The notes beneath the pieces were generated by a model, which saw nothing but the letters and a program-made list of their open reading frames with translations, ran no database searches and was not told the origin of the DNA. Made by a program: the position numbers and the translations under genes. Below are positions 1-64,000 of a stretch of 64,000 nucleotides of DNA, one piece after another. How positions within the stretch are numbered: the first letter of the stretch is position 1; each line of letters opens with the position of its first letter. This DNA comes from a virus (Duplodnaviria > Caudoviricetes), in IMG/VR virus record IMGVR_UViG_3300025706_000001, positions 64,868-128,867 of that record. The stretch is one strand, 5' to 3'.

Positions 1-707
1 GTTGCGTATTCATCGCGCTCCGGATACCGATCCGGCTCTGCCCCCAAATCAATCTCATCATCCGCCGAGTAGCTGGACGACCTCATGTCCAGCATGTCCG
101 TCAATTGTGCAACGAGCATCTCGTGGTCCAGGGCGTCCCCCAACTGCTTGACCAAGTGGTGCCGGTCGGCTGTTGGGTCAAATCCTCTTGCCAAGGACTG
201 TCGCCGCAAGGCACGGTCCAAGTCCTGCGTCCACTCCTGGATGGTCCGCTGCTTTTGAACGTACTGATCCATGATTTCGGACAGGGTTGTGACCAGCGGA
301 TCATTCTGAACTTTTGGTCGAGGTTCAGGTTGAACTTCTGGCTCCGGTTCAGCCTGAACTTCTGCGGGGGCAGATGCCTGCTCGTCGGGGACTTCGGGCA
401 GCGGATCATTCTGGACTTCTGGTGACCCGCCCCTGGCCGCATTGAAGAACGATTCCCAGAAGCCGTCCCACGGGTTCGTGGCTTGACGCTGGATCTCGTA
501 GGTTGCCTCACTAGTAGCATTCTTGGCTAGTTCTCCGGCCTCTATCCTGCCGTCGATGCGGTCGGTGCCTTGGGGGGATACGTCGATACGCTGCTGGTTG
601 AACAGGTTCCGCCATTCGTCAAACGACTTGGGCGCGGCCCCAGCCTGCTGCATAAATCTCGCGTACCAGGAGTAGCGGCGTTGTTCGTCTTGGTTCAGAT
701 CAGGCAT
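1..707 (-). CDS. Hypothetical phage protein, runs off the left edge of the window
   Basis: Hand translation: MPDLNQDEQRRYSWYARF...GDALDHEMLVAQLTDMLD... is open to position 1, with AAGGG upstream. It is absent from the ORF track because it has no stop in the window. Confidence 0.7.
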   Translation of the reverse strand, partial: MPDLNQDEQRRYSWYARFMQQAGAAPKSFDEWRNLFNQQRIDVSPQGTDRIDGRIEAGELAKNATSEATYEIQRQATNPWDGFWESFFNAARGGSPEVQNDPLPEVPDEQASAPAEVQAEPEPEVQPEPRPKVQNDPLVTTLSEIMDQYVQKQRTIQEWTQDLDRALRRQSLARGFDPTADRHHLVKQLGDALDHEMLVAQLTDMLDMRSSSYSADDEIDLGAEPDRYPERDEYA

Positions 708-735
708 TGAACTGGCCCTTTGTACGCTGTAAAAT
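707..735 (+). promoter_or_regulatory. sigma70-type promoter of the HNH gene
   Basis: TTGAAC(707-712)-17 bp-TAAAAT(730-735). Confidence 0.6.
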
Positions 736-805
736 GAGGCGAGCCAGGGGGCGTATGGTGCGCCCTTGCTGGCTCTTGCCACTTACACCTGAACGGAGGT
801 TTCTC

Positions 806-1705
806 ATGGCTAAACGCAATTCTAAATCGCCTTACGTGCCTGCACAAGACTTGTTCGACGGCGCAAGGCTCGGCAGGTTGTTGCTGATCAAAAAAGACGT
901 GGATGCGGCAGAAGACAGTTGGATCTGCCAGTGTGACTGCGGAACAACCAAGATCATCACGTCCTACCGGCTCATGCGCGGCGAAAAAAGTTGTGGCTGT
1001 ATTAGTGGTCACGGCATGTCCCGCGATCCAATTTACAGCTGCTGGTCTGGAATCACGTATCGCGGCAAAGGCAAGTCGAAAGAGCCGTGCTATGCCAATG
1101 GTGACATCCATGTTTGCAAGCGATGGATGGAGTCGTTCGAGGCGTTTTACGAAGACATGGGCGACAAACCGAGCCCAAAGCATTCGATCGACCGAATTGT
1201 AAACGCGAAGGGGTACACCTGCGGAAAATGTGAGGAATGTCTTTCTCGCGGCGACACCGCGAATTGCCGGTGGGCCACCAAGCAGGAACAGTCCATCAAT
1301 CGCTCCGTGACTCGCTTCATCACGCACGGCGGCGAAACATGCACGCTTACTGAATGGGCTCGCAGGGCAGGCATTTCGGTAACGACACTCGCTGGCAGGC
1401 TGGATCGCGGCTGGACCGTGCAAGACGCGATTACGAAGCCGTCCAATCATGCGGGTCAATGTCGGCGAACTGGACTTCACTTGATTACCCATGACGGACA
1501 AACTCATTCGATAACAGAATGGGCAAAGATCCTTGGAATTAGTTCTGCTGCAATTTGCTCTCGGCTAAGTCTTGGCTGGTCTGAATCAAAGGCGGTCTCC
1601 ACGCCCAGCAGAAGACCTAAAGTGAAAGTGTCGGCGAAAACGACTTCGCCAGAGCATAGTCCTCCAGTTGTTGCTGACTCCACTTCCCCGTCCGAAACCA
1701 CGTAA
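806..1705 (+). CDS. Free-standing HNH homing endonuclease-like protein, antisense to its neighbours
   Basis: WICQCDCG, KSCGC, VCKRW..F..FYEDMGDKP, HSIDRI, NCRWAT..EQ..NR motifs; two C-terminal TxxEWA repeats; GGAGG before ATG 806. Confidence 0.85.
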   Translation: MAKRNSKSPYVPAQDLFDGARLGRLLLIKKDVDAAEDSWICQCDCGTTKIITSYRLMRGEKSCGCISGHGMSRDPIYSCWSGITYRGKGKSKEPCYANGDIHVCKRWMESFEAFYEDMGDKPSPKHSIDRIVNAKGYTCGKCEECLSRGDTANCRWATKQEQSINRSVTRFITHGGETCTLTEWARRAGISVTTLAGRLDRGWTVQDAITKPSNHAGQCRRTGLHLITHDGQTHSITEWAKILGISSAAICSRLSLGWSESKAVSTPSRRPKVKVSAKTTSPEHSPPVVADSTSPSETT

Positions 1706-3398
1706 CGGCCTCCTGGTCGCTCTGTGGCGTCGCATCCTGGGACAGGGCTGCCTTTTCTTCGGGTTGGCCGGCAGGCTGTTGTGGGGCCTGCTGGCCCTGT
1801 TCCTGGGCAGCTTCGGGAGGTGTGCCCATTTGTTGCTGCATCGCGGCCTGCTGCTGCATGGTTTCCATCTGGATCGTTTGTTGCAGCCTCATTTGCTTTT
1901 CTTGCATCTCCATATTTAAGTTATTCATAGCCTTGGTTTGGCGAAGCTGCTGCGTACTCACGGTCACGACCTCATCCCCTGGTTCGGGGGGCGTCATCCC
2001 CGTAAAAGAGTATAGGTCAGCCACCCTCACGGGGCAGTCCATTTGGTAAATCGAACTTATGGCTGCTAATCTCTTTTGCACATCTGGCTCATCGGTCTGA
2101 AGCTCTAGTCTCGGATAGCACCCCATCGAATCCCGCGCATTCTCGTACTGCAACTTCCGCAGTAACTCGCGGGTCAGCGTCTCACCCAAGTTCGCCGCAT
2201 CGAATCGCACGATATCCGAAAACGTCTGGATGTGCGCCGCCGCCACCCCGCCGCCCATGCCCGTGGATTCAGCTTCGGTAGTGAGTAACTGACCGAGGAT
2301 GTACTTCTTGATCTTCTTCAGGAAAAAGTTTTCGATCAGCTCGCGGATCATCTGTGCGCCGGTGATCCCAGGCTCAATCTGCTCCACGCCGTACATGCCG
2401 GCGTACTCGTTGGGTTCAACCGGGAACAGGATGTCCGCCACTCCGTTAGCGATGGCGTTCTTGGCGGCGCTTTCGACGGCGGTTTTCCAATTGGCGTTTC
2501 CCGACGGATACCGCCAAATTCTGACGCCCAGGGCAGCGCGGCTGACGAACGTCATCAAATCCGCCAACAGGGCGTTCATGGCATACCAAGTCCAGTAGAT
2601 CCGGTCTCGGATTCCAACGCCCATGACCCGGCCCATCATTCTCGGTTCATGCCAGGGTCCGTCTTCCACAATGTGCTTGTGGACGACCATTGTGTCGCGC
2701 TCATAGTCATCAAACCAATACACCAAGCCGTACTGGGTGGCTTCCACCTTCATGCGCAGCTGGTCGTATGGCAGGTTTTGCAGCTTGGGTGGCATGTTGG
2801 CGAAGAAGGCCGCGTGAACCCGAATGCCGAGCTGACCAGGCTTGTACTTGAACGTTCCGTCCGAGTAGCGGAACATGAGCTTGTCGCCGTGTCTGGGGGA
2901 CCAGTCGGAAATGACTGTGCGGTACTGGTCACCTACCTGCTCTGTGCCAAACGTATTGACGTTGCACGACTTTCCGAACCAAAGGGCCTCCATTAGGGCG
3001 TATCGGTACTTTGTGAAGTACGGGATTCGTTCCAGGAGTTTGGTCAGAAGTTGGGCGAGCTTGATCTCTTTCGGGGACTTTTCGTTCTCGGGTACGACGT
3101 GGTACTTGAGCAATGCCGTTGCTCGCATCCGCGCCTCAAGGCACTCCATGATCGCCGATTCTGTGCGCATTCGCTCGGCGTTCTCGACGCTGTTTCGCGT
3201 AGCTTCATCATCAATTGGGTAGGCTCGTGCAGCAGACCCGACGTACCCCGTGGCCGTGTAGTAGTGCGGAACGATATCTTGCCCAAAGATGGGAGGTGCG
3301 CCCTCGATTTGCCTTGCCGGGTCCTGTGCGTTGGCAAGAATGACGCTCGCCGGAAGGGAGCTTAGGTCGATTGGACGGGTGAAGTCATAATTTGGCAT
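1617..3398 (-). CDS. Phage portal protein (DUF935/Mu gp29-like)
   Basis: LMEALWFG, G.GIRDRIYWTWY, IKKYILGQLLTT, AHIQTFSDIVRFDA..L.ETLTREL motifs; Q-rich tail; start taken at MPNYDF. Confidence 0.75.
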   Translation of the reverse strand: MPNYDFTRPIDLSSLPASVILANAQDPARQIEGAPPIFGQDIVPHYYTATGYVGSAARAYPIDDEATRNSVENAERMRTESAIMECLEARMRATALLKYHVVPENEKSPKEIKLAQLLTKLLERIPYFTKYRYALMEALWFGKSCNVNTFGTEQVGDQYRTVISDWSPRHGDKLMFRYSDGTFKYKPGQLGIRVHAAFFANMPPKLQNLPYDQLRMKVEATQYGLVYWFDDYERDTMVVHKHIVEDGPWHEPRMMGRVMGVGIRDRIYWTWYAMNALLADLMTFVSRAALGVRIWRYPSGNANWKTAVESAAKNAIANGVADILFPVEPNEYAGMYGVEQIEPGITGAQMIRELIENFFLKKIKKYILGQLLTTEAESTGMGGGVAAAHIQTFSDIVRFDAANLGETLTRELLRKLQYENARDSMGCYPRLELQTDEPDVQKRLAAISSIYQMDCPVRVADLYSFTGMTPPEPGDEVVTVSTQQLRQTKAMNNLNMEMQEKQMRLQQTIQMETMQQQAAMQQQMGTPPEAAQEQGQQAPQQPAGQPEEKAALSQDATPQSDQEAVTWFRTGKWSQQQLEDYALAKSFSPTLSL

Positions 3399-3468
3399 AA
3401 CGGAGTTCCTTGGCCGGACCTGTCGAACCCCGTCTATGGTTACGTCGATGGGTCGATGTTTGGGCCTA

Positions 3469-3699
3469 TTATAGCGGCTTCTTGCCCGCTTTCCTACTCG
3501 GTTTGTTGGCTTCTGGCGGCACTGGCTTGACCAGGGAGTGTCGCAGATCGTGCCCAATGGCTTCACCCGTGTAGGCATCCCAGACCATCGCTTGGGCGTC
3601 GTCTGGATGTCGCCCGACGGCGGTGGTTCGGTCCACGCGAAAGATATCCACGATCCTGTCGTCACGGGCTAGGTATTTGCCGGGGTAATCAATTCGCAT
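3469..3699 (-). CDS. Small hypothetical phage protein
   Basis: PGKYLARDDRIVDI..., fits the operon and has an RBS. Confidence 0.5.
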   Translation of the reverse strand: MRIDYPGKYLARDDRIVDIFRVDRTTAVGRHPDDAQAMVWDAYTGEAIGHDLRHSLVKPVPPEANKPSRKAGKKPL

Positions 3700-3741
3700 G
3701 GCTGGTGGTCTGCCTTTCGTTGGTTCTTTCTGAACTTTTGC

Positions 3742-4914
3742 TTACGGCCGTCCGCTGTTGGGTGTCCCTCGATTCGGCGTGCCTCGGTTCGGATATCCGC
3801 CCCGATTGCTGCGTCGTTTGTACGCCTGGAAGCTCCATTCGGACCCGGAGAATCCCCTGGCTTGTTCCTCGTCAACAGCCTGTCCAAAGCGTGTCAGCGG
3901 GCCGGGTCGCAGGGTGGATTGCATACGAGCCTTGACCCAAGCTGCCTCGTCTCCGGTTGCATTGGGGTCTACGACCAGCATTCTTTGACTGCGCCGCCTG
4001 AAGCCTGTTGGGGTTGCCATGCGCGGCACGTAATCCCCTGTTACGCTGACAAGCCTGTAGGCGTGCTGGTGGCCGGATTGGGTGCCTCGAATGCGCAGGT
4101 AGTCCCATACTGCGTACCCGGCGCTTTCTGGTGACGTAGAACCCAGGAACGCCTCGTACTTCATCCGGGACACGCCAGCATAGGCGTAAGTTGCACCAGG
4201 GGAGTTTGGTCGCTCCTTTTGCTTCATTCCAGGCGTCCATACCTTGAACGTTACGATCAGCGTCCCCATGTTCGTGGATCGTTGTCCGTACAGGTTGATA
4301 CTGATCCCACCATCTTCGTCGATGGTGTGTTCATCGTTCACCCAGACAAACGAGTACACGTTGGACGATCCGGGGGTCTTGGTGACGATGGCCTCTTCGG
4401 CGATGTCTTCCCGATACTCCTCTGGCCAGTTTTGAATGTTGGAAACGGGGTATTCAGAAGGCACACGAGCGGCCATGCCCTCTTCGCTTTCCCATGCTTC
4501 AGCAACACTCTCTTTTGGCTCACCCTGCGGTTCGGGGGCCTGCTGCGATTTGCGTCGATACGACTCGATCCAACGTTCCAGTCCACGAATCGCGCCCTGA
4601 AGCTGCGATCGGTACGGCTCAGGAATTGGCTCAAGAAGAATCGGGTAGGCGAGATTCAGAAGGGCTTGAATATTGGCGTAACCTTGCCAGTCGCTTGCGT
4701 TCGGATCGGCGGCCCTACTGGCAGCGTTGATGACTTGGTTGTACAGGTCAACGTTGAACTGGTAGGGCGGTGGCCCTGCGCGGTAATCGGGGGGCGGTGG
4801 CGGCGCGCCTCTGTAGTACCGTGGTGGCGGCTCAGGTTCGGATGGCGACGCACCTCGGCCGCGCATACGGTCAAGATAATCCTTCGCACCACGGAAAACG
4901 TCAGACCAAGCCAT
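3742..4914 (-). CDS. Hypothetical protein with a KTSC-like domain
   Basis: SSNVYSF...GTLIVTFK...YAYAGVS...YEAFL...SAG..VWDYLR resembles the KTSC fold. Confidence 0.5.
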   Translation of the reverse strand: MAWSDVFRGAKDYLDRMRGRGASPSEPEPPPRYYRGAPPPPPDYRAGPPPYQFNVDLYNQVINAASRAADPNASDWQGYANIQALLNLAYPILLEPIPEPYRSQLQGAIRGLERWIESYRRKSQQAPEPQGEPKESVAEAWESEEGMAARVPSEYPVSNIQNWPEEYREDIAEEAIVTKTPGSSNVYSFVWVNDEHTIDEDGGISINLYGQRSTNMGTLIVTFKVWTPGMKQKERPNSPGATYAYAGVSRMKYEAFLGSTSPESAGYAVWDYLRIRGTQSGHQHAYRLVSVTGDYVPRMATPTGFRRRSQRMLVVDPNATGDEAAWVKARMQSTLRPGPLTRFGQAVDEEQARGFSGSEWSFQAYKRRSNRGGYPNRGTPNRGTPNSGRP

Positions 4915-4915
4915 G

Positions 4916-5146
4916 TTAGTAAATCTCCACAATCACTTCGCTGCCAGCACGCTCTAGGGCATCCATGCAGTTCACGCAAAACGGCCGCCGAAAGGTCTTC
5001 GGAAGCTGGCCAACGGTAAACTCATGGATGCTGTAGGGTGGCTCAAGCATCGCTTTGCACCCAAGGTTGGCGCAGCGGAGCGGTTCATTCCTGCTGCGAT
5101 GATCTCGGTAGTGACGTGCGATACGAATGGCTAGCATGATGTTCAA
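4916..5146 (-). CDS. Small putative zinc-binding protein
   Basis: CxxxxC...CxxC pattern. Confidence 0.45.
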   Translation of the reverse strand: MNIMLAIRIARHYRDHRSRNEPLRCANLGCKAMLEPPYSIHEFTVGQLPKTFRRPFCVNCMDALERAGSEVIVEIY

Positions 5147-5196
5147 GCACCGCCTGCGGGCCTAGACCAGAGAAAGGTGTAAGCCGGTCTAGCCCG

Positions 5197-6255
5197 CTAG
5201 GCGGCGGATTCTACTCCCTCAAGTGCTTCGGCTTCGATACCCCCGGCCTTCTCGTAGTCCTGGATGACACGGGCGACCTTCTGCGGTGACACAGTTGTCG
5301 CCAAACACATGGTCAACTTCTTGTGGATGTACTTTCTGCGCACTCCATCCAAGTGCATGGCGATGATTCGTGCGTTGATGTCGGTTCCACATTCGTCGTG
5401 CGGATCGCAGTCACGCAGGGCTTCAGCGTCTTCGTTGCGATCGGGCTTGGATCGCATTGTCTGGATGGTGTTGCCCTGCTCAACCATCCCCAGGAAAGCC
5501 AGTTCACGCCGCACGGCATCTTCGGTCATGCACTTCATAAGTGCAATCTGTCTGACTGACATGTTGGGCAGGTTGGCTAACTGTTCGACGGAGTCCTTGC
5601 ACGGCTCCCGCTTGCCACGACGACGATTGACGACCTCGAACTCGTCTGCCATGCGTTCGCAGCGGGCTTCCCACTCGATCTTGAGTTCTTTCATTCGCTG
5701 ACGCTCACGCGGGTGGACCCAAGTGGACGGGTCGTACTCTTCGTCTTCAGGCTTGGCGACAAGCTCTCGACGAACCCGCTCGATGTCAGGCATGTTTGGT
5801 GACGACCACCATCCGAGGGCCATTGCGATGGACCGCAGGTCAGAACCCATCTCTTTTTGCATCTTTGCACTGGGCGGCTTTTTTGGTGCCGGGGCCTGCA
5901 TGATTGCCACGATCTCTCTGTATGCCTGCCATATCTCAGCAGATCCTCGCGGGTCAATGATCGCAGGCATGTGGCGTCCGTCCCCGGCAGCGGCCCTATC
6001 CTGCAGCCAGCGGCGAAGCTCGTCACGCAGCTTGTCCGACGCCATTGCGATGGCCCAAGCGTCATTCGCGACTTCAGTGGTAAAGAACATGTCAGCCAAC
6101 GCAGACAGGGCTTGCACAACCTCGTCGCCCAACGGCTTGACCATCATATTTTCGTAGCGATGCTTCTCGTCTTCGGTGGGCTTCCAAGCCTCCCACTCCT
6201 TGACGATTTCCTGACAGGACTTGATGGCCGTAACGGCTGCTTCTCGGGTAATCAA
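5197..6255 (-). CDS. Hypothetical protein with possible HTH segments
   Basis: 352-aa ORF in operon; MSVRQIALMKCMTEDAVRREL is HTH-like. Confidence 0.6.
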   Translation of the reverse strand: MITREAAVTAIKSCQEIVKEWEAWKPTEDEKHRYENMMVKPLGDEVVQALSALADMFFTTEVANDAWAIAMASDKLRDELRRWLQDRAAAGDGRHMPAIIDPRGSAEIWQAYREIVAIMQAPAPKKPPSAKMQKEMGSDLRSIAMALGWWSSPNMPDIERVRRELVAKPEDEEYDPSTWVHPRERQRMKELKIEWEARCERMADEFEVVNRRRGKREPCKDSVEQLANLPNMSVRQIALMKCMTEDAVRRELAFLGMVEQGNTIQTMRSKPDRNEDAEALRDCDPHDECGTDINARIIAMHLDGVRRKYIHKKLTMCLATTVSPQKVARVIQDYEKAGGIEAEALEGVESAA

Positions 6256-6266
6256 CCTTCTGCTCC

Positions 6267-6593
6267 TTAAATAACGGTTAAAACAGCGTCTCGAACTACA
6301 ACTCGCCCACCGTCGGTGGACGCCGTGACGCGAATGGAATACTGGGTATTGATTTTCTGGCCGGACACCTTGAACTGAACTGCCTTGCCAACAGCCACGT
6401 CCCGCTCCAGAATGCGAACGACTTCAGTGCTAACGACTTTATTGCTGAGCGTTAGGTCAGTCGTTGTCACCTCGGCAACGGTCGGCGTTCCTGTTAAAAG
6501 CTCATCGGCGTCCAGGTATTCTGTATAGTCGATCGAAACGACCTCGGTTTCACCGACAGAAATCACGGGCCGCTGTTCAAGTTTAATTGGCAC
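6267..6593 (-). CDS. Putative virion adaptor/structural protein
   Basis: SIDYTEYL...VSG...Y.I..TAST.GGR pattern of small beta-rich phage structural proteins. Confidence 0.5.
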   Translation of the reverse strand: MPIKLEQRPVISVGETEVVSIDYTEYLDADELLTGTPTVAEVTTTDLTLSNKVVSTEVVRILERDVAVGKAVQFKVSGQKINTQYSIRVTASTDGGRVVVRDAVLTVI

Positions 6594-6596
6594 GGC

Positions 6597-6818
6597 TCAC
6601 CTTCCTTCGTTGACCCTGTAGTGGGCTGCCTGCTGCGTAAGGGCATAATGGACTTTTGCTGGAGACAGACGGTAGTGTGGTCGGCTGCTGCCAAGTGCAA
6701 GCTCTACACCGGCTGTCTCTGGTGGTTGTTCTACGGCGGACGTATAGCCCAATGTCGGCAGATAATGCACTCCCGACCACGCGCCGTACCCACGAACTAC
6801 GATGGTTGAAGTCGCCAT
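6597..6818 (-). CDS. Hypothetical protein
   Basis: Coupled ORF; IVVRGYG N-terminus. Confidence 0.5.
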   Translation of the reverse strand: MATSTIVVRGYGAWSGVHYLPTLGYTSAVEQPPETAGVELALGSSRPHYRLSPAKVHYALTQQAAHYRVNEGR

Positions 6819-7666
6819 TAGCTTGCCCTTGTGGTCGAGGTTGGTGCGTCGGCGTCATCCAGTGTAAATGTGGCAGCAGTCGTCAGGCCATCCAGCTTTT
6901 TGACAGTGCGCGTCGTACCACTGAGTGAAAATTCGTGCAATGACTGCTGGATCAGGAAGATCGCCTGAGTCAGCGTCGGGGCTACGCCGTCTTCGGCATA
7001 CGCTTCCGTCATTTGCGTGGTCAGCACGGCCGCAAACGCCTGTGCGGCAGTTAACTGTGCATCTGCAATCGCCTCCTGCGAATCCGTCGTTTCGTTGTAC
7101 CCCGCCCCGGCCGTCGTGGCGTTGATCTCGGCCCGCGTTGCCGTGTCGGCGGTCTTGCCGGCCAGAGCACCGAGCCAATTTGCGAGTGACGTGATGCCGC
7201 TGAACAGATTGGCCGTGATTCTGGAGACGAGGTTGCCAGTGTCTGTCTTGATCGTGTCGAGCTGGTCGCTCAGGGTCTTCAGCGTGTCGCTATCCGCGCC
7301 GATGCGAGCGACTGCTGTTGCGCCGCTGTCAGCGCTTTGTAGGGAGTATTTCAGCCGAATCGGCGCATCCAGCACCACGCCACCCGCGACGGTTCCGCTG
7401 ATGCCAACGCTCGGCACGCCAGCCACAAAGGCCGCGTCCGGCACACCGACCCAGTACCAGCCCCGCCCCTCTTCGTAGACTCCGCCGTCGGCGTGTGCGT
7501 CGCCAGCCGACTTGTCCGCGAGCGGCGTGATTGACACTGGTGCCGCTCCCTCTCGCGCGTACCAGAAGGCAAAGTCGGTGGCCAGCTTGCCGGTCAGGGC
7601 AGCGCCCGCCGCTGTCATCGCGCGGACGCGGACCCACTGGTCTGTCGAGCCAATCAGGATGTCCAT
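6818..7666 (-). CDS. Putative virion structural protein
   Basis: Ala/Thr/Gly-rich ORF starting MDILIGSTDQ, in the structural operon. Confidence 0.55.
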   Translation of the reverse strand: MDILIGSTDQWVRVRAMTAAGAALTGKLATDFAFWYAREGAAPVSITPLADKSAGDAHADGGVYEEGRGWYWVGVPDAAFVAGVPSVGISGTVAGGVVLDAPIRLKYSLQSADSGATAVARIGADSDTLKTLSDQLDTIKTDTGNLVSRITANLFSGITSLANWLGALAGKTADTATRAEINATTAGAGYNETTDSQEAIADAQLTAAQAFAAVLTTQMTEAYAEDGVAPTLTQAIFLIQQSLHEFSLSGTTRTVKKLDGLTTAATFTLDDADAPTSTTRAS

Positions 7667-7689
7667 TGTTTCGCCTGCGAAGACTGAAG

Positions 7690-8091
7690 TTACGCTGGGG
7701 CAGTCGGGTCTTTCACGTTGATCTTCCACGCTGGAACATCGACCGTCCCAGCCGCAACGAGGGCCTGCTCCGTACATGTGGTAACGAACCACAGTTTGGA
7801 CGACCCGTCCGTCAGCGCGATGTGGTCGGCGGTGCCGCTGATGTCGATCGTAAGGCCGTTCTCAGCGCTGATCGTGCATTTGCGGCCAGACGTGTCATCT
7901 TCAATCGTCAGCGTCGGATTGACGACCCTTGCCAACACTTTACCCGCTCCGGTCCCTTTGTTGGAGTCGGCGTGCTCGAACGTGGTGGGAGCACCCTCAC
8001 AGATCGTCATTTCTCCAGCCACTGCATCGACAGCAGCCTTCATCGCGTCGAGGCCGTCGTCCAAAACGTCGTTGTCTGCTAATCGTGCCAT
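7690..8091 (-). CDS. Putative virion structural protein
   Basis: GGAG RBS; VLDDGLD...SGTADHIAL...VDVPAW. Confidence 0.6.
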   Translation of the reverse strand: MARLADNDVLDDGLDAMKAAVDAVAGEMTICEGAPTTFEHADSNKGTGAGKVLARVVNPTLTIEDDTSGRKCTISAENGLTIDISGTADHIALTDGSSKLWFVTTCTEQALVAAGTVDVPAWKINVKDPTAPA

Positions 8092-8105
8092 GTTCTACTC
8101 TCCTA

Positions 8106-9314
8106 CTAGATTACCAGCAGTAGTTGCTGCTGAAAAAGGACTATCGAAAACACTGAAGTCGTGAGCGTCGGACTGTCGCTGGTGACGATACATTCCGCAT
8201 CCCCAGGCAATAAGACGTGGTGCTGAGTTAATGTCGGTGAATCAGATTCTACCAAACACTCGGCGTCACCGATAGACAATATGTAAGTCGGAGTCAGTGT
8301 AGCGTTGTCGCTTGTTACCTCGCATTCCGCGTCGCCGACGGTTAGTACGTGGTGCTGCGTTAGCGTCGGTGATTCCGACTCGACAACACATTGCGAGTCA
8401 CCAACGGCCAGAGCCTGGTGTTGCGCCAGCGAAGGCGATTGCGACTCGACTACGCATTCCGCATCGCCAACGGCAAGAACTTGGTGTTGCGTTAGCGTTG
8501 GTTCATCGCTAACTACTTCACACTCTGATGCACCTACTGTCAGTAGGTGATGCTGCGTTAACGCTGGAGATTCAGAATCAACGATGCACTCCGCGTCCCC
8601 AACGGCTAGAACTTGATGCTGGGTGAGAGCAGGTGATTCGGACTCAACCACACACTCCGCATCGCCAACTGTCAGGACGTAGTATTGCGTCAGTGACGGA
8701 GATTGCGATTCGACAACGCATTCCGCATCGTTAACGGTAAGCACTTGGTGCTGAGTAAGTGACGGCGATTCGCTAGTTACCTCGACCTCTGAGTTACCGA
8801 CGGTCAGGGCGTGGTGTTGCGTCAGGGCCGGTGAATTGCTCGTAACCTCACATTCCGCGTTACCGACTTCTAGTGCTTGATGTTGTGTGAGTGCGGGGGC
8901 CTCTGATTCGACTGCACACTCCGCATCGCCGACTGCTAAGACTTGATGCTGCGTGAGGCTTGGTGATTCGCTGGTGACTTCACACTCCGAGCCACCGACT
9001 GCCAGCGACTGATGCTGAGTTAATGCCGGGGCTTCAGATTCAACCGCACATTCGGCGTCACCAACAGTCAGCGGTCCATAGTGCTGCGCCAGTGAAGGTG
9101 ACTGCGACTCAACAACGCACTCGGCGTTACCTACCACAAGGACTTGGTGTTGGGTGATCGCCGGCGATTCTGACGCAACCACGCACTCGGCATCGCCGAC
9201 GGTCAAGACCTGATGCTGAGTTAATGTCGGCGTTTCGGACTCGACAACGCATTGCACATTGCCGACGGCAAGCGATACCGCGCCAGATTTTCCGTAGAAC
9301 CACCAGTGAAACAC
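8106..9314 (-). CDS. Fibre-like protein with 17 tandem ~22-aa repeats
   Basis: Repeat consensus LTVGDAECVVESESPxLTQHQV. Confidence 0.8.
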   Translation of the reverse strand: MFHWWFYGKSGAVSLAVGNVQCVVESETPTLTQHQVLTVGDAECVVASESPAITQHQVLVVGNAECVVESQSPSLAQHYGPLTVGDAECAVESEAPALTQHQSLAVGGSECEVTSESPSLTQHQVLAVGDAECAVESEAPALTQHQALEVGNAECEVTSNSPALTQHHALTVGNSEVEVTSESPSLTQHQVLTVNDAECVVESQSPSLTQYYVLTVGDAECVVESESPALTQHQVLAVGDAECIVDSESPALTQHHLLTVGASECEVVSDEPTLTQHQVLAVGDAECVVESQSPSLAQHQALAVGDSQCVVESESPTLTQHHVLTVGDAECEVTSDNATLTPTYILSIGDAECLVESDSPTLTQHHVLLPGDAECIVTSDSPTLTTSVFSIVLFQQQLLLVI

Positions 9315-10330
9315 TACTCGCTCCGTCCAGTAATCAGGAAGTCATCGCCGGCCGCCGGCGCTTCAGTAAAGGCCGTCGCGACGGTCAAGACCTTTGTCGT
9401 GCCGTCGTAGTCGCTGATCTTGCGACTTTGCCCGGCTAACGCCCCGCTGTAGAAGACCACGAACGCGCCGTTGTAGTGGTCATTGCTCGCCTCTGCCAGA
9501 TCCGTCTCGAAAGCCGTCGCCGATGGGTCTGGGTCATCGTCGTCAACCACCGAGCCCGATGGTGTTCCGTCCAGCAGGGCCTTCATTTTGACAACGGCGT
9601 CCAGGCCGGTTGCCGAGAGGGCAAAGCCGGTTTTCGTGTTGACCTCAACCGATAGTTTTGTCGTTCCGCCAGCGTACCCTGTGCCGTCGAACATCAACTC
9701 TGCGTTGTCTGCAGCGGTCGCATCGTCGCTGACCGCTCTTATGTTCGCCTCCGGAATCTGCATCCCTTCGGGGAGATAGATTTTGTAGGTGTCGTCCGAG
9801 TCCGGCCCGCCGCTTACGTTCCAATCGGGCACCACAGCACACTGCTGATTGCTGGCCGTGCAGGCTCCGAGGATGCGGGCCTCGACGTTGCTGTCCACCG
9901 TCGCCACGCACAAGCAGCCGGAGAATTGATTGTTAAACAGCACCGTTCCGGCCGCAAGCGTGATGTACCCGGCCGCCCCGCCCTGAGCCGTGCCGCTGGC
10001 GAGTTCAACGAGCTTGCGGGGATAGAGTACAACGACCGTCGCCTTGCTCGTTGCCGATGCGATGTTGACCACGATGATGTCGCCGGTCATCTCCGCTGCG
10101 GTCAGCGTCAGGTAATACTGGCCCTTGTTCCCAGTAGTGGTGAACGGAATTTCCGTCCCCTCGTTCGTGCAATCGGCCCCCGTGTCACCATTCTTGGAGA
10201 CTTCGCTGTCACACGTCGCCCCGGTGACAGGATCGCCGTCAGCATCCAGGAGAGGAAAGACGATCGTGTAGGGAACTCCGTACACGGGATATGGGAGAGC
10301 ATTGTTCCGAAAGGCCGTGACTTCAGCCAT
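9314..10330 (-). CDS. Putative virion structural protein
   Basis: 338 aa, Thr/Asp/Gly-rich; YNG...SGALAGQSRKISDYDGTTK.LTV..AF..AP.AGD.F.I domain of the type seen in tail-associated proteins. Confidence 0.6.
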   Translation of the reverse strand: MAEVTAFRNNALPYPVYGVPYTIVFPLLDADGDPVTGATCDSEVSKNGDTGADCTNEGTEIPFTTTGNKGQYYLTLTAAEMTGDIIVVNIASATSKATVVVLYPRKLVELASGTAQGGAAGYITLAAGTVLFNNQFSGCLCVATVDSNVEARILGACTASNQQCAVVPDWNVSGGPDSDDTYKIYLPEGMQIPEANIRAVSDDATAADNAELMFDGTGYAGGTTKLSVEVNTKTGFALSATGLDAVVKMKALLDGTPSGSVVDDDDPDPSATAFETDLAEASNDHYNGAFVVFYSGALAGQSRKISDYDGTTKVLTVATAFTEAPAAGDDFLITGRSE

Positions 10331-11206
10331 CTACCATACTCCTCTATTGACTGCAGCATAGGGCACGCCGCCGAATCGCTTGATTGTCGGGTGGCCGGTG
10401 ACTATCGTCGGCTTGTAACTTAGCGGTGCGCGATGCCGGAACATCGCAGCGCCGCAGTCGTACAGATTGCGAATCTCGTTTGGCGTCAGACCACGAGACC
10501 ACGCAGTCCAGCCGGCTGAATAAACGTTGCTTAATCCGTTTCCACCGGTGGCACGGCAACCGATCGCAAGATTCCCTGCGATCCTCGGAGTAGTCGTGTA
10601 GCCATTTAGTTGCTCGATAGATTGGGCCACCGCGTCAACGTAAATGACCGTCGAACTCGCTGCGGCAGTCCAGGTGATGACGACGTGATGCCACGAATTA
10701 TTGAACAGCGAATTGGTCGCTGCTTCCGAAATTTGGATGTACCCCTGACCTGTATCGGAAGACGCATTGTACGGCCAGACGCCGAACCGTGCTCCGTAGT
10801 TGTACAGGCCAACCACACCAGCCAATTCGTTGCCCGACGAGTACAGGTCTGCGATTGAACCATCGGCGTTTGGGTCCGCGCAACGCAACCAGAAGGCTAC
10901 GGCGCCGCTTGTAGACTCTGCGATGGACGGTCCGCCGCTTACGATTCGCTGGTTCGCGGCAGTGACCTTAACGCATATCTCGCTGGGAACTCTCTCACAA
11001 TTCCCGCCGTCGCACGAGAGGAAAGAGGGGGCGTTTGTCAGTGCTCCATTTCGCTTGCCGGCTCCGATCTCCAGCAGTGTGCCAGCCGGCCCAACGTAGC
11101 CCGGCCAACACGCCACAAGCCCACGCCACAGTGACGGCGCAGTCGTGTCCTGACCGAGCGATAGCCCGGCACGGATGCAGTCAGAGCGTGTTGGCTTCCA
11201 TCGCAT
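10331..11206 (-). CDS. LamG/concanavalin A-like domain protein
   Basis: VAFWLR, NNSWHHVVITW, IYVDAV, LAIG, WSRGLTPNEIRNLY. Confidence 0.8.
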   Translation of the reverse strand: MRWKPTRSDCIRAGLSLGQDTTAPSLWRGLVACWPGYVGPAGTLLEIGAGKRNGALTNAPSFLSCDGGNCERVPSEICVKVTAANQRIVSGGPSIAESTSGAVAFWLRCADPNADGSIADLYSSGNELAGVVGLYNYGARFGVWPYNASSDTGQGYIQISEAATNSLFNNSWHHVVITWTAAASSTVIYVDAVAQSIEQLNGYTTTPRIAGNLAIGCRATGGNGLSNVYSAGWTAWSRGLTPNEIRNLYDCGAAMFRHRAPLSYKPTIVTGHPTIKRFGGVPYAAVNRGVW

Positions 11207-11778
11207 TACTGGGCTTCATCAACGGTTGGCACCAAGACGAAGTGGTTCTCCACGTCGTCGTTCTCCAGTGCATCCCCGGCGTTATCCACGACGATCAGTT
11301 GGCCGTATCGCGTAGGCGGGTACAGGTCGCCCACGTAGCCATTCTGCACGCTGGCCCCGTCATGGACGATCAGGCTACCGATGTAGATGCACTGCTTCAA
11401 AAACTCGGCCAACGTGATTGATCCGAGAGCCCCATCCGGACATGCGGCATCTGCTCCACTGTTGCCCGCTACGTTGCCGTTTCCAGCCGTCGCGTTGCCG
11501 CTCGGAGCCCAGTAGAAATCGAACGTCGCTCCGACAGTGGGGGTCTCGCCGGTAAAATCGACAGCAGCAAACAGCGAATAGCGACGTGCCCGCGTGGCTC
11601 CAAGATCCGCCTTCGCTGATTGCCGCCCTGCTCCGTTTGCGAGCGACGCACAGGTGATCGCATAGTCGATCGTCGTCAGGTCCGGCACCCAGTTGGTCCC
11701 ATCGTCGGCGGGATTGAACGACCCCGACACGCCGAACGACACTGCCGTGCCTTGCTTTTGTAAAATTTCGCTGGCCAT
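11206..11778 (-). CDS. Putative structural protein
   Basis: SLANGAGRQSAKADLG...; translationally coupled. Confidence 0.6.
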   Translation of the reverse strand: MASEILQKQGTAVSFGVSGSFNPADDGTNWVPDLTTIDYAITCASLANGAGRQSAKADLGATRARRYSLFAAVDFTGETPTVGATFDFYWAPSGNATAGNGNVAGNSGADAACPDGALGSITLAEFLKQCIYIGSLIVHDGASVQNGYVGDLYPPTRYGQLIVVDNAGDALENDDVENHFVLVPTVDEAQ

Positions 11779-12269
11779 TACATGCCTCCCAATCGTCGGG
11801 CATCTTCGACGGCCCCCGGCGTCACCGTTCCGATTCCGAGTTCCGTTGCCCGGCTGACCGTTTGTTCTCCGAGACTTTTGAATTGTGCTACATCTTGGGC
11901 CGTGATCGCCCCCGCTTCTGCGAGAGCATCCATGATTGCTCGCGTCGATGGATGCCCGGCATCAATTCCTTCCTCACTCGGCCGCATCCAACCGATTGCC
12001 CGCTTGACGATGCTTCCAAGTGGAGTCCCGCTTGCTGCGACGGTCTCCAACTTCACGAGAAACGTATTTGCCGCAATCGGATCTCCGTTCCAGTCGGCGA
12101 GCACATCTCTTTCGTTGACGCGATTGGACATCAACACAACGCGATCGGCGTGATTGAGGCTCGCCGCAGCTACCTCTGCATTCATCGCGGCATATCCGCG
12201 ACTTAGCGGGTCAGTTCGTAATTCAGTAATCAGCCTATCCATATCATTGCTTTCTGTCGCCGGACCCAA
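11778..12269 (-). CDS. Hypothetical phage protein
   Basis: ELRTDPLSRGY...VSRATELGIG.V. Confidence 0.6.
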   Translation of the reverse strand: MGPATESNDMDRLITELRTDPLSRGYAAMNAEVAAASLNHADRVVLMSNRVNERDVLADWNGDPIAANTFLVKLETVAASGTPLGSIVKRAIGWMRPSEEGIDAGHPSTRAIMDALAEAGAITAQDVAQFKSLGEQTVSRATELGIGTVTPGAVEDARRLGGM

Positions 12270-12478
12270 GGACCGAGCGCGTAGATGAAATTTGCCATTC
12301 CTATTCCGTGTCCGTCTCCGTGTCGTCGAGTAACGCCTCCGCTGCCGCCTTCAGGATCGCACACAACACACGCCGGCGGTCCCTGCCTTGCAATCGTCGC
12401 TTCACGGCCGCGACTGTATCAAGCCCATTGCGGGCCAACATACGAGCCGCTTCTTCGGGGTCTGACTGCCCGTACACC

Positions 12479-12895
12479 TCATACCGGCGTCCCGTGCAAG
12501 CAGGTTTCCAGCGCGAACCACGCGTCGTTGTATTCGCCCATTGCGACCATATACGTGGTGACGATCTGCTGATAAACCGGCAACGGCATATAGCCGCCGC
12601 TGGCGAGGATCCTGTCGGCCCTCAGCAACTTATCAGCCGCGTCGGCGAGAATGAACCACGCTATCATCTCCGAGTACGCCTGTTGCCAGCACGGCGCGCC
12701 GTAGGACGGATATTCGCTGCTGTGCGGCGGGTTGTACCCGCTGGCAAATCTGAGCCCATTGTGTTTCGCTAGGCCCAGCTTGGCGCTCCCCTTTCGCAGT
12801 TTCCGCAACGCACGATTGTACGCCGCCCTATCGGCCGTCACCGGCTTTTTCTCGCAGCAGGCCGCGCATCGTTTCGTAGTCTTCTTTCGTGCCAT
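12479..12895 (-). CDS. Hypothetical protein
   Basis: ORF with AAGG RBS in the operon. Confidence 0.45.
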   Translation of the reverse strand: MARKKTTKRCAACCEKKPVTADRAAYNRALRKLRKGSAKLGLAKHNGLRFASGYNPPHSSEYPSYGAPCWQQAYSEMIAWFILADAADKLLRADRILASGGYMPLPVYQQIVTTYMVAMGEYNDAWFALETCLHGTPV

Positions 12896-12913
12896 GTTCG
12901 TTCAGCCTTTCAA

Positions 12914-13333
12914 TCAGCCGCTCGATCCGCTCCCTGGTACTACAGGGGTCTGTCGGTCGTTTTTTCGTGATGCCTCCGTATCTCGCAACGCCTGTACAAG
13001 TTCCGTTATTGCTCTGCGAAGTTCGGTAAGTTCGGCTTTGATTTCCAGCCGTTCGGCATGCGCGGCGTCGGTCTTCAGCCGCATGTATTCCGCGTTGATT
13101 CGCGAGTCATCACGGATCTGGGCGGCAATCGCCGGCAGTTCCTGCGCACACTTCGTCCAAGCCACGAGCACGTTGTTCGCCGTCGCGCTCGTATCCTGGT
13201 TGCTTTCGCGAACGAGGTAAATGAGTGCGGCGCAAATCACCACGAGAGCAGATAACACACCGAGCGACAGTACCCATTTGAGCGCGGCGGATGCGGTTGC
13301 TTCGTCAGTTAGTTTCTTAATCATGGTGAGCAT
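12914..13333 (-). CDS. Single-TM protein with a coiled-coil tail (holin/spanin-like candidate)
   Basis: Hydrophobic WVLSLGVLSALVVICAALIYLV followed by a coiled coil. Confidence 0.45.
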   Translation of the reverse strand: MLTMIKKLTDEATASAALKWVLSLGVLSALVVICAALIYLVRESNQDTSATANNVLVAWTKCAQELPAIAAQIRDDSRINAEYMRLKTDAAHAERLEIKAELTELRRAITELVQALRDTEASRKNDRQTPVVPGSGSSG

Positions 13334-13926
13334 CTTTCTACCCCGAAATTCACTTGTTTGGAATCACGTATGATTTTTCCGCCTTCGCATAGCGGACGAT
13401 CGGCTGATAGTGTCGCTCTTTTCCGCCGTCGTGCCCGATGTACACGTTGCCGAACGGTTCCCACTGCGGCAGATACCCGCGCACCGCTTCGGCGAGTTCA
13501 AACGCGTGATCCGGTCGCTCATATCCAACGCTCCTCTCTGCATCCGCACCCGGTGCACCAGCGATGCAGCAGCCTATGTACCGGGTGCCGCAGCCAGCGC
13601 GTCCATGTCGGCCTTCGTTTGCATAAGCATGTCATTCCTGCACTCCCTCTCCGTGATGCACTGTGCCAACGTTTTCTTCCACGGGGTGCCATTCCAGCCA
13701 ATCGACCGTTCCGCGCGGGAAAAACGCCTCGACGTACAGGGCATCGCCAACTGTCACAGCGTGATGGTAAGCCTCTGTACCGAGCGGACAAACGGCGATG
13801 CCAGTGTATCTGACGCCGAAAACCACCCCGCGCCCGTTCCACCGCGGCCCGGTGATCGTCACCTTGTGCCCGTCAACGACGATGTGGATTCGCTCCGCAC
13901 GGTTGCCGTTATGATACACGTCATAG

Positions 13927-14646
13927 TCACCTGTCCGCATTGCATGCCTCCTTGATGAACCGTGCAACGATTTCGGGCAGTCCTGACCGTCCGGCCAATA
14001 CTGCCCGCCTTCCGGTATCCGCCAGCGTTTGCACTCGTTCACTGAGTTCAGGCCCAGCCTCTCGCTCGGCAACTCGGACTGCGATTCGTCGCACAAGGCG
14101 GCAGCGGTCTCCGGGGAGGTCAATAATCGCTGAGCACTGTAGCGAGATTCGCGTCTCGGTATTTCGTCTAAAGGCATGTCCATCGTCTTTGGCCTCCAGC
14201 GTAAGCACCGCGCACCGTACCCGTGGATCTCCCAGCGGGGGGCCGATCACGACCCGCACCCTGACTCGCCCGTTGGTGACGGTATCAACGACCCGCACGC
14301 TATGGCCTCGGACGGTAGCCGTGGTTGTTCGCTCGATCGTGCCGGCTTCATCCCAGAGGACGAAACCAGCGAGTCGTCGTAGAGATGCGAGAATGCCGAG
14401 GCGGGCGACGGGTTGGCCGTCGATTGTGAGCGAGGTATCAACACGTCCCACCTCTTCCATCCATCCCGCTCCGTTACGTTGGTTGCGTTCATGCACAACT
14501 CCCGTTATCGCTTCCAACGCGAGTACCGCAATCGGCCGCTCGCTCGTGATTGTGGTTCCCCGGCTGGCAACGTAGTCCCAAGCCCGCGCGTCGCAGGTAC
14601 AAGAGAGACAGATTCCGGCGAGTAGGCTAAGCAGCATCCAACGCAC
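13927..14646 (-). CDS. Hypothetical exported protein
   Basis: N-terminal signal-like MRWMLLSLLAGICLSC. Confidence 0.45.
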   Translation of the reverse strand: MRWMLLSLLAGICLSCTCDARAWDYVASRGTTITSERPIAVLALEAITGVVHERNQRNGAGWMEEVGRVDTSLTIDGQPVARLGILASLRRLAGFVLWDEAGTIERTTTATVRGHSVRVVDTVTNGRVRVRVVIGPPLGDPRVRCAVLTLEAKDDGHAFRRNTETRISLQCSAIIDLPGDRCRLVRRIAVRVAEREAGPELSERVQTLADTGRRAVLAGRSGLPEIVARFIKEACNADR

Positions 14647-14841
14647 GTTTCACCGCCAACCCCGACGCAACCCAGCGCGCCGATTCTTGTGCCCCTTGTG
14701 TCTCCCAGATTGCTAACGCCTTTCGAGCGAACCGGATTTCTTTTGCCATCTCGGCTGAGTCGATGTCGTGGGCCTCGCTGGCGTCCAGGATGTTGCGGCA
14801 CATTTCGATCAGCCGCTTTTCGAGTCGCGTTCTTTCGGTCA

Positions 14842-15873
14842 TCAATACGTCTGGCATCCTACCCTCGCTGTTACGCCCTTGGAATCCTGGATCGTCACGT
14901 TACTGACCTGGTTGCTTCCGTCCGTCTTGTCAGACGTGACGGGCGTTGTCCAGCCGCGTTGAATCAGAGCATCTGTCACCGTGCAATAGCTGGTCTGTAC
15001 CCCGCTGTTGTCCTTTCCGAAGAAGACCTGCGGCCCTGTCGGCTTCTCTTTCTCATAGCCGATTGTCAGACCGTCAATCAGGCAATGCGTGGCCCCCGTG
15101 AAACCGACTGCCGCCGCTCCGCCATCAGGCTTGATTGCGCAGTCGCGAACAGAAAGGCCGAAGAACGAGATCGCGTAGGGGGCGAATCCGGCGCCTGTCG
15201 ATGTCCCGGCGTCGATGGCTACCCCAGCGTCATTGCATTCGCTGACCGTCGTATCGAAAAACGTGACGTGGTGCGGCTGCTTCCACCCGACCCCGCCTGA
15301 TCCGCTGCCATATACCCAGATTCCGATTCCGTAGAGCTTCTTCGACGTGCGGTAGATCCGGTGGACAGACAGCCCACGAAACTCACAGTAGGACGTAAGA
15401 CGATGCTGCAGCCAGACGCCTCGGCCTGTGAACTGCTCCACTCTCACGTTCTCGACCTGCGCCTCCTGCGCCGCGTGAAGACAGAGCCCGATGTCATTGG
15501 CCGTCGCTGAGTATCCCCGGCCTCTGATCGTCAGGTTGGCAATGCGGCTCCCGACGGTGTCGAGAATCAGGACGCAAACCCGACTCCCATCGACCAGCGT
15601 CCCACCCGCCCCGCTGTCCAGAATCACTGTTGCGGCCCGGTCCTCTCCAACGAGGTTAGTCCCAGCGGCAAGCTGAATTTGGGACACGCGGTAGGTTCCG
15701 GCTGGCACGCGGACCAGTTTGCCGGCTGCGATCGCCGCTTGGAACGCGGCCGTATCATCGACGCTGCCGTCACCTACGGCACCGAAGTCCTTGACAGTTT
15801 GGCCGTGGCAAAAAGCAATGGCTACCAGCCAACCGAAAACAAAACACGCCAACATGAACGCGAACCGTCTCAT
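14842..15873 (-). CDS. Pectate lyase 3-like right-handed beta-helix protein with a signal peptide
   Basis: VKDFGAVGDGSVDDTAAFQAAI...VPAGTY motif. Confidence 0.85.
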   Translation of the reverse strand: MRRFAFMLACFVFGWLVAIAFCHGQTVKDFGAVGDGSVDDTAAFQAAIAAGKLVRVPAGTYRVSQIQLAAGTNLVGEDRAATVILDSGAGGTLVDGSRVCVLILDTVGSRIANLTIRGRGYSATANDIGLCLHAAQEAQVENVRVEQFTGRGVWLQHRLTSYCEFRGLSVHRIYRTSKKLYGIGIWVYGSGSGGVGWKQPHHVTFFDTTVSECNDAGVAIDAGTSTGAGFAPYAISFFGLSVRDCAIKPDGGAAAVGFTGATHCLIDGLTIGYEKEKPTGPQVFFGKDNSGVQTSYCTVTDALIQRGWTTPVTSDKTDGSNQVSNVTIQDSKGVTARVGCQTY

Positions 15874-17225
15874 CGCACCGTCTCCAATCCTGTTGAGCAG
15901 AAACCTTCTTCAGCCAGCCGCTGCTTGGCGACCTTGCCATATTTTTCGTTGGCTGCCATCGCCATGATCGTCGCCGTGTGGTTTTTCGTCAGTTCCCAAG
16001 TACGGGCGCTGGCAGCCTTAATCGCAGCATCGCTGTAGACAAACTCGGAACACGTAGCCAAGCATTCTCGGAAGTGCTCCAGACACTCGAATCCCTCCGG
16101 GACGAAGGTAGCGTCCACGAAGTCGTAGTTGCCCCAGTCATGCGGGAACGCCGTGTAGAGCAGCCGATCATCTTTGTACAGCCGGTCGAACAGGCGCGTG
16201 CCAGGCAGAGGGGTGAGAACCGTAATCTGCCAGCAGTCTACGCCGCTCGCGTGGACAGCTCGCATCCGGTACATCATGGACTCTGGCGTGTCAGTCTCCA
16301 GCCCTAAGATGAAGAAGCCAAGCACCGCCATGCCAGCCTTCTGGACACGGCTGAAGTCGTAGACGAACTTACGGTTGAGCGTCTTGCGAACGCTGGCCAA
16401 GCCTGCGGAGTCGTTGGCCTCGATGCCGATCATTACCAGCCGACAACCTGCTGCAAACATGGCCTCCAGAACTTGGTCGTCGGTCGTCACGTTGATCGAG
16501 CACTGACACATCCAAGGCTTGTTGAAGCCGGATGATGTCATCTGCCGCAGCATGGCCAGGGTCTCAGTCCGGTCTCGCTCGCCATAACCGATCAGGTTGT
16601 CATCGACGAAGAAGATGCCACGGTTTTCGACGACTGACAGGTCCTGCAAAGTCCGCTCCGGTAGTTGACGGCGAATCGTGTGGCCGCTGAATAGCGGGAC
16701 AGAGCAGAAGTCGCAGGACATCGGACAGCCCCGGCTCACTTGGATGCTGCCATAGCGATAGCGGCTGTCGAGAACAGACCTGTTAGGGAGGGCAAAATCG
16801 GACTCGTGAACCAGTCCGCCCATATAGAACGATTTCAATTGATGAGAGCGAGTGAAGTCGTTGAGCAGTTGTGGCCAAACTACGTCCGCTTCTCGGAGAA
16901 CGACCGAATCAAAGTAGCGGATTGCCTCATGCTGACAAGCAAGGGCATGAACGCCACCAAGCACCGTAGGGATGCCCTCGTGGCGGTAGAAAGCTGACAA
17001 CTCGTAGGCGCGAGGGATGGATGAAGTGAAAGCAGTCAAACCGACGAGATCCACGTCCGTGCGCATAGTGGCCGGCGTCCAGTTCTCATCCTCGACGATC
17101 ACTTCCCAATCGTCAGGTGTCACGCCCGCGAGCGTCGCCAGAGACAGGGGCTGAAAATAGCCCCCGTTGTGCAGGTTGAGCCCTGCACGGCGAGACGATC
17201 GCGGGTTAATGAGCAACAGACGCAT
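15870..17225 (-). CDS. B12-binding domain radical SAM protein
   Basis: MRLLLINP, PLSLATLA, DLVGLT, VLGGVHA (cobalamin domain); SRGCPMSCDFC (CxxxCxxC); FFVDDN; GIE; TPLPGTRL. Confidence 0.9.
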   Translation of the reverse strand: MRLLLINPRSSRRAGLNLHNGGYFQPLSLATLAGVTPDDWEVIVEDENWTPATMRTDVDLVGLTAFTSSIPRAYELSAFYRHEGIPTVLGGVHALACQHEAIRYFDSVVLREADVVWPQLLNDFTRSHQLKSFYMGGLVHESDFALPNRSVLDSRYRYGSIQVSRGCPMSCDFCSVPLFSGHTIRRQLPERTLQDLSVVENRGIFFVDDNLIGYGERDRTETLAMLRQMTSSGFNKPWMCQCSINVTTDDQVLEAMFAAGCRLVMIGIEANDSAGLASVRKTLNRKFVYDFSRVQKAGMAVLGFFILGLETDTPESMMYRMRAVHASGVDCWQITVLTPLPGTRLFDRLYKDDRLLYTAFPHDWGNYDFVDATFVPEGFECLEHFRECLATCSEFVYSDAAIKAASARTWELTKNHTATIMAMAANEKYGKVAKQRLAEEGFCSTGLETVR

Positions 17226-17497
17226 TAGTCCACTCCCCAGGGGGCACAGATCACGTCCCAGACCCAATCAAACAGGCTGACCGGCTCGACGATGACGCCA
17301 GTCTCAATCTCGTCCAATCCCTCCCCGACGTACCAGTTGGCTTCGGGGATCGGGAGCCCTTCGGGACTCGTCCACAGGCCGGAATCGTCTCGCATGATCG
17401 GGGCCGATGGGGTGCCGATCTGGTCTTGACCGAGGGCGATGCCAGCCAAGCCGAAAAGCAGGACGACGTACAGCAATGTCTTCACGATTCGCCTCAT
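17225..17497 (-). CDS. Small exported protein
   Basis: Signal peptide MRRIVKTLLYVVLLFGLAGIALG. Confidence 0.5.
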   Translation of the reverse strand: MRRIVKTLLYVVLLFGLAGIALGQDQIGTPSAPIMRDDSGLWTSPEGLPIPEANWYVGEGLDEIETGVIVEPVSLFDWVWDVICAPWGVD

Positions 17498-18345
17498 TTG
17501 ACCTCCCAGGGTGGTAAGACCACCGAACAGGCGCAGTGAGCCCCGTAGCGGCTCGCGCCGGTGCCATAAGCAGATGGAGAATCGAGTCCGTAAGCCTGGA
17601 TTCCGTGCAAGGTCTCACCCCACGCGCCCCAAGAATTGACGTACACAACATAGATCGTATTGCTCTTGAGAGCCAACCGCACGGCGAGGATGCTATGCCC
17701 TGACCGACCGTAGTGGACAGGCCAGCCGTGGCAGAGGGCCGTTAAGAAACCCTGAGCTGAGTCGATCTCGTAGGACTCCTGGATCTTGAACCAGTCGGCC
17801 GTCGCCTCCCAGCCAGTCTGGTAGAGCGACTTACTGTAACCGACTGGACGCATGAACTTGGCGGACGCGGCGTACTGACCCATGATCGCGCGGGCTTCCG
17901 GCGTGTCGATCGGCAAGCTACCTACGTCCTGCTGCTGCTCCAGGCAGTCGCCAACGGATGAACCTGTGTTCGGCCCCGGAGCGATTTTCATGTAGATGCT
18001 GATCGGCGACTGAGGAACAACGCGGTGCTTGCCGAACTGACGAGCCGCGACCACGTTGTACTTCTGGGCACCGGCGTTACAGGTACAAGTACCCTCTCCG
18101 TCTTGGTCGTAGCGGTGGACGATCAGCCGGTCAAGGTTGCCGTCCTGCTCGTCTTGCACCTTAATGAAATCTTTGATCTCCGCATCGGTCATCAGCGGGA
18201 AGGCTTCCTCAAACGCAGGAGCCTTGAACGTGGTCATCGTCGGTTCAGTAGCACCAAGCATCCGGCCTTCAGGGACTACGGCACGGAAGTCGATATCCAG
18301 CCACTTGTCGGACCACGTTTGAAAGATAGGGCTCTCATAGGTCAT
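17494..18345 (-). CDS. Papain-like (C1) cysteine peptidase
   Basis: DQDGEGTC (Gln/Cys), GHSIL (His), VNSWG.WG (Asn). Confidence 0.8.
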   Translation of the reverse strand: MTYESPIFQTWSDKWLDIDFRAVVPEGRMLGATEPTMTTFKAPAFEEAFPLMTDAEIKDFIKVQDEQDGNLDRLIVHRYDQDGEGTCTCNAGAQKYNVVAARQFGKHRVVPQSPISIYMKIAPGPNTGSSVGDCLEQQQDVGSLPIDTPEARAIMGQYAASAKFMRPVGYSKSLYQTGWEATADWFKIQESYEIDSAQGFLTALCHGWPVHYGRSGHSILAVRLALKSNTIYVVYVNSWGAWGETLHGIQAYGLDSPSAYGTGASRYGAHCACSVVLPPWEVK

Positions 18346-19193
18346 AGTCCAGCCTCCTTCAGTTTCGCGGTGATAGCTTCAATCGTCGTAGGCAAGTCAA
18401 CGACGCTTACGACCGAGCCACCCGCGTTGAACAGGACGAGGGCTGGAAGTTGCCGGCCGGCTGCTGCTTGGACGGCTGCATTGACCCGTGGCACAGTCTC
18501 CCCCTTCTGTCCCTTCGCGTCCTTGTCCAGGATCTGGAGCTTCTTGCTCAGACTCTCGTCGTCCCTGATCTTCAGTAGCAGGAGGTTCTGGGCCGGCGTC
18601 ATCTTCTGGGATTCGTACAGGATCATCGCCGAGACCGCCGTTGGAGTCGGCGGTGGAGGAGGGGGGACCGGCCCACCTCCTAATTGAGCCTGCGCGATGC
18701 GGTACGCTGCCAAGGCGTCGGCGAACGTCATGGGGGCAACCAGGGCGATCATTCCGTCTGTCCAAGGCTTCCATGCCGCCGTCTTGCCTGTTGTGGACAA
18801 GATCACTGCCTCAGACCCTTGGATGATCGCCCGCAGGGTCAGCACATCCTTGATGGTGCCGCTCTCCGCGAACCTGATCTGGGCAGCATAGGTGTCCCCC
18901 AAGGAAGCCGATGTCTTGGCCTTGTCGGCATCGTTCACCGCCTGCAGAAAGCCCTTGATCTTGCTCGTTACGTCAGGGACAGGCGGGGGAGGGATGGGGC
19001 CAGAGCCAACCTCGAACAGAACTGTCTTAGTCAGCACCGGTTCGCCGTTGACAAAGCCGACGCTGACCTGCCAGTATTTGCCTTGAGCCAGGGGTTGACC
19101 ATCAGGGCCAATGAAGAGCGTTGTAAGGTCCGCCGCTTGCCCCACCGTTGCCAGCAGGGCCAGGAGCAGAACTGCCAGCAGTCGTGGTCTCAT
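18342..19193 (-). CDS. Exported protein with poly-Pro linkers
   Basis: Signal peptide; GPIPPPPVP and GPVPPPPPPTP linkers. Confidence 0.65.
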   Translation of the reverse strand: MRPRLLAVLLLALLATVGQAADLTTLFIGPDGQPLAQGKYWQVSVGFVNGEPVLTKTVLFEVGSGPIPPPPVPDVTSKIKGFLQAVNDADKAKTSASLGDTYAAQIRFAESGTIKDVLTLRAIIQGSEAVILSTTGKTAAWKPWTDGMIALVAPMTFADALAAYRIAQAQLGGGPVPPPPPPTPTAVSAMILYESQKMTPAQNLLLLKIRDDESLSKKLQILDKDAKGQKGETVPRVNAAVQAAAGRQLPALVLFNAGGSVVSVVDLPTTIEAITAKLKEAGL

Positions 19194-19234
19194 GACAGTG
19201 CCTCCATTTCCACAGAGTTGCGTGGCCGGGAAGG

Positions 19235-19618
19235 TCACTTCGAGAACAGGCTGATGACGATGTTGATGATCTCCGGCAGGTGAGACAGCAGAGCCTCGAA
19301 GAAGCTCTTGCCGTTCTTGATGTCGTTGATAATCGCAATCACCAGGGGGATAGCCACCGGGATGATCTTCAGGATGATCTCGATGAACGACGCGCTGAAC
19401 TTGCCGGTCACCAGGACTTCGCCCGTGGCAAGGTCGATGCCGACGTTCGTCGCGCCTTGCCCTCGCAGGGCTTCGATCACGCCGGGCAGGGCTGCCGAGA
19501 AATCCTGCGCCCCGGCCGAGGCGAACACACCAGCGTCCAGCCCGACGATGCGGATGGAGTTCTCCGTCGCTTGGACTAACACACTGTTACCACCGGCTTG
19601 AAATCTTGCTTCTGCCAT
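19235..19618 (-). CDS. Membrane protein (holin candidate)
   Basis: Hydrophobic C-terminal helices; GAGG RBS; first gene of the block. Confidence 0.55.
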   Translation of the reverse strand: MAEARFQAGGNSVLVQATENSIRIVGLDAGVFASAGAQDFSAALPGVIEALRGQGATNVGIDLATGEVLVTGKFSASFIEIILKIIPVAIPLVIAIINDIKNGKSFFEALLSHLPEIINIVISLFSK

Positions 19619-19718
19619 ACTGCACCTCTCTTTGAGTTTGCCCCGCCCTCACTTCCGCCGAGGCGGCGAGCAGCGGGGGCGAATACGAAACGCACCCACA
19701 AATCTCCTAATGCGATGG

Positions 19719-19749
19719 ATTATAACCGCTAAAGACATTGGCATGTCAA
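19719..19749 (-). promoter_or_regulatory. Candidate sigma70 promoter for the leftward block
   Basis: TTGACA-19 bp-TATAAT on the minus strand (long spacer). Confidence 0.4.
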
Positions 19750-19767
19750 GGCCGAAATACAGAAATG

Positions 19768-19900
19768 CCATCAGCGCATAAAGAAAGGGCAGTGTCCTAA
19801 TTTGGACTTCCTGTTTCACGGACGAGGCAACCCTCGCCTCCACAGGCATTACCGTGCGTCCTACCGACGCCGGATGTTGCACCATTAAGTGCCCGCTGCA
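19768..19900 (-). ncRNA. Putative omega RNA (scaffold plus a guide from flanking DNA); boundaries approximate
   Basis: The tnpB 3' end contains GCCTGTGGAG...GAGGGTTGCCTC...TGAAACAGGAA (CCTG/CAGG complementarity typical of TnpB omega RNAs). The predicted guide begins CTTTCTTTATGCGCTGATGG. Confidence 0.6.
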
Positions 19901-20969
19901 ACACGTTGCGGGCCGCATTTAGGTCGCGGTCAACAACCAGACCGCACGAAGGACAGCGATGAACACGAACCGACAACGACTTCGGTACAGTCTGGCCACA
20001 CTGGCTACACTCCTGACTTGTGCCGCTGGGATTCACGCGAATGAACAGGCCACCAGCTTCTTCCGCTTTGTAGGCCAGACGTTGCGTGAATTGAGTCCAA
20101 GCGGCGTCCAAAATGCTCTTTCCGAGCCGTCCCTGTACCATGCCGTTGACGTTCAAATCCTCCACTGCAATGAATTGATGCTTGCTGACGATTTCCTTGC
20201 TGGCGTGATGGGTAAAGCTCGACCGCAGGTTGGCTACCCGTTCATAGACTCGTTGGAGCCGGTTCACGGCCTTGCGGAAGTTGCGGCTCCCCTTGACCTT
20301 GCGGCTCACTTCGCGATGGGCGTGAGCGAGTTTCCGTTTTGCTTTGCGGGCGAATCGCGGGTTGTCAATGGTGTCCCCGTTGCTCATGGTCGCGAACGTC
20401 TTCAACCCCACGTCGATGCCGACGCAGGAATGGATCGGAACCGGTTGTGGGACCTCGCGATGATCGTCTACGACCAGTTGGGCGAACCACTTGCCAGCCC
20501 GCCGCACAACGTGAAGCTGCTTGATCGTGCCCTTGGTGTACTGCACGTTGCGGGCCTTGATCGGGCCGTTCACGCCGGATACGCGGATGCGTTTGCCACG
20601 CACGCACTTGCCGGGCGATTGAATCGAGAAGCTATTCCAGCGTTGCCACGCCTTGAATCGGGGAAAGCCCGCCTTGCACTTGCCTTCGCGGACTCGTCTA
20701 AAAAAGTGCTGAAACGCAAGGTCCAGACGACGAAGGGCGTCGCGTTCGATTTTAGAGGGCACGTCGGCGAGTGTCGGCATAACCGACCGCAAGATCGTCA
20801 GGTCGGCGGTTTGCGTCATGTAGGACAGAGAGGTTTTGTCGGCTTCGTAGGCGACGATACGTTGTTCGAGAGAGGCGTTGAACAACTGGCGTCCGACATC
20901 GAGAAGATGCTCCAAGCGGGATTGCTGAGCGGGCGTCGGATACAGGCGGGCGGTCATCGTTCGCAACAT
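19797..20969 (-). CDS. tnpB: RNA-guided endonuclease TnpB
   Basis: RLYPTPAQ N-terminus, GFPRFK, RuvC-I GIDVGL, RuvC-II AVEDL, Zn finger TSQECSQCG..CPSCG, RuvC-III DRDLNAARN; all three acidic residues present. Confidence 0.95.
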   Translation of the reverse strand: MLRTMTARLYPTPAQQSRLEHLLDVGRQLFNASLEQRIVAYEADKTSLSYMTQTADLTILRSVMPTLADVPSKIERDALRRLDLAFQHFFRRVREGKCKAGFPRFKAWQRWNSFSIQSPGKCVRGKRIRVSGVNGPIKARNVQYTKGTIKQLHVVRRAGKWFAQLVVDDHREVPQPVPIHSCVGIDVGLKTFATMSNGDTIDNPRFARKAKRKLAHAHREVSRKVKGSRNFRKAVNRLQRVYERVANLRSSFTHHASKEIVSKHQFIAVEDLNVNGMVQGRLGKSILDAAWTQFTQRLAYKAEEAGGLFIRVNPSGTSQECSQCGQTVPKSLSVRVHRCPSCGLVVDRDLNAARNVLQRALNGATSGVGRTHGNACGGEGCLVRETGSPN

Positions 20970-20975
20970 GCCATA

Positions 20976-21004
20976 ATGCTACCAAAACACCATTGACTTG
21001 TCAA
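20976..21004 (-). promoter_or_regulatory. sigma70 promoter of tnpB inside the element, probably giving a leaderless mRNA
   Basis: TTGACA-17 bp-TAGCAT-6 nt-ATG, with the -35 abutting the TIR. Confidence 0.75.
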
Positions 21005-21023
21005 TCCAAATTAGGACACTACC

Positions 21024-21057
21024 AAAGAAAGCCCGTCGTTTCTGGCGGGCTTTCTTT
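21024..21057. terminator. Bidirectional-looking intrinsic terminator; insertion site of the element
   Basis: AAAGAAAGCCCGTC-GTTTCT-GGCGGGCTTTCTTT. Confidence 0.8.
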
Positions 21058-21246
21058 ATCCGGATGGCCGGCGTCGGTGGAGAACTATGATTTGATCTGG
21101 CTCCCGGCGATGGGCGGGCCTCGCTCGTATCGCCGCGTCTCACGCGAAATGTACCTCATTGACCGTCCTCCTAGTGCCATCATGGAACATTGTGAAAAAT
21201 TGGTTTGCCGGTCTTTCTCCGGCGTGTAATTGCATTGTAGCTAGGC

Positions 21247-21654
21247 TTACTCGCCTTCGTCAACCTGATTCGCTCCGATTATTTCGTACACGAAGTCAAC
21301 GGCTTCTTGAATCTCCCTTTCCGTCTGCCTTTCACTCCCTTTCCATGCGACGACATCTCCCCTGGACAGAGAATCCCGCACGTCAGATATGGTTTCACAG
21401 CCATTTCGGTCAAGTAACTCCAGATGTCGAACGCCAAGGCCGTAGTAGGCCAGGATGTGAATCGGAGACAGTTCTCCTACAGGTTCCGACAGGTCATCGG
21501 CGTACTCAAGCCTTGCGCCGCGAACCCGTGAAAAGTGCGTCTCTGTGCCGTCGTCGTCTGGGCCGTGCCGGGCTTCAATCTCCATTCGTTGTCTGACGTA
21601 CTCAGGGGTCACGATCTTTCTGGGTCCTTCGGCAAGCTGATCGAGCGTCAACAT
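21247..21654 (-). CDS. Protein with an RNA polymerase alpha-CTD-like domain
   Basis: GLGVRHLELLDRNGCETISDV...DVVAWKG...TEREIQEAV resembles L.LSVR..N.L...GI.TI.DL....L....G.....EI...L. Confidence 0.5.
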   Translation of the reverse strand: MLTLDQLAEGPRKIVTPEYVRQRMEIEARHGPDDDGTETHFSRVRGARLEYADDLSEPVGELSPIHILAYYGLGVRHLELLDRNGCETISDVRDSLSRGDVVAWKGSERQTEREIQEAVDFVYEIIGANQVDEGE

Positions 21655-21670
21655 ATCGAGATCTCCTGTG

Positions 21671-22123
21671 CTAGACTTCCTCGATAACCCAGTTACCACC
21701 TTCCTTTTTTGGCAGGCGATAGGCCAGTGCGAATGCAATTGGAAAGATTTCGGCAGCAAGTTTGGCCTTGATTTTCGCATCTTCTTCGACGAAGGGCTTG
21801 TACGCGCCGTCTTTCTTGGTTGTGCCCTTTGTGTCAATTAGCCACAGCGAGCCATCGCGGTAGAGCACGGCGAAGTCTGGCGTGTAGAAGGTGTTGTCGG
21901 CAAGCCGAAACTTCATCGCCTCGAATGCCCACCACTGAATGGTTCCGGCCGCTTCGTCTTGCTTCAGCTTCTCGGCAAACGATGCCTCAGTATTGTTCAT
22001 TTCTCCAGATCGTTTTCGCACCCTGCCGCGAGCACGTAGGCCAGCCTTGTCCTGTATTTTCAGGTCCCCAGGCAGTGCTGCAGAACAACCTGTTTTCAGC
22101 CCCGGATAGTCGCGGATGCTCAC
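21671..22123 (-). CDS. PD-(D/E)XK endonuclease (DUF1064-like)
   Basis: MNNTEA, YTPDFAV, IDTKG. Confidence 0.75.
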   Translation of the reverse strand: MSIRDYPGLKTGCSAALPGDLKIQDKAGLRARGRVRKRSGEMNNTEASFAEKLKQDEAAGTIQWWAFEAMKFRLADNTFYTPDFAVLYRDGSLWLIDTKGTTKKDGAYKPFVEEDAKIKAKLAAEIFPIAFALAYRLPKKEGGNWVIEEV

Positions 22124-22151
22124 GTTCGCGCCCTCAAAGGTTCTTTCTGGA

Positions 22152-22988
22152 CTAAAGGTTCCTGGTAATCAGGAACTCGATGTTCACGTCGTTTGCCTGA
22201 TTGCGGCTTGCCATTGTCCGCCATGCCCAACCAAATTCCGGCAGATACAGGCTGCGAATCAGTGGATGATCTCCGAATCGAACCACAACCCTGGCTTGCT
22301 GAAACAGACTTAGGACTGAGGCAAGCCTGCGTTGGCCTGCTTCGTCGATTTTATGCCTGTACTCTTCGCCAGCGCCTGGCCAATTGCAATCGACGTACAG
22401 ACCGTGCATTGGTTCATCTTGGCATTTTGCCAGGAAGTCAAAGGCATCCATGCAAGTGAATTCGCATCGTCGGAAGGTTTCTCCCCAGGAGTCCAGGGCT
22501 TCGATTGCAGTGCGGTAGCGGCGATTGGAGCCGCCTCCGCTGGCGTTCCAGCGGATCGGGAGGCTGCCGTTGAATTCCGAGGCTGTCCCGGCTTTACCTC
22601 CCCGTCCCATCCAGACGCAGACAAAGTAAGCCAGGGCTGCATACTGATCTGGGCACGACGGAAACGATCCGATTGGTCTGGACGCCGCTTCTTGATGCCG
22701 TGCTAACTCGTCAGGATGATACGGAAGAGCGTCTGCTTGTTGCGCGAGCCATTTTCTCGATTCGTCATCCTTAACCACACGACATAAGTTCACGACGTGT
22801 CGATGCAGGTCGTTGCACAAAATCTGTTTGGCGTCGATCCACGGAACCTCGGAACAGCCGCCACAGAACGGAATGTAGACCATTCGGCAGCCAGCAAGTA
22901 AATCGCCGACATTCCTGGCTACATCGGTGCCAGAGCCAAACCACTGGACGAATCGGTCGCTCTTTCGAGGCTTTGCCTTACTGCTCAT
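22152..22988 (-). CDS. Dam/D12-class DNA adenine methyltransferase-like protein with a non-canonical motif IV
   Basis: PFCGGCS, ILCNDL, CMDAFDFL, LYVDCNW in place of DPPY, EFLITR. Confidence 0.7.
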   Translation of the reverse strand: MSSKAKPRKSDRFVQWFGSGTDVARNVGDLLAGCRMVYIPFCGGCSEVPWIDAKQILCNDLHRHVVNLCRVVKDDESRKWLAQQADALPYHPDELARHQEAASRPIGSFPSCPDQYAALAYFVCVWMGRGGKAGTASEFNGSLPIRWNASGGGSNRRYRTAIEALDSWGETFRRCEFTCMDAFDFLAKCQDEPMHGLYVDCNWPGAGEEYRHKIDEAGQRRLASVLSLFQQARVVVRFGDHPLIRSLYLPEFGWAWRTMASRNQANDVNIEFLITRNL

Positions 22989-23296
22989 CTACTAGCCCTC
23001 AGCATCGACTCATTCAGGTGGCCAACCGACTTGTACCAATGACATCCACCATTTCCAGTGACGTAGCCTGCGTCCATGAGCCACATTCTAGCAGCGGCAC
23101 TGCTTACAGCGGTTCCGGTGGTTTGACGAATCGCGTTCTGAAAGCAGGCTGTATTGAATAATGCGCCATGCTTTCCTGGTCCGCCATACGACTGCTTGGC
23201 TTGCCTTGTCCACAGCCAGATCAATAGTCGCCATAAAACACGCCCCATCTGCCTGTCTCCCATAGATCAATAGTGTTCGCGAGCCGGCCGCGTCCG

Positions 23297-23776
23297 TCAC
23301 GGCCGGCTATCCTCCTGCCCTCTTGGCTCGTCCCCTTTACACGCTGGTCCATCACCGCAGCCGACTCCCGGCACCCCGGAGGATTGTGTTGTTTGATTAT
23401 CGAAGTAGTCTTTGAAAGTCACTTGCGCAGGTTCTGGCAGGCGCTGAACACTGCACGATTGTAAGACCTCTTCGTCGTACCAGTCTTTGTCAAGATGTTT
23501 TTTGATCGCCAAAAGTTCAGAAAGATCCAATGGTCTGCGACGGTCCTGGGGAAACATCTCGCCGTGCTGTAGTCCGTGGCAGATTGAACACAGTGGCAGG
23601 CAAACTTCGCGGAGCAGCTTGCGGGGCTTGTTCGTTATGTGCGCCCTTTGAATCCAAAACGGAGCATTATACCATTTTGGTCTACTGTGGCCGTAGCGCC
23701 CGCACCGCCAGCAGCGGTTTCCGGTGTCTTGGATGAAGGTCTTGTACTTGGCTTCCTGCTCTGGGGTCGTCTTCAT
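23297..23776 (-). CDS. HNH/NinG-like protein
   Basis: CWRCG...AHI...LPLCSICH..QH. Confidence 0.6.
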   Translation of the reverse strand: MKTTPEQEAKYKTFIQDTGNRCWRCGRYGHSRPKWYNAPFWIQRAHITNKPRKLLREVCLPLCSICHGLQHGEMFPQDRRRPLDLSELLAIKKHLDKDWYDEEVLQSCSVQRLPEPAQVTFKDYFDNQTTQSSGVPGVGCGDGPACKGDEPRGQEDSRP

Positions 23777-24153
23777 TGCTCTGACTCATCCTGTATCCGC
23801 TGAAGTTCTTTCCGTCGCCTTCGCCCGATCTCCGAGATTAGACGGAATTCCTCTTTGGTCAACAAGCCGTATTTGTGTGTGGCTACCAGTTCTTTGCCGG
23901 TGGCCGACAAATCTTCCTGAGTGTGGCATTTATCCTGGACGTACTTGATGATCCCTCTGGCTAACGGCCCAAGGCAGGCGTGTTCCTTGAAGATCCGCAA
24001 GCACTTTCCACAGGTGTTCCCAAAGGGATCGTCTAGCAGTGTAAACACTCTGCCATCTGGCATCTTCTCACCGCACACGCTCTCTGTGTCGGTTTCGTAG
24101 TAATGCCAAAGGCGTCCATCAACGGAAACCCAGATCGGCTCACTTAGGTTCAT
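23773..24153 (-). CDS. Hypothetical zinc-binding protein
   Basis: WH...VCG...CGKC. Confidence 0.45.
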   Translation of the reverse strand: MNLSEPIWVSVDGRLWHYYETDTESVCGEKMPDGRVFTLLDDPFGNTCGKCLRIFKEHACLGPLARGIIKYVQDKCHTQEDLSATGKELVATHKYGLLTKEEFRLISEIGRRRRKELQRIQDESEQ

Positions 24154-26599
24154 TCTGGACTTTTGGTGCAAAGTTGGGGTACACTTCTGCGACAGGCTTT
24201 TTCCAGTCGCCGAATTTGGGAACTCGTTGCAAGCCCCTGGTATTCCACGGGGGAGATCCGATGGCGCGGGAGTACATCCGCGCCGCAGCGCCACAGGTGC
24301 GTCCCTTGCGGGCCATGACGGCGAGGCACTGGTTCCAGTATTTCTGCTTCTGCTCGAAGCTGTTGACGACGGGCTTCTTCTTTTCCCGCTTGATTTCTTT
24401 CAGTAGGCCGCGTTCTACGGCGATGGCTCGGCCTTGACGCGATTGTCGTGAGCCACAGTTCGGACAGACGGGCATTCCAGAGTAGGCACATCCGCAGGTC
24501 GTGCAGATGATCGGTTCCTTGGTTCCACCTTCCTTGCGTTTCTTCTGGTATTCCTGGTCGATGGACCGGGATTTCTCCAGCGGCCACTCGATGTCTTCGT
24601 CGGGGAAGCCGTGGGCGACGACGCCGCCCGCATGATCCAAAATTATACAGTTGTGGACGAGGCAATCGTTTGCGGTGAACCTCTGTAAAGGCCCTGCATT
24701 GAGAATGTCCCATACTTCCCTTTTGGCTTGCAAGACGGACGGTTCCAGCGAGCAATTATTTCTTCGTCTGTCATCTGCAAGAGAATCAAGTGTTGAAGAG
24801 TTGCGTCTGCGTACCGAATCTCTGGGTAATTTGCTCGGAAGCTGACAAGTCGTTCCCGAGATCCGCGATTTCTCCTCGTATTGTTCTGCTGCTGAACATT
24901 GTTGGCCCACCGCAAGTTTCCCGGTTCGTAATGCCCCATGTTGTCGATTCTGTCGATCGTCCACTCTCTCCCATGAATTCCAAGATTGTCCGCAATCCAT
25001 TGAGCGGCTGCGTTTGGACTTGAGAACCTGAACTCGACTCCACGGGCACCGTACCGATAGTACGCATAAGACTCCACGTTTTGGCACCTGTCCTGCTGCG
25101 ACTGACATCGTTGATACAGCCATTTCGGCACTTTCACAGGCACTCGTGGCGTACACTTCGGACACGCCCTTGTATTGGGTCGCCTGCGCATATTGTGGTA
25201 TCGACTCATGTAGACAGTTCCGCACTCCGCACACTTGACTTCGACAAGCAGGCTCCAGGATGTGCCCTGTGTTTTGCGTGATACGATGGTCAGTGACCCA
25301 AACTGGGCACCCACCAGATCCGCTCTTAACAATCCGCAGTCGTCCACTAGCCGCTTCGGAGATACTTTTCCATCCTTCATTGGTCATTACCCTGTGGTCT
25401 GGAGTAGCAGTAAGCCCGTCGTATGACATCACAGACTGCACGCCTTTACAAACAGCGCCGCCGTGACTAACAAAGCGTACACCATCCCACACCTTGTGGT
25501 CAAGAGTAATATCTTGTATTTCGACCAGTCCTAATTGAGTAAGGATAAGTGACCCTCTGGCTATGCAATCCTGCTTTCCTTCAAATGGTCGTAATGCACG
25601 TCCGCACCTTTGTCGATACATGACCAGGGAGCGGCACGGGGATGCAATGACAACGCAAGAAACTTCTGGAACGTCGATTCCGTATGAGCATATATTGACA
25701 TTGCACAGCACTTGAATCGCCCCTGATTTCAGGTCATCAAATGCTTGGGCGCGTTCATCGGAAGGCGTGGTGTCATCAACATGTGCCGCTCGAATTCCTG
25801 CTTTGAGAAATTCGTCTCGCAGGTGAGTGGCATGAGATTGGGTTGCCCCAAACACAAACGTTTTGCGGTCGCTGGCAAGGCGAATCCAGTTTTCAACGAT
25901 GTCGCCAACGAGCTTAGGCTTGTCCACTCGCTTGGCAGCTTCGGACTCCCATTCAATTGAGCGAACGCCTTTCATGTCCGGCGCGTGACCCAGGAACACC
26001 CTGGCCGGCACTAGGAATCCAAGTTCTCGCAATTCCTCGTAGCCTGCGGCAGTCACGATGCTTTCCCAGAAGTCGCCCAGTCCCTTGCCGTCTGCGCGTC
26101 CTGGAGTCGCAGACAGGCCGAGTGTGACCATGCCTGGATTCTGCTTCTCGATTTCCAACATTAAGGCCATGAAGCGAGGGGCGGCTGACAGGTGGCATTC
26201 ATCGACCGCAAGTACGTTTGTCTTGGGGATCGGTATTTTGCTGCGGCGCACAGCACGATGATGCAACGTATCCTTGGACACCACCAAACATTCGCTGCCG
26301 GCCATCTGTTCACCCAGTCCAGCAGCAATGAACGAATACTTGATATCGCAGTCGATCAAGTGCTCGGCTGTCTGACGAAGAAGTTCTCGTCGCGGGGCCA
26401 TGAACATCGACAGCGAGCCGCGATTAGCAGAGAGCTTTATGATACCGCACGTTAGGGTGGTTTTTCCCGATCCCGTCGGCGAGTTGATGATGATCCGCCT
26501 GCGCCCCTTCCTGATCTCGTCTCTGACCTTCTCGATCAGGTTGCACTGGTACGGGCGAAGACGTTTACTGCCGAGGTCGAGTTCAGAAAGATCGGTCAT
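24140..26599 (-). CDS. SF2 DEAD/DEAH-box helicase (RadD/YejH-like) with an intein
   Basis: LRPYQ, SPTGSGKT, VDECH, LSATP, GIDVP, YRQRCGRALR, ILDHAG, C-terminal CxxC..CxxC. Confidence 0.93.
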   Translation of the reverse strand: MTDLSELDLGSKRLRPYQCNLIEKVRDEIRKGRRRIIINSPTGSGKTTLTCGIIKLSANRGSLSMFMAPRRELLRQTAEHLIDCDIKYSFIAAGLGEQMAGSECLVVSKDTLHHRAVRRSKIPIPKTNVLAVDECHLSAAPRFMALMLEIEKQNPGMVTLGLSATPGRADGKGLGDFWESIVTAAGYEELRELGFLVPARVFLGHAPDMKGVRSIEWESEAAKRVDKPKLVGDIVENWIRLASDRKTFVFGATQSHATHLRDEFLKAGIRAAHVDDTTPSDERAQAFDDLKSGAIQVLCNVNICSYGIDVPEVSCVVIASPCRSLVMYRQRCGRALRPFEGKQDCIARGSLILTQLGLVEIQDITLDHKVWDGVRFVSHGGAVCKGVQSVMSYDGLTATPDHRVMTNEGWKSISEAASGRLRIVKSGSGGCPVWVTDHRITQNTGHILEPACRSQVCGVRNCLHESIPQYAQATQYKGVSEVYATSACESAEMAVSTMSVAAGQVPKRGVLCVLSVRCPWSRVQVLKSKRSRSMDCGQSWNSWERVDDRQNRQHGALRTGKLAVGQQCSAAEQYEEKSRISGTTCQLPSKLPRDSVRRRNSSTLDSLADDRRRNNCSLEPSVLQAKREVWDILNAGPLQRFTANDCLVHNCIILDHAGGVVAHGFPDEDIEWPLEKSRSIDQEYQKKRKEGGTKEPIICTTCGCAYSGMPVCPNCGSRQSRQGRAIAVERGLLKEIKREKKKPVVNSFEQKQKYWNQCLAVMARKGRTCGAAARMYSRAIGSPPWNTRGLQRVPKFGDWKKPVAEVYPNFAPKVQNEPK
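24643..25380 (-). CDS. HNH endonuclease nested in an alternative frame within the intein
   Basis: GAQFGSLT, CAECG, CPKC, RC.N....Y.RYGARGV, TIDRIDNMGHYEPGNLRWA...Q.NN.R. Confidence 0.85.
   Translation of the reverse strand: MKDGKVSPKRLVDDCGLLRADLVGAQFGSLTIVSRKTQGTSWSLLVEVKCAECGTVYMSRYHNMRRRPNTRACPKCTPRVPVKVPKWLYQRCQSQQDRCQNVESYAYYRYGARGVEFRFSSPNAAAQWIADNLGIHGREWTIDRIDNMGHYEPGNLRWANNVQQQNNTRRNRGSRERLVSFRANYPEIRYADATLQHLILLQMTDEEIIARWNRPSCKPKGKYGTFSMQGLYRGSPQTIASSTTV
24650..25567 (-). other. Intein (306 aa) in the helicase
   Basis: GKQD|CIARGSLI (block A), LTATPDHRV (block B), VWDI...FTAN..LVHN|C (blocks F/G); removal restores FEGKQD-CIILDHAG. Confidence 0.92.
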
Positions 26600-26605
26600 T
26601 AGTTT

Positions 26606-26893
26606 CTACATCGTTATAGAGTTAGAGAACTGAAACCGTTCCGCTTCACGCGGTAACTTGTTCCACAGTTCGATGGTCTTTGACTTGTCCGATTCGCACC
26701 ACGTTGCTACGAATCCGCAGTTCTGGCAGTCGATGAAACAGACTCCAAACATCGACATCAAACGCGGCGAGTACGATTCCCACGGGCCTGTTCGTCCTCC
26801 CATTCTGCGAACGTGTTCGTCGTAGGCATCGCGGTCGAAACCACACGACGGGCATGGCTTCAACTGAGTGTATCCAGTGGCATCAGTTGACAT
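26606..26893 (-). CDS. Lar-like restriction alleviation zinc-ribbon protein
   Basis: LKPCPSCG...CQNCG...IELWN. Confidence 0.6.
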   Translation of the reverse strand: MSTDATGYTQLKPCPSCGFDRDAYDEHVRRMGGRTGPWESYSPRLMSMFGVCFIDCQNCGFVATWCESDKSKTIELWNKLPREAERFQFSNSITM

Positions 26894-27258
26894 TTAATTT
26901 TGCCTCGGCTTTCTGCTTTCAACGTAGTCACACCAGTTGAGCATGGCTTCAACGACGCTCGGTTTGTCGTGCCGAAACACCTGTCCGTCGGGAAGGGTCA
27001 CGACCCATTTGCGGGCTTCTTTGTCCCAAGCGAAGCGATTATCCATCATCATCCTCACTCCACCAATCATAGGCATCCCATTCAGGCTCGTCGTCTTCGC
27101 CAATTTCGTCGCACATTCCACCAGCCAGCACGCCATCACAAGGGCCGTTGGCACACCGGCAGTGTTTCGATACTTGCGCGACAAACTCTTGGTACTCAGA
27201 GCTGTTCATGAATTCTTCGGGTTCCGTAGTGCCAGATGGGTTGTTGTCGATAAGCTCG

Positions 27259-27765
27259 CTAGTCATCGCTCTTTTCTTTCAGCCGGAAATTGTCATCGGG
27301 AACGTGCTTTACGTCAATGATCTCGTAACCGCTGTCGCCTAGCCAGTATGGCATACGCAGCCACTCTTTGTAAGTCAAGCAAACACGAGTCTTTGCGCCG
27401 GTGATGGCTTGGACGTTTTGGCGAACCTGTTCGTCTGGAACTGAGAACTCGAACGGCGACTGAAGCGATGCCATTTCACCGACACCGAGTTGCACTTGGC
27501 CTTCCCAGGTCTTCCAGATGACTCCCTTGCGGCTCAGCTTCGTGACGTAGCCAATTCGCTCACCGGTGCCGTAGTCTGGCATCAGGCCGCCTGTGACGCT
27601 AATTAGCGGCGGCAGTGATAGGCCGCCGACGAGAGACATAACAGCGCCTGTCACGATCGCTACTGCGATGACCTCTACTGCGTCAAGGTCATGCGACCTG
27701 GCGATCTTTATTGACATGGCAACCGCGATTACAATGAGAGACAGGACAAACACTATGCCGATCAT
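27259..27765 (-). CDS. Conserved phage membrane protein
   Basis: Two TM helices, then GERIGYVTKLSRKGVIWKTWEG...FEFSV. Confidence 0.65.
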   Translation of the reverse strand: MIGIVFVLSLIVIAVAMSIKIARSHDLDAVEVIAVAIVTGAVMSLVGGLSLPPLISVTGGLMPDYGTGERIGYVTKLSRKGVIWKTWEGQVQLGVGEMASLQSPFEFSVPDEQVRQNVQAITGAKTRVCLTYKEWLRMPYWLGDSGYEIIDVKHVPDDNFRLKEKSDD

Positions 27766-27807
27766 GTTTCACCTTTCAGTAGTACGATTAGATACAGCGC
27801 AGCTGGA

Positions 27808-29043
27808 TTACTTCTTCCCCTTAGTCTTGGCTTGGTAGTCCCGGTACGTCCACGCCGGCATGACGCCCGACGCTTGGCACCATCCACACGACTGGCCCTT
27901 CTCGTCTTTCTTCTTGCCCTTGCACGCCGGGCAGACCACAGCCGGCTGACAGTTGCCGATAGCCTGGGCGTAGTCCTTCAGGTCATCACAAAGTTGTGAA
28001 AGCTCTTTGATCCAGTAGGGCGTCTTTTGGAGGTGGACCTTAGCTTCAACGACGATCCGCTTCAGCGTCTTTTCGGTTTGCTCATACCATCGGTTCATTA
28101 AGACCGATTGCAAGGCGGCCGGGATCTCCTGCTTGGCCGCGTCCTTCGGCGGGCCGTCGAACTCGCCCATCGCTTGACCCAGGGTGCGGATTCCGTTTTT
28201 GCCGATCAAGGCCACGATCTCGCGCTGCTTGTCCATGTCGTACTCGGACAAGCGGGTGATCTCGGCTTCACCCGGCTTGATCTCGTTCTTCAACTGGTCC
28301 TTGATGTTGGTGGCAATGTTATCCCAGGGGTCTGCGTCGGCCTTGGGTTTGGACGCCTTCTTGGGCGGCTTGCGCAGATAGCCGCGTTTCTTCATGGCGG
28401 TCTGGAGATTGGGTGCGTTGCCAACCCTGACATCGCGGGCGATTTCCTCTTGCTTGCTGCGTTCGAGCGTGGCCAACTTGCGAACCGCTTCGTCGGTGCC
28501 CTTGATTTGTCCGGTCTCGATCATGGCCGCGATCTTGGACGGCATCTTTTCCAGGGCTTCGGCGAACTTGCCGTCGCGCTTGATCGTGGATTCGTCCACG
28601 CCCGTCTCTTTGGCCACGACCTCGGCCGTCGAACTGCTGTTCGTCTCGGCCAACAGTTCAGTCTGGCCTTTTGAACGGTCACCGCCCCGCTGGCCTTTGA
28701 TCCGGTTGTATCGCATCCCGCGCAACTTGCGAACGGCGGCTGGCTGAAGGACGTTGCGGCGATTGTACTGGTGGTAGAACACCCAGTCTTCGGCGTCGTC
28801 CAGGTTGTCGATTTCAGGGAATAGCTTCGTCTCATACTTCTTCAAGCCATTCTTTTGGATCAGCTTCCACCGCGTCATTCCATCCAGAATCACATCCCTG
28901 CCGTCGATTCTGGCGTACACAATTGGGTCCAGGACAACCTTGTCGTCAATCAAGTTTTCTTCCAGGCCGTCGAGCTGTTCCTGGGTGTGGGCTGGAAGGA
29001 CTTTGACGAGGCGGGGATCAATCACGAGGTCAGGAGTCGGCAT
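27808..29043 (-). CDS. ParB-like N-terminal domain protein with an HTH
   Basis: LEENL...DPI...ILDG.TR, Q.NRRN, GGDRS, TAEVVAKETGV...TIKRDGKFA. Confidence 0.7.
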   Translation of the reverse strand: MPTPDLVIDPRLVKVLPAHTQEQLDGLEENLIDDKVVLDPIVYARIDGRDVILDGMTRWKLIQKNGLKKYETKLFPEIDNLDDAEDWVFYHQYNRRNVLQPAAVRKLRGMRYNRIKGQRGGDRSKGQTELLAETNSSSTAEVVAKETGVDESTIKRDGKFAEALEKMPSKIAAMIETGQIKGTDEAVRKLATLERSKQEEIARDVRVGNAPNLQTAMKKRGYLRKPPKKASKPKADADPWDNIATNIKDQLKNEIKPGEAEITRLSEYDMDKQREIVALIGKNGIRTLGQAMGEFDGPPKDAAKQEIPAALQSVLMNRWYEQTEKTLKRIVVEAKVHLQKTPYWIKELSQLCDDLKDYAQAIGNCQPAVVCPACKGKKKDEKGQSCGWCQASGVMPAWTYRDYQAKTKGKK

Positions 29044-29448
29044 AGAATGTCCTTTCGTGGGAAGGGGTGTGAACTGGTTATTTTCGTAGAAAAAGGGTGT
29101 TAGGTCAACCTGGACTGGAGAGTAGCAATGCTGGTTTCTATCGCCCCACCTTCCTTCCTGGCTTCGGAAACAGAATCCGCTCGCCGTTGTCTGGCAGGAC
29201 GGCCTTTAGTGGCAGCCAGCAACGTCCTTGGTAAGCCGAGGCGTTGTAGATTCGTCGGAACGCATTTTGGTATTCACGCGAAAATGTTCCTCGCTCGAAC
29301 CGAACGACAACTTCCTCGTCTTCCAGACTGTCAACTGTGGCCACTGCACCACCAATTTCAAAGCCCGGAAGGTCTCGGTCGTGGTAGCCATGACGGATTC
29401 GCACTTTCATTCCGACTTTGATGTTACGCTTGCGCATTGAGTGGTCCT

Positions 29449-30240
29449 TTATTCGCCGCCTTCCGGCAGGTCGTCCAGGTTGATCCCGTTCTCGGCCTGA
29501 TCCGGCTGCGGAACCAGGGATGTTTGCGGCTCTTCGCGCTCGGCTTGCTCGTCCAGAGCGACGGCGTAGGCCATTTGCCGGGTCAATCGCCATCGCTTAG
29601 CGGCGCGACGAACAGCCGTCTTGAGCGACATGGCCGGATAGTTCGTTTTCCACACGTTCCGTCCGGTGTCGATCTGCTTCAGTTCCTCACGCTCAACGTA
29701 AACAACGCCCTTGCCACCGGCCTTGGTAGCATAAGTGCAGTATACCCCGATGATGTTCTCGCGGGTCGGTTTGTCCCGTGGGATCGGGATGCGGTGCTTG
29801 ACGTAAGGGCCTTGCTCGGTGTGGCCCCGGTAGATTTCTTCGCCGTTCAGGACGAATTCAGGGTCACACTGAACCAGGAAGTCGTTAGCGAAGGCTAAGT
29901 CCAACATGCCCTTGTAGCCGGGCATGAACTGGACTTCGACGTATTCGCCTTTCTGGCCGCGATGACGGGTGTAGCCAACCAAGTACGAATGGCCGAGCGC
30001 AGGCCCCAAGAGCAGTCCGACCACCGCGCCGTTGAACACGGACTTGACGATGCTCTCGATGGTTCTCGGATCACTCAGTTGCTCGTCCGAGAACTGCATC
30101 CGCAACATGTTGACTTCGGCGATCGCGGACGCGAGATACTGGTCCGGGTCGATGCCCGGCGAGACGAAAGTTGCCAGGGTGTCCTTGAGCGACACGAGGA
30201 CTTGTGCAGCTTTGGTTTTGGCGGTTGGTAGTAGGTTCAT
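29449..30240 (-). CDS. recT: RecT family single-strand annealing protein
   Basis: GL..GPALGHSYLV.Y, QF..GYKG..DLA, W...Y.AM..KTAVRRAAK. Confidence 0.85.
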   Translation of the reverse strand: MNLLPTAKTKAAQVLVSLKDTLATFVSPGIDPDQYLASAIAEVNMLRMQFSDEQLSDPRTIESIVKSVFNGAVVGLLLGPALGHSYLVGYTRHRGQKGEYVEVQFMPGYKGMLDLAFANDFLVQCDPEFVLNGEEIYRGHTEQGPYVKHRIPIPRDKPTRENIIGVYCTYATKAGGKGVVYVEREELKQIDTGRNVWKTNYPAMSLKTAVRRAAKRWRLTRQMAYAVALDEQAEREEPQTSLVPQPDQAENGINLDDLPEGGE

Positions 30241-30254
30241 TTGTTCCTCTTGCG

Positions 30255-31160
30255 TTAGGTTCCCAAGTAGTAGTCGATTACGCGATCCGGCAGTCCACCC
30301 CACTCGATCTCATTGGAGTACCCCTGCCATTCCCCGGTATTCTTGCCAACTAGATACTTCGACAACAATTCCCTGTACTGAATCCTGCCGACGAGGATGT
30401 CCTTGCGAGTTGCGCCAAGGGCGAGAATACCGTGGGGGTAATCTTCCTCGATGGCGATCCACACGAACGTTGGCGGATCGTTGGTCAGGCTGGTCACGGC
30501 GTCGCAGTACCATGCAGCCTTAGCGGCGTAGTTGTAGTTGTCGATCTCGTGCTGGAACTTGTCCTTGCGAGCATAACCGAGTCGGCACTTCTTCAGATCC
30601 ACGATCACCGGGGCCAGCTTATCGTTGCGCGGAACGAGCTTGTCCAGTCGTCCCTTGCACAGGATGCCTTCGGTTTCCCAGATGACTGTGGCCTCGAATC
30701 CACCGCGCTGCCGCAGAAGCCGCACCACCTTGTGCGACTTGATCTTGTGGGCCATTGCCTCAACCCGCTCGGCTTCTTCCTGCGTCAGTACGTTCGGGGC
30801 GGGTTCCATGCCGTCCCAAGCGTGCTTACCACAGAGCCATTTTCCGCCTTCGACGTGGTAGATCGCAGAGCAGCCACAGGGCTCGCCCTTGCGCTTTCCG
30901 GACTTCAGCGGTTCCTGGCAGCCTGGGGACACCGAGAACGTCTTGGCGTATACGTTAGGCTCCAGCAATCGGGCATGTACAGCCCGACCGAAGTTCATGG
31001 CCTGGGAGTCCTTCTTCAGCTTGCCGTCCAGGGCGGCTTTCAGGTGTTCGGCGCTGAACTTGCCCCAGTCCAGGGTTGAGATGTTCAGGGCTGGGATCTT
31101 GCAGTATTCGTCGAACGGAATGTCATAAAAGATTCCGGGGACCCACTTTGATTCAGTCAT
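30255..31160 (-). CDS. RecE/exonuclease VIII-like PD-(D/E)XK nuclease (DUF3799)
   Basis: GIFYDI...Y, A..FG.AVH..LLEP, CKGRLD, IVDLK, Y...AAWY, FVWIAIE. Confidence 0.85.
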   Translation of the reverse strand: MTESKWVPGIFYDIPFDEYCKIPALNISTLDWGKFSAEHLKAALDGKLKKDSQAMNFGRAVHARLLEPNVYAKTFSVSPGCQEPLKSGKRKGEPCGCSAIYHVEGGKWLCGKHAWDGMEPAPNVLTQEEAERVEAMAHKIKSHKVVRLLRQRGGFEATVIWETEGILCKGRLDKLVPRNDKLAPVIVDLKKCRLGYARKDKFQHEIDNYNYAAKAAWYCDAVTSLTNDPPTFVWIAIEEDYPHGILALGATRKDILVGRIQYRELLSKYLVGKNTGEWQGYSNEIEWGGLPDRVIDYYLGT

Positions 31161-31506
31161 TGAACGACAATGCCTCCAGTTTGGCGATCTGCTTCTTCAG
31201 GGACGCCAGTTTCTTTTTTCGCATGACCTCAGCGCGCGCCACAGCGGCTTTCCGGGTCTCGTGCCAGTCGGGCTTCCAAAAGAGAATGAGACCAATCTCT
31301 CCTGGAAGCCGATGGACTTCTGCGTGTTTGCCGTTCACGTTCGCCAAGGTGCGCTCCTGAATTCCGGCAGTCAGGGCGTACTTAGTGACGTAGACTGTTT
31401 TGGGGCTTTGTGGACATACAGCAGAAAACATGTCGTCAAGTCTCTCTTGGTCCGCGCCGTCCCATTCCTGATCGCTGATTGCGTCGCCGTCGTATCCGTC
31501 CATCAA
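31153..31506 (-). CDS. Hypothetical phage protein
   Basis: YVTKYALT.GI...DWH....A...AE.MRKKK.ASL.KQI.KLE. Confidence 0.65.
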   Translation of the reverse strand: MMDGYDGDAISDQEWDGADQERLDDMFSAVCPQSPKTVYVTKYALTAGIQERTLANVNGKHAEVHRLPGEIGLILFWKPDWHETRKAAVARAEVMRKKKLASLKKQIAKLEALSFND

Positions 31507-31572
31507 ACCTGCTCCTCAAACGCACTGGCTTGTTCTTCGTCCGCAAGCGTAACCTCAAGCGTCTCATTTGGA

Positions 31573-32166
31573 CTACTGCTGCCGCTTACACAACGCCTTG
31601 GCCCATGATCCCTGCCAACCACAACGTTTGCCGTATCGACGATGTAGGGTAGCCATGTCTTTCAGGTTATCCGAGCAAATCCCGACCCAGATGTCGTGCC
31701 ACACCACATCGAACACGGAGCCTTTGGGTGGCTTCCATTCCAGAGCATCGGCGCAGATGACCTCGAATCGGTTTCCCCATCGTGCCTTCCAATGTGGGGC
31801 AACTAGATTGATTACGTCCTGCGAGATCTCGATGCACGTCACTTTCTCGACTTCTGGATTCATCAACATGCCGTTGGCTACGACTCCCAATCCCAAGCCG
31901 TTGACCAAGCATCGGCCTACGGCGCGGCGAATCGGCTCGTAGTGGTCTCGGATTTCATCTGGCGTATCACTCATGATCGTGTCTCGCCAGCCGCTTACCT
32001 GAGCAAGTTTTGTGTACGTGCCGGGAGGCACATACCGAGATGATCCGTGCATGGCGTTTATCAGGACGTTCATTTTGAAATCGCCTTCGCTTACCGAGAA
32101 CCGTTTGACGGCGAAATTGCCCTGGCTGCCTTCCGGCACGTCAACCTTGTACCTTGTCCAATCCAC
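31573..32166 (-). CDS. Class I SAM-dependent methyltransferase (spermidine synthase-like)
   Basis: MSDTPDE, LVNGLGLG, VTCIE...DVI, ICADA, FD..WHDIW. Confidence 0.8.
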   Translation of the reverse strand: MDWTRYKVDVPEGSQGNFAVKRFSVSEGDFKMNVLINAMHGSSRYVPPGTYTKLAQVSGWRDTIMSDTPDEIRDHYEPIRRAVGRCLVNGLGLGVVANGMLMNPEVEKVTCIEISQDVINLVAPHWKARWGNRFEVICADALEWKPPKGSVFDVVWHDIWVGICSDNLKDMATLHRRYGKRCGWQGSWAKALCKRQQ

Positions 32167-32331
32167 GGGTCAATCCCATCCTTTCCCTGCGTTCTCTCCG
32201 ATCCCGTTCGATCACGGTTTCCTGTCCAGTCTTTTTTCTGAACTCAGCATCCCGGCGGCGCAGGATTGCGATCGCCTGTGCCTGTTCGTCCCAAGTGCAT
32301 CGGCAGTGACGTTTCCCACAGTTTGGACAGT

Positions 32332-33072
32332 TCACGATCTAGCCTCCTCGTCTTTGGCTACCGGCACACCATCGACGCTTTCGACTTCTCCGCCTTCGAT
32401 TACGATGTTGCACTCTGCGACTTTGCCAATCCTTGTAGAAACCGCTTTCTCTGGAGTCCATTCATGGTGAATTCGGTAGTATGCAGTTGCAGCAGCTACA
32501 ATACGAAGTCGCCTACACCATTCAGCAACGCTCAATGTTAAACCACTGATTGTCGCATGGATTACGTTTCTCCTGTTTGACGACTGTTCGCAAAGCGTTG
32601 CCCATCGGCAGTTTCCCGGTTCGTAGTGGCCGTTGTTGTCTGGATGTCGGTCGATTGAGTGCTTGTCAGACGGGCGGCGACCCATGTCGTTCAAGAATGC
32701 GATGTAGCTACTGCGCCATTTCTGGCAAACGCGAATCCCGCGTCCGCCGTAGTATTTGTAGTGCGAGTTTGTCTCATCCTCACACCGCTGAATCATTGCC
32801 CGCCAAATCGCGTACTCTGGTGCCTTTCCGTTTGAGTCTCCATGCTTGCGGTGGGCTATGCCGCACTTTTCCCTAAACTTACATCCGCACTGGCCTTTTC
32901 GCCTTGCGTGAGCCGCGTCGCATTCTGTCGTTCCACCACAGTCGCACTGGAACAGCCATATCCATTCATTTTTACTGCCTTGTCGAACAGGACCAATGGC
33001 AACTAGATCACCGAACCGCTTTCCAGCGATGTTGATGGACTTGCCTTTAAGGACAGTTAGCGGAAGTGTCAT
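32332..33072 (-). CDS. Free-standing HNH endonuclease
   Basis: GKRFGDL, W.FQCDCG, AMIQRC, YGGRGIRVC..W, SIDR..DNNGHYEPGNCRWAT. Confidence 0.88.
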   Translation of the reverse strand: MTLPLTVLKGKSINIAGKRFGDLVAIGPVRQGSKNEWIWLFQCDCGGTTECDAAHARRKGQCGCKFREKCGIAHRKHGDSNGKAPEYAIWRAMIQRCEDETNSHYKYYGGRGIRVCQKWRSSYIAFLNDMGRRPSDKHSIDRHPDNNGHYEPGNCRWATLCEQSSNRRNVIHATISGLTLSVAEWCRRLRIVAAATAYYRIHHEWTPEKAVSTRIGKVAECNIVIEGGEVESVDGVPVAKDEEARS

Positions 33073-33073
33073 G

Positions 33074-34411
33074 TTAGGTCGTCTTCGTGTCGGCGTCAGA
33101 TCGTTCGACGAGGCCATTTTCGATGATGATATTGCATTCTGCGCCCTTGCCAACTCTTTCAAGGAAAAGTTGAATTCCCTGTTCAGCGGCCAAGTTTGCA
33201 AACTCAATCATCCCGTCTTCGTCGAGAAGAGATGAGTCCTTTAGGAAGGCGAAGCGAAGAGTCGGCGACATGGCCACGCAGATACCCATTGCGACCTTAC
33301 GCTGCTCATAGGCGCTCGCCTGCGCAAACGGCAAGCCGTTGTACGTGACACCTGTTTCGTCGTATCCCAGCCCATCGACAGGCCACTTTGCGGCTTCGCG
33401 CATGGCCTGCTTCTCGGCTTCGATGACCTTCAGGCGTTCCGAGGCTGACCTCCACTCGGCCTGCTTGGCGACGACGGCTGCTGCGATCTCGGCGTGCTTG
33501 GCGTTGTCGCGGACCTTGCGGTTGATTTGTTCGGCGCTGGCCATCTGGGCTTCGATGTCGGAGGTGTCCTGGTCCTTCAGGGCGTTGACGATCGCGGTTT
33601 GCGCGGTCGCCTGTCGCAGGCACTCGTTGTAGGCTGCGTCTAGGGAATTGCGATCCGACTCGGCTTTGGCGAGCTGTTGCTTCAGGGCGGCAATTTCCTC
33701 GTCCTTCCGCTCGACGGCTTGGCCGGCTGCTTTGGCCTTGGCCTCAACCCGAACCAATTCTTGTCTCTCGGCAGCGTTCTCTTGGTTTACCTTGTGAATG
33801 GCCTTCAGGACGCCGGCCAGCTCGGTAATGCTGATTTCCTCGGCAGGCGCGTCGTCGTGCTTTTTGCACCCGTCCAATTGTCCTTTGAGCGACTTGCCTT
33901 CCCGCGTCAGCGCCGTCCGCTCGTCGTAGATCCGTTTGTACTCGGCGTCCAGCTTCGAGAAGTCCAGCCCGACGAGTTCGCGCAGTACGTCAGCCTGCTT
34001 CTTCGCGTCCATTCTCAGGAACGCTTCGGGGTCAAACCCTAGGATTCCGCACACGTCAGCCAAAAGAGTCTGTGGTGATGGCGCAGCGTACCCGTCCTTG
34101 GTGATGATTTCCAGCCTGGAGTCGATGTCTCCATTGGCTTTGCGGAAGAATTCCCGTGTCACGATGATTGCCGGAATGAGCTTTGACGGCTCGCCATCCA
34201 GCTCGACCGTGACCTTTGCCGTGTCCTGCCCAGTACGAATAGGCTTCTCGGGACAGAGCTTCTTGCCGCCAAGTGCGGCCGCGATGCTGTCGAGAAGGCT
34301 CGACTTTCCCTGGCGATTTCGTCCTCCAATGACGGTTGTCGTCTTGTTTGGCCTCACTTCTACCAACTGAAGCCCCTTGAAGTTTTCCGCTCGAACGCTC
34401 ACGACTTGCAT
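33074..34411 (-). CDS. SbcC/Rad50-like coiled-coil ATPase
   Basis: ENFKG, Walker A GRNRQGKSS, long coiled coil, signature-like QASAYEQ, DSSLLD. Confidence 0.85.
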   Translation of the reverse strand: MQVVSVRAENFKGLQLVEVRPNKTTTVIGGRNRQGKSSLLDSIAAALGGKKLCPEKPIRTGQDTAKVTVELDGEPSKLIPAIIVTREFFRKANGDIDSRLEIITKDGYAAPSPQTLLADVCGILGFDPEAFLRMDAKKQADVLRELVGLDFSKLDAEYKRIYDERTALTREGKSLKGQLDGCKKHDDAPAEEISITELAGVLKAIHKVNQENAAERQELVRVEAKAKAAGQAVERKDEEIAALKQQLAKAESDRNSLDAAYNECLRQATAQTAIVNALKDQDTSDIEAQMASAEQINRKVRDNAKHAEIAAAVVAKQAEWRSASERLKVIEAEKQAMREAAKWPVDGLGYDETGVTYNGLPFAQASAYEQRKVAMGICVAMSPTLRFAFLKDSSLLDEDGMIEFANLAAEQGIQLFLERVGKGAECNIIIENGLVERSDADTKTT

Positions 34412-34456
34412 TGCTGATTCCTTTACAATGACGGCACCTTTCGTTCCCACACCAGG

Positions 34457-34520
34457 ATTGTAGTCCGGCTGGAAAAATCCCACAACCCGTGTTGCAAGAT
34501 TTTTTGCTCGTGGCTACAAT
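34457..34520. promoter_or_regulatory. Divergent sigma70-type promoters at the strand switch
   Basis: Rightward TTGCAA(34492)-17-TACAAT(34515); leftward TTGTGG(34485)-17-TACAAT(34462). Confidence 0.6.
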
Positions 34521-34713
34521 CTCCAGCAGAGGAGCCACCCGATGCGAATCAAACGACGTGAAGGATCAGACGAAGGATGGGTGGAAGTGATGGTGGAAGA
34601 TTTCCTTGACGAAGGCGAAAGCCGAGAGCATTTCGAGGAGCGGCTTGTCCGGATGGTCGGTCGGCTGACCGTCTTGAATTGCGATGAATTTGAACAAAGC
34701 GAGGATGAATTCG

Positions 34714-34908
34714 ATGGCGAGCGTAACTGACAAGGTAACCACGAGCGATATCGTCGCCAGGGTCCACTGCCACCGATCTGTGGTATTGCGAAATGCTGCG
34801 AAGCTCGGAATTGTTCCTGAACCGTTCTGGGGAAGGATGCTGTTTACCAAGTCCGATGCCGAGAGGCTGATTAAGGTACTCAGTGTCCGACGGGGGCAAA
34901 AGATCTAG
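34714..34908 (+). CDS. Small excisionase/MerR-like DNA-binding protein
   Basis: TTSDIVARV...V.R.A..LGI.P...GR.LFT..DAE. Confidence 0.55.
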   Translation: MASVTDKVTTSDIVARVHCHRSVVLRNAAKLGIVPEPFWGRMLFTKSDAERLIKVLSVRRGQKI

Positions 34909-34929
34909 TTGAACTTTTGAAGGTGGGCC

Positions 34930-35289
34930 ATGAACGCGATCCTGATTGCCCTGGCCGTGATTTCGGCGGACTACCGCGACGGCTATTGGCGAAACGCAAC
35001 CCACTACAGCTATTTGGGTTACGCATTTCAACCCGTGTACGGACCTTGGAACGCCGCCGTGGCGGAGCTTCGTGTCCGTGGTCGATCAAGGTCGCGTGAC
35101 CTGATGTTGCCGACAAGCACAGCAAACGCATTGCGTGACTTGGATTTGCGACGAGCAGAGATATACGCCGCCTTGGTCGCCGCGCCAAAGATCGAAAAAG
35201 CCGAGTTGCGGCGGCAATGGCTGGTTGCTAGGCAGGAACTTGAACGAGCACGACTTCTTGCGTCTAAGGAGCTTTATCGTGGACGATGA
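34930..35289 (+). CDS. Hypothetical protein
   Basis: ORF with AAGGTG RBS. Confidence 0.5.
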   Translation: MNAILIALAVISADYRDGYWRNATHYSYLGYAFQPVYGPWNAAVAELRVRGRSRSRDLMLPTSTANALRDLDLRRAEIYAALVAAPKIEKAELRRQWLVARQELERARLLASKELYRGR

Positions 35290-36045
35290 AGAACTCAAGG
35301 AAGTGCGTCGGTTGCGGGCCTACGTTGAAGTTGCCATTGAAACCGTGGCGTTCATCGCAGTGGCAACTGTGGTTTCTTTTCTAATCTGCATGCGAGGCAA
35401 CTGATGGATGGAACACAGTTTGGGTACTGCGGCTTTGTGCCGCACACGCCCACGGAATTGGCGTTTGCCAGGGCGGAAGAGAACGATGACATGAACAAGC
35501 GAGTGGAGGCAATGCTCGACGAGGCTTGCCGGTACACTCCCGTGGCAAAAGATCAGTCTGAACCAATGAAAGGCGACCATGCCGCAAAGCAATCGCTACA
35601 TCGTACAACTGGAATTCCAACTATGGCTTGCACCGTGGCATGGAGATCCTGGTAGGACGTGCCGCATTGAGAACGCAAAATGGTTCTCGTCTAGGCAGCA
35701 AGCGAATAAGGCATTGGAAGCTGCAAGGCAGTACCGCCCATTTCCTGACGCATTTGTGGATGTTTTGCGGGAGACAGTGATTTGATGCTCGCAATCGTAC
35801 TTCTATCCATCGTCCTCCAATCGCACTTGGGGGACCATGTGGACCGCGACGGACGGATTCCGTCAGAAGATTCTGATAAATCAGACGTAGAACCTTTGGA
35901 ACGGATGGGTCGCTATCCGTCTTGCTACGCTTAGCTCGTGCGGCTTACGGCCGCGTCCCGTGCGAGGGCAAAAGCAACATGATACCTGTCTGAGGGCGGC
36001 TTCCGGTACTCCGCCAGTGTGATCGAAGACCGGGCTATGAATGGA

Positions 36046-36146
36046 GGATGCGTGAGCGGGCGCGGTGACCCGAACCTTGGGTATGCACGAGGTCGTGATT
36101 CAGGACAGATGTTCTCACGGGCCGGTTCGACTCCGGCGCGCATCCC
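36046..36146 (+). ncRNA. tRNA-like RNA with an 8/5 fold, long variable arm and non-canonical anticodon loop
   Basis: GGATGCGT/GCGCATCC acceptor; CGGG/CCCG D arm; ACCTTG/CGAGGT arm with an 8-nt loop; CGTGA/TCACG variable arm; GCCGG-TTCGACT-CCGGC T arm. Confidence 0.55.
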
Positions 36147-36359
36147 TGCCGAGCAGCCGTGAAAGCGGTGAAGGCAATTCCGGCCTGCGATTAGCGAAAA
36201 GCGCAGGTGTCGAGGGATCGTAAACCCTATATCGCCACCGGTAAGGCTTACAAACCGTGGAAGTGGAAACGCCATCCAGGAAACGTTAGGCGTGACAGCC
36301 GGAGAGACGGCGTGCGGATCGTGGCGGAATGTAGACGCCGTGGCATTGTGGTCAAACGT

Positions 36360-36475
36360 GAAGCGAAGTCATGCGCGATTATGACTTCGTGAGTCAGGGT
36401 TCGATTCCAGGCTTCCTTTAGGGGTTAGCGTAAATGTCACGCCTGACGAGGTGCGGGTTCGAGTCCCGCCGATTC
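36360..36475 (+). ncRNA. Two degenerate tRNA-like units retaining T-loops
   Basis: GGTTCGATTCC near 36398 preceded by a CGAAGTCAT/ATGACTTCG hairpin; GCGGG-TTCGAGT-CCCGC at 36453-36469. Confidence 0.4.
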
Positions 36476-36555
36476 GCAATGGGACAGTTGGCATCAAACA
36501 GGCTGCCGAAATGCAGGGCCAACTCAAGTCGGGAGTGGGTGGGAAAGCCGGCCCA

Positions 36556-36616
36556 GGGGACATGGTGTAATGGTTAGCATGTCGCGACGGTGCGGGTTCG
36601 ACTCCCGCTGTCTCCA
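36556..36616 (+). ncRNA. Anticodon-less tRNA-like RNA (61 nt)
   Basis: GGGGACA/TGTCTCC acceptor; TG-GTGT-AATGGTTA-GCAT D arm; only GTCGCGAC in place of the anticodon arm; GCGGG-TTCGACT-CCCGC T arm. Confidence 0.7.
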
Positions 36617-36651
36617 CTAGATCGAGGTTATCAAAAGGTCAGAGTGAACCA

Positions 36652-37017
36652 ATGACCCCAGACGAAGCAATCGCCATCGTGAAATCCAAGGCCAATGGCC
36701 GTACTCGCTACGAAGGCCAGGAGCCGTTCCTGGATGAAGTTCTGGTGGCGGAGATCGAGCGATTGCGCCATCGCACTGATGCCGTCACTCGGATTGTGGA
36801 CCAGTTAATCAGAATTGCTCGCTTGAATCGTGACGAGTTCGAGTTTTCGTTCACCGTGTCGCGTAAAGCGGCCGGGTTGTCATGGATATTCGAGTGCCGA
36901 GAAACAGCGGATCGCCACTGTTTTTGCATTGGATTAGGGCCGACGCCGGAAGACGCCGTGTCCAAGATCAACCTGAAGGAAGCGTGTGATTCGTGGGGGT
37001 ATGTGTACGTGGATTGA
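36652..37017 (+). CDS. Hypothetical protein
   Basis: GRTRYEGQEP..DEVLVAEIERLR. Confidence 0.55.
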   Translation: MTPDEAIAIVKSKANGRTRYEGQEPFLDEVLVAEIERLRHRTDAVTRIVDQLIRIARLNRDEFEFSFTVSRKAAGLSWIFECRETADRHCFCIGLGPTPEDAVSKINLKEACDSWGYVYVD

Positions 37018-37393
37018 TTTTGACAGGTGCGGCATGGCAAAGTTGATGATGTCTAGGGCGATTCACTTGGGACGGGTCCGGCACAGGCTGTTTCCGCCGT
37101 TTAAGTACAAAGCGGGTCGGGTTCCGAAGGGCTACAAGTGCGACGGATGTGGCGTTTACGGTGTTCGGTTGTACCGCCACTACCAAACGTTTCTTGAACA
37201 CCAAGTCCTTCGGTGTCGTTCGTGTGCCCTGGAAAGCCAGAAGCAGACCAAACCCGACTCTGACTACGAGCACAGCATCGGCTGGATGGTGGCTGCTGTT
37301 CCGACGGAAGACGGAACGACATACTGGGGTTACACTTCCGTTCCGCAGGAAGGCGTGGAATGGTGGGATCGACTGCCAAAATATCTGTTTTGA
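36986..37393 (+). CDS. Hypothetical zinc-binding phage protein; start uncertain
   Basis: Y.CDGCG..GVRLYR.YQ...LRC..CA...IGW.V.AVP..DG..YWGYTSVP. Confidence 0.55.
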   Translation: MIRGGMCTWIDFDRCGMAKLMMSRAIHLGRVRHRLFPPFKYKAGRVPKGYKCDGCGVYGVRLYRHYQTFLEHQVLRCRSCALESQKQTKPDSDYEHSIGWMVAAVPTEDGTTYWGYTSVPQEGVEWWDRLPKYLF

Positions 37394-37427
37394 CGCTGAA
37401 AAACCTGATTTTGCCGTTGACGCCCAA

Positions 37428-37500
37428 GTGCAAAAGGTAGGAAAAAGGTAGCGAAAGGTAGGAAAACGAAGAAAAGGTGTGCAAAAGGTAGGAAAAAGGT
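37428..37500 (+). repeat. Iteron-like A-rich repeats
   Basis: 22-bp direct repeat GTGCAAAAGGTAGGAAAAAGGT at 37428 and 37479; six AAAGGT copies. Confidence 0.75.
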
Positions 37501-38974
37501 GGCTACTAATCCTGAAAGTAACGCTTGCTCTTTTCTGGACTGGGATGATGCTTCAATTGGCCAGCTGTGCAAGAAAGCAGCTAAGATCCTCGGTGATAAA
37601 GATGAAACACTCGCCATTCAGGCGACCGTAGCGGCAATGCTGCTCATGGAGTCTATTGTCTGCGCCGGCGCGGATCAGCGGTCTTGGAAGTTCGAGGGAG
37701 TTACGATCCCTGAGTTGGGTGGTGACTTTGAGATCGTGGTTAGCCGGCTTCCGAAAAATCGTGAAGTTGACGTTGACAGCCGTTTTCAGCCTATGGTAAA
37801 TTGACGGGAGTGAACTGAACGAAAGGCGGCTGGTCGCGTGATGAAGCACGCGGCTGGCAATAAGGGCCATTGAGGAATGCGAACATGCTGACTACTATTC
37901 TGGTAGAGAGAACCGACGGCGGCTTGAGTTCGCATTCCACGTCGTCGTCTTTGCCGGTTGGGCTTCAATCCCTTCCGGCGTCTAACATGCACAGCCTCGA
38001 TTGTCGCCATAGGCGGTCTTCGGGGCTTTTTTCGTGCGCTGTGGCAATAGGCCAGAAAGAACCAATGAACGACAGCCTTAGATTGGCAAAAGGGAACGTG
38101 TGTGGCCGGTCGCCCTGGGGTGAGCCCCAAATGGATCGTGTCCAAATCCGGTATGCGTAGTTAGGCTCCAGCTGTTGACCCGACCAGGGTGTGATCTTGG
38201 GCGGCGAGGCTGATTCCGCGATGGCTACGCACGGCGGCGAGAGCGAAATCGTCGTTAGTCACCACCCGGTGCCGAAGGACCTCCCACAGGAGGTGATTGC
38301 GGGGCTTTGTACTGCGGTGCGGGTGGCATGGGCTGCGCGCACACTGTATTGAAATCTGAGTTTAATCGACGGTCTTTTTCAACGAAAGCGAGGCTCAAAT
38401 GTTGCGTGAAAAAAACTGCTTCCACTTGTTCGACGTGTACGCCAAACTCATCGCTGTGATGGAGTTCAACGGGGGTCGCCCACTTGATGACAGGCAAAGG
38501 ATGCTGGTCTGGCGATCGTGTGTTGGCAATAAGAGCCGTGGCAGCGTCACACGGCATCCTGGCGTTCGTCGGACTTCGCGCCACGTCACGGTTAGCGAGC
38601 TGGCCCTCGTCAAGTCGTGCAAAAGGAAGGTGCGATGGTGAACAAACGGCGGGGCAACGAGCATGGTGTGAAGGGCGCGGTGATAGACATTGAAGTGGTG
38701 TCTTCGCGCCTAATGGACATTGATGACGAGTTATAAGTGGCCATCTGTACCAGTTCCCACTGCCAAGTGAGACGCAAAGGCAAGACACTACTGGACATCT
38801 GGCCGACGACAGGCAAGTTCCGCGTGCATGACGCACCGCAAGGCAGTCCAGCAGTGGTAGGAATCGCGGATGATGTTTTGGATGTGGTAGAGTGGTTGCT
38901 GAGCAAAAGTTCAGGCTGACCCAATGGCAATAAGGGGTCGTGTGGTTCTGCCCTCAATCAAAGAAAGGTGACCC

Positions 38975-39337
38975 ATGTTGATTACGTTTTTGAGAATCGA
39001 AAAAGACGATTTAACCGAAGAAGAGTACATGGACCTGTGGAACCTGTCGAACTGCAAGGCAGATGAGCCGTGCTGGAGTTTCTTGGTTCGTGTCGATCTC
39101 CTTGAAGGATGGCTGAAAGATATCGAGACGGACAAAGAAAACGGACATGAGTATCCTGCCTCACGAGTTGCTATCCTCCGGCTCGTTGAGCGCGCTTATA
39201 GGGAGGACGTGAGGGCAATTTTTGTAGTCAACGATTCCTATTACAGCGCCTCCGGTTACGACGACGATACAGCGCTGTCTATAGAAGATTCCGGCTGTGA
39301 GGCGGATCAAAAGTACGCTGCCGGATGGAATAGCTGA
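38975..39337 (+). CDS. Acidic hypothetical protein
   Basis: Motif plus GAAAGGTG RBS upstream. Confidence 0.6.
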   Translation: MLITFLRIEKDDLTEEEYMDLWNLSNCKADEPCWSFLVRVDLLEGWLKDIETDKENGHEYPASRVAILRLVERAYREDVRAIFVVNDSYYSASGYDDDTALSIEDSGCEADQKYAAGWNS

Positions 39338-39363
39338 GTTGACCAAAAGAAAGGTGGTGAAGA

Positions 39364-40002
39364 ATGTGTGACGCAATGGAAGCCTTCATGGCGGAAGGCA
39401 AGGGTGTTGGTTTGTTGACGGACGAGGAAACGCGAGAGTTGGCTCGTCGGGTACGGGCAGGTGATGCCGACGCGGTGAACGAGCTGGTCGAGCGCAATCG
39501 GCCGCTTGTGAAGAATCTAGCGAGGCGGGTTCTGGGTCCACGGTACAATGCCGACGACTTCCTGGACGACGTGCAGGATGGCATGGTGGCCCTGTGGCGG
39601 GCCGTGGAACGGTACGACCCGGACCACGAGGCCGGGGCGAAGTTCGGCAGCTACGCCACGCTGGTGATCGTCCGCAGACTTCTGGCAAAGAACCGTCGCA
39701 GGGTGGCTCGCAGGAAGGTGGTGGTCACAATGACGTTCTGCCGAGGCATTGATGATGACGGTGGAGAGCGTGATGCTCCGCTCGCGGAAGAGCCGGTGTG
39801 TGAAACCGAGGACCAGATTTTGGTCGATGTTTCAGACGCCGTGAACGACTTGCCTGATGACGAGCGCCGTCTTGTCCGTCAGCACTACTACGAAGGCCGA
39901 AACCTGGAAGACATCGGCCGCGAGATTGGCGTGTCGCACACGACGGCCTTGAAGCGTATTCGTCGTGGGGTGGCGAAGGTACGGCAGGCGGTGATGGCGT
40001 AG
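39364..40002 (+). CDS. Phage-encoded sigma70-family sigma factor
   Basis: LLT.EE..ELA.R...GD..A...LVE.N..LV...A (r1.2/2.1); D..Q.G..AL..AVERYDP...KF.SYA (r2); L...ER.....Y......LE.IG...GVS (r4). Confidence 0.9.
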   Translation: MCDAMEAFMAEGKGVGLLTDEETRELARRVRAGDADAVNELVERNRPLVKNLARRVLGPRYNADDFLDDVQDGMVALWRAVERYDPDHEAGAKFGSYATLVIVRRLLAKNRRRVARRKVVVTMTFCRGIDDDGGERDAPLAEEPVCETEDQILVDVSDAVNDLPDDERRLVRQHYYEGRNLEDIGREIGVSHTTALKRIRRGVAKVRQAVMA

Positions 40003-41321
40003 GGGCGTGGCAATAAGGAGGGAAACATGAAAACGCTAGAGCAACTGAAAATTTGTGAGCGGTGCGGGTGTGAGAAGTCTCCCCCGCGTGACCGCATGAC
40101 TGGCTTGTGCTGCAAGTGCGACGCGGAATCGACATGCCGGCATTATCAGGACAGACCGCATGGCCTGCTGCCGAAAGACTGGACGTGCCCAGCCGGCGTG
40201 CAGCCGATCAACTTGGCTGGCTATGGTCCTGGCTGTTTGACGCGGATTCCGTGCCGATGGATTCCACCGGCAATAGTAGACGGAACGTAGGCGACGTGCG
40301 ACAAGTTCGAGCCGTCCGACATTGAGGGCGAGTTTGCGTGGGACCGCGCCATCGAAGAAAGCGATCGCAGGATGCAACTGGCCATTTCGGTTATTGCAAA
40401 GGTGAAGAAAGAGCACAAGGGACGAGATTGGCGTGGTGAAGTGCCGTGCCCGACCGGATGTGGTGGGACGTTGCATCTTTCGCACGCCGGTCTGAATGGG
40501 CATGTATGGGGGCAGTGTTCAACCGATGAGTGCCTTAGCTGGATGGAGTGAAGGCGCGGCGGCAATAAGGGACGTGGAGCAAAAGTCCAGACTGGCCCAA
40601 TGGAGAGATAGTTATGAAACCAGGAGTACCTGAAGCGATTGAGGCAATGTTTGCTTTGTGCCAGGCAATTGGCGATGACGTGACGGTCAATGATTTGGCT
40701 GAGGGATGCAAACTGGCGATTGCTGACGGTCATGACATGGCGCAAATCCAGCTTTTCATGATGTCGGAAGCGATCAGAATCAGCAAGCCAAAGGATGTGT
40801 TAGTGAAAGAGGAGGCAGAGATATGAAGTGTTTTTGCTGTGGTGAGGAATGCAACGAAACGGGGATGGCCAGGATCGACTTCCTGGGCGAGCCTAAGTTT
40901 GTCTGTGAGAAGTGCGAGGAAATCGCTCGTTGCGGACGGAGGCTGATGCCGCAGGTGGAGTGCTCTCGCCCGTGGGTATTGGCAATAGAGAGGAAGCGCG
41001 GGCCGGTTGGCAGCCTCTATGGGTCGAAGTAGCTGGAGAACTGGCAATGCAATTGGCAATTAAGCTGATGGATTGGGACGCAAGAAAGAAGTCTGGCGAT
41101 TGCGAAAGGTTTCATTGGCTGGCGTTCGAGTGGCAGCATTTGAAACCACGCCCAGGCCCTGACTCAGTGAGATCACACGAGTACACGCTGTGGATCTTGG
41201 TTGGTTGGGGAGGGGTAATGATCGAGTTGATTTGTGCGCCGTAAGTCTTGTTGCTGTTGGGTGGCAATAAGTGGTTGTTGGTTGGTTGACCGTATCTGTT
41301 TTCAGGAAAGGTGGTAGTGTC

Positions 41322-42248
41322 ATGGCGAGTCAGTATGCAGAAGCGTTGCGGGCGAAGTTCTCGGCGGTTCGTTTGCGGACGAAGTGGTGGGGCGTGACCC
41401 GCAAGGTCGATGACGTGACGAGGGACAAGATGGCTGAGGCGGTTGGCGCGTGCGCCGAAGAGGTACACGTCAAGAAGTATCTCGTGAACACAAAGCATCC
41501 CAAGTACAAGGGATGCACAAAGGTTCGGTCGAACGTCAAGGCGTTCTTCCGCAATACCACGAACCCGTGGCCGGAAGACGGCGTGCGGTTGTGTTTACGC
41601 GAAGACGTCCAGAAGATCACGGATCAGGTCGCCCGCGCGCAGTCGGCTTTGGATCAGGCCGTGGCGGGGCTGAACGAGGTCTACGCCGAGATCCGCGAGG
41701 AGCGTCGGCAGTCGCTGGGCACGATGTTCCGGGAAGACGACTACCCGGAAACCCTCGAAGGACTGTTCGAGGTGTGGCTGGAGTTCGTGAATATCGAGCC
41801 ACCGGAATACCTCCAGGGAGAGAATCCTCGCGCCTTCGAGATGGCCGAACGGCAGGCCCTGGCCCGGCTGGAAGAGGCTGTGGGCTTGATCGAGACCTCG
41901 ATGGCCGAAGAGTTCAAGGTCTTCCTGGACTCGATGGTGGATCGTTTGGGTCTGGACGACCAGGGCAAGCCGAAGCGGTTCCAGGTCCAGAAGGACGGTC
42001 GCTGCCCGGTGATCGACAACTTGAAGGACTTCTTCGCGAAGTTCAAGTCGATGAGCCTGGGCAGCAACGAAGCTCTGGACGAGTTGGTCAAACAGGCCGA
42101 GCAGGTCATTCAGGGGGTAAATCCGGAGGGCCTTCGCGAGTCTATGGGCGCGCGAGAAGCGGTGCGGGAAGGCATGAAGGCCATCGGCGCACAGTTGGAC
42201 AAGATGGTCGAACTGAAGCCTTCGCGGGTGGTGACGTTCGACGATTGA
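41322..42248 (+). CDS. DUF3150-like protein
   Basis: WWG..RK, K.L, T.PW.EDGVRL, LG.MF...DYP, N...L..LV..A. Confidence 0.6.
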   Translation: MASQYAEALRAKFSAVRLRTKWWGVTRKVDDVTRDKMAEAVGACAEEVHVKKYLVNTKHPKYKGCTKVRSNVKAFFRNTTNPWPEDGVRLCLREDVQKITDQVARAQSALDQAVAGLNEVYAEIREERRQSLGTMFREDDYPETLEGLFEVWLEFVNIEPPEYLQGENPRAFEMAERQALARLEEAVGLIETSMAEEFKVFLDSMVDRLGLDDQGKPKRFQVQKDGRCPVIDNLKDFFAKFKSMSLGSNEALDELVKQAEQVIQGVNPEGLRESMGAREAVREGMKAIGAQLDKMVELKPSRVVTFDD

Positions 42249-42302
42249 GGGTTGTTTTGATTACTTGCTTACCAGGGGTGTTTTAACAGAGAGGTTGTTT
42301 TT

Positions 42303-43253
42303 ATGTCACAGATTGCGCACAAAATAACGAGAGACCAGATCGACGCCAATGGAAAGTACATTGGGTCGATTGACGTGTCCAACTTCGATGGCGATTTGGA
42401 GATCAGCGACGGACTTGGCTGTGTGTTTTTTTTGAGACTGTCCGTAACTGGCTGGATTGTTGTCAAAGCCGGGTCGGGCATCAAAGCCGGGGGGGGCATC
42501 AAAGCCGGGTCGGGCATCAAAGCCGGGGAGGGCATCGAAGCCGGGGAGGGCATCGAAGCCGGGTGGGGCATCGAAGCCGGGTGGGGCATCAAAGCCGGGG
42601 AGGGCATCAAAGCCGGGTCGGGCATCAAAGCCGGGGAGGGCATCGAAGCCGGGGAGGGCATCAAAGCCGGGTCGGGCATCAAAGCCGGGGAGGGCATCAA
42701 AGCCGGGTCGGGCATCAAAGCCGGGTGGGGCATCAAAGCCGGGTCGGGCATCAAAGCCGGGTTGGGCATCGAAGCCGGGTCGGGCATCAAAGCCGGGGAG
42801 GGCATCAAAGCCGGGTGGGGCATCAAAGCCGGGTCGGGCATCAAAGCCGGGTTGGGCATCGAAGCCGGGTCGGGCATCGAAGCCGGGTGGGGCATCAAAG
42901 CCGGGGAGGGCATCAAAGCCGGGTGGGGCATCAAAGCCGGGTCGGGCATCGAAGCCGGGGAGGGCATCGAAGCCGGGTGGGGCATCAAAGCCGGGCTTTC
43001 GATTACCTGCAAACGGCGACTATCGGTCGCATTGAGAGTCTTTGCTGGACTCTGTTTGTGGAAACTACCAAGTAGGGAAGAGATGGAGATTCGGTGTGGC
43101 AAGCTCGAAAGCGGGACGATCTCATTTGGGACTCTAGTGGAGGCGGGACTGCCGGAAGATGTGGATGCCGGCGTGAGTCAGAGCATTGAAGTTATTCCCC
43201 ATGAGGATCTCAATCAGTTGATGTGGTCAAGTGTCGTGACGCTCGAAGGCTGA
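42303..43253 (+). CDS. Hexapeptide-repeat (GI[K/E]AGx) beta-solenoid-like protein
   Basis: ~30 repeats between unique N- and C-terminal segments; GAGG RBS. Confidence 0.8.
   Translation: MSQIAHKITRDQIDANGKYIGSIDVSNFDGDLEISDGLGCVFFLRLSVTGWIVVKAGSGIKAGGGIKAGSGIKAGEGIEAGEGIEAGWGIEAGWGIKAGEGIKAGSGIKAGEGIEAGEGIKAGSGIKAGEGIKAGSGIKAGWGIKAGSGIKAGLGIEAGSGIKAGEGIKAGWGIKAGSGIKAGLGIEAGSGIEAGWGIKAGEGIKAGWGIKAGSGIEAGEGIEAGWGIKAGLSITCKRRLSVALRVFAGLCLWKLPSREEMEIRCGKLESGTISFGTLVEAGLPEDVDAGVSQSIEVIPHEDLNQLMWSSVVTLEG
42465..42995 (+). repeat. 18-bp tandem repeat, ~29.5 copies
   Basis: GGCATC(A/G)AAGCCGGG-NNG. Confidence 0.97.
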
Positions 43254-43358
43254 GAGCACCCTTTCCTTGGGGCGGCGGGCTCGTTGCTCGTCGCCCCGTT
43301 TCTGTTGGCAATAAGGGTATGTGGTGGATTGGTTACCCATTCAAGAAAGGGAGAAGCG

Positions 43359-43598
43359 ATGACAAAGTTCAGACTTGACATTCCGGCGTCACTGATGATG
43401 ACGTTCGAGGGCGAGACGGAAGAGGAAGCGATTGCCGCTGCCAAGGACTGGTGCGGCATCCATGAAGGCATTGACCTTGATGACTTTCGTGACATCGAAG
43501 CCCGGCTGTATCCGATACCCTGCGGCACTGAAGCCGAACAGATCGAAGTGGCCGACGCTTGGGATGAAGAGGATTCTGTCGTGGACGGCGGGCAATAA
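43359..43598 (+). CDS. Very acidic small protein
   Basis: Motif plus RBS; its stop TAA lies inside the next GGCAATAAG. Confidence 0.65.
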   Translation: MTKFRLDIPASLMMTFEGETEEEAIAAAKDWCGIHEGIDLDDFRDIEARLYPIPCGTEAEQIEVADAWDEEDSVVDGGQ

Positions 43599-43642
43599 GC
43601 AGGTGTGTCGAGCCTGTTGTTTGCTTCATGAAAGGTGCAGTG

Positions 43643-43909
43643 ATGGATAATGAACATTTGATCGAGCAGATGCGGTCGTACATTGGGCTGGCTTACAGCA
43701 TGTTCTGTGACGGCTACAGGGTGAACTCAGACGATGCGGTGAAGTCGATCGCGTCGAGGACTGGGATGTGCCGCAGCACGGTGCGCAAGCTGGTCGATGG
43801 CGACACGGCGTGTCCGAGGTACTTGACAGTGAAGAAGTTTGGTGACGCCTGTGGCCTGCATTTGGTATGGACGAAGGGTGGCCAGCCTCGTCTGAAGTTG
43901 GCGTCGTAG
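43643..43909 (+). CDS. Cro/XRE-like HTH protein
   Basis: IASRTGMCRSTVRKL..GDT..PR..TV.K...ACG. Confidence 0.65.
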   Translation: MDNEHLIEQMRSYIGLAYSMFCDGYRVNSDDAVKSIASRTGMCRSTVRKLVDGDTACPRYLTVKKFGDACGLHLVWTKGGQPRLKLAS

Positions 43910-43962
43910 TGGCAATAAGCCACTGTGGTGAATCAGTTCTACTTTTAGGAAAGGGACGAACA

Positions 43963-44286
43963 ATGCACACTCCAACTCCGTGGGCTGCAAAACAGGATTT
44001 GGCGACCGGACGGTGGTACATCGAGATAAGGGAAGATGGGTACAAAGCCCCGATCGTGTTCCCTGGAATCTGTGGGAACCCTGAGCACATCGGTGGACCG
44101 CGATTTCAGGGCGACGCGGGTGACAATGCCAAGTTCATCGCTTTGGCGTGCAATTGCCATGACGACTTGCTCGCCGCCTGCAAGTATGCAGCCGAGTTTT
44201 GTACATGCGCAAGGTCTGCTGAAGAGATGCAGACAATCGGAAAACGACTCAATGCCGCCATCAGTGAAGCAGAAGGGAGAAGCTAG
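43963..44286 (+). CDS. Hypothetical phage protein
   Basis: HTPTPW...NAKFI..A.N..DDLLAAC pattern. Confidence 0.65.
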   Translation: MHTPTPWAAKQDLATGRWYIEIREDGYKAPIVFPGICGNPEHIGGPRFQGDAGDNAKFIALACNCHDDLLAACKYAAEFCTCARSAEEMQTIGKRLNAAISEAEGRS

Positions 44287-44288
44287 TC

Positions 44289-44624
44289 ATGCCGTGCTAT
44301 CAAGTACGAACCTACAGCGTCGAGTTCAAAGCAGGCAACCGCGCCATCTTCGACGCTGCGGTGAATGCCTTGGGATGGAAGGCGCAGAACGTGTCAGATA
44401 GTGTCGTGTCATTCGACGGAGGGATGATCAGGATCGACCTTGCCAGTGGTAAGGCGACAGTCATGGAACAACCCGGCCAGATGACCTACCAGGAGAAGCT
44501 GAACGCCTTGAAGCGATCTTACTCGCGCCAGGCAGTCAACGCTGCGGCCAAGCGGATGGGCTGGCAGGTTGGTACGGCGGTGGGTGTGCAGGACAAGGGA
44601 CGCTTAATGAAAAGGGTGGGCTGA
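44289..44624 (+). CDS. DUF1257/Ycf35-like protein
   Basis: A...LGW...LN.LK..Y....V...A...GW.V pattern, plus Ycf46-like ATPase context. Confidence 0.5.
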   Translation: MPCYQVRTYSVEFKAGNRAIFDAAVNALGWKAQNVSDSVVSFDGGMIRIDLASGKATVMEQPGQMTYQEKLNALKRSYSRQAVNAAAKRMGWQVGTAVGVQDKGRLMKRVG

Positions 44625-44883
44625 TGGCCAGATTCAAACCTGGAGATAAGGTGTTGTTCATTGGGGACAGCAGTGACGTGATGGGCGACCTCGCGAGCGA
44701 CTGCTTGGACTCGCTGATTACTCCGAAGCGATGTGCTGCGTGCATGGAAGCTATTCGCACTGGCGCGACCCTGAAGGTACATCGCGTTAGCAGGCGTGGC
44801 ATTGCAGTCAAGGCTGGTCGGGTTTTGATGCCGATGCTGTTTGACGAGGACGATTTTTGTTTGGCAAAGAAAGGCGAGAAGCG

Positions 44884-45180
44884 ATGACGCCTGCTGAAAA
44901 ACTGGCCAAGTACGGCCCGATCGTCCTGGAATGCAACAGCAAGTCCGAACCGGACAAGACGCACTTTGTTCGGTGCAAAGACGGGTGCTACTCGTGCAAC
45001 TGCAAGGCGTGGATATTCAGCCGCGACAAGCCGAAACGATGCAAACACACGGATCGGGCGCAGCAAGACGACGGCCCGCAGTTCGGATGGTCGCCATTGA
45101 AGACGGCCGTGGCAATTACAGCAAAAGCCCAGACTGCACCAATGACTCGTGCAGTCCGGAAAATCACGTTCGACGACTAG
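44884..45180 (+). CDS. SWIM-type zinc finger protein
   Basis: SCNCKAW...CKH. Confidence 0.7.
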   Translation: MTPAEKLAKYGPIVLECNSKSEPDKTHFVRCKDGCYSCNCKAWIFSRDKPKRCKHTDRAQQDDGPQFGWSPLKTAVAITAKAQTAPMTRAVRKITFDD

Positions 45181-45195
45181 AAAGGCGAATGATAA

Positions 45196-45402
45196 ATGAG
45201 CATGGACATCATCAACTGGGAAATACTGGCAGACGGGACGATCAGTCTCAAGACGCCGGGGATCTCGAAGGAAAATCATGTCTCGGCCGACGAGCTACTT
45301 GAGCAGTTGGCTGAGAACATGGGTGGCGCGGTTACGATCGAGAAACTCAAGAAAGGGTACGTGCCGGTGGGCCACCATCATCACGACCATGTGCATCACT
45401 AG
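45196..45402 (+). CDS. DUF2997-like small protein with a His-rich tail
   Basis: I..EI..DGTI...T.G...LE.L....GG; ends HHHHDHVHH. Confidence 0.5.
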   Translation: MSMDIINWEILADGTISLKTPGISKENHVSADELLEQLAENMGGAVTIEKLKKGYVPVGHHHHDHVHH

Positions 45403-45433
45403 GTTTGTGTTTTTTCACGAAAGGGCTCAGAAG

Positions 45434-46012
45434 ATGAGTACGGCGACGTTGGAAATTGGGACTGAACGTGTTGGTACGCGGGTGTACGTGACTGGAAACA
45501 CGTATGCCGTGAAAGATCGTCTCAAAGCAGCTGGCTGCCACTGGGACGGCGAGCGACGGCAGTGGTGGATCGGCGCGGCCAAGCAGGCGGCCATTGCGGC
45601 GATCGTGGGTGGGTTGGCCGGACAACCTGCGCCGAAGGAAGACTTGTCAACGCGGCGAGTGTACGGCAAGGTCAAGTACAAGGGTCGTCTGTATTACGTC
45701 ATCGGACAGAGTGGCAGTGGTCGATTGCGGCTGACCGTCTTGGATGGCAAGATCGACTTCTGGGCCGATGAGTCGGCCTGTCAGTGGGAGAAGCGGTACA
45801 CGCCGCGTGAGTATCGGGGGCGGACGGAATACCAGACCCTCGGCGGCATTCAGCGGTTCGTCGAATCGCGAAAGCAGCACGATCCCGACGGCATTGGCCA
45901 AAACTTGGAGCCGGGCTATTACATGCAGAATGGGGAGGTCCTGGCGAGCGGCTGTGCCGAGTGTCGGCGGCTTGGCACGATGTGCCGGTCCTGTCAGCAT
46001 GACTACGAATAG
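45434..46012 (+). CDS. Hypothetical protein (DUF5710-like N-terminus)
   Basis: GNTY.VKD.LKAAG..WD.ER.QWW. Confidence 0.6.
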   Translation: MSTATLEIGTERVGTRVYVTGNTYAVKDRLKAAGCHWDGERRQWWIGAAKQAAIAAIVGGLAGQPAPKEDLSTRRVYGKVKYKGRLYYVIGQSGSGRLRLTVLDGKIDFWADESACQWEKRYTPREYRGRTEYQTLGGIQRFVESRKQHDPDGIGQNLEPGYYMQNGEVLASGCAECRRLGTMCRSCQHDYE

Positions 46013-46018
46013 ACGAAC

Positions 46019-46052
46019 GGGGCGGTCGGGCTGCGGCTCGATCGCCCCTTTT
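46019..46052 (+). terminator. Intrinsic terminator, representative of about 15 in 43-59 kb
   Basis: GGGGCGGTCGGGC-TGCG-GCTCGATCGCCCC-TTTT directly before the motif at 46057. Others at about 43269, 46638, 50318, 50660, 51387, 52285, 52924, 54001, 54855, 55426, 56025, 56529, 57557, 58366, 58866. Confidence 0.8.
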
Positions 46053-46150
46053 GCGTGGCAATAAGACCTTGTGTTGGTTTGTTTCGCGGCCACGGCGAAC
46101 GAGATTACTGTCCCGTAGTGGCACAGGACAGTACGAAAGAAAGGTGACAG

Positions 46151-46624
46151 ATGACAGTCGAGACGATGGCCCAAGAGGCCCCAGTGACCCAAGAGGTCGT
46201 GACATTGAGTGAGCGTGTCCAGTCCGCGTGCGATATCGCAGCAGGCCGGACTCTGGCAGATCCCGCATCGAGCGGGAAGCGAATCGTCGGTGCGAAGAAG
46301 GATTTGAACTGCAAGGGTCGTGGCCCGCAGTGGTATCGCATGGTCTACCGTGGCGGCTGGAAGTACGTCAGCAACGAGCGGTTGCCGAATGGGGCTTTCC
46401 GCGCTTCCGAGCGTCGGGCCGAGGTCCACGGAAACGTCTATCCCGGCGAGATCGTCGTGAGCCACGACCGAGGCAAGCCGGTTGATGCAGCTTGGCTGGT
46501 CTTGACGCCGGATGCTGAAGGCAAGGTGCTTCGGTCCATCGAGTTCGCAAGTCGTCGCGATGGGAAGCTGGCATTTCATCTGCCGGATGGATCTGAGGTC
46601 GTTCTGCCGAATCCTCGTGAGTAG
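46151..46624 (+). CDS. Hypothetical protein
   Basis: GAAAGGTG RBS. Confidence 0.6.
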   Translation: MTVETMAQEAPVTQEVVTLSERVQSACDIAAGRTLADPASSGKRIVGAKKDLNCKGRGPQWYRMVYRGGWKYVSNERLPNGAFRASERRAEVHGNVYPGEIVVSHDRGKPVDAAWLVLTPDAEGKVLRSIEFASRRDGKLAFHLPDGSEVVLPNPRE

Positions 46625-46726
46625 GTGGCGTTGGTTTGGGGCGGCGGGTTTTAGCCTGCCGCCCCTTTTGCATTGGCAATAAGGGGTCAGTAGATGTTAC
46701 TGATCTCTCTTGTGAAAGGGGAATGT

Positions 46727-47068
46727 ATGCGCATAAGATGTCGAACCAACTTAGATCTTCGTGGGGAGCAGTGGCCCAGTGAGTTGCCATCTGTTCCTTG
46801 CGTGGGCGATCGTATTCGATCGGCCACAAGACACGGCACGTTTCAGCTTGAACTTCAGGTTTGCCGTGTCACCTGGATAGAAGTTACGGACCCAATTACG
46901 GTTAAAAAGGCGTGGGTTCCGGAAGTCGAGTTGCACATGACAGATTGGCAACAGAAGATGTCATGTGCCAACAGGATTAATGGCTGCGACTGCGCCGATG
47001 GATCAATCTGTGCGTTCTATCACTGGTACGCTCCATTGGTCGGTACGACCGCGAGCGCGTTCATCTGA
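46727..47068 (+). CDS. Hypothetical protein
   Basis: Motif plus GAAAGGGG RBS; VP.VGD.I. Confidence 0.6.
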   Translation: MRIRCRTNLDLRGEQWPSELPSVPCVGDRIRSATRHGTFQLELQVCRVTWIEVTDPITVKKAWVPEVELHMTDWQQKMSCANRINGCDCADGSICAFYHWYAPLVGTTASAFI

Positions 47069-47097
47069 GTTGCTTCTTCACAGGAAAGGGAAATGAC

Positions 47098-48609
47098 ATG
47101 ACAGTATTGATTGAAAGGTTAAAGGCTGCCCGTCGCGTATCCGCGCCCTTGATCGCCATCGAAACTGCCGATGCGGCAGCGACGATCCGAACGGTGGTCG
47201 AGGGTCTGAACGGCGGCACGGCAGCGGTGATGTGGGACGTGGCCAATGGGATGCTGGCCATCAATGATCAGGGCCAGGACGCCATGCAGCGCGTTGATAC
47301 GGCGCAGACCGAAATGAGCGAGTTCGGTTGTGTGCGTCAGGCCGAGGCCCTGGAAGCGGGCTGCATCTTGTTTGCTCATTGGGATCGGAAGTTCTGGGAG
47401 TCGCCCACGACGGTGCAACAGGTGTGGAACCTGCGTGACAAGTTCAAGGCTGATCAGCGGACGTTGGTGCTGCTTGACCGCGCCTTCACGATTCCCGACA
47501 AGCTGCAAGGCGAGATTGTGGTCCTGGAAGATCCGCTTCCTGGCGCAGAGCAGATCAGCGGCATCGTAGATCGGGTGGTGGAGACGCACAACAAGAATGC
47601 GGCCGAAGCCCGTGGATCGAGCAAGAAGAAGATCCCCGACGCCGACCTGGATGAACGGACGCGGCAGGAGTGCATCGACATGGCTCGGGGAATGCACGAC
47701 GGGCAGGCGGAACTACTGTTGCAGATGTGTCTGGGAAAGGACGGGAAGATGGATCTGACGGCGCTGGCTGAACGGCAGCGGAAGATCATTGAACAGGTTC
47801 AGGGCCTGACGGTGTTCCGCAACGCCGGGTCGTTCGCAGACATCGGCGGACTCGACGCGCTGAAAGAGTACATCAGCCTGATCATGAAGGGGCGAAATGC
47901 CCCGAAGCTGATCGTGTGGCTTGACGAGATCGGCACGACGGGGCTGGGCAACCGCTCGGACCTGTCGGGGGTCAATCAGTCCACGGAAGGGCATCTGTTG
48001 CAGTTCTTGCAGGACAACGAAGTGTATGGTATACTTTTGGCGGGGATACCAGGCACCGGAAAGTCGGCCTTCTGTAAGGCGGTTGGCGGGGAGTTTGATA
48101 GGGTGGTTTTACGGCTGGACCTGGATTCCTGTAAAGGAAGTTTAGTGGGGGAGTCGGAAGCCAAGCTCAGGGCCGCCACAAACGTCATCAAAGCGTGTGC
48201 GGACGAAGCTGGGTCGATGCTTTGGATCGCGACTGCAAACAGCACGGACGGACTCAGTGGAGCCCTTTTGAATCGGTTCAGCGACACGTATTTTCTGGAT
48301 ACCCCAACGCGACAAGAGCGTGGGCCAATCTGGGACGTATGGCTGCGGAAACGCGGTCTCGATGACAAGCCGTACCAGGACGACGACGGCTGGAACGGCC
48401 GAAATGTGTTTCAATGCGTCGATAAATCGTGGAGAACCGGACTCTCGATCGCTGAAGCGGCTAAGTGGATCACGCCCGTTGGTGTCACTGACGCCGAAGA
48501 GATCGAGAGGCTGCGGAAACGCGCTGACGGCCGCTACTTGTCGGCTACGCAACCTGGGCTGTATCGACGGCCGAAGCAGCAGGCAACTGGTCGTCGGGTT
48601 GAGGTGTAG
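47098..48609 (+). CDS. Ycf46-like AAA+ ATPase with permuted motif order
   Basis: N-terminal PLI.IET.D, WD...G; F.DIGGL..LK; IVWLDEI; GILL.GIPGTGKS; LVGESE; IATAN; RF...YFLD.P...ER..IW. Confidence 0.85.
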   Translation: MTVLIERLKAARRVSAPLIAIETADAAATIRTVVEGLNGGTAAVMWDVANGMLAINDQGQDAMQRVDTAQTEMSEFGCVRQAEALEAGCILFAHWDRKFWESPTTVQQVWNLRDKFKADQRTLVLLDRAFTIPDKLQGEIVVLEDPLPGAEQISGIVDRVVETHNKNAAEARGSSKKKIPDADLDERTRQECIDMARGMHDGQAELLLQMCLGKDGKMDLTALAERQRKIIEQVQGLTVFRNAGSFADIGGLDALKEYISLIMKGRNAPKLIVWLDEIGTTGLGNRSDLSGVNQSTEGHLLQFLQDNEVYGILLAGIPGTGKSAFCKAVGGEFDRVVLRLDLDSCKGSLVGESEAKLRAATNVIKACADEAGSMLWIATANSTDGLSGALLNRFSDTYFLDTPTRQERGPIWDVWLRKRGLDDKPYQDDDGWNGRNVFQCVDKSWRTGLSIAEAAKWITPVGVTDAEEIERLRKRADGRYLSATQPGLYRRPKQQATGRRVEV

Positions 48610-49150
48610 GACGAAAGCGATCTTGCAAGAGGTTGCTTACGTGGCTTGAACTGACACCGAACATGGCGGCGATGTCCTTTGGGGCAACGCCGTCACGTCG
48701 GTGTAGTCTGCGGATTTCGCGAATGTCGTTGTCTTTTAGTTTGCAGCGAGGATTGCGCTCGCCGTCGTTTCGAGGCGGTGTCCAGTTGGTTCTGGTTTTG
48801 ACCCAGTGTTGGGCATTTTCTTTCGGGGTGGCGTATTCGAGGTTGTCGATGTGGTTGTTTGTCTTGTCTAGGTCTTTGTGGTTTACGTGGATCTTTGGCT
48901 TCCTGGGGCCAATCCATGCCTCGGCTACGAGGATGTGTACACGAACCCCGTACCGACTGGTCGGGTTGGCACACAGGACGACTCTTGGGTATCCAAGGCT
49001 GTCTACTGCCGCCCGAAGTATGCGGCCCTTGCGAGAGCCGTGTCCCCAGACTTCTCGTCGGACTCTTCCGAAGTTAGATACGGAATACAGTGATTCGTAC
49101 CCTACGACTGGACGCCACTCTTCCGTTGTGATAGGCTCATTTTCAGCCAT
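48545..49150 (-). CDS. NUMOD4-HNH homing endonuclease with a C-terminal HTH, antisense to its neighbours
   Basis: EEWRPVVGYESLYSVSNFGRVR; VH.LVA.A.IGP; VNHKD.DK.NN...NLEY.T..EN..H. Confidence 0.9.
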   Translation of the reverse strand: MAENEPITTEEWRPVVGYESLYSVSNFGRVRREVWGHGSRKGRILRAAVDSLGYPRVVLCANPTSRYGVRVHILVAEAWIGPRKPKIHVNHKDLDKTNNHIDNLEYATPKENAQHWVKTRTNWTPPRNDGERNPRCKLKDNDIREIRRLHRRDGVAPKDIAAMFGVSSSHVSNLLQDRFRPTPQPDDQLPAASAVDTAQVA

Positions 49151-49224
49151 GACATGTCCTTCCGCTAAAGGATGGTTGTGGTTAGAGCCGAACATGGCGT
49201 GTCATCGCCTGCTCGGCTCGTGTC

Positions 49225-49253
49225 ATTGTAACGCCTTTGAATCTGGCGATCAA
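49225..49253 (-). promoter_or_regulatory. sigma70-type promoter of the NUMOD4-HNH gene
   Basis: TTGATC-17 bp-TACAAT. Confidence 0.6.
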
Positions 49254-49364
49254 GTGAGATCCCATTTCCTGAACGGTCACTCGTGCTTTGGCACGGGTGG
49301 CCGTTTTTTCTGTTGGCAATAATGGGTTGTGATGGTTCACTTCTCTTTCAAGAAAGGGGTCAAA

Positions 49365-50654
49365 GTGTCAAAAGGCAACATGGTTCTCGTCATGGAGGTC
49401 CAGGGTGTCACTTACTTCTGGACCGGCTATCGGTGGTGGACGGAATATCCTGATGCGAAGCTATATAACTCGCGCCGGGAAGCAATCAAGGACCATCGGC
49501 GGTTCCCTGGGTCGTGTGTGATTCGAGACTACGGATTGGAGACTGAGCGATGCGAAATCGCAAGCTGAAAGAAGGCAAGCCGTTGGTCGATGTGTTCACG
49601 GTCAAGCGTGACGCTTTGGCTCGCATGGCGGCAATAAACAGTAAAGACCTGCCGCATCTGATTGACGACGGCGGTCGCCGAAAGAGATGGGCTGGCATCG
49701 GCTGGGTGGATGAAGGCCGGGCCGATGGGACTGAGGTTTTGGTGGTCGATTAGGGAAAGGGTGCAATCATGCCGAGAAAGTTTGGGTCGATCGTGTTGGA
49801 TGTGTTCGTGACGGATGCCGCGTGGAAACGGCTGAACGACACGAAGTTGGATGCGTTGTCGGACGCGATGAGCGATGTTGCCGACGACGTGGCGTTGGCG
49901 ATGAAGGACAGGCTGGTCGAAGAATCCGGCGTGGCCGAATCCGACATCGTGGTCGAGGCTCATTTCTAGGAGGACAGTTCGATGGCCAAGACGTTGTTGG
50001 AAGTGTTTAAGGACGAAGAGTTGAAGCCGAAGTGGGACGGGAAAGGATTGCCGATTCGCCCCACGGAAGTGTTGCCGAATGGTGCGACGGTCGTGGACAT
50101 TCTCTGGACCGCACCTCCGCCGTACATCCCCGTTCGTTGGTTCGTTTTGGCTGTTTGGTTGCGTGGCGGCAAGCACGAGTACATCGTGTGGGAACTGCTG
50201 CCGGACAGCCTGAGTTGCGATTCTGGGTTCTACACGCCCGAACTGGCGCACGCTGAGCAGGAAGTGACTCGGCGGCTGAATCTGGCGTCAGAGGCATACG
50301 ACGGATGACAGTCCTGGGGCCGCTGACGATTCGTCACTGGCGGCCTTTTTCGTTGGCAATAAGCCCATGACGGGATTGGTTTGTTTCATGGGGTTCTGTT
50401 TCAGAAAGGGGAATGACGTGGACAAAGAAATTGCTGGCTACGAGTTCGGTTGTTACTGGTTCCCGGTCGCCAAGGATCGCAAACAGCCGATCAAGGGACT
50501 GTGTGGTGAAGGATTTTCAGACGAACGCGATCTGTGCGCCGCCTACGACGACACGGGCCAGGGCTGTGGTCTGGTACGGTGCTACAAGGACGGAACGCGG
50601 TTTGTGCTTCGGGAAGCCTTGCCCGCGCCAAAGGCAGACGGTGTGAGGGCGTAA
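49365..50654 (+). other. Run of five small hypothetical ORFs (ending 49568, 49753, 49969, 50308, 50654)
   Basis: Closely packed ORFs, most with AAGGG/AGGAGG RBSs, after the motifs at 49315 and 50355. Confidence 0.55.
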
Positions 50655-50752
50655 CCAAACGGGCGGCAGTCCTTCATTGGGCTGTCGCCCGTTTTCGTTT
50701 GGCAATAAGGGACTGTGTAGAGTTCCTGGTTCTTTCTGAAAGGGGATGTGTG

Positions 50753-51382
50753 ATGAGTCGAGTCATGGAAACAACGGTCTACAAGTTCAACGAACTGTCA
50801 GACAAGGCGAAAGATCGGGCGCGTGAATGGTTCCGCGAAGGCAATCTCGATTACGACTGGTGGGACTTCGTCTACGAGGACGTCGCCACGATTGCGGACC
50901 TGATCGGTATTGACCTGCGGACACGCCCGGTCAAGCTGTGCGGCGGTGGAATTCGGTACGAACCGTGCATCTTCTTCAGTGGGTTCTCGTCGCAGGGTGA
51001 CGGGGCGTGCTGGGAAGGGACGTACTCGTACAAGAAGGGCAGCGTCAAGGCGGTCAAAGATCACGCGCCGCGAGATAACGAATTGCTTCGCATCGCGGAA
51101 GGCTTGTACGAGATCCAGCGGCGACGCTTCTACAAGGTGACGGCGCGGGTCAGACACCGGGGTCACTACTATCACAGCGGCTGCATGGACATCGAAGTCG
51201 GTGTGGACGGCCGGTACGACGAGGAGGCGTCTGATGGCGTGACGGAGTTGCTTCGAGATTTTGCGAACTGGATCTACAGCCAACTCGAAACCGAGTACGA
51301 CTATCGCATGTCGGACGAGGCCGTGGATCAGGACATCGAAGCGAACGAGTACGAGTTCGACGAAGACGGTCATCGTGTTTGA
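50753..51382 (+). CDS. Acidic conserved MGE protein (family often labelled antitoxin/antirestriction-like)
   Basis: VY.F.ELS..AK..AR.W, FSGF.SQGDGA, IY.QLE.EYDY..SDE.V...I.ANEY.F.EDG. Confidence 0.7.
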   Translation: MSRVMETTVYKFNELSDKAKDRAREWFREGNLDYDWWDFVYEDVATIADLIGIDLRTRPVKLCGGGIRYEPCIFFSGFSSQGDGACWEGTYSYKKGSVKAVKDHAPRDNELLRIAEGLYEIQRRRFYKVTARVRHRGHYYHSGCMDIEVGVDGRYDEEASDGVTELLRDFANWIYSQLETEYDYRMSDEAVDQDIEANEYEFDEDGHRV

Positions 51383-51494
51383 CGCATGGGCGGCGGGGCA
51401 AGTCCCTGTCGCCTTTTTCTTTGCGCATTGGTTCAGAAACAACCGTTGGCAATAAGAGGGTGTTCCGAGACACTTTCATGAAAGGGGATTGACT

Positions 51495-52025
51495 ATGTTC
51501 TGGTTTCAATTCAAGCCGCCTGGGCAGGATAAGTGGCGCGGTGATGGCCGTGCTACGCTTGAAAAGGCAACCGCCTTGCGTGCTGAGCACGTTGCTGACG
51601 GTTGCGAAGTGACTGAGATTTGGGAACGCAAGGGTACTATCTTCGGTTGCAACAGTCGGCGTCCATTGCGGGTGTGCGACCCGTGGGGCAAGGACTGCGG
51701 CAAGAGCGTTCTCTACGTCTATCGCTTGTGCCACAAAGTGCTGGAACGCGAAGGACTGGTTGACGAGTATTTCAGCCGACTTCATCCGTTTGACGGCTAT
51801 CGCGGGCACGAGGGACGGGAGTGTGAGGATTGGCGAGAATTACGGTTCTCGAAACATCGGTGGGTTGCGTGCTATCCCGTCGAAGGTGGCAACGAGGGTG
51901 ACTACGTTCATGTCGATCTGATTGGCAACGGAGTTGTCACGCAGGTCTTTCTCGCCAAGACGTTTCAGGGTCCGAAACACGCCTGCAAGATCGCCAATCG
52001 GCTTGCTGAGTTGCTGGGCGCATAG
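51495..52025 (+). CDS. Hypothetical protein
   Basis: Motif plus GAAAGGGG RBS; GGNEG.YVHV. Confidence 0.6.
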   Translation: MFWFQFKPPGQDKWRGDGRATLEKATALRAEHVADGCEVTEIWERKGTIFGCNSRRPLRVCDPWGKDCGKSVLYVYRLCHKVLEREGLVDEYFSRLHPFDGYRGHEGRECEDWRELRFSKHRWVACYPVEGGNEGDYVHVDLIGNGVVTQVFLAKTFQGPKHACKIANRLAELLGA

Positions 52026-52388
52026 AAGGGGGATTTCCATGTCTGAGATAAAAGTTCCTGGGTTGTACCGCACCAGTTCCGCGTTGCGACACGCGGTCGG
52101 AAACTGGTCGGACTGGTCTGATGAGGGGCTGTGGAACTTCGCCCAGATCGTCAAGGCGGCGGTCCTGATGAACGCCTTGGAGACTGCGTGGTTCAATCGC
52201 GCAGTTCGTCCTTATAGAAACAAGGCCACAGACACGGACGAGTTCATCGCCTGGGTCGAGAACTGGTTAGCCAAGTAGAACCCCTTTCGCCCCCGTTCGG
52301 CCGTTTGGCTGGGCGGGGGCTTTTGCGTTGGCAATAAGGGGTTGTGGTGAGTGTTGTTTCTGGTTCTGTTTCTGAAAGGGGATTTGGT

Positions 52389-52919
52389 ATGACGACGCAA
52401 GAGAAGACGACGGCGGAACGGTTGCAAGAGATTGGTCGGTGCGCGATGGACAGTATTCGCGAGATGGTCGCGGCTTTGGAGTGCGACTACGATCGACTTC
52501 AGGAACTGCGGGACGAACGCGACGGCTGGGAACCTGATGAGGACGACGAAGACAGCCCGGCAACATGGGCGGAGTGTCACGTCGATGACGCGCAGGAACT
52601 GGCCGAACTGGAAGAGGCGGCCGGCGACTGCGAAGATCAAGACGCGGCTCGGCAGCGGATCGAAGAAGACCCGCTCTCGTTGGAAGTCCGCAGCGACTGG
52701 CACGCGCCGGGCGCAGAGTCGGGCGACACTGAGTTCTGCCTGCTATTGGGCACGGGCGGGCCGGCTGTGCGGATCATCGGTGAGTTGGAAGGCGGTCAGC
52801 CGACCTCGGCTAATCTGCAAACGCAAGATTGGTTCACGCCTTGGACGGACGTGAACACTAGCAGCGAAGACGACGACGCGCTGCTGACGTACTGCCAAGT
52901 GTTCTACTTCGGCGACTAG
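52389..52919 (+). CDS. Very acidic hypothetical phage protein
   Basis: EDPLS..VR..W...EF.LLL.TGGPA.RI.GEL...QDWFTPW. Confidence 0.7.
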   Translation: MTTQEKTTAERLQEIGRCAMDSIREMVAALECDYDRLQELRDERDGWEPDEDDEDSPATWAECHVDDAQELAELEEAAGDCEDQDAARQRIEEDPLSLEVRSDWHAPGAESGDTEFCLLLGTGGPAVRIIGELEGGQPTSANLQTQDWFTPWTDVNTSSEDDDALLTYCQVFYFGD

Positions 52920-53045
52920 ACAACGGGGCGAGTCGGGAACAATCCCGGCTCGCCCTTTTTCGTTTCAAAAGTCCAGAAAGAACATTTGGGCGTGGCAATA
53001 AGGTGACGTGGATGATTCAATGCTCTTTTCCGAAAGGGGTTTCCT

Positions 53046-53240
53046 ATGAAGGTCGGTGACGCTGTGACGATTCGTCCGATTGTGTCGGACAGAAACTTGA
53101 ATGGGCGAAGCGGGGTGATTGTGGCGGTTACTGGTAGCAAACCGCCGTTTCACTTCTTGGTCAAGTTGTCGGCCGGGCTCGACGGTTCGCTTGATCGTAG
53201 AGATCAAGTGCTCGTTCGTGGGGATGAGTTGCGGCAATAA
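53046..53240 (+). CDS. Small SH3/KOW-like protein
   Basis: MKVGD.V.I...G..G.IV; its stop lies inside the next motif. Confidence 0.55.
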   Translation: MKVGDAVTIRPIVSDRNLNGRSGVIVAVTGSKPPFHFLVKLSAGLDGSLDRRDQVLVRGDELRQ

Positions 53241-53290
53241 GGTATTGTGGATGATTGGTTCCTGTGTTCCTTTCTGAAAGGGGTTCTGCG

Positions 53291-53989
53291 ATGAGTTACG
53301 TTGGCATTGATTACGGTTGTGGAATGACAAACGTGGACCGCGAGACCGGGATTCGTTTTGGGGTCATCCCGGCGAACGATCTGGGCGAAAGCTGGTACGA
53401 GTCGTCGGAAGGCGACTACGGCCCGCCGACGTGCGGGGAGTGTGGGAATGAGGCGGTCGAAATGGACGCGATTCCTTTCGACTTGGATGACTGCAAGACG
53501 ATCCGGCAGGAAGGATGGCGCAAGCATGACATCCTGGAAATTCCCGAAGAGTTCCGCGACGACTGCGGCGGTAACGAAGAGTGGTCGGACGAGGGTCGGG
53601 ATTACGCTTGCCTGTCATGTGGGCGGTCCTTCGATTCGGGCGACGCCTGGGGTGACGACGGGCCGGCCTACGGTCACAATGTAGACGACGGCGAGTACAA
53701 GGCCCACCAGGGCCACGACGATTGCGACGTGTTCATTCTGAAGTCGCCCTACTACACGCGGGCTCAATTCTGCTCGCCATGTGCGCCGGGTGCGGCCTAC
53801 TTGCGTAATCCGTGCGAAGACGGTCCGAAAGCCTACTGCTTCGCGCCGGACTGGTTCCGCCCGTGGGCAGACGATCAAGTGACGGGCAATTACGACGGCG
53901 AGAAAACGTCCTGTCCGTATCCTGTCTGGCGGGTCGAAGACGATGAGTTGGTGTTCATGCCGAACATGTCAAAAGACGATGATGAGTGA
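53291..53989 (+). CDS. Acidic Cys-rich hypothetical protein
   Basis: GIDYG.G.TN.D.ETGIRFGVI; CSPCAPGA. Confidence 0.7.
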   Translation: MSYVGIDYGCGMTNVDRETGIRFGVIPANDLGESWYESSEGDYGPPTCGECGNEAVEMDAIPFDLDDCKTIRQEGWRKHDILEIPEEFRDDCGGNEEWSDEGRDYACLSCGRSFDSGDAWGDDGPAYGHNVDDGEYKAHQGHDDCDVFILKSPYYTRAQFCSPCAPGAAYLRNPCEDGPKAYCFAPDWFRPWADDQVTGNYDGEKTSCPYPVWRVEDDELVFMPNMSKDDDE

Positions 53990-54110
53990 GTCAACCCCTT
54001 GGGGGCGGGCAGTTTCCGGTCGTTCCGGGGCTGCTCGCCCTTTTTCTTTGCGCTGTTGGCAATAAGTGGTTGTGTGAGAGATTCTTTCTTCTATGCGAAA
54101 GGGGTTCAAC

Positions 54111-54713
54111 ATGCAGACGTATTCTGAGTTCTGGCCGACGATTTTTGATCAGAAAGGCGCATTCCTGGATGACCGGCAGGACTGGTTGGTCGTACCGTGT
54201 TCTCGGACGCGAGACACTGGGCCGCTTGAAGAGTCTAATTTCGAGACCGCGCTCGAAATGCTCGGTGGCGAGTCGGAAACGGTGGAAGTTCACCGTTTCG
54301 GCCACTGGGGGCCGGGGTGGTTTGAGATCATCATCGTCGCGGCGGACAGCGAAGCGGCGGACAAGGCAGAGGATATCGAATCCTCGCTCGAAAACTACCC
54401 GGTTCTGGATGATGAGGACCTGAGCCGGCGCGAGTACGACGACTTTTTGGAGTCGTGGGATAGCTGGGCACGTCGGGATTTCGTCAAGTTCCTGGCCAGC
54501 GAGTTCCTGACCAGCCAAGCGGCGGCTGATCGCCTGGAAGATGTGGACAGCGACAAGTTGTTCGAGTTCTATTGGGAACACGCTAGCGAACCGTACTACA
54601 CGGATTCCAGCGGGGTCACGATGACGTTCCGGGCAAGGGACTATGACCGGCAGGCGGTCGCCAAACTGCTGCGGGATTCGCGGGCAGTGAAAGGGGGTGT
54701 GATGTGCGGTTGA
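54111..54713 (+). CDS. Acidic hypothetical phage protein
   Basis: LE.SNF, RFGHW..GW.E, L..YPVLD.ED.S.RE. Confidence 0.7.
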   Translation: MQTYSEFWPTIFDQKGAFLDDRQDWLVVPCSRTRDTGPLEESNFETALEMLGGESETVEVHRFGHWGPGWFEIIIVAADSEAADKAEDIESSLENYPVLDDEDLSRREYDDFLESWDSWARRDFVKFLASEFLTSQAAADRLEDVDSDKLFEFYWEHASEPYYTDSSGVTMTFRARDYDRQAVAKLLRDSRAVKGGVMCG

Positions 54714-54951
54714 ACTTCAGAAAAATGTGTGCCTTGCTGGCCGCCAAGCGGTGTTACGAGTCGGGCCAAAGCGTCCAGCAGATTGCGAAGTCTTCTGGGA
54801 AGAGTAGGTCAACGATTCGCCGCTGGCTCAAGGCTGCGGGTGCCAAGTGACTTTGGGCGGACGGGCTGCGGCTCGTCCGCCTTTTTCCATGCGCTGATTG
54901 GCAATAAGAGGGTGTGGATGATTCAAGTTCCTTGTTACGAAAGGGGTTACG

Positions 54952-55419
54952 ATGAGCAAGTTCCGAGAGATCACGTTCAATGATGCCGACGTTGTGAATC
55001 TGGACAACTGGATTCCCGCAGGGGAGTACAATCCCCACAACGTGCGGCCCTGGCTGCTTCACGACCACGGGTTCGTCCTGTGCGTCGTGTTCGCCAGCAA
55101 TCTGCAAGAGGCGCTGGATGAGGCGGTCGATGAGAACAAGTTGGACCGGTTCAAGATCGACGTTGAAAGCCTACACGAGCGAGAGGATTACATGACGCGA
55201 GACCCCGCCAAGATGGCGGCCGGGTTTGACGCCGATTGCCCCGAATACGTGGACGAAAACGGGGGCAAGTGGTGGTGGGCCGTGGAACCGACGTTCCTGG
55301 GCAACGCCGGTGAGCCGTTCGATATCGAGTCCCTGGGCGTGGAAGAATTGCCCAATCCGAAACGCTCGTTCTGCGCCCAGTTCGATGTTCACTGGGAACC
55401 GAACCAGCCGAAGCGATAA
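54952..55419 (+). CDS. Acidic hypothetical protein
   Basis: VFA..LQ.ALDEA.D; LGNAGEPFD. Confidence 0.65.
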   Translation: MSKFREITFNDADVVNLDNWIPAGEYNPHNVRPWLLHDHGFVLCVVFASNLQEALDEAVDENKLDRFKIDVESLHEREDYMTRDPAKMAAGFDADCPEYVDENGGKWWWAVEPTFLGNAGEPFDIESLGVEELPNPKRSFCAQFDVHWEPNQPKR

Positions 55420-55843
55420 CCCCTTGACGCCCCGCAAGCCACCTTGGTTTGCGGGGCGTTTTCATGCGCAAAAGACCAGAAAGAACTTTTGCTAGGCAAT
55501 AAGATGCTGTGGAAGTCAGAAGTTCTTTCTGAGAAAGGGGTTAGCGATGACAAGCACGATGATTCGGTTGCGGATGAGTGAGAGAACACGGGCTATCTCT
55601 CAGAGGATTCGTGAGGCTCGGCCGGTGGTTGTTCAGGTCGAGAAGACGCAAGTGGTGATTCATGTAGCGCCTTACAAGCGCGGAATGGGCCTGTCAAGCT
55701 ACATCTGCCGACGGTGGCAGGGGAGGTTCTAATGCCGGACGGATCACGAAAGCGGCGTTGCTCGCCTAATCCGTTTCGGCGGGCGTGGTATCGGTTCTGG
55801 CGGGCCAAACGGTTCGCGGCTCGGTTCTGGAAAGGGGCGTGAC

Positions 55844-56020
55844 ATGGACCCAAACGCAAATCTCAAGGAGATTCGCGCAATCGTGCGAGAGCTGACGATC
55901 GCGGGGAACAGCGGGTATCAATTCGATCCCCGCATGGTGAATCGGCTTGTCGAGCTGGTTTACAGTCTCGATGAGTGGATTTCGCAGGGTGGTTTCATGC
56001 CAAAAGACTGGCAGAAGTGA
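55844..56020 (+). CDS. Small conserved phage protein
   Basis: MDPNANL..IR...L.ELV.SLDEWI..GGF.P..W (hand translated, below the ORF-track cutoff). Confidence 0.6.
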   Translation: MDPNANLKEIRAIVRELTIAGNSGYQFDPRMVNRLVELVYSLDEWISQGGFMPKDWQK

Positions 56021-56122
56021 ATCAAGGGCAGATGGGCTATTCGCTCGCCTGCCCTTTTTCATGCGCCTACTGGCAATAAGAATTCGTTACGAGATCAATC
56101 CTTCAGAAGCAAAGGGGTTACA

Positions 56123-56512
56123 ATGAGACTCTGTTGTGTGCTGTGCAAAGCCGACGAAAACAACGGCGACACGATTGTCGGCCCATTCCAAAGTGCAAGG
56201 TACGCGATGGGATGGATTGGAGAAGACGCTCAGATTAACGGGCGCGATGAAGACGAGTACAGTGTCCTGCCGTTCGTGCTTACGACCAGCGAACCGACGG
56301 ACGACTGCGGGGACTGCCCGTATTGCGGCGGAAACTGCCCCAACGAACCCGATGACAGCCCGAACCTGTGCGATGGATTTGCCGGGGATATCGACGGCTT
56401 GGTCAAAGAGGACGATGAACAATATACCCCCTGCGGCTGCTCGCAAACCAACAACGGCGAACCGGACCCGTACTGCTACGATTGTGGCGGAAGTGGAATG
56501 GTTAAGGCGTGA
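56123..56512 (+). CDS. Acidic Cys-rich protein
   Basis: CPYCGG.C...CDGFAGDIDGL. Confidence 0.6.
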   Translation: MRLCCVLCKADENNGDTIVGPFQSARYAMGWIGEDAQINGRDEDEYSVLPFVLTTSEPTDDCGDCPYCGGNCPNEPDDSPNLCDGFAGDIDGLVKEDDEQYTPCGCSQTNNGEPDPYCYDCGGSGMVKA

Positions 56513-56580
56513 AAGACAAGTGAATCTGGGGCGGGCGTCCAACCGGGCGTCCGCCCTTTTTTCATGCGCCCATTTCCACC

Positions 56581-56609
56581 TTGACATAACACCAAGACAG
56601 AGATAGGCT
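56581..56609 (+). promoter_or_regulatory. sigma70 promoter
   Basis: TTGACA-17 bp-TAGGCT after a terminator. Confidence 0.65.
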
Positions 56610-56646
56610 TAGGAAGGAATCAAAACCGCTAGAATGGGGTAACATC

Positions 56647-57324
56647 ATGGTAGACTCGGCCCTAGTGCCTACTGGCCGAATGACAAGCGACGAAGTGCCA
56701 ATTCTCCAGCGAAGAGAACAAGCGGTGCGGCTGAGAGCACAAGGGCAGTCTATTCGCGCCATAGCCAACCAACTAGGCGTCTCATTAGAACAAGTCCAAA
56801 CAGATCTAAGATGGGTCAAACAAGACTGGCTAAAGCGAATCGCAAGGAACAAAGCAGCCTGGATGGCAGAAGTACTGGGCGAAATTGCCGAAGTTGCTGC
56901 CACCGCTTGGGAAGATTACCTCGCAAGCGGGGCAGCAACACGGGAAAATGTGGAGGAGACCAGTGAAAAAGGGACAAAGAGTCGCCGTTCTCGAAAAACA
57001 CGGCGTCGTGACCCCCGCTACCTCAGCATCATCATAGACGCCACAAAGTTCAAGGCGTCAATCCTCGGACTAGGCGACAAGGCGGCCGTAGACAACGTGG
57101 ATGCGGCGATTGGCAAGCGTCAACCGAAACTGCTGGTTGTCCGTGACCGTGCGCAACTCGAAACGCTGGTTGACATTACGCAACTTGTCGAGTTGGACAT
57201 ACGGGGGCCAAAGAGCGCCGGGGACAAGCTGCGGAAAAAGCCGTTGGCAATAAGTGGGCAGGAGGAACCTGCTGATGAGAACATGGATGTGGATTCTGTT
57301 GGCGATGTGGACGGCGACGGTTAG
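56647..57324 (+). CDS. HTH protein, terminase small subunit-like
   Basis: RR..A..LR..G.S.R.IA..LGVS...V..DL; AW..Y..S; DPRYL..I.......ILGL. Confidence 0.6.
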   Translation: MVDSALVPTGRMTSDEVPILQRREQAVRLRAQGQSIRAIANQLGVSLEQVQTDLRWVKQDWLKRIARNKAAWMAEVLGEIAEVAATAWEDYLASGAATRENVEETSEKGTKSRRSRKTRRRDPRYLSIIIDATKFKASILGLGDKAAVDNVDAAIGKRQPKLLVVRDRAQLETLVDITQLVELDIRGPKSAGDKLRKKPLAISGQEEPADENMDVDSVGDVDGDG

Positions 57325-57694
57325 CGTGGTCGCTGTCTGGTTGTGGTAACTAGTTTTACGAAAGGTACTTACGATGAAGCTCAATCAGGGATACTGGTTG
57401 TATCCGGACGGCAAGATTTTCTGGGGTGGCAACGGCGTCCATGCCGGGCATTTCGGCCGCCCGGCGTCCGAGGCCGTCCGCAAGCTGCGGAAGCGGCTGG
57501 CGTCCAGACTGACGTTCAAGCCGCATCGGTAGTAACCCCTGACCATTCAACCCCTTGCGCCCCGTCGGTCTTCGGATCGGCGGGGCGTTTCCATGCGCGG
57601 ACAGAGGCCGGCTTTCCTGGGTTGTACTTCCTGTCATGTTGTACTACATTGTATAACGTGTCACGTTCTACAACCCGGTATTTGGAGGCTTCTC

Positions 57695-57928
57695 ATGAGC
57701 AGGGATAGAAGGATTACTGTGTTTGTGAACGATCAGGAGTACGGCGTCTTGCGGGCGGTTTCACCCGACGATGAAGCGTTGGGCCGAACTGTTCGGCGGC
57801 TGGCGATGGAACGGGCCGAGTGGATGGCCGAACACGGTCGCAAGCAAAAGGGGCGGGTTTCCCCCGTCCGCGACGACGGGCCGTACAACGATGGCCCGGT
57901 CCTGGACCGCTCATGGTCGCAAGAGTAG
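57695..57928 (+). CDS. Ribbon-helix-helix-like regulator
   Basis: RITVFVN..EY..L.......LG..VR.LA; GGAGG RBS. Confidence 0.5.
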   Translation: MSRDRRITVFVNDQEYGVLRAVSPDDEALGRTVRRLAMERAEWMAEHGRKQKGRVSPVRDDGPYNDGPVLDRSWSQE

Positions 57929-58068
57929 CGTTGGTTCTTTCTGGCCTTTTGCTAAAGCGTTGGGCTGCTTGGGTTTGCGGCGTGAAAGCGTCTGCGGGCG
58001 ATGGCAATAAGTGTACGTGGGGAGGGTGTCCTTCCCGGTTGTAAAGTCTCTCGATGAAAGGGGTTACG

Positions 58069-58347
58069 ATGAAAGGTCCGAAACTGGTGTCCAAGGCCGT
58101 GGCGAAGCAAGAGCGGGTTACTGTTGGCGGGCGGTATGCCGACAACGTCCAGCCGTCGGTGTACGCGATCGCGGACAGCGGAAAGTCGTTTGACGGAACG
58201 AATTACGAGAAGCTGGAACTCCGCTTCGGAAACGGAGAAACCGATTACGAGTTCGTGTTCTTCATGGGACCGGGCCAGCTGGAGCGAATCAAGGGCGAAA
58301 TCGACCGCGTTCTGGCGCGAAACGCCAAAGAGGCGGCGGTCGCCTAG
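58069..58347 (+). CDS. Hypothetical protein
   Basis: Motif plus GAAAGGGG RBS. Confidence 0.6.
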   Translation: MKGPKLVSKAVAKQERVTVGGRYADNVQPSVYAIADSGKSFDGTNYEKLELRFGNGETDYEFVFFMGPGQLERIKGEIDRVLARNAKEAAVA

Positions 58348-58501
58348 CATGGCGGGGGCAAGGGTGGGCGGCGGGCTACGGCTCGCCGCCCGTTTTCATG
58401 CGCCGTCAGGCCAAAAGTTCTTTCTGGCCCAATGGCAATAAGCTACTGTGGGGAACGACGGTTCCCTGGTGTCAAGTTCTTTCCTTGCAAGGGGTTATGC
58501 T

Positions 58502-58849
58502 ATGTCTCTCAAGATCACTTACGCTCACGTCTCGGCTGATTGTGGATCGCCCGTCAAGTACATGGTTCATGAAGAGGGAACCGATCCGACTACGGGGCAA
58601 CCGTTCGATACCGTCAAGGAAGCCAAAAAGGCGGCGTTGGATGCCGTCAGGGCAGACGCCAAGGCCAATCGAAAGGCGGTTTCCGATCAGAAAAAGGCCA
58701 TAAAAGCCGCTGACCGCGCCACAAAGGCGGTCGCCAAGGCGGCTGAGAAAGCGGCAGAGAAGTTGGCAGCAGAGGAAGCCGTTCTCGCTGAGAAGAAAGC
58801 CAAGTTGGAAGCGTTCAACACGGCCGGCACGTTCGCTCTGGTCGGCTAG
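58502..58849 (+). CDS. Lys/Ala-rich helical protein
   Basis: Last motif-led cassette, followed by a terminator at ~58866-58902. Confidence 0.6.
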   Translation: MSLKITYAHVSADCGSPVKYMVHEEGTDPTTGQPFDTVKEAKKAALDAVRADAKANRKAVSDQKKAIKAADRATKAVAKAAEKAAEKLAAEEAVLAEKKAKLEAFNTAGTFALVG

Positions 58850-59019
58850 TCCGCTCTCCCATGTCACGCCCCCTGTCGGCTACGGTCGGCAGGGGGCGTT
58901 TTCGTGCGCTTACGTAGCCCGTTTCAGGCCCCTGGCGTGCGTTCTACCGCGTCGGGCGGCGGGACGGCTCAAGGTCGGGAAGGGGGCCGTGCGGGCGTTG
59001 GGCGGGGGGGAGGGGGTCC

Positions 59020-59344
59020 GGTGCGGTGAAAATCAGCGAAAACGGGCGGGCGGCGGGCTGGGTGGCCGTCTCCGAGAGCTATGATCCATTTTCAACTTTT
59101 TGCCCTTCGGGGGTCAAAAGGGTTGAAAATGGTGCCCTGCTTTACTTTTACGCTGATTGCAGATGGTGCTTTTGCTTTTTGGTGATGAGTTGTGAGTGAT
59201 AGAGTCTTTCGTGGTGAGTTTCAGATGGGATTGGGGATGGCGCATGAAGTGCTTTTATGGTCATCTGGTGCGGTGAAAATCAAGGTTTTGTCATACTTTC
59301 TGGCTGGGGACCTTGGTCTGAGAGCTATGATCCATTTTCAACTT
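59020..59344. repeat. Bipartite direct repeat in the convergence zone
   Basis: GGTGCGGTGAAAATCA at 59020 and 59267; GAGAGCTATGATCCATTTTCAACTT at 59074 and 59320. Confidence 0.85.
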
Positions 59345-59791
59345 CTGCTCGTCTTTGTCTAAATCCGGGAAGTCTAAGGTCCCGATAAAAGCCGACCGGC
59401 CAGTTCTCGTCCGTGACCGCGTGTTCAATGAAATACGAGAACAGTTCGTCGAAGTCGGAATGTGTCCAAGACTGGAATTTTCCGTGGACACTTCCTGCTC
59501 GATCATGCGGATCTTGTCTTCGTCATCCAGGCAGACCGTGACTCGCCAAAGCCATGAATCGGTAGTTTCTTCACCTTTGACGACTCGCAGGATGCTTGGT
59601 CGTAGGCCCTGGACGTAGCCCATTGAGATTTCGTTCCAGGGGTATCCAGTCAGTTCTGGAAGCACTTTGATACTGAGGCATCCGCGACGGTTGGCTGGGA
59701 AGAACCAGTGGCCGCATGGGTCGATGTAGTCGGCCGGGCAGGTTGGCTTCCATTCAGGAGGTTCTGGAGGCGTCCAAATTATTTCAGACAT
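59291..59791 (-). CDS. Peptidase inhibitor I78/potato-I-like protein (paralog 1)
   Basis: LRVVKGEETTD...RVTV.LD...KI..I. Confidence 0.5.
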   Translation of the reverse strand: MSEIIWTPPEPPEWKPTCPADYIDPCGHWFFPANRRGCLSIKVLPELTGYPWNEISMGYVQGLRPSILRVVKGEETTDSWLWRVTVCLDDEDKIRMIEQEVSTENSSLGHIPTSTNCSRISLNTRSRTRTGRSAFIGTLDFPDLDKDEQKLKMDHSSQTKVPSQKV

Positions 59792-59808
59792 GGCTTACTT
59801 GGTGGTGG

Positions 59809-60312
59809 TTAAGGGTTTGGCAAACACATCCAGGTGCAGTACGCCCCCGGAAGCCCGCATGTCTTCAGTTTTTCAGCGTCGTCCTTGCCGTAGGCGATCA
59901 GGACGCTTGGTGCGCCGCTGTTGCCTTTTGCCCTTTTGCCGTCTTGGTAGTGGAAGAACAGCCGTCCCCACAGGAACAGGATTCCTGTAGCGCGGTTCCA
60001 GACGAACTCTTGGAACATTTCCGTTTCGGTTCTGGCGAAGATCAGTGCGGTGCCGCATCCGTGGTCGGCGAGTTTTTCCAGCCATTTCGCCGCGCTACTG
60101 TAGGGCGGATTGAGCCATACTCGTCCTAACCAAGGTTGTTCGAGTCCGTGTTCATGATAGCCCATTGTCGCGCATGGCCAGGGTTGTGAATCGCACTGGC
60201 ACGGGTCCAGGTCGAATGGTCCAAGTGCGTCGATAATGAACTTTGGCGTGATCCACGAGTCGGTGGCACCGTGGTTAGGTGTTGTGTGTCCGCCGATTCC
60301 TTTGGATGACAT
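59809..60312 (-). CDS. Phage DNA N6-adenine methyltransferase
   Basis: W.TP..I..ALGPFDLDPC, GL.QPW.GRVWLNPPY, ALIFARTET, GRL.F. Confidence 0.9.
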   Translation of the reverse strand: MSSKGIGGHTTPNHGATDSWITPKFIIDALGPFDLDPCQCDSQPWPCATMGYHEHGLEQPWLGRVWLNPPYSSAAKWLEKLADHGCGTALIFARTETEMFQEFVWNRATGILFLWGRLFFHYQDGKRAKGNSGAPSVLIAYGKDDAEKLKTCGLPGAYCTWMCLPNP

Positions 60313-60940
60313 TTTCGGTCTCAAGAGTTTGGCAGAGTGAGCAGTTTCTTCCGGGACTCGAACGCCTTGGTGCAGGCGGTCATCGTGGCTTCCCTGGCAT
60401 TCCGAGGTATTCGGCTGCCGCGTCTCGCAGGGTCGCAAGGATCTTCTCAGACGCAAACGCGACGAGGTAGTGCAACTCTCTTTCCAAGTCGAGCGTTCGT
60501 CATTCTGGACGCGAGTGTAGACCGGCACGCGGTCCTGAAGGGCATTGAACTTGTCGGCCAGTTCGGCACTGCGCCGTTGCAGTGCTTTGATCTCAGCGGA
60601 TCTTTGCAGGGCTATTTCGGAAACCCTCTCGAATCTTAAATGCGATCTTCGCTCGCGACGGTCTCGCACGAGTAGGGCACGGCGACGTTGAGTGCTGTCC
60701 TTGGGCGTTGACTCGCGGTGCCAGCGGTGGATGAGTGTTCTTGTGGCGCGGTTCATTGCTTTCGTGCCTTTGCCTGTTCAGTGGCCTCGTCGATCTGCTT
60801 TACTAGGATGCGTGCGACGACATCGGTTTCCGAGTGCGTGCCGTCCGCGACTTGATCTGCGATGGCACGGATCTCTTCAAAGGTGACCTTGTAGCCGAAG
60901 TCGATCATGTCCTGCATGAACAGGCGGCACTGGCGATTGG

Positions 60941-61333
60941 TTAGTTTGATGCGCTGCATGTTTTGATTCCTCTGTCAAGTGCGGCTCTAAGATTCGACCC
61001 GCAGTTGATTCCGTGCGGCAGTCCGACTTCGACTTCCTGGTGGATCATCTCGATTTTGTTTTGGTCGTCCAAGTACACGGTGACTCGCCAAGTTTGTGCA
61101 TCGGTGGTTTCTTCACCTTTGACGACGCGCAGGCTGCTTGGTCTCAGGCCCTGGACATAGGCCATCGCGATTTCGTTCCAGGGGTGTCCGGTCAGGTTTG
61201 ATAGGACTGGGACACTGAGGTAGCCACGACGGTTGTAGGGGATGAACCTGTGGCCGCAGGTGTCGATGTAGTCGGCCGGGCAGGATGGTTGCCAGTCTGG
61301 TGGGTCGGGGGGCATCCAGATACTGCTGAACAT
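60941..61333 (-). CDS. Peptidase inhibitor-like protein (paralog 2)
   Basis: Clearly homologous to 59291-59791 over ~100 aa. Confidence 0.55.
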   Translation of the reverse strand: MFSSIWMPPDPPDWQPSCPADYIDTCGHRFIPYNRRGYLSVPVLSNLTGHPWNEIAMAYVQGLRPSSLRVVKGEETTDAQTWRVTVYLDDQNKIEMIHQEVEVGLPHGINCGSNLRAALDRGIKTCSASN

Positions 61334-61350
61334 GATTCGTTTTCCTGTGG

Positions 61351-61947
61351 TTATAGCTTCTGTGCTTTCTTTGCGGCGGCCACGGGGTCGGGGTCATCTG
61401 CCCACTCGTTGTCGGCAACACGTCGATGGTATCGCCACTCATCTCCGCGCAGGTAAAGCGACGGGTAGCAGTCCTGTTCGCTCATTGTTTTTCCATACGC
61501 CTTGAAGTTGCGTATCGCATCGCTGGCCGCGATGGCAACCAGCGTCGGCAGGAGGTCGGCATCGCCGCTTTTCGGCGGATCAGCTTCGTTCTGGGCTTCA
61601 GCAATCTTCGATTCAAGCTGGACGACCGTCTCGCACGATTTCTCCAGTTCACTGGTCAGTCGTTTGACTTCCTTCTTGCTGTCCTTGAGTTCCTGTTGTG
61701 TCGCGTCGAGTTCAACAGCCAGGACTGCCGCACGGCTCGTCACGGCACCCACTGCGCCGTAGACGAGATCCTGGATCATTCGGCAGCAGCGTTCGGGGTC
61801 GAGACTGTCTCGGCTTTCACGGACGAAGCCCCAGAGTTTCCAGATCGCGACCTCGACCTGCTTCGCGGTCATGGCACATTGTTCGATGCCGAGTAGTTCT
61901 TTGCGGATGTCGGCGAGGATCTGTTGTTCTGTTCGTTTGTCTTTCAT
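61351..61947 (-). CDS. Coiled-coil hypothetical protein
   Basis: ATGA overlap with the upstream gene. Confidence 0.55.
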   Translation of the reverse strand: MKDKRTEQQILADIRKELLGIEQCAMTAKQVEVAIWKLWGFVRESRDSLDPERCCRMIQDLVYGAVGAVTSRAAVLAVELDATQQELKDSKKEVKRLTSELEKSCETVVQLESKIAEAQNEADPPKSGDADLLPTLVAIAASDAIRNFKAYGKTMSEQDCYPSLYLRGDEWRYHRRVADNEWADDPDPVAAAKKAQKL

Positions 61948-63137
61948 TGGTTCTGGCTCCACGGGCTTTTGACGCCTAATTGAATTGGTCTTTTCTTCTC
62001 GACTCGCCCACACCGAACGCACGTTCGCTGGTACACGTCCTCATGCTCTGGTTCAATGGCCCAGCGCCCACCGAGCGATCCAAATCGAGGCGTGCATTCA
62101 GGGTCTGCCTCTTCCCAGCATCCTTCTCTGGTGCAGATCGTCACTAGCTTTCCGACGGGATCGTCCCAGATATGACCATCACGGGCACATGAAATTGGAA
62201 GCTGCTTTCTGAGTGATACTAACGCCTTTTCATGCGCCGCGATATACTTAACGATGTCGTCGGCTGGTGCGTTTTCGCATCCCGGCCAGTGGAACGACTT
62301 GTCCATCTCTGCCATGTCTGTCAGTATCCATCCGCGATGAGTGTCTAGGATGTCCACCGACCATCGTCCGCCGACAGCTGCGCCGGCCTGTGTCGCAATT
62401 TGAATGACCTTCTCTCGCTCATTCTCACCGAGGATTCGCACCCGGTCGTACATGTCGTCGAAGTTGTCGGGCAGTTCGTGCTCTGCAGGCAGCCCCCAAA
62501 CGTCGTCTACTGGGCCGTCTTTCCTCCTGGGGAACCCCTGCTCGACACTTGCACGAGTCCAGTAAGGGTGGACGCACAAAATCTCACCCCCGTCCACAAA
62601 GCACCGAAACTCCCTGCACAGCGGCATGTCGTCATACTGCGGCAGAGTGCAGACTGGCTTTGTTGGAAGTAGTTCCCGAACCACCCAGACGTTCCACGTA
62701 AGGCCGAACATGTCAGCGCACTCCGAGAACTCCATGAGGTTGTAGACGTGCTGAATGAGGTCGTCTGGCGACTCCAAGTAGCAGGTGTTTTTCCAGTTGT
62801 GCTTATTGCTGGTTTGTCCGGTGCGCAGGAAGCAAGGGCAACCGATCTCGTTTACTGCTCTTGAAAGGCTGTCCAGGAACAGGACGCCAGCACTACCTGG
62901 GCTGCCTCCGTCAAAGAACTTACCAAGCTCGTGATGGGTGTCGTAATCAGTGAACGACACGATCCTAGTCTTGGGAACCGGAAGCCCGGCCGCCTCGATC
63001 TTGGGGAACCAGTAGCTGAGGCAGGTTCTGTCTTCGCGGACAAGCCGCCTTTTTGTTGCGGCTCGGATCTCGTCGTCGCTTGGGATACCTGCTTGAATCA
63101 TTTGGCGAATTTCGTCTGGGGTTGCTGGACTTGGCAT
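61944..63137 (-). CDS. ATP-grasp protein (R2K/Cdc123-like)
   Basis: P.FLRT...S.KH, VVRE.L, EFRCFV..G.I....PY, WSVD......W.L.D. Confidence 0.65.
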   Translation of the reverse strand: MPSPATPDEIRQMIQAGIPSDDEIRAATKRRLVREDRTCLSYWFPKIEAAGLPVPKTRIVSFTDYDTHHELGKFFDGGSPGSAGVLFLDSLSRAVNEIGCPCFLRTGQTSNKHNWKNTCYLESPDDLIQHVYNLMEFSECADMFGLTWNVWVVRELLPTKPVCTLPQYDDMPLCREFRCFVDGGEILCVHPYWTRASVEQGFPRRKDGPVDDVWGLPAEHELPDNFDDMYDRVRILGENEREKVIQIATQAGAAVGGRWSVDILDTHRGWILTDMAEMDKSFHWPGCENAPADDIVKYIAAHEKALVSLRKQLPISCARDGHIWDDPVGKLVTICTREGCWEEADPECTPRFGSLGGRWAIEPEHEDVYQRTCVRCGRVEKKRPIQLGVKSPWSQNQ

Positions 63138-64000
63138 GTTTGGTCTCGCTTCAAAAGTTCAAGTTGGCCATTTGGTTCGGACGTTGATTTGTCGCTCTGA
63201 AACTGAGCTGATGATTAGGTGCCCATTTTCTTCACAGCGAACGATTCATATACCGGCACACCAGCGAATAGTGAGTTCGCTCTTTCCGTCTGGAGACATT
63301 AAGGTGATAACCTTGTCGTTGTCGTCAAGAAAAGTTCCAAGTTTGGCTGCAATGCCTTGCGGACGCTCTTTCATGCAGATAGCTCCTTCCCGTCCAGTCT
63401 GAATGTAGCAATCCAGATATACCATCCGGTGTCCAAGCCAGGGCGTTTTGGCAGTTTCCTGTGCTCGATATGGGTTATTGCGCCGGTCCCGTACTGATTC
63501 CCGTGGTGTCGCACAGGGTGTTTGGTCTTGACCGCAGAGATGGCTACTGCGCCTTTCCGGGTGACTTGAAAGGTTCCGAGACGGGTTTTGATTTTGGGTC
63601 TTGCGTCCATGTTATGATTGTAGTCTTCGTAAATCTTGGCTGCACCAGTGCAGCCGCCTTTATCGAGAGATCGGCCGACCGCCGAACCGCGACACCCGTT
63701 CACAGATCGACTCTACTGCCTCTAATCCGTGCCATCTCAGGAGCAGTCCTGCTTCGTATCCGTCGCAAGGTCCGTCGCCTAGTGGCTGGTCGTCGTCTTG
63801 CAGTATCGGTGCTGGTGGCTTTGGTTCACGAGTTCGGTCGTGCATCTTCATAGAGCCGGATAGCGACATTGGTCGGTTTCCTTGTCTCAGGATGTCAAAA
63901 GTTCAGGTTAGCCTTTTGCCGGTCGTCCCAAGGGGCGAGTCAAGCATCTCGCCATGCGGACTCGCCCCTTGAAACGACCGTCAGCCGTAGGTTGACTCCA

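Follow-up and report, generated by a model that had tools for sequence, protein, structure and literature searches.

Cas12 is descended from TnpB, itself a compact genome editor. We know of no report of TnpB as cargo of an IS1-type element. The IS1 family and the related IS1595-type insertion sequences, reportedly covered by Siguier and colleagues in 2009, include members with passenger genes as well as MITE or cassette derivatives (as compiled in ISfinder/TnPedia), and elements of the IS1 family possess GGnnnTG termini and produce target duplications of 8-9 bp (ISfinder).

Among the described systems closest to the locus studied here are TnpBs that are associated with DDE transposons. Altae-Tran et al. 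(2023, PNAS) distinguished six TnpB branches with DDE transposases (DDE-1 to DDE-6), all of which have inverted terminal repeats (PMC10691335; summarized in PMC13565253). Where a solo TnpB has almost the same ends as elements that bear a transposase, mobilisation in trans was suggested (PMC10691335). The class as such, i.e. TnpB within DDE-type inverted ends and mobilised in trans, has been on record since 2023. The original prediction for the locus left open whether its family had been reported before; while this holds true for the class, a literature search for TnpB together with the IS1 family revealed no article with a partner of the IS1 type. Families that do appear as partners in the accessible text are IS630 (PMC10691335) and ISL2, IS630 and IS1031 (PMC13565253), unlike the IS1-like partner at our locus. 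In common with the DDE-associated TnpBs, the protein studied here is encoded between the inverted repeats of a DDE-type transposon. The distance between the TnpB 3' end and the transposon end is given as at most 250 bp for the DDE branches and amounts to 9 nt here, the stop codon being part of the right repeat. Furthermore, some members of the DDE branches are stated to encode the transposase in the same element, whereas TnpB and transposase never occurred together in the small sample available for the family described below.

IS607 elements are serine-recombinase transposons without terminal inverted repeats (TIRs) or target-site duplications (PMC6188088, PMC13565253). IS1341-group relatives (L134-L147) encode a homologous nuclease of about 40% identity and follow the same omegaRNA plan (...CAGGAAG, a terminal hairpin, a short tail and the guide at the right-end boundary), but their ends are long and asymmetric and contain hairpins to which TnpA binds, and TIRs and a duplication are absent (PMC13565253). 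Unlike in this group, the terminal hairpin at the locus is down to 4 bp and is built from the IS1-like repeat. Fanzor proteins reside within DNA transposons with TIRs and target-site duplications (Bao and Jurka, 2013, PMC3627910) and thus likewise exemplify an RNA-guided nuclease of the TnpB type as cargo of a DDE transposon with inverted ends and duplications. They are, however, proteins of eukaryotes and giant viruses that travel with other transposon superfamilies, whereas the locus presented here encodes a compact bacterial-type TnpB in a bacterial phage.

Architecture of the unit

The window, that is the whole 64-kb stretch of phage DNA that was analysed, contains a unit of 1,236 bp (19788-21023) with the following features:

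19780-19787, no strand: target-site duplication, right-end copy, AAAGAAAG on the plus strand
19788-19806, minus strand: right-end inverted repeat on the tnpB 3' side, inward reading GGCAGTGTCCTAATTTGGA
19797-20969, minus strand: tnpB, 390 aa, RuvC residues D186/E270/D349 and zinc finger intact
20976-21004, minus strand: promoter-like site TTGACA-17-(TG)TAGCAT of putative function
21005-21023, plus strand: left-end inverted repeat upstream of tnpB, inward reading GGTAGTGTCCTAATTTGGA
21024-21031, no strand: target-site duplication, left-end copy, AAAGAAAG

The inverted ends of 19 nt each match at 18 of 19 positions, the arm at 21005-21023 being the reverse complement of GGTAGTGTCCTAATTTGGA, and were returned by a repeat finder as 95% complementary arms 1,198 nt apart. 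When the window was scanned for the end pattern with up to 3 mismatches allowed, it was found in only two places, the two arms of the element, with 0 occurrences expected from 100 shuffles. Directly outside both arms and without any gap, AAAGAAAG is present in exact copies (8/8); the chance of such a match at a fixed position is arithmetically about 1.5e-5. The only long open reading frame of the unit is tnpB, which leaves 9 nt of the unit beyond its 3' end and 54 nt beyond its 5' end, with its TAG stop codon (19797-19799) located inside the right-end repeat. The complete phage contains one copy of the element.

Over its full length TnpB matches the guided_TnpB model NF040570 (1.7e-90, 304 bits; cut-off 100), residues 6-359 aligning to profile positions 2-389. 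Pfam matches are HTH_OrfB_IS605, OrfB_IS605 and Cas12f1-like_TNB, while the score against the IS200/IS605 model NF038281 (5e-78) remains under the cut-off of that model. Alignment with solved TnpB structures identified the RuvC triad as D186 (GIDVG), E270 (AVEDLN) and D349 (VDRDLN) and revealed that both CxxC pairs of the zinc finger are kept (C321/C324 and C339/C342). The nuclease gene is intact and its predicted product is a member of the RNA-guided endonuclease family. Upstream of the gene, a -35 hexamer (TTGACA, 21004-20999) adjoins the left-end repeat and is followed by a 17-nt spacer and TAGCAT with a preceding TG. This promoter-like site, the layout of which is kept in five relatives, ends 6 nt short of the tnpB ATG, such that a putative promoter at this position would yield a leaderless mRNA.

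Genes for IS1-like, Y1 or serine (resolvase-family) transposases are not present in the phage, which is complete according to CheckV. The hallmarks of IS200/IS605 elements (no TIR, no duplication, asymmetric ends, fixed insertion motif) and those of IS607 elements (serine recombinase, no TIR, no duplication) do not apply to the element. The original prediction had described this arrangement, i.e. a 1,236-bp unit with 19-bp TIRs and an 8-bp target-site duplication, a TnpB with all RuvC acidic residues, a stop codon inside one TIR, a -35 box abutting the other and no transposase, and was borne out in each of these points.

The ends are shared with an IS1-like family

The element has its ends in common with a family of insertion sequences that is bounded by GGTAGTGTCCTAATTTG, with GGTAGTG as termini, and generates 8-bp target duplications. 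Over the first 17 nt, the ends of the element are the same as those of the family except for a C instead of a T at position 3 of the right end, and its left end plus the next 3 nt form a stretch of 22 nt that recurs without a mismatch at the left end of the autonomous copy L124. The shared end of 17-19 nt bounds dozens of other units between 42 bp and 4 kb in size, the majority of which possess a perfect 8-bp duplication of their own. In viral contigs, five units with these ends were found (502-3,028 bp), three of them with perfect 8-bp duplications, one with a match at 7/8 and one with a 9-bp repeat. Among genomes, more than 120 loci contain the end, and at about 35 of them two ends form a pair flanked by a perfect 8-bp duplication, the sequence of which varies. 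The MAGs from which they originate are assigned to Acidobacteriota, Verrucomicrobiota, Planctomycetota, Bacteroidota and Desulfobacterales and cover at least five phyla. MITEs of the family (42-260 bp) are abundant, and autonomous copies also carry passengers.

At about 25 loci, a transposase of about 270 aa is encoded between the family ends. The proteins tested consist of an N-terminal HTH and a D..D..E core with invariant D67, D138 and E201. The best family model for all ten transposases tested was NF033558 transpos_IS1 (best E-value 9.8e-21). As their scores of 57-70 bits do not reach the NCBI cut-off for IS1 (100 bits), the family is referred to as IS1-like. A transposase profile run against PDB sequences returned nothing meaningful. 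Termini, length of the duplication, architecture of the transposase, passengers and short derivatives all conform to elements of the IS1/IS1595-like type; the scores under the cut-off and a conserved second open reading frame of about 100 aa set the family apart from IS1.

TnpB was not found in any of the approximately 25 transposase-bearing copies, nor was a transposase found at the approximately 12 TnpB loci of the clade, which is a small sample. Five genomes with these ends, of which four also contain a complete transposase copy, were devoid of a close TnpB relative. Further units bounded by the same ends, with different 8-bp duplications, and an autonomous partner with a DDE transposase, as would be expected from the original prediction of a non-autonomous IS1/IS1595-like DDE element mobilised in trans, have thus been found, and the prediction as such is supported by the shared ends, by a transposase that fits best to IS1, by the lack of Y1, serine and IS1-like transposases in the complete phage and by the empty allele described below.

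Predicted omegaRNA scaffold and presumptive guide

The 3' part of tnpB and the right end of the element overlap with a predicted omegaRNA:

19788-19955, minus strand: predicted omegaRNA scaffold, about 170 nt in length and in overlap with the final ~55 codons of tnpB
19768-19787, minus strand: presumptive guide-encoding segment, 20 nt outside the right end, CTTTCTTTATGCGCTGATGG in gene orientation

The predicted scaffold comprises a hairpin GGCGAGG-GTTG-CCTCGTC at 19821-19838 and a terminal hairpin GTCC-AAATTA-GGAC (19807-19794), which consists mostly of the right-end repeat and is followed by an ACTGCC tail (19793-19788) from the same repeat. For a covariation alignment (A1) of nine relatives, RNAalifold proposed 41 pairs, 11 of them compensatory. 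In the named scaffold structure, 95.8% of the cells are paired and ten pairs are changed on both sides; none of 500 shuffles reached this value and slid controls stayed at or below 50%. The terminal hairpin is 97% paired with two covarying pairs. All nine relatives share ...CAGGAAG-GTCC-loop-GGAC-ACTACC, their flanks diverge directly beyond and conservation ends exactly at ...CTACC. No Rfam family matched, and two sub-threshold leader matches covered the terminator-like hairpin only. As shown by conservation and covariation, the right-end repeat doubles as last stem-loop and 6-nt tail of the predicted omegaRNA scaffold.

It is an established rule that TnpB guides start at the right-end boundary. 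Since the right-end repeat forms the end of the scaffold, the guide would start at the first base outside the element. On the basis of this rule and of the classical relatives we infer its placement at 19768-19787, the first 8 nt of this segment being the target-site duplication. The expected RNA would consist of a predicted scaffold ending in ...GGACACUGCC that runs on into the guide CUUUCUUUAUGCG. The inverted repeat itself was also considered as guide and was rejected because homology with the classical relatives puts it inside the scaffold. A common TAM was not apparent upstream of the duplications, the respective sequences being ACGGG at the locus, TGATC at the flank from run X9 (see below) and CGATG at a distant relative with complete ends (L209).

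Insertion site and alleles in the phage

The stretch adjoining the left end of the element belongs to the phage itself:

21024-21057, minus strand: hairpin of the phage with the shape of an intrinsic terminator, AAAGAAAGCCCG-N10-CGGGCTTTCTTT (repeat finder pair I10)

This hairpin was not in the list produced by a simple terminator scan. The element resides in its T-rich 3' flank within an intergenic spacer that has co-oriented phage genes on either side.

Alleles were read in runs X4, X8, X9 and X10 for those parts that are under contig cover. One contig (run X10) represents the empty site. In this contig 19779 is joined to 21024, and the 1,244 nt that are skipped correspond to the 1,236 bp of the unit plus 8, in agreement with the original prediction that an empty allele would break at the boundaries of the unit. 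The 8 letters fit both sides and the shorter side comprises 30 nt (n=1 contig). This single contig suggests that the empty allele persists in nature. Twenty other contigs reached via two flanking proteins all contain the element, or its start at the contig end, and a second empty allele was not among them. Searches of viral contigs for the exact empty-site 25-mer and for relatives of a flanking protein of 127 aa gave no match, and a related isolate phage was not present in the 'phages' collection, where only 60-nt matches elsewhere were obtained. The element occurs in nearly all sampled variants of the phage from at least ten studies. In the commoner phage allele it is kept while the 20 nt adjoining its right end (19768-19787) are deleted. 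In addition, run X9 yielded two loose contig ends, at 19788 and 21025, the flanks of which disagree with each other, with no matching duplication seen; another context for the element is hinted at by these ends.

TnpB relatives and their ends

Five close relatives (L131, L133, L152, L156 and L157) keep the right end, while their left ends are degenerate or missing and a clear duplication is not present. Right end, promoter and an intact tnpB are retained by close relatives in other phages. We read the relatives with decayed left ends as old insertions, for which a different route of mobilisation, past or present, may apply. Homologous tnpB loci lacking the TIRs and duplications had been named as evidence against the original prediction; such loci exist as far as left ends and duplications are concerned, whereas the right end is kept. 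A second TnpB in the same phage exhibits the same right-end tail without a left repeat. Intact ends are not confined to the element itself: L209, a unit that encodes a TnpB of 41.5% identity, measures 1,353 bp and has an 8-bp duplication CCATGATG and the ends GGTAGTGTCCTAACATCGCGTTG. Classical relatives of the IS605 type with about 40% identity follow the same layout, CAGGAAG-hairpin-TAGTTCAC, up to the right-end boundary. In a small tree, as called for by the original prediction, TnpBs with the right end described here and the intermediates L160 and L161, whose right ends have diverged, are set apart from the classical ones with 93/93 support.

A search of viral contigs by peptide pattern revealed no close TnpB relatives, and a metagenome scan yielded only relatives of 35-46% identity plus one fragment of 63%. 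Nearly all matches to a loose pattern, TGAARCAGGAAG-N-CTACC, in viral contigs were chance occurrences, TnpB being present at 1 of 119 loci. A tighter pattern ending in GGACACTACC retrieved L209, a remnant without TnpB (L168) and one group of five contigs, in which the match lies within a gene for an HTH protein and is probably due to chance.

Origin and spread of the element

We are confident, short of certainty, that the locus is a non-autonomous IS1-like DDE element with TnpB and its omegaRNA as sole cargo and that it is most likely mobilised in trans. A transposase of the IS1-like family, supplied by the host or by a co-resident element, would most likely insert the unit in trans, and insertion at a T-rich intergenic spot of this 129-kb wastewater phage would have duplicated AAAGAAAG. 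The insertion reading follows from the one empty-allele contig, which originates from another sample, together with the matching ends and duplications; mobilisation in trans is what the ends shared with transposase-bearing copies point to.

It appears unlikely that the inverted ends are a mere relic and that spread in phages, including the insertion studied here, is brought about by omegaRNA-guided homing or recombination instead of DDE transposition. Such a scenario would be in line with the relatives in other phages in which right end, promoter and intact tnpB are kept but outer left end and duplication are gone, with the second TnpB of the same phage that has the right-end tail and lacks the left repeat, and with the occurrence of the element in nearly all phage variants. 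However, homing targets a homologous empty allele and makes no new 8-bp duplication at a new site. With virtually perfect repeats at either end and an exact duplication, as is also seen in L209, the locus carries the signature of a DDE transposase at least as regards its founding insertion. Both routes are compatible with each other.

A very unlikely reading is that of an ordinary TnpB-only element of the IS200/IS605 (IS1341) type that is moved by a Y1 TnpA and whose ends seem inverted on account of small hairpins. TnpB indeed scores well on NF038281, albeit under the cut-off, its distant relatives are classical IS605-type elements with hairpins at left and right ends, and a right end made of a hairpin and a short tail resembles IS605 right ends. 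Against this, the duplication is exact, the inverted repeat extends over 19 nt out to the outermost base, the ends match a DDE insertion sequence family with dozens of duplication-bearing insertions and the empty allele lacks the element and has exactly one copy of the 8 bp. The left end of only 54 nt is devoid of the large subterminal hairpins of the classical relatives and the phage has no Y1 transposase. TIRs and target-site duplications are foreign to IS200/IS605 elements (PMC13565253). The least credible scenario is two-step nesting, in which an IS1-like MITE resided first in the phage and an unrelated TnpB gene landed inside: MITEs of the family are abundant and family members occur in viral contigs, but the covarying omegaRNA includes the right-end repeat, which all close TnpB relatives elsewhere share, tnpB approaches the unit edges to within 9 and 54 nt, and the empty-allele contig lacks the whole unit and not the gene alone.

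Returning to the IS1-like element with TnpB cargo, the original prediction had spoken of a captured nuclease. Carriage by an IS1-like element stands, while a fresh capture is contradicted by the location of the right-end repeat within the omegaRNA scaffold and by its presence in TnpBs down to about 41% identity. Judged by sequence, nuclease and vehicle are old partners. If the guide, by analogy with known TnpBs, covers the 8 bp of the duplication and ~12 bp beyond it, each insertion would re-program TnpB against the element-less allele, given a suitable TAM upstream. An empty allele in a co-infecting phage may then be cut and repaired from the occupied copy, which would allow spread or retention without a transposase. 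Such a homing step would explain why relatives keep right end, promoter and tnpB while left ends and duplications decay. On a purely functional level, there is an analogy to phage homing endonuclease genes, which are also selfish, intergenic and encode a nuclease that could cut the element-less allele, with empty and occupied alleles coexisting. In contrast to homing endonucleases, target choice would be RNA-guided and re-set with each transposition. We put forward only tentatively, and consider it rather less than probable, that a whole lineage of TnpBs (41-100% identity) and the IS1-like ends have co-evolved to the point where the inverted repeat serves as last stem-loop of the guide RNA. 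Each DDE insertion would then write a guide composed of the new duplication and adjoining flank, and the element would act as a gene drive that is guided by RNA and directed at empty alleles of co-infecting phages. The 20-nt deletion, which removes precisely the presumptive guide segment in most phage variants, would be a trace of this process or an escape from it.

DDE transposons are stated to gain little from TnpB in a 2026 review (PMC13565253). If the gene-drive proposal were true, an element that inserts randomly by cutting and joining would become an RNA-guided gene drive. The locus, where a TnpB-only unit most likely entered a phage by a clean and recent insertion of the DDE type, bears on the question of how TnpB persists when it is not carried by IS605 or IS607 elements, its usual vehicles. 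It offers a system in which to ask if TnpB can be moved by a borrowed transposase, if its guide starts at the duplication and if it aids spread between phages, and it provides a set of related TnpB/omegaRNA pairs that are compact and whose scaffold ends are defined.

A tnpB gene enclosed by transposon ends

The virus record, 128,867 bp long with direct terminal repeats and rated complete, harbors in its second half, the window, a 1,236-bp unit that contains tnpB as its sole gene:

19788-21023, complete unit
19788-19806, inverted repeat at the right end (3' side of tnpB)
19788-19955, minus strand, predicted omegaRNA scaffold of about 170 nt, overlapping the 3' end of tnpB
19797-20969, minus strand, tnpB
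21005-21023, inverted repeat at the left end (upstream of tnpB)
TTGACA-17-TAGCAT, promoter-like site adjoining the left repeat and ending 6 nt before the tnpB ATG

The original prediction had described this unit correctly in every detail. The 19-nt inverted ends, GGCAGTGTCCTAATTTGGA and GGTAGTGTCCTAATTTGGA, match at 18 of 19 positions, AAAGAAAG flanks the unit exactly at both ends, and the TAG stop codon of tnpB falls within one inverted repeat while the promoter-like site adjoins the other. The gene product is a full-length TnpB (NF040570, 304 bits versus a cut-off of 100; three Pfam domains) that possesses D186, E270 and D349 as well as both CxxC pairs. With up to three mismatches allowed, the end pattern recurs nowhere else in the phage genome, the window included, the chance expectation being 0 matches.

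The ends belong to an IS1-like family

An exact search of viral contigs with the 19-mer led to seven loci, five of which contain two inverted copies. These five units (502, 773, 789, 1,135 and 3,028 bp) are flanked by perfect 8-bp duplications in three cases, a 7/8 match in one and a 9-bp repeat in one. The largest of them, 3,028 bp long, contains a TrpC-like gene, a small ribbon-helix-helix gene and a gene for a 273-aa protein with IS1 transposase models as best matches. In species-representative genomes, the 17-mer GGTAGTGTCCTAATTTG was present at more than 120 loci among the matches listed, a figure to be read against an arithmetic estimate of about 70 chance matches for the lone 17-mer. 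A second inverted copy accompanies it at no fewer than about 60 loci, at least about 35 of them with a perfect 8-bp duplication. Among the matches listed, the paired units range from 42 bp to 4 kb and reside in MAGs labelled Acidobacteriota, Verrucomicrobiota, Planctomycetota, Bacteroidota and Desulfobacterales.

A protein of about 270 aa (40-56% identity) is encoded at a minimum of about 25 loci. NF033558 transpos_IS1 is the best match for all ten of these proteins tested (best E 9.8e-21), each scoring under the 100-bit cut-off of that model, and D67, D138 and E201 are invariant in the ten. The searches revealed both further copies of the ends, with 8-bp duplications of their own, and candidate autonomous partners. 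Autonomous copies span 2.1-4 kb and mostly carry a conserved ORF of about 100 aa downstream of the transposase plus variable passengers, the TrpC-like gene of the viral contig being one example. The left end of the element in the window is identical over 22 nt to that of one autonomous copy (L124). Apart from the window's own, TnpB is absent from the family loci listed.

MAGs from soil, peat and wastewater, spread over several phyla, contain this very widespread family (L002-L128, among them L004 915-3942 and L022 1422-5496), and its end is nearly invariant although the transposases diverge to 40-55% identity. Its MITEs reach down to 42-150 bp (e.g. L024 6362-6507 and L090 1792-1833). Transposase-less viral units contain the following cargo ORFs:

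L002, 4673-4897, minus strand
L002, 5249-5443, plus strand
L006, 9656-10129, plus strand
L008, 4692-5771, minus strand

These ORFs have no Pfam matches and several resemble membrane proteins. Just like the window's TnpB, they enter the inverted repeat and terminate at its TAG, yielding ...SN or ...PN; one begins at the first base past the other repeat.

Empty allele and source of transposase

Metagenomes of wastewater, sludge and digesters from at least ten studies contain the phage. When contigs of four runs were mapped onto 18000-23000 of the window, one contig of run X10 connected 19779 with 21024, skipping 1,244 nt, i.e. the 1,236 bp of the unit plus eight letters that fit either side. It breaks at the predicted boundaries and is exactly the expected empty allele, thinly documented by this one contig with 30 nt on its shorter side. 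The element is present in all 20 contigs fetched via the two flanking genes, in full or, on contigs that break off within it, by its start. The restored insertion site lies in T-rich sequence that flanks a phage hairpin, AAAGAAAGCCCG-N10-CGGGCTTTCTTT, on its 3' side. As neither IS1-like nor Y1 nor serine transposases were found in the complete phage genome, any transposase must come from outside.

The right end as terminus of the predicted omegaRNA scaffold

Close TnpB relatives (68-80% identity) are encoded on other phage-like contigs (L131, L133, L152, L156, L157, L158 and L159). All seven terminate with ...GTGAA(A/G)CAGGAAG-GTCC-loop-GGAC-ACTACC; immediately beyond it, the flanking sequences differ. 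This terminal hairpin varies in its loop and keeps its stem, which in L157 and L159 shows compensatory changes; in an upstream hairpin, GGCGAGG/CCTCGTC is replaced by GGGCTCG/CGAGCCC or other variants. RNAalifold predicted 41 pairs for the scaffold, 11 of them compensatory. In the named four-helix structure 95.8% of cells pair and ten pairs are changed on both sides; none of 500 shuffles reached it and slid controls paired at 50% or less. Classical IS605-type relatives (about 40% identity) follow the same plan of CAGGAAG, a long hairpin and TAGTTCAC before unrelated flank; at the left they have long ends with hairpins. Because the right-end repeat is conserved and covaries in the relatives and the plan recurs in the classical ones, we regard it as the stem-loop and tail that close the predicted omegaRNA scaffold. 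Taken together with the known rule for TnpB guides, the guide should begin immediately beyond the outermost base of the element, i.e. with the duplication.

In the classical loci L135-L147, the left ends contain CAC(G/A)GTAGTGTCCCCCAG about 70-90 nt upstream of tnpB. This motif includes GTAGTGTCC, also present in the IS1-like terminus, by homology or chance. On another viral contig (L168 13600-13781), an omegaRNA-like 3' segment, GCCTGTGGAG ... GAAGCAGGAAG-hairpin-ACTACC, has no recognisable TnpB upstream and could represent a remnant or else an orphan guide RNA.

A 20-nt deletion next to the element

Eight of ten contigs obtained via the downstream gene (L293-L300), as well as runs X4 and X9, contain the element and lack 20 nt at its right end (19768-19787, equivalently 19767-19786), including the right-end copy of the duplication. 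Most sampled variants of the phage are of this type. The deletion must be derived, since the empty-allele contig contains part of the deleted segment, and it shows how copies without duplication can arise. Transposase-mediated adjacent deletion, as in IS1, yields deletions flush with the transposon end. The 20-nt deletion is flush with that end and has a microhomology of only 1 nt, and such an adjacent deletion is a candidate cause. Escape from self-targeting is another candidate, the deleted segment coinciding exactly with the presumptive guide segment.

An old association with decaying left ends

A TnpB only 41.5% identical to that of the window is found in a second complete case on a viral contig (L209), a 1,353-bp unit (reverse-complement coordinates 716-2068) with CCATGATG duplicated on both sides. 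Its left end is GGTAGTGTCCTAACATCGCGTTG and its right end is doubled, with two copies of ...AGGACACTACC 26 nt apart, the inner pairing better with the left end and the outer being flanked by the 8-bp duplication. The phage itself encodes two further full-length TnpB proteins outside the window:

G000:C1:49125-50192 (L285), 41% identical; ends ...CGATCCGGGACACTACC / ...GGGACACTACC with the same right-end tail
C1:58173-59249 (L283), 33% identical

No left repeat was found for the former. In the TnpB phylogeny, a small midpoint-rooted tree of 18 rows with long deep branches (L143 was omitted as too short), the TnpB proteins with this right end form a group with L160 and L161, two intermediates with diverged right ends, that is separate from the classical TnpBs (support 93/93). 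Nuclease and transposon end are old partners.

Among the close relatives, the perfect left repeat is confined to the window's copy:

L133, left end GGTAGTGCCATCGTTTGAAG
L152, left end GGACAGTGTCTCAATTTAAG
L156, inner part alone kept
L131 and L157, outer part lost

A clear duplication is present at none of these five loci, L133 matching at 5/8 positions. Among the five, L157 alone does not retain the promoter-like site; L131, L133, L152 and L156 do. In our reading these copies inserted long ago and have persisted in phage lineages, where conservation is limited to the functional parts, namely promoter, gene and omegaRNA. L131 (3900-4030) comes from another phage of about 128 kb; here a sequence resembling the 3' half of a tRNA closely precedes the related TnpB, and the neighbourhood includes a terminase gene carrying a LAGLIDADG domain and a portal gene with an intein, such that several selfish elements are clustered.

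Relation to known TnpB partners

Six DDE-transposase-associated TnpB branches, all with inverted terminal repeats, have been described, with most TnpB 3' ends no more than 250 bp away from the end of the transposon; solo TnpBs with ends nearly identical to those of transposase-bearing elements led to the suggestion of mobilisation in trans, and the partner named in the main text is IS630 (Altae-Tran et al., 2023; PMC10691335). In a 2026 review, the partners listed are ISL2, IS630 and IS1031, and such associations are considered rare in prokaryotes (PMC13565253). The literature searched, which comprised neither the 2023 supplements nor ISfinder, yielded no link between TnpB and the IS1 family. 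The element reported here is a new member of the kind published in 2023; in this case the partner is IS1-like, the relationship apparently one purely in trans, and the setting a phage. Ends, transposase family and empty allele agree with the originally proposed capture of TnpB by a non-autonomous IS1/IS1595-like element mobilised in trans, which is the best mechanism. The particular value of this case lies in a recent insertion, one contig with the empty allele, and a transposon end clearly fused with the guide-RNA scaffold.

Follow-up and report, generated by a model that had tools for sequence, protein, structure and literature searches.

A class-1 intein in a phage SF2 helicase gene carries an overprinted +1-frame ORF, likely for a separately made homing nuclease

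We analyzed a 64,000-nucleotide stretch of a Caudoviricetes virus (IMG/VR record IMGVR_UViG_3300025706_000001, positions 64,868 to 128,867; hereafter the window), in which an SF2 helicase gene contains an intein whose DNA also encodes a nuclease-like protein in another frame of the same strand. We consider it likely that the insertion is a two-part mobile element, composed of a class-1 intein and an overprinted homing nuclease that is made separately. The first part would be a Hint splicing domain in the helicase frame, formed from the first ~95 and the last ~26 codons of the insert, and the second a complete gene of a phage ‘HNH endonuclease’ family, running in the +1 frame across the intein middle and blocks F and G. 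Our analysis confirmed that the layout of intein and out-of-frame nuclease ORF is real in the window.

The helicase precursor is encoded on the minus strand (24140..26599) by an ORF of 819 codons that is open throughout, so that the host frame is continuous and the helicase/intein protein is not broken into two ORFs. Pfam matched this ORF with ResIII (E 6.5e-20) and Helicase_C (E 1.9e-18), and the gene had no blastn match among 50,697 phage records. Alignment to the intein-less allele L086 placed the end of the N-extein (25568..26599, 344 aa, ending in ...QRCGRALRPFEGKQD) directly after helicase motif VI. The intein (24650..25567, minus strand, 306 aa) displays class-1 features, starting with Cys1 (25567-25565, after ...GKQD) and ending with His-Asn (24655-24650), followed by Cys+1 (TGT, 24649-24647; ...LVHN|CIILDH). 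The C-extein (24140..24649) comprises 169 aa and the stop codon, its first residues being CIILDHAGG. Within the intein, the N-terminal Hint part (25283..25567, residues 1-95) contains blocks A and B, and the C-terminal Hint part (24650..24727, residues 281-306, ending in ...EVWDILNAGPLQRFTANDCLVHN) contains blocks F and G; between them lies a stop-free linker (24728..25282, residues 96-280) that would be translated as an unstructured passenger peptide. Cys1, the C-terminal N306, and T55, D57 and H58 of the block B Thr-x-x-His motif (T55-P-D-H58) were invariant in 42 aligned relatives, and the alignment located a homologous intein at the same site in many helicases.

The Pfam search with the helicase/intein protein and the nuclease protein detected no intein or HNH domain, and phmmer of the intein against PDB sequences found no more than a weak similarity of block B to that of the Mtu RecA intein (E 0.2). 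The identification as an intein is supported by the AF2 model of the intein frame, in which residues 1-95 (pLDDT 96-98) and 281-306 (pLDDT 96) are modelled with high confidence and residues 100-280 are disordered (pLDDT ~45). The Hint parts of the model superpose on 2imz (VIA-align Z 15.4, rmsd 2.7, 119 aligned), and the top 30 VIA-align matches are inteins or Hint domains throughout, with Z scores of 15.4-12 to solved intein splicing domains, the Mtu RecA, NrdJ-1, gp41-1 and NpuDnaB inteins being matched at Z 15. The sequence and the model thus support a genuine intein with intact splicing blocks, as the initial annotation had claimed, with splicing activity itself being predicted. The same annotation had noted a middle without a recognisable domain, in agreement with the low pLDDT and with the lack of any Pfam domain in that segment of the intein frame.

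The overprinted ORF (24643..25380, minus strand) runs in frame +1 relative to the intein from ATG 25380 to TAA 24645-24643 and encodes 245 aa, with a putative Zn-ribbon, an HNH-like core and a helical C-terminal module. Its stop codon ends 7 nt beyond the intein and overlaps the Cys+1/Ile/Ile codons; both boundaries were correctly placed in the initial annotation. Immediately upstream of the ATG, the sequence reads TAA TGA in the nuclease frame (25384..25389), which precludes read-in from further upstream. The intein and nuclease frames are both open over 731-738 nt, close to the ~740 nt originally estimated, and the third frame has nine stops in that interval. AF2 modelled the nuclease frame at a pLDDT of 87.5, the part over blocks F/G being a disordered tail.

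The ‘HNH’ label of this protein derives from PHROG annotation and remote similarity. The ORF matched PHROG 374 and PHROG 3377, both annotated as ‘HNH endonuclease’ (E 1e-20 and 2e-18, respectively), and its model contains strands 141-144 and 156-159 followed by a helix at 161-166. With VIA-align the best relevant match was PacI, at a weak Z of 5.2 that is tied with unrelated matches, and Foldseek returned nothing from the PDB at E ≤ 0.001. Pfam HNH_3 matched three of 42 relatives (best E 0.0033), not including the window nuclease. The family shares with I-HmuI/HNH_3-type nicking endonucleases a modular architecture of Zn-ribbon and helical DNA-binding parts as well as abundance in phages, and aligns to I-HmuI in register, weakly (E 0.52), over the motif xxDxxDxxxxxxxxNLRxxTxxxNxxN. 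Invariant residues include N155 and N167, and at least 90% of the 42 aligned members have D143. The family differs from I-HmuI in having Arg (R144) at the position of the general-base His, as judged from that weak alignment, in 42/42 aligned members, and in lacking a Pfam HNH match that reaches threshold; catalysis may thus be different or absent.

The initial annotation had grouped the overprinted protein with two free-standing HNH genes of the same genome. This held for the gene at 32332..33207 (minus strand; PHROG 374 E 4e-58), whose protein was recovered in a search of the window's own genome and is 29% identical by BLASTP over 161 aa (E 2e-11). The gene at 806..1705 (plus strand; PHROG 3377 E 1e-45, PHROG 374 E 4e-40) is a distant relative, connected to the overprinted nuclease solely through the common PHROG families 374 and 3377, as the pairwise BLASTP comparison was not significant (E 0.13).

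The out-of-frame arrangement is conserved well beyond the window. In each of 69 full-length related loci (IMG/VR and phage genomes), the host genes of which were assigned by Pfam and flank inspection, the nuclease lay in frame +1 relative to both the N- and C-terminal Hint parts. Streptococcus phage Javan113 and Gardnerella phage vB_Gva_AB1 share this layout, as does a prophage-like locus of Pseudomonas aeruginosa (L089, GCA_029520495.1). Homologs with stops in the intein frame had been named as a check on the original proposal; the intein frame had no stops in 69/69 loci, while the third frame had 3-25. When the window nuclease ORF was shuffled synonymously, the intein frame acquired a mean of 9.8 stops and none of 1000 shuffles was stop-free; the mean for 44 non-redundant loci was 10.2. 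These results confirmed that the overlap of two open frames exceeds chance. In the same 44 loci, T-ending nuclease codons preceded AA, AG or GA in 0 of 2928 cases, compared to 1836 of 8263 elsewhere. Host-frame stops can arise only where a nuclease codon ending in T precedes AA, AG or GA. Having C in place of that T, a synonymous change, suffices to keep the host frame open and leaves the nuclease unaltered; the linker owes its lack of stops solely to such codon usage in the nuclease frame. Across these relatives, the sequences indicate that selection keeps the intein frame open.

Frame-specific selection, a check proposed in the initial annotation, was measured as codon-position variability. 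The intein wobble was the most variable codon position in intein codons 1 to ~70 and 286-306, and the nuclease wobble was the most variable in intein codons ~76-285; within the linker, the intein-frame wobble was the least variable position. This switch between frames was found independently in the helicase group (n=9) and in the PolA group (n=16). The pattern indicates purifying selection on the nuclease frame over ~24712-25341 and relaxed selection on the intein-frame middle, and supports the proposal of a separately selected, overprinted nuclease gene. We considered whether the ORF might be a decaying relic and rejected this, since codon-position variability shows selection in the nuclease frame.

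The start of the nuclease ORF is also conserved among relatives. The start codon lies at a conserved offset of +145 or +187 nt, and in most relatives a GAGGT Shine-Dalgarno motif, formed from the Hint ‘Glu-Val’ codons, precedes it by 7-8 nt. Matches of at least 5 nt with a 7-8 nt spacer occurred in 26 of 44 non-redundant relatives, compared to 6.6% of control ATGs. In the window, the corresponding sequence (25389..25393, minus strand) is a weak, Shine-Dalgarno-like AGGGT. A scan of 24000-27000 for promoters and terminators found none; without an internal promoter there, the helicase and nuclease products, whose expression the initial annotation supposed to be uncoupled, are probably encoded on one mRNA. 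The RNA fold around the nuclease start was no better than that of shuffled sequence (z-score 0.35). On these sequence features, translation initiating internally at ATG 25380 is the most likely source of the nuclease as a separate product. The initial annotation had suggested internal initiation or frameshifting, and the former is favoured by the conserved start and Shine-Dalgarno motif of the relatives; for the window, with its own weak motif, we infer it from them.

Comparison with intein-less genes supported an in-frame insertion of the intein at a conserved host site. Intein-less helicase homologs are ~510 aa long; one of them, P0005, is 93% identical in protein, and this allele (P0005/L086; DNA 84% identical) lacks exactly the intein segment. 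Its junction reads GKES|CIV, within the surrounding sequence ...GGCAAGGAAAGT|TGTATAGTT... The family occupies sites in helicase motif VI and PolA motif B, in non-actinobacterial phages, and its mini-inteins are deletion-derived and scattered in the tree. The pairing of intein and nuclease persists over two host genes and several insertion sites, and similarities of the Hint and nuclease parts co-vary (Pearson r 0.74 over 946 locus pairs, in which related loci share history). In loci L074 and L075, the HNH module is present in one and absent from the other within an otherwise near-identical intein, indicating that the module can be gained or lost independently of the Hint part. Judged by these two sequences, the invasion of a mini-intein by an HNH gene that the initial annotation proposed is plausible, while the mini-inteins found in this family are themselves derived by deletion.

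Under the proposed mechanism, ribosomes in the helicase frame would translate the intein middle as a stop-free, disordered linker, which protein splicing would remove along with the intein to restore ...GKQD-CIILDH.... The nuclease would be translated separately off the same mRNA, from ATG 25380, and would go on to cleave helicase alleles that lack the intein in co-infecting relatives, at a putative target site; repair would copy the whole element, resulting in homing. The +1 offset would make the overlap cheap.

We evaluated three alternatives to this mechanism. Assembly error has to be considered since one single-base indel near 25320 and a compensating one near 24740 could in principle have moved an ordinary HNH domain, otherwise in frame between the Hint halves, out of frame. 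The contigs from an independent DNA run (X3) and from two RNA-library runs (X4 and X7) span both putative positions and are identical, with no indels, and the likely source run has a depth of ~300; the check for compensating indels called for at the outset was thus negative. (The RNA-library contigs carry the sequence, the library type being no proof of transcription.) The +1 arrangement in 69/69 related loci, from many samples as well as isolate phage genomes, also speaks against an artefact, which moreover would not leave the off-frame stop-free as measured against the shuffles. The independent runs, the related loci and the shuffling result together refute this reading, and its probability is negligible. 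Programmed frameshifting, by which the nuclease would become part of a larger polypeptide without internal initiation, we regard as very improbable. It could take the form of a +1 shift after the N-terminal Hint part and a -1 shift before block F, producing a canonical intein protein, or of a single +1 shift, producing a fusion of N-extein, N-Hint and HNH. The nuclease core starts at about residue 19 (...LVGAQFG), just past the end of the N-terminal Hint part, such that a frameshifted protein would resemble an ordinary HNH intein, and the weak AGGGT of the window counts in the same direction. However, an intein frame that is stop-free for ~200 codons in every locus is sensible only if ribosomes read through it, and in most relatives the start codon keeps its offset and is preceded by a strong GAGGT. 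By eye, the window sequence has no A/T-rich slippery run around the frame switch, and the unremarkable RNA fold at the nuclease start argues against frameshifting as well. The disordered nuclease tail over blocks F/G is what simple read-out to the next stop would be expected to produce.

The remaining alternative accepts that the +1 protein is selected and expressed, and holds that it is not the homing nuclease of the window intein. The protein might be a free-riding selfish gene that cuts elsewhere and uses a spliced-out intein as a safe harbour, or a non-catalytic DNA-binding or helper protein, the usual catalytic His being Arg. The D-R in place of D-H (from the weak I-HmuI alignment), the free-standing paralogs in the same genome and the presence or absence of the HNH module in L074 and L075 all point this way. 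Against it stand the maintenance of the pairing over two host genes and several insertion sites, and the loss of the nuclease to leave scattered mini-inteins, which is like the classical homing cycle; the co-variation of the two parts (r 0.74) weighs only weakly on the same side, given the shared history of the 946 pairs. On balance we consider the non-homing alternative unlikely, and retain homing by a separately made nuclease as the preferred explanation.

The layout itself has been known since 2025-26 from work of the Gogarten lab on endonuclease VII-like and LAGLIDADG nucleases and on HNH insertions without splicing domains; what differs here is the nuclease family. Intein endonucleases are normally in frame, as the initial annotation stated, and out-of-frame cases have already been published (bioRxiv 10.1101/2025.01.02.630785, 10.64898/2026.09.14.751524), which makes the novelty lower than was assumed there. 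Gosselin, Arsenault and Gogarten reported actinobacteriophage inteins with the homing endonuclease in a separate frame, proposed that they arose when a free-standing endonuclease invaded an intein, and argued that annotation pipelines miss such inteins (bioRxiv 10.1101/2025.01.02.630785). Those inteins share with the window a splicing domain in the host frame, an overlapping endonuclease ORF and an unstructured in-frame middle. Their same-strand case is endonuclease VII-like and in ‘frame 3’, the others involve LAGLIDADG or VSR-like genes on the antisense strand, and the HNH genes of their inteins are read in frame, whereas the window family is HNH-annotated, always +1, and located in helicase motif VI or PolA motif B of non-actinobacterial phages. 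The window nuclease falls outside these published out-of-frame families (endonuclease VII-like, LAGLIDADG, VSR-like), belonging instead with PHROG 374/3377.

Phillips, DeSimone and Gogarten described an intein in cyanobacterial DnaX whose LAGLIDADG endonuclease is out of frame (bioRxiv 10.64898/2026.09.14.751524), and cite Gorbalenya 1998 as having first proposed the case. The DnaX intein resembles that of the window in its disordered in-frame middle, a well-folding endonuclease in the overlapping ORF, frame-dependent selection, putative upstream Shine-Dalgarno motifs, and the coexistence of mini-intein and intein-free alleles. It differs in that the host gene is cellular and the ‘+2 ORF’ encodes a LAGLIDADG enzyme, compared to an HNH-like protein in +1 within phage genes. 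In phage methylases, ShiLan-type ‘hidden HNH’ insertions (Arsenault et al., Genes 2025; PMC11855218) likewise place an out-of-frame HNH in an open host ORF, starting a few bases into the insert and stopping at its end. No splicing domain is detectable in the ShiLan insert, which is presumed to remain part of the protein, whereas the intact Hint domain flanking the window ORF (Z 15) suggests that splicing can remove the passenger peptide. An intein is also combined with a non-LAGLIDADG endonuclease related to free-standing phage endonucleases in canonical in-frame HNH inteins and in ‘fractured genes’, where split inteins accompany a free-standing endonuclease (Dassa et al. 2009; PMC2677866). 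Unlike in the in-frame type, the window nuclease is not a domain of the intein protein, and unlike in the fractured type, the host frame is unbroken, making the arrangement a continuous, overlapping intermediate.

With the window, a large family found in helicase and family-A polymerase genes gains a further member, which suggests that homing nucleases translated separately from an overlapping frame are a widespread and stable arrangement and not a curiosity. For the field the advance is incremental, since the layout was published in 2025-26 for other nuclease families. Gene callers see one ORF, so the nuclease goes unannotated and such inteins are mistaken for decaying or mini-inteins. The family offers a natural system for the upkeep of two overlapping frames, for the association of intein and nuclease (the view that inteins arose ‘splicing first, nuclease later’) and for how a mobile element changes its target gene. 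Culturable hosts are represented by the Pseudomonas aeruginosa prophage-like locus, the Streptococcus Javan prophages and Gardnerella phage AB1.

A bolder interpretation, which we advance tentatively and with more doubt than conviction, is that the +1 overprint is an evolved, self-stabilising design of a very large unpublished HNH-intein family and not a frozen accident. Several observations could be seen as pointers to such a design: the host frame is held open at the +1 offset by synonymous C-versus-T choice alone; the nuclease ribosome-binding site is provided by conserved Hint ‘Glu-Val’ codons (GAG GTN); nuclease synthesis may be held down by ribosomes translating the helicase frame; and the nuclease cassette may move alone between inteins, as in L074/L075. 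In this interpretation the protein may in addition be a new His-Me finger catalytic variant in which Arg replaces the general-base His. A common GGCAAG...|TGC target may also have let the composite element move between the PolA motif B and helicase motif VI sites.

The viral record is complete (128,867 bp with direct terminal repeats), and the window is its second half. An SF2 helicase ORF of 819 codons lies on the minus strand at 24140-26599 (ResIII, E 6.5e-20; Helicase_C, E 1.9e-18), and it carries directly after motif VI (...QRCGRALRPFEGKQD) an intein of 306 codons in the helicase reading frame. Read from the sequence, the first residue of the intein is Cys (25567-25565, minus strand), block B is TPDH, and the C-terminal end ...VWDILNAGPLQRFTANDCLVHN (24650) is followed by the extein residues Cys-Ile-Ile-Leu-Asp-His. 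A second ORF of 245 codons runs on the minus strand in frame +1 relative to the intein, from an ATG at 25380 to a TAA at 24645-24643. Immediately 5' of this ATG is a TAA TGA stop pair in the nuclease frame, and the stop of the ORF overlaps the Cys+1/Ile/Ile codons of the C-extein. When the ORFs were re-read from the sequence, all coordinates and lengths in the initial annotation, which had proposed an intein with an HNH gene overprinted in another frame, were correct.

Two compensating indel errors, a possibility raised in the initial annotation, would have produced an apparent frame change. Contigs from an independent activated-sludge DNA run (X3) and from two metatranscriptome libraries (X4 and X7) span both would-be frame-switch places and matched the window with zero inserted or missing letters; the depth in the probable source run was ~300. 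An indel artefact was excluded by these identical contigs together with the same +1 layout across relatives. In the probable source sample, a second contig (X1 record 2) matched the window only at 24536-24613, 78 nt of the C-extein, with 90-95% identity and divergence on both sides, and probably represents a related allele of the helicase from the same community.

We scanned IMG/VR with three inteins and recovered 80 loci, 69 of which had complete matches to the N-terminal (N-Hint) and C-terminal (C-Hint) parts of the splicing domain and to the nuclease. In all 69, the nuclease was read in frame +1 with respect to the N-Hint as well as the C-Hint part. Stops in the intein frame, which among homologs would have argued against overprinting, were absent from every one of these loci, compared to 3-25 in the third frame. 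With the +1 protein as a tblastn query, matches fell inside genes annotated 'DNA polymerase I' in Streptococcus phage Javan113 and in Gardnerella phage vB_Gva_AB1; both polymerases contain a homologous intein of 309 aa, in which the nuclease is likewise matched in frame +1. A homologous intein occupies the same site in ~50 protein-database helicases of ~800 aa, with entries from Alteromonadaceae, Anaerolineales and Pseudomonas aeruginosa. The P. aeruginosa assembly GCA_029520495.1 (L089:3001-5403) has the helicase intein with the same +1 nuclease ORF, a GTG start at offset +187 and GAGGTG upstream, in a prophage-like neighbourhood (S24 repressor, Cro, helicase, primase), and offers a culturable system for experiments.

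The two frames are under distinguishable selection. In frame +1, a host-frame stop requires a T-ending nuclease codon before a codon starting with AA, AG or GA. Across 44 non-redundant loci, T-ending codons occurred at 0 of 2928 such positions and at 1836 of 8263 (22%) elsewhere. Synonymous shuffling within each ORF at these loci gave a mean of 10.2 host-frame stops and almost never reached zero; for the window alone the mean was 9.8, and none of 1000 shuffles was stop-free. Selection thus actively maintains an open helicase frame, and the nuclease sequence pays no price for it. We also measured codon-position variability along the intein in nuclease-guided codon alignments. The intein-frame wobble was the most variable position over codons 1-~70, the nuclease-frame wobble over codons ~76-285 (difference rates ~0.6 vs 0.2-0.3 for the intein wobble), and the maximum returned to the intein-frame wobble at codons 286-306 (blocks F and G). 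The helicase inteins (9 sequences) and the polymerase inteins (16 sequences) each showed this pattern independently, which bears out the expected frame-specific selection, the constrained frame switching from intein to nuclease and back along the insert.

Structure prediction gave the same division. The AlphaFold2 model of the nuclease frame, built on a 42-sequence alignment, had a mean pLDDT of 87.5 and was confident at residues 10-220; the last ~25 residues, merely read across blocks F and G, were disordered. For the intein frame, pLDDT was 96-98 over residues 1-95 and 281-306 but only ~45 over residues 100-280. The ordered intein parts matched the solved splicing domains of Mtu RecA (Z 15.4), NrdJ-1 (15.2), gp41-1 (15.2) and NpuDnaB (15.1), and their top 30 structural matches were without exception inteins or Hint domains. 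Sequence accuracy, conservation, frame-specific selection and the structure models thus confirm the initial observation and support its interpretation.

The +1 protein matches PHROG 374 (E 1e-20) and 3377 (E 2e-18), both annotated 'HNH endonuclease', and the free-standing genes at 806 and 32332 fall in the same two families. The proposed kinship with these genes held directly for 32332 (E 2e-11); 806 is linked through the PHROG profiles only. The first half of this phage genome holds a third homolog of the nuclease (G000:C1:20937-21170, minus strand), 39% identical over residues 95-172 and set in an open frame of 272 aa. In the family, C50 is invariant and C53, C73 and C76 are nearly so, and these residues would form a CxxC...CxxC zinc ribbon. 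The conserved core, ...YGxRG...(I)DRIDNxGxYxxGNLR...N, includes D143-R144, N155 and N167 of the +1 protein (24643-25380, minus strand). The family profile aligned weakly, in register, with the catalytic motif of I-HmuI (E 0.52): the Asp and two Asn align, and the general-base His position is an invariant Arg in 42 of 42 aligned members, as in the free-standing copies at 806 and 32332 (IDR). The Arg may point either to a differing catalytic mechanism or to a protein that is not a nuclease. Pfam HNH_3 matched 3 of the 42 members, weakly; Foldseek with the nuclease model found no PDB match at E <= 0.001, and VIA-align gave PacI at Z 5.2, tied with unrelated chains. Because of the PHROG matches but weak results otherwise, 'HNH-like nuclease' is the best label, with catalysis putative.

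Counted from Cys1, the nuclease begins at a conserved offset of either +145 or +187 nt, the latter in the window. A Shine-Dalgarno match of at least 5 nt (GAGGT and longer) was present 7-8 nt upstream at 26 of the 44 non-redundant loci, compared to 6.6% of control ATGs. Codons for Glu-Val (GAG GTN) in the Hint part make up the motif; in the window these residues are Arg-Val (AGG GTA), and the resulting AGGGT is weaker. Scans of the locus detected neither an internal promoter or terminator nor any unusual RNA structure. The most economical reading of these features is that the nuclease would be made by internal initiation on the helicase mRNA. Frameshifting, by which ribosomes would enter the nuclease frame from the host frame, is disfavoured: the host frame is held open throughout, and inspection by eye revealed no slippery sequence near the switch in the window.

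Inteins with an endonuclease gene that is out of frame or antisense are documented, among them the Synechocystis DnaX intein (Gorbalenya 1998, as described in preprints citing it). In cyanobacterial DnaX inteins the gene is of the LAGLIDADG type and lies in a '+2 ORF'; dN/dS there depends on the frame, and Shine-Dalgarno motifs are present (bioRxiv 10.64898/2026.09.14.751524), whereas the window intein has an HNH-like nuclease in frame +1. In actinobacteriophage inteins the antisense genes are LAGLIDADG or VSR-like, and a same-strand gene, endonuclease VII-like, is in 'frame 3', but the HNH inteins of that survey are in frame (bioRxiv 10.1101/2025.01.02.630785), unlike that of the window. The out-of-frame HNH described from a phage methylase sits in an insertion without a splicing domain (PMC11855218); ordered Hint parts are present here. 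Full-text searches found no description of an out-of-frame HNH inside a bona fide intein. The general layout was recently described; the arrangement seen here, with an HNH-like nuclease always in frame +1 and in helicase and family-A DNA polymerase (PolA) hosts, is a new form of it. The window contributes the helicase host with its intein-less allele, a simple codon-level reason for the tolerance of frame +1, a ribosome-binding site formed by Hint codons and the Arg-for-His peculiarity. The intein-less allele (P0005/L086), from a close phage relative, is 93% identical in protein and 84% in DNA. Its junction, ...GKES|CIVLDH..., compared to ...GKQD|[intein]|CIILDH... in the window, makes it the expected homing substrate of an element for which we infer splicing, cleavage and homing.

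Hosts of the intein family are SF2 helicases, after motif VI, and PolA genes, in which motif B has two or more insertion points (...GKV|CxLGLG... and ...GKxAELA|CGYGG...). Trees built from the Hint parts placed all helicase inteins in a single clade (91/76; core 99/95) among the polymerase inteins; the root is a midpoint root and so gives no jump direction. Flank comparison revealed GGCAAG (Gly-Lys) 3-6 nt before the |TG(C/T) insertion point in both helicase and nearest PolA sites (window 25568-25591; L062, L072 and L056), hinting that similar target sites may have allowed a jump from one host gene to the other. Mini-inteins occur at several places in the tree beside full-length relatives. Those at L058:2501-3061 (187 aa) and L080:1601-2071 (157 aa) retain N- and C-terminal +1 nuclease remnants around a lost core, their deletions being internal and preserving the host frame; the family's mini-inteins are therefore deletion derivatives, not ancestors, which fits a homing cycle. 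For the proposal that an HNH gene invaded a mini-intein, the sole direct support in this analysis is a polymorphism in a second, related polymerase intein, which makes such an invasion plausible. Two near-identical PolA genes (L074:3300-3900 and L075:3682-4212; IMG/VR 3300001765_000088 and _000198; 2 mismatches in the compared stretch) differ there by a 531-nt segment that, in L075, is bounded by a 4-nt ACCG repeat and holds the greater part of an HNH gene of the free-standing type; this gene is again in frame +1, and the intein frame is open. As this presence/absence shows, an intein can acquire or lose its nuclease module while keeping the Hint part. Hint and nuclease similarity across locus pairs correlated with r 0.74, much of which shared ancestry alone could yield.

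Other inserts were seen in close helicase relatives. Pfam intein domains of the LAGLIDADG type occur in P0006 (87% identical, 855 aa), P0016 and P0060, and an Intein_splicing domain in P0010; the large insert of P0008 is a different one and begins a few residues further downstream. These helicases seem to be a hot spot for inteins. A related N-Hint part, mostly just the first 72-143 intein residues, was matched inside the DNA polymerase genes of 108 isolate phage genomes, including Salmonella Jerseyvirus, Hamiltonella APSE, Shigella EP23, Caulobacter RW and E. coli phages, and in several of these the polymerase is annotated 'intein-containing DNA polymerase precursor'.

Follow-up and report, generated by a model that had tools for sequence, protein, structure and literature searches.

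A tRNA-like gene without an anticodon arm in a wastewater phage, and similar non-decoding tRNA bodies in other phages

The locus and its genomic setting

The stretch of DNA analysed here, hereafter the window, is a 64,000-nucleotide segment that makes up the second half (positions 64868-128867) of the 128,867-bp IMG/VR virus record IMGVR_UViG_3300025706_000001, which has direct terminal repeats and is rated 100% complete. Public sequencing runs that hold this stretch come from anaerobic digesters, sludge and wastewater in at least 13 studies from 2016 to 2025. Genes to the left of about 34.5 kb run on the minus strand and include an AAA ATPase of phrog_1499, an exonuclease VIII-like gene and a methyltransferase, while genes to the right run on the plus strand and include a sigma factor at 39364-40002. 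Between them lies an ORF-poor stretch of about 850 nt with aberrant tRNA-like units, which is closed by the 61-base element considered here. The features of this region are as follows:

36046..36145 (+), aberrant tRNA-like unit 1, with an 8/5 acceptor/T layout, a long variable arm and an 8-nt 'anticodon' loop
36154..36467 (+), abundant RNA that includes a weak tRNA-like unit 2 (about 36389-36478)
36556..36562 (+), acceptor stem of the element, 5' strand (GGGGACA)
36565..36580 (+), D arm, with stem GTGT/GCAT and loop AATGGTTA carrying G18 G19
36581..36591 (+), 11-nt linker GTCGCGACGGT in place of the anticodon arm and variable loop, starting with the palindrome GTCGCGAC
36592..36608 (+), T arm, with stem GCGGG/CCCGC and loop TTCGACT
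36609..36616 (+), acceptor stem, 3' strand (TGTCTCC) and discriminator A73, followed by CTA with no encoded CCA
36634..36640, right-hand breakpoint of the cassette
36652..37017 (+), first downstream gene (121 aa), with its start codon 36 nt after the element

Anatomy of the element

Direct reading of the sequence shows that the acceptor strands at 36556-36562 and 36609-36615 form 7/7 pairs, with a single G.U at 3:70, and are followed on the 5' side by U8 and G9. The D stem (36565-36568 with 36577-36580) has 4/4 pairs, two of them G.U, and the T stem (36592-36596 with 36604-36608) has 5/5 pairs, such that all three helices are perfect. The conserved elbow nucleotides, namely U8, A14, G18 G19 and the T-loop TTCGA, are present. 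In contrast, the 5-bp stem and 7-nt loop of an anticodon arm are absent, as only 11 nt lie between the D stem and the T stem. The Rfam tRNA model (RF00005) matches exactly 36556-36616 on the plus strand, over model positions 1-71, at 49.6 bits (E = 1.3e-07 for the 64-kb window) against a gathering score of 29, which is far beyond chance. However, ARAGORN at default settings finds no tRNA or tmRNA in the window or in the whole genome, and at relaxed settings it returns only noise. Nearest-neighbour folding places the tRNA-like fold (-23.3 kcal/mol with the acceptor stem enforced) almost level with a two-hairpin alternative (-23.9 kcal/mol), hence thermodynamics alone does not decide the fold.

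The observation made in the initial annotation, that of a tRNA-like body with canonical acceptor, D and T arms but no anticodon arm, is thus confirmed. What that annotation did not note is that the acceptor end carries the alanine identity set (G1-C72, G2-C71, G3.U70, G4-C69 and A73), that the 3' half resembles tmRNA, and that the element belongs to a recurrent class. The Rfam tmRNA model (RF00023) aligns both ends of the element, including the T arm, while skipping its own middle, at 29.5 bits (E = 9.9e-10), which is below its cut-off of 47. Further, the element has a true 4-bp D stem, rather than the stemless D-loop analogue of tmRNA tRNA-like domains, and lacks their UUCGAC and GGAC motifs, the linker reading GTCGCGAC and then GGT. 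The possibility that the element and the upstream RNA together form a split or permuted tmRNA was also considered and rejected, as there is no tag-like reading frame, ARAGORN makes no tmRNA call and the gene order is not permuted.

An exchangeable cassette with an abundant RNA

Unit 1 scores 35.8 bits on the tRNA-Sec model, below its cut-off of 47, and unit 2 scores 17.6 bits on the tRNA model at 36387-36472. Between unit 1 and the element, an RNA-library contig spans 36154-36467 at a depth of 340.8, as against 2-5 for its flanks in the same run, and a contig from a second study spans 36217-36441 at a depth of 45; in these two metatranscriptomes the flanks have a depth of 2-5 or nothing. This points to an abundant non-coding RNA of ~314 nt, 70-100 times deeper than its flanks, which belongs to no Rfam family and ends inside unit 2. 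No assembled RNA contig covers 36472-36795, the region that includes the element, which says nothing either way regarding its expression, given that libraries of this kind usually lose tRNA-sized RNAs.

The downstream 121-aa protein has no Pfam or PHROG match, and the identical gene was called in 12 public contigs. It led to six further contigs from other samples, which are 100% identical over 35400-37100 and hence carry no variation from which selection could be measured. Two DNA runs show SNPs at 36499 and 36553 but none inside the element, which is likewise too little variation to test selection. Close relatives that encode a 98%-identical downstream protein, found in two contigs (L038 and L039; labels of this form denote sequences recovered in the searches), share DNA with the window only from about 36634 onward, and loose ends occur at 36640/36641 in one further run. 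In these relatives (L038 374-886 and L039 201-713, compared with window 36400-36640) the tRNA-like cassette is replaced by a small gene ending in a SEC-C-type CPCGSGRKFKKCC motif, and gene callers fuse the upstream frame to the 121-aa gene to give a 170-aa product. A third upstream variant exists. The tRNA-like cluster is therefore an exchangeable cassette, with its right end 18-24 nt beyond the element.

Similarity searches recovered no phage with a syntenic copy. A blastn search of 35000-39000 and of the element against 50,697 phage records gave no relative, only T-arm matches to actinophage tRNAs and tmRNAs. Relatives reached through the AAA ATPase (L005 and L006, 64-69% identity) have no tRNA-like element within 5-6 kb, and the sigma factor gave no relative. 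Searches of the phage for potential partners found no SmpB, CCA-adding enzyme or AlaX-type domain.

Armless tRNA-like elements in other phages

IMG/VR was therefore scanned with structure-like patterns. All these scans fix a D-arm or T-loop sequence, so that conservation of the fixed parts is by construction, and the counts given below are lower bounds. The first scans mostly caught ordinary tRNAs of gut phages and the 3' ends of full tmRNAs. Among the metagenome hits, L048 and L070 look like ordinary tRNA-Gly genes with lopsided partial deletions, as would be expected if such elements were decaying tRNA genes.

A pattern for an alanine-type acceptor with the T loop too close for an anticodon arm gave over 120 loci, of which 42 distinct elements of 55-65 nt remained after pairing of positions 5-7 with 66-68 was required. 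Most of these are tmRNA tRNA-like domains capped by a short hairpin that score 49-61 bits on the tmRNA model. They represent the 'TLD-only' form, which in the papers searched is reported for a single phage, DS6A (PMC4131195, PMC11915505). Such mini-tmRNAs of 62-67 nt, with no tag frame and P2 capped by a hairpin, are common in IMG/VR phages (e.g., L141 842-907, L196 3162-3228, L165 1646-1713, L161 1876-1942 and about 20 more loci; at least 25 forms overall). The remainder have a true D arm like the present element.

A pattern for this second kind gave 12 loci in unrelated phages of 31-67% G+C; in all, the scans recovered 11 alanine-type armless elements in addition to the present one. L153, from an unrelated phage of 39% G+C, has the same 61-nt layout and the same CGCGAC linker (GTACGCGAC), with compensatory changes in the acceptor and T stems. 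L239 has CTCGCGAG where the window has GTCGCGAC, while L258 and L265 share a GCGCAG linker but have diverged, compensated acceptor stems. The same D arm recurs in other armless elements. The same pattern hit only 6 times in 596 Gb of bacterial genomes. The stems covary: on an alignment of 17 alanine-type sequences, 99.5% of acceptor and T-stem cells are paired and 53 cells have changes on both sides, a result reached by 0 of 500 shuffles. While the acceptor was part of the filter, the T stem was not used for selection and is 100% paired. Two Bifidobacterium chromosomes (L375 1014-1081 and L376 7529-7596) carry a 68-nt alanine-type tRNA-like gene in which the anticodon loop is replaced by a GCAA tetraloop on a 5-bp stem. 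It lies between a fructose-bisphosphate aldolase gene and tRNA-Gly(CCC), not in a prophage, and may be a dedicated non-ribosomal alanine carrier.

A scan that left the acceptor free, with one common D arm and a D-stem-to-T-loop gap of 5-18 nt, gave at least 108 loci, comprising 78 distinct sequences in 48 families. Of these sequences, 66 have an intact acceptor stem, and the acceptor sequences are many. About 8 of 55 acceptor types are alanine-like, which is not clearly more than ancestry from tRNA-Ala would give, although G.U at 3:70 is the commonest G.U position. The class is therefore not tied to alanine, though alanine-type members are a visible share.

The distribution of gap lengths is bimodal. 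One peak lies at 11-12 nt, where the whole arm is gone, followed by a trough at 15-20 nt and a rise at 21-23 nt (the 19-23 counts being lower bounds), where the stem is kept but capped by 2-5 nt or fused without any loop. Random decay would not give this shape. Whether such look-alikes are full tRNAs with random decay had been named beforehand as a condition that would overturn the initial reading, and they are not, as they too lack the anticodon arm. This favors a functional non-decoding tRNA body.

Genomic contexts of the other elements

Of 103 elements, 20 lie within 300 nt of an ordinary tRNA, all on the same strand, whereas 77 of the 101 loci fetched have no tRNA at all in the stretch fetched. 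About half of the families have a same-strand gene start within 200 nt downstream, and about half do not. A 31-member gut-phage family, and independently L260 and L301, lie 13-30 nt upstream of terminase genes of different PHROG families. Overall, independent armless families (L299 3354-3415, L336 7084-7145, L260 7231-7294, L301 1899-1955) lie 13-30 nt upstream of terminase small-subunit genes of three PHROG families (509, 2606, 1482), and one lies upstream of a large-subunit gene (terL). L262 carries an armless alanine-type element (606-672) 82 nt upstream of a full phage tmRNA (754-1063, 83 bits). ARAGORN merges the two into a doubtful 'permuted tmRNA' call, and this 'tmRNA*' call, like a tRNA-Arg call in L300, looks like a forced fit. 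In L275, three armless paralogues with different linkers (2063-2106, 3567-3603 and 10712-10754) lie within 13 kb of a 180-kb phage. Additionally, a Hatchet ribozyme (L239 6403-6537, 73.4 bits, above its cut-off) and a twister-P1-like match (L196 1401-1458, 54.2 bits, below its cut-off) lie near armless or TLD-only elements in two phages.

Palindromic linkers

Four of 18 alanine-type linkers hold a perfect 8-nt palindrome, each with a shuffle probability of 0.04-0.07 (4% of trials for the linker in the window), and six more hold a 6-nt palindrome. The bodies of L266 (4537-4601) and L373 (148-212) are the same except for one base in the T stem, yet the 8-mer in the linker is replaced outright (AACATGTG versus CGTTAACG), both versions being self-complementary. 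This could be the footprint of a loop lost from a hairpin or a selected self-complementary site for pairing two molecules, and the present data do not separate the two.

Functional interpretation

The element is taken here to be a real RNA gene, in the sense of a tRNA body that cannot decode. The initial annotation proposed that it keeps the elbow recognized by RNase P/Z and other tRNA-binding factors and might be a processing signal or a decoy, and this interpretation is only partly supported: the first option fits the local context, whereas the second is weak. The reading preferred here, albeit tentatively, is that its main role is in cis as an RNase P/RNase Z processing signal. It retains exactly the parts that these enzymes measure, namely the 12-bp acceptor/T-stem stack and the D-loop/T-loop elbow. 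In this view, it would be cut out of a longer plus-strand transcript and so separate the stable upstream non-coding RNAs of the cassette from the downstream mRNA. The excised 61-mer would probably receive CCA and, given G3.U70 and A73, could be alanylated. The analysis itself establishes the anatomy, the model score, the context and the recurrence in other phages, while transcription, cleavage by RNase P and RNase Z, and the fate of the 61-mer, including its charging, are inferred.

This reading is favored by the position of the element between a very abundant non-coding RNA and the next gene at the edge of the cassette, and by the frequent placement of such elements directly before genes. Further, the many acceptor sequences suggest that a function independent of amino-acid identity fits best. 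However, the abundant RNA contig ends at about 36467, 89 nt before the supposed RNase P site, so its 3' end may be made without the element, and close relatives express the same downstream gene without the element, so it is not needed for that gene. Additionally, about half of the armless families have no gene start within 200 nt downstream, and processing alone does not explain the palindromic linkers.

An alternative, for which support is doubtful, is a trans-acting, alanine-accepting tRNA mimic. AlaRS charges acceptor/T-arm minihelices that carry G3.U70 without any anticodon (reviewed in PMC9976931), hence the RNA, if made and supplied with CCA, should be chargeable by the host AlaRS. It could then compete with tmRNA or tRNA-Ala for AlaRS, EF-Tu or SmpB, thereby damping trans-translation or giving tag-less rescue. 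The DS6A TLD-only molecule is reported to inhibit tmRNA, perhaps by titrating SmpB (PMC4131195, PMC11915505). The identity set, the tmRNA-like 3' half, the frequency of alanine-type mini RNAs in phages, the prevalence of G.U at 3:70 and the tmRNA neighbor in L262 are consistent with this. Against it, the element falls short of the tmRNA model and motifs, most armless elements are not alanine-type, and the phage has no SmpB, CCA-adding enzyme or AlaX-like gene. Moreover, a phage that carries both such an element and its own tmRNA (L262) argues against simple inhibition.

It is less likely, though it cannot be excluded for this single copy, that the element is a dying tRNA-Ala-like gene without function, which lost its anticodon loop and inner stem by deletion within the hairpin and has not yet been purged. 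The palindrome GTCGCGAC is what the outer stem halves would leave after loss of the loop, and close relatives of the phage lack the whole cassette. Yet this fits poorly with the three perfect helices, with the L153, L239 and L258/L265 relatives, with the bimodal gap lengths and with the greater number of loci in viral contigs than in bacterial genomes. Least likely is a decoy or sponge for host factors that attack or sense tRNA through the acceptor end or elbow, for example toxins that modify the tRNA 3' end. The element does retain these parts, and would be uncleavable by anticodon nucleases, and the class is enriched in phages. However, anticodon nucleases bind the anticodon stem-loop, so an armless RNA should not compete with their targets; a sponge must be very abundant, for which there is no RNA evidence; and no defence or counter-defence gene was found beside the element in the Pfam and PHROG annotation.

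A more far-reaching possibility, which is unlikely on present evidence but not ruled out, is that phages carry a large, undescribed class of purpose-built non-decoding tRNA bodies acting in trans. In these, the anticodon loop would have been removed cleanly, with the whole arm gone, the stem capped by 2-5 nt, or the stem halves fused into a loopless palindrome. The alanine-type members, including this one, would be charged by AlaRS, and the palindromic linker (GTCGCGAC here; CTCGCGAG, ACGCGCGT and CGTTAACG elsewhere) would pair two molecules into a twin-tRNA particle, much as HIV DIS loops or phi29 pRNA loops pair.

tRNA finders skip these genes, so that phage annotations and tRNA censuses miss them. 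If they are processing signals, they show that phages use tRNA punctuation, known from organelles and from MALAT1, to shape their transcripts, including at the head of packaging operons. If the alanine-type members are charged, they extend the single published case of a phage TLD-only tmRNA to a broader way of tapping AlaRS, EF-Tu or ribosome rescue. Either way, the clean and repeated removal of the anticodon loop gives a natural set of minimal tRNA bodies, which could be used to test what RNase P, RNase Z, the CCA-adding enzyme and AlaRS really need.

Comparison with known tRNA-like systems

A literature search found no paper on anticodon-arm-less tRNA-like genes in phages, and the nearest systems each share only part of the observed features. 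The element shares with canonical tRNA (RF00005), in particular tRNA-Ala, the 7-bp acceptor stem, U8, the D arm with G18 G19, the T arm with a TTCGA-type loop and the G3.U70/A73 identity set, and it scores above the cut-off of that family. It differs in having no anticodon arm, and hence no capacity to decode, in a D arm that is not the usual tRNA-Ala type, and in the lack of an encoded CCA. The TLD-only or CDS-less tmRNAs, i.e., that of mycobacteriophage DS6A and the ~65-bp plastid forms (PMC4131195, PMC11915505), likewise have an alanine-type acceptor and T arm, phage-borne in DS6A, a length of about 60-65 nt, no anticodon and no tag reading frame. However, true TLD-only forms score 49-61 bits on the tmRNA model, as against 29.5 bits here, and the present element has a D stem and lacks the UUCGAC...GGAC motifs and the P2 stub.

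The t-elements of plant mitochondria (PMC1920247) and the mascRNA/menRNA of MALAT1/NEAT1 (RF01684) are reduced tRNA-like bodies next to a stable RNA or mRNA, which in those systems are cut by RNase P/Z to make transcript ends, and mascRNA is also about 61 nt. These are eukaryotic or organellar systems, and mascRNA keeps a short anticodon-like stem; the RF01684 model gives the present element a non-significant 17.7 bits (E = 1.9) against a cut-off of 42.5, and cleavage here remains an inference. Finally, the polycistrons of irregular tRNAs and allo-tRNA-like sequences (Mukai et al. 2017, PMC5389517) are clusters of aberrant tRNA-like genes, some of them chargeable but not used in translation, and the cluster in the window similarly includes a Sec-like 8/5 unit. 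Those genes, however, keep their anticodon arms, are assigned to Acidobacteria and stand near toxin-antitoxin genes.

Follow-up and report, generated by a model that had tools for sequence, protein, structure and literature searches.

A phage Ycf46-type AAA protein with its Walker B block ahead of Walker A

The gene, its neighbours and its motifs

The window analysed here is a stretch of 64,000 nucleotides from a 128,867-bp virus record that carries direct terminal repeats and is rated complete. The open reading frame at 47098-48609 (+ strand) encodes a two-domain AAA protein of 503 aa, P0001. Its translation contains no internal stops, its start ATG is preceded by AGGAAAGGG, and the gene is present as a single copy across the 128,867-bp record. 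It lies among small + strand phage genes and abuts a free-standing HNH/NUMOD4 endonuclease gene (48545-49195, - strand). Compared to the contig of a relative with an ATPase gene 82% identical at the DNA level and 92% at the protein level, the HNH/NUMOD4 gene is a 651-bp insertion from the ATPase stop codon. At the locus (L005) of P0036, a relative with the same motif order as P0001, genes encoding AAA, DUF1257 (Ycf35), DUF2997 and DUF3150 proteins lie in a row; neighbouring DUF1257 and DUF2997 genes count among the criteria for Ycf46-like AAA proteins. A DUF3150-like homologue of the protein at that locus was detected in the window at 41271-42248 (tblastn, 9e-21), while searches of the window ORFs at 43-52 kb with Pfam and tblastn found neither DUF1257 nor DUF2997.

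P0001 begins with an N-terminal domain (47098-47808, residues 1-237), a degenerate AAA+-like α/β domain with a helical lid and without Walker motifs. This is followed by a pre-core helix, α0 (SFADIGGLDALKEYISLIM; residues 245-263, 47830-47886), which carries the FADIGGL..LK motif (residues 246-256) and was predicted by AlphaFold2 (AF2) to be helical over residues 253-263. α0 runs into the Walker B strand and not into β1. The segment that it enters, block B (47893-48024, residues 266-309), comprises β3 (LIVWL), Walker B, a D.SGV stretch resembling pore loop 2, and α3. Here IVWLDEI occupies residues 272-278 (47911-47931) and its D276-E277 pair (47923-47928) lies on the N-terminal side of Walker A; LIVWLDE at residues 271-277 meets the Walker B pattern of hhhhDE at the end of a core strand. 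Block A (48025-48216, residues 310-373) then supplies β1, Walker A, α1, β2, pore loop 1 and α2. Its Walker A motif, GIPGTGKS (residues 316-323, 48043-48066), satisfies the consensus GxxGxGK[ST], and its pore loop 1 reads LVGESE (residues 349-354, 48142-48159). Block C starts with the segment at 48217-48300 (residues 374-401), which holds β4 (MLWIATA), the sensor-1 residues T379 and N381, α4, R393 and β5. The sensor-1 and Arg-finger features are represented by ATAN (residues 378-381, 48229-48240) and by R393 of 'NRF' (48274-48276, adjoining F394), a putative arginine finger. A helical lid subdomain and C-terminal tail (48301-48573, residues 402-492) were delimited from the AF2 helices and the family alignment. 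All of these features are on the + strand.

The motif order in P0001 is FADIGGL, IVWLDEI, GIPGTGKS, LVGESE, WIATAN and R393, with all of these motifs placed by a scripted coordinate check. A sequence-only reading of this DNA had proposed this order, and its positions for IVWLDEI and GIPGTGKS were exact to the base. In AAA+ and other ASCE P-loop ATPases, to our knowledge, the precedence of Walker A over Walker B is regarded as a fixed feature, and annotation models are built on it. The same reading would have been refuted by a structure with a canonical Walker B after Walker A. Inspection of the sequence revealed no hhhhDE motif C-terminal to Walker A in P0001, so that objection fails at the level of sequence, with no solved structure at hand. 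The only later D-E pair, in ACADEAGS (residues 366-373), was considered as a Walker B and rejected, being located at a predicted helix end in a variable, gapped region of the alignment. The Pfam AAA profile (PF00004) matched P0001 at residues 312-365 only, over profile positions 1-54 of 131, whereas normal-order relatives used as a control matched over positions 1-129 and 2-130 of 131. P0001 thus fails collinearity with the profile, which runs through Walker A, pore loop 1, Walker B and sensor 1.

The motif order across the family

The search for homologues with the same order that the sequence-only reading had suggested was carried out, and 255 full-length relatives, down to ~30% identity, were found to place block B before block A. 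A protein search over 5.8 billion proteins returned 202 relatives; among the 120 of these that were listed, query coverage was 97-100%, identity extended down to ~32%, and an hhhhDE motif was present ~45 residues ahead of the P-loop. A profile search over 1.84 billion cluster representatives (50% identity) gave 3,718 matches at E<=1e-30. For the best 150 of the 3,718, every representative scored at least 582 bits against the swapped profile, and nearly all aligned as one collinear stretch, the few that aligned as two stretches being intein-bearing forms. Among 144 new representatives, 126 were swapped by motif and none was canonical, the rest having inteins or motif variants. Most members of the swapped family bear no functional name. 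One truncated relative, P0009 (291 aa), was considered as a split gene, but its contig reads across the full gene with numerous frame breaks, so that the probable explanation is either an error-rich long-read assembly or a decayed copy.

A chimeric contig, a local misassembly or an annotation error could in principle shuffle a gene in this way, and misassembly had been named as a finding that would refute the proposed order. No evidence in support of such an artefact was found, although no read-level data were available. Against it, the 255 distinct full-length proteins come from contigs of separate JGI, ENA and Logan samples and include gp103 of an isolate, Tunturiibacter phage Tunturi_3, all with the same order. 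The ORF of P0001 is uninterrupted, and a 92%-identical relative is present on contigs of two different samples. Because the order is family-wide across independent assemblies and an isolate genome, misassembly is ruled out as its source, and on the same grounds a gene-calling error is very unlikely. We see next to no chance that the order is an artefact of any of these kinds.

Block exchange and predicted fold

Normal-order relatives of P0001 were identified at ~24% identity, namely Mycobacterium phage Corndog gp96 and Aeromonas phage HJ05 gp65. In these proteins the motifs run Walker A..VGESE..Walker B..ATAN, in contrast to the swapped family, in which Walker B and α3 lie ahead of Walker A. 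All 119 of the HJ05 gp65 relatives that were retrieved and classifiable by motif had the normal order; that of Corndog gp96, which the regular expression missed, was read by eye. An HMM of the canonical family was built from 60 HJ05 gp65 relatives and applied to the swapped family. HMM positions 17-275 matched the N-terminal domain, positions 353-392 (Walker B and α3) matched ~residues 257-308, positions 293-352 (Walker A to α2) matched ~residues 300-368, and position 391 onward matched the remainder of the proteins. The resulting order of N-terminal domain, block B, block A and block C (N-B-A-C) was obtained for 241 of the 255 members and the order N-A-B-C for none, a consistency well outside what chance would give. 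Block B matched the canonical HMM independently (i-E<1e-3) in 87/119 sequences. For P0001 alone the match of block B was weak (score 0.4, i-E 1.4), and its identification therefore depends on the family profile.

The split profile alignment proposed in the earlier reading was performed with hhalign against Corndog gp96, and three blocks were placed separately. Residues 269-308 of P0001 aligned to gp96 residues 372-413 (Walker B/α3; 98.8%, E 5.6e-17), residues 310-368 to gp96 residues 314-372 (Walker A to α2; 99.6%, E 4.6e-24) and residues 374-422 to gp96 residues 416-466 (97.8%, E 1e-12). In both proteins the blocks meet end to end, which indicates a clean exchange of two adjacent blocks and bears out the inference that β3-α3 had moved ahead of β1-α2. 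When the two blocks were exchanged in silico, four fragmentary HMM matches became one collinear domain. In P0001 the best-domain score went up from 49.9 bits to 160.4, and across 117 sequences the scores increased by a median of 121 bits. The rearrangement is not a circular permutation: α0 and the chain from β4 onward are collinear with the normal-order relatives and only the two internal blocks are exchanged.

The N-terminal domain has bearing on where block B came from. AF2 predicted residues 1-237 with a pLDDT of 95.0 and a pTM of 0.86 as an α/β domain with a helical lid. In VIA-align, 190-209 of its residues were collinear with the AAA domains of Pex1/6, Vps4, p97 and FtsHi (Z 10-12). Walker motifs are absent from residues 1-237. 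This AAA-like fold without Walker motifs suggests that P0001 consists of a dead first AAA domain and a rewired second one. Positions 25-274 of the canonical HMM matched residues 11-260 of P0001 (i-E 2e-15), and phrog_8638 matched the N-terminal domain (3.9e-42). The domain is common to the swapped family and the normal-order Ycf46-like relatives, and P0001 thereby meets the Ycf46-like feature of a homologous ~240-residue N-terminal domain ahead of the AAA domain. Since P0001 has two AAA-like domains, the upstream Walker B block might instead be a relic of a complete upstream AAA domain, left by tandem-domain fusion and deletion, and block C does have a faint second match to the N-terminal domain of Corndog gp96 (26.8%). 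However, the collinearity of 190-209 residues with whole AAA domains shows the N-terminal domain to be complete on its own, and it is homologous end to end with that of the normal-order relatives. The closest counterpart of block B is the Walker B block in D2 of those relatives, the junctions abut exactly, and none of the 255 members has a duplicated A or B block. We consider such a relic highly improbable and favour an exchange of blocks A and B within the second domain.

For residues 225-503, AF2 was run without templates on an alignment of 116 sequences. The model had a pLDDT of 94.5, with 87-96 over block B, and a pTM of 0.90. Its elements alternate between helices (253-263, 292-306, 322-332, 350-368 and 388-393) and strands (271-275, 310-316, 336-340, 374-380 and 396-400), beginning with the first of these helices, and the lid helices follow. 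The best structural matches to the model were classical AAA proteins, and VIA-align superposed it on p97 D2, Vps4, spastin and Cdc48 with Z scores of 16-17 and an rmsd of 2.5-3.0 over 200-215 residues, the alignments lying within model residues 1-266. This order-bound alignment left ~50 residues unaligned. In size the shortfall roughly corresponds to block B, we infer because an order-bound aligner cannot place that block. Foldseek against the PDB (E 1e-7 to 1e-8, TM 0.4-0.55, rmsd 9-17) was uninformative about topology, and no model of the same topology was found in BFVD, where the best hits (TM 0.66) were ycf46-named phage proteins. The P0001 core is thus confidently modelled as an AAA+ fold, an α/β domain with a helical lid. 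The AlphaFold comparison that had been called for yielded the AAA-like model but not the arrangement of the strands, which rests on coevolution and topology reasoning rather than on AF2 coordinates; there is no solved structure.

As a line of evidence that does not depend on AF2, coevolution among the 255 sequences of the family (Neff 222) was analysed by mean-field DCA with three column-shuffled nulls. Thirty pairs exceeded the null maximum (1.97), and 13 of the 30 link block B to block A or C. By the pairs 273-376 and 278-378, the Walker B strand (β3) lies beside the sensor-1 strand (β4). A further pair in the same register, 276-379, scored 1.94, just below the null maximum. Pairs 295-354, 303-365 and 307-365 indicate that α3 is parallel to α2, and the two pore-loop regions are brought close to each other by pairs 295/296-343 and 293-346. 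The top pair, 271-368, and the pair 270-369 show that the start of β3 adjoins the end of α2. In normal AAA proteins the chain is continuous from the end of α2 to the start of β3. The contacts fit the textbook 5-1-4-3-2 sheet, which is the expected pattern.

By DCA alone, a contact inside one chain looks the same as one between two chains. The same pairs could therefore arise if block B inserted into a neighbouring subunit by 3D domain swapping, giving an obligately interlocked ring. Linkers are altered by rewiring, and domain swapping is known among permuted proteins. In contrast, the AF2 monomer is one compact domain with high confidence throughout, including over block B, and the short linkers (~7 residues for α0-β3, ~3 for α3-β1 and ~5 for α2-β4) fit an arrangement in cis. 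Complementation in trans therefore seems quite unlikely to us, and we prefer a core completed within a single chain. A complex prediction with three copies of residues 225-503 and ATP scored 0.01 against a mark of 0.42 and counts neither for nor against any of these readings.

Activity, origin and known systems

The earlier statement that the catalytic motifs were all kept was upheld across the 255 sequences. E277, G319, K322, N381 and R393 are each present in 255/255 sequences, as is S/T at position 323. D276 is conserved in 248/255, with E in the remainder, and T379 in 247/255; G251 of α0 is kept in 253/255. From this invariance we infer that the active site of the family is under purifying selection. 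Inteins were found at the P-loop in P0005 (92% identical to P0001), P0259, P0293, P0378 and P0276, at sensor-1 in P0246 and at the VGES|E site in P0107. Inteins usually sit at functionally constrained or catalytic sites. The invariant catalytic residues, together with the inteins at constrained sites, lead us to read P0001 as a working ATPase. We regard this as likely, with hydrolysis, ring formation and substrate inferred and no assay performed.

The protein might otherwise be a pseudo-enzyme, in which the upstream hhhhDE does not function as a Walker B and nucleotide is bound without hydrolysis, as in a nucleotide-gated scaffold or switch. Some features of P0001 are compatible with this. Its arginine region is reduced to NRF, a single Arg in place of the RRRF of the family consensus and of the pair of Arg fingers in classical AAA proteins; its lid includes an atypical sensor-2-region motif, GWNGRNV, where the family consensus is GWTGAEI. 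P0001 already contains one dead AAA domain, the N-terminal one, and assay data are lacking. However, dead AAA domains normally lose catalytic residues, whereas here E277 is invariant, D276 changes only to E, and both N381 and R393 are retained in every member. Block B is homologous to a true Walker B/α3 (E 5.6e-17), and its Walker B strand coevolves with the sensor-1 strand above the null at 273-376 and 278-378, if just below it at 276-379. A pseudo-enzyme is in our judgement unlikely.

Together, these results suggest that P0001 is probably a functional Ycf46-type AAA ATPase with a normal three-dimensional core built from a rewired chain, its activity, ring and substrate being inferred. Block A (β1 to α2, ~64 aa) and block B (β3-α3, ~44 aa) have traded places, giving a chain order of α0, β3 (Walker B), α3, β1 (P-loop), α1, β2, pore loop 1, α2 and β4 (sensor 1), followed by α4 (Arg), β5 and the lid. 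Such an exchange is sterically possible because, in a parallel sheet, both ends of any β-α unit lie at one edge. By textbook-topology reasoning it would also be tolerated, since the new crossovers (β3-β1, β1-β2 and β2-β4) keep the helices on their usual face. The swap appears to have been a single event in a normal-order ancestor, because the junctions are identical in every member. Plausibly, though only by inference, A+B was first duplicated in tandem and the outer copies were then lost; no duplication intermediates with two A or two B blocks were found among the 255 members. The inactive AAA-like domain (residues 1-237) lies ahead of the rewired domain. By analogy with relatives, the protein is expected to form a ring that remodels or unfolds a target during infection in an ATP-driven manner, a role that is inferred.

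It is doubtful, though conceivable, that the swap is more than neutral and alters how the motor works or evolves. Block B, tethered via α0, could mechanically couple the inactive N-terminal domain, or a partner bound to it, to the catalytic glutamate, or it could be donated in trans to a neighbour in an interlocked ring; neither version is excluded. Nor is it excluded that repair of cuts made by homing endonucleases or inteins produced the rearrangement. Of the family intein sites, those at G319 (P-loop) and T379 (sensor-1) are 6-10 residues inward from the two downstream junctions (309/310 and 373/374), and the HNH gene adjoins the ATPase gene. If this last version were true, mobile-element damage would be a source of fold rewiring.

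A large, conserved and apparently active family with swapped blocks represents a natural experiment. It suggests that the β-α units of the ancient P-loop fold can be re-ordered without loss of the active site, offers a test case for folding order and allostery in AAA motors, and provides a concrete case of an enzyme core permuted non-circularly. Attention is also drawn to a widespread phage protein, relatives of which are linked to the unexplained DUF1257, DUF2997 and DUF3150 genes.

P-loop NTPases with nucleotide-binding motifs in a non-standard chain order are known from the YlqF/YjeQ/YqeH GTPases. These are circularly permuted (G4-G5-G1-G2-G3), with the domain termini moved and with fold and activity kept. 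P0001 shares the non-standard motif order with them but differs in class and in kind of rearrangement: they are GTPases with a circular permutation, while P0001 is an AAA+ protein in which the termini are fixed and internal blocks are exchanged, a non-circular permutation. A non-circular change of segment order in a phage protein with a conserved fold has been described for the capsid protein of Bordetella phage BPP-1, which has a non-circularly permuted HK97 fold (PMC3863775). The capsid protein differs from P0001 in being structural rather than an enzyme and in having no catalytic motifs. Neither the permuted GTPases nor the BPP-1 capsid protein is an AAA+ protein. A full-text search, which left most subscription journals outside its reach, found no published AAA+ protein with Walker B before Walker A.

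Among AAA+ proteins, the best structural matches to the P0001 model were p97/Cdc48 D2, Vps4, spastin, FtsH and Msp1. P0001 and the classical AAA remodellers have in common GxxGxGK[ST]..hVGESE, the sensor-1 Asn and an Arg after α4. Unlike the classical AAA unfoldases, P0001 has a different connectivity of the core chain, lacks a protease, MIT or N-D1 substrate domain, and has a pore loop (LVG) without an aromatic residue. The resemblance is closer to the normal-order, Ycf46-type phage AAA proteins, which have the same FxDIGGL, Walker A, VGESE, Walker B/GD.SGV, ATxN, RF and lid motifs. Corndog gp96, HJ05 gp65 and the ycf46-named phage entries also have the same two-domain layout with a homologous, degenerate N-terminal domain; one such entry, from Pseudomonas phage SM1 (A0A0U3CC34), is named 'Uncharacterized AAA domain-containing protein ycf46' in UniProt, and the BFVD structures nearest to P0001 are likewise named ycf46. 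P-loop inteins occur in some relatives of both the swapped and the normal-order groups, and every block of P0001 is homologous to its counterpart in the normal-order relatives (E 1e-12 to 5e-24). P0001 most likely works in the manner of the Ycf46-type branch of the classical AAA ATPases, from which it descends.

Inteins in the ATPase family and a homing endonuclease at the window's ATPase gene

The ATPase family is interrupted by inteins at several catalytic sites. Such insertions were found in P0005, P0259, P0293, P0378, P0276, P0246 and P0107, all relatives of the window ATPase, and also in P0128, in which Walker A precedes Walker B. In the P-loop, the insertion sites (slashes mark the intein boundaries) were GxPG/C...HN/CGKS or GTGK/C...HN/S, and further sites were located in sensor 1 (FIAT/C...HN/CN) and in the pore-loop motif (VGES/...HN/SEAK). 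P0005 carries a P-loop intein of 359 aa and is 92% identical to the window ATPase outside it. In another relative, P0009, the protein was called as only 291 aa, while its gene (L009:4001-5512, on the P0009 contig) spans the whole gene length and contains many frame breaks and stops. Either the long-read assembly is rich in errors here, or this copy of the gene is decaying.

The related contig L004 encodes an ATPase with 82% DNA identity and 92% protein identity to that of the window. Relative to L004, the window has a 651-bp insertion (48603-49253) that begins at the stop codon of the ATPase gene. At 48545-49195, the minus strand encodes a free-standing homing endonuclease of the HNH/NUMOD4 type (216 aa; phrog_59, 1.8e-39; Pfam HNH_3 and NUMOD4), whose gene overlaps the 3' end of the ATPase gene in antisense over 65 nt.

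The region upstream of the ATPase

A 212-aa ORF at 39364-40002 (+) shares 81.5% DNA identity with an L004 gene whose product has Sigma70_r2 and Sigma70_r4 Pfam matches; judged from sequence, the window ORF is probably a phage-encoded sigma factor. At 41271-42248 (+), a 325-aa protein is homologous to the DUF3150-like protein of the P0036 locus (tblastn, 9e-21), where the gene order is swapped ATPase, DUF1257, DUF2997 and then DUF3150-like. A Pfam search of the window product returned no significant match. The stretches 42250-43232, 43352-44252 and 45403-46637 have no counterpart in L004, and ORFs in the missing stretches include 42303-43253, 45278-46012 and 46151-46624. On this sequence comparison, the upstream region is a mosaic of small, exchangeable genes.

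The N-terminal domain of the ATPase

For residues 1-237 of the ATPase (47098-47808), AF2 gave a model with a pLDDT of 95. Its structural matches to Pex1/6, Vps4, p97 and FtsHi, with Z of 10-12, identify this part as AAA+-like; the domain is degenerate and lacks Walker motifs. From this modelled domain, Ycf46-type proteins appear to be two-domain AAA proteins in which the first domain is dead.
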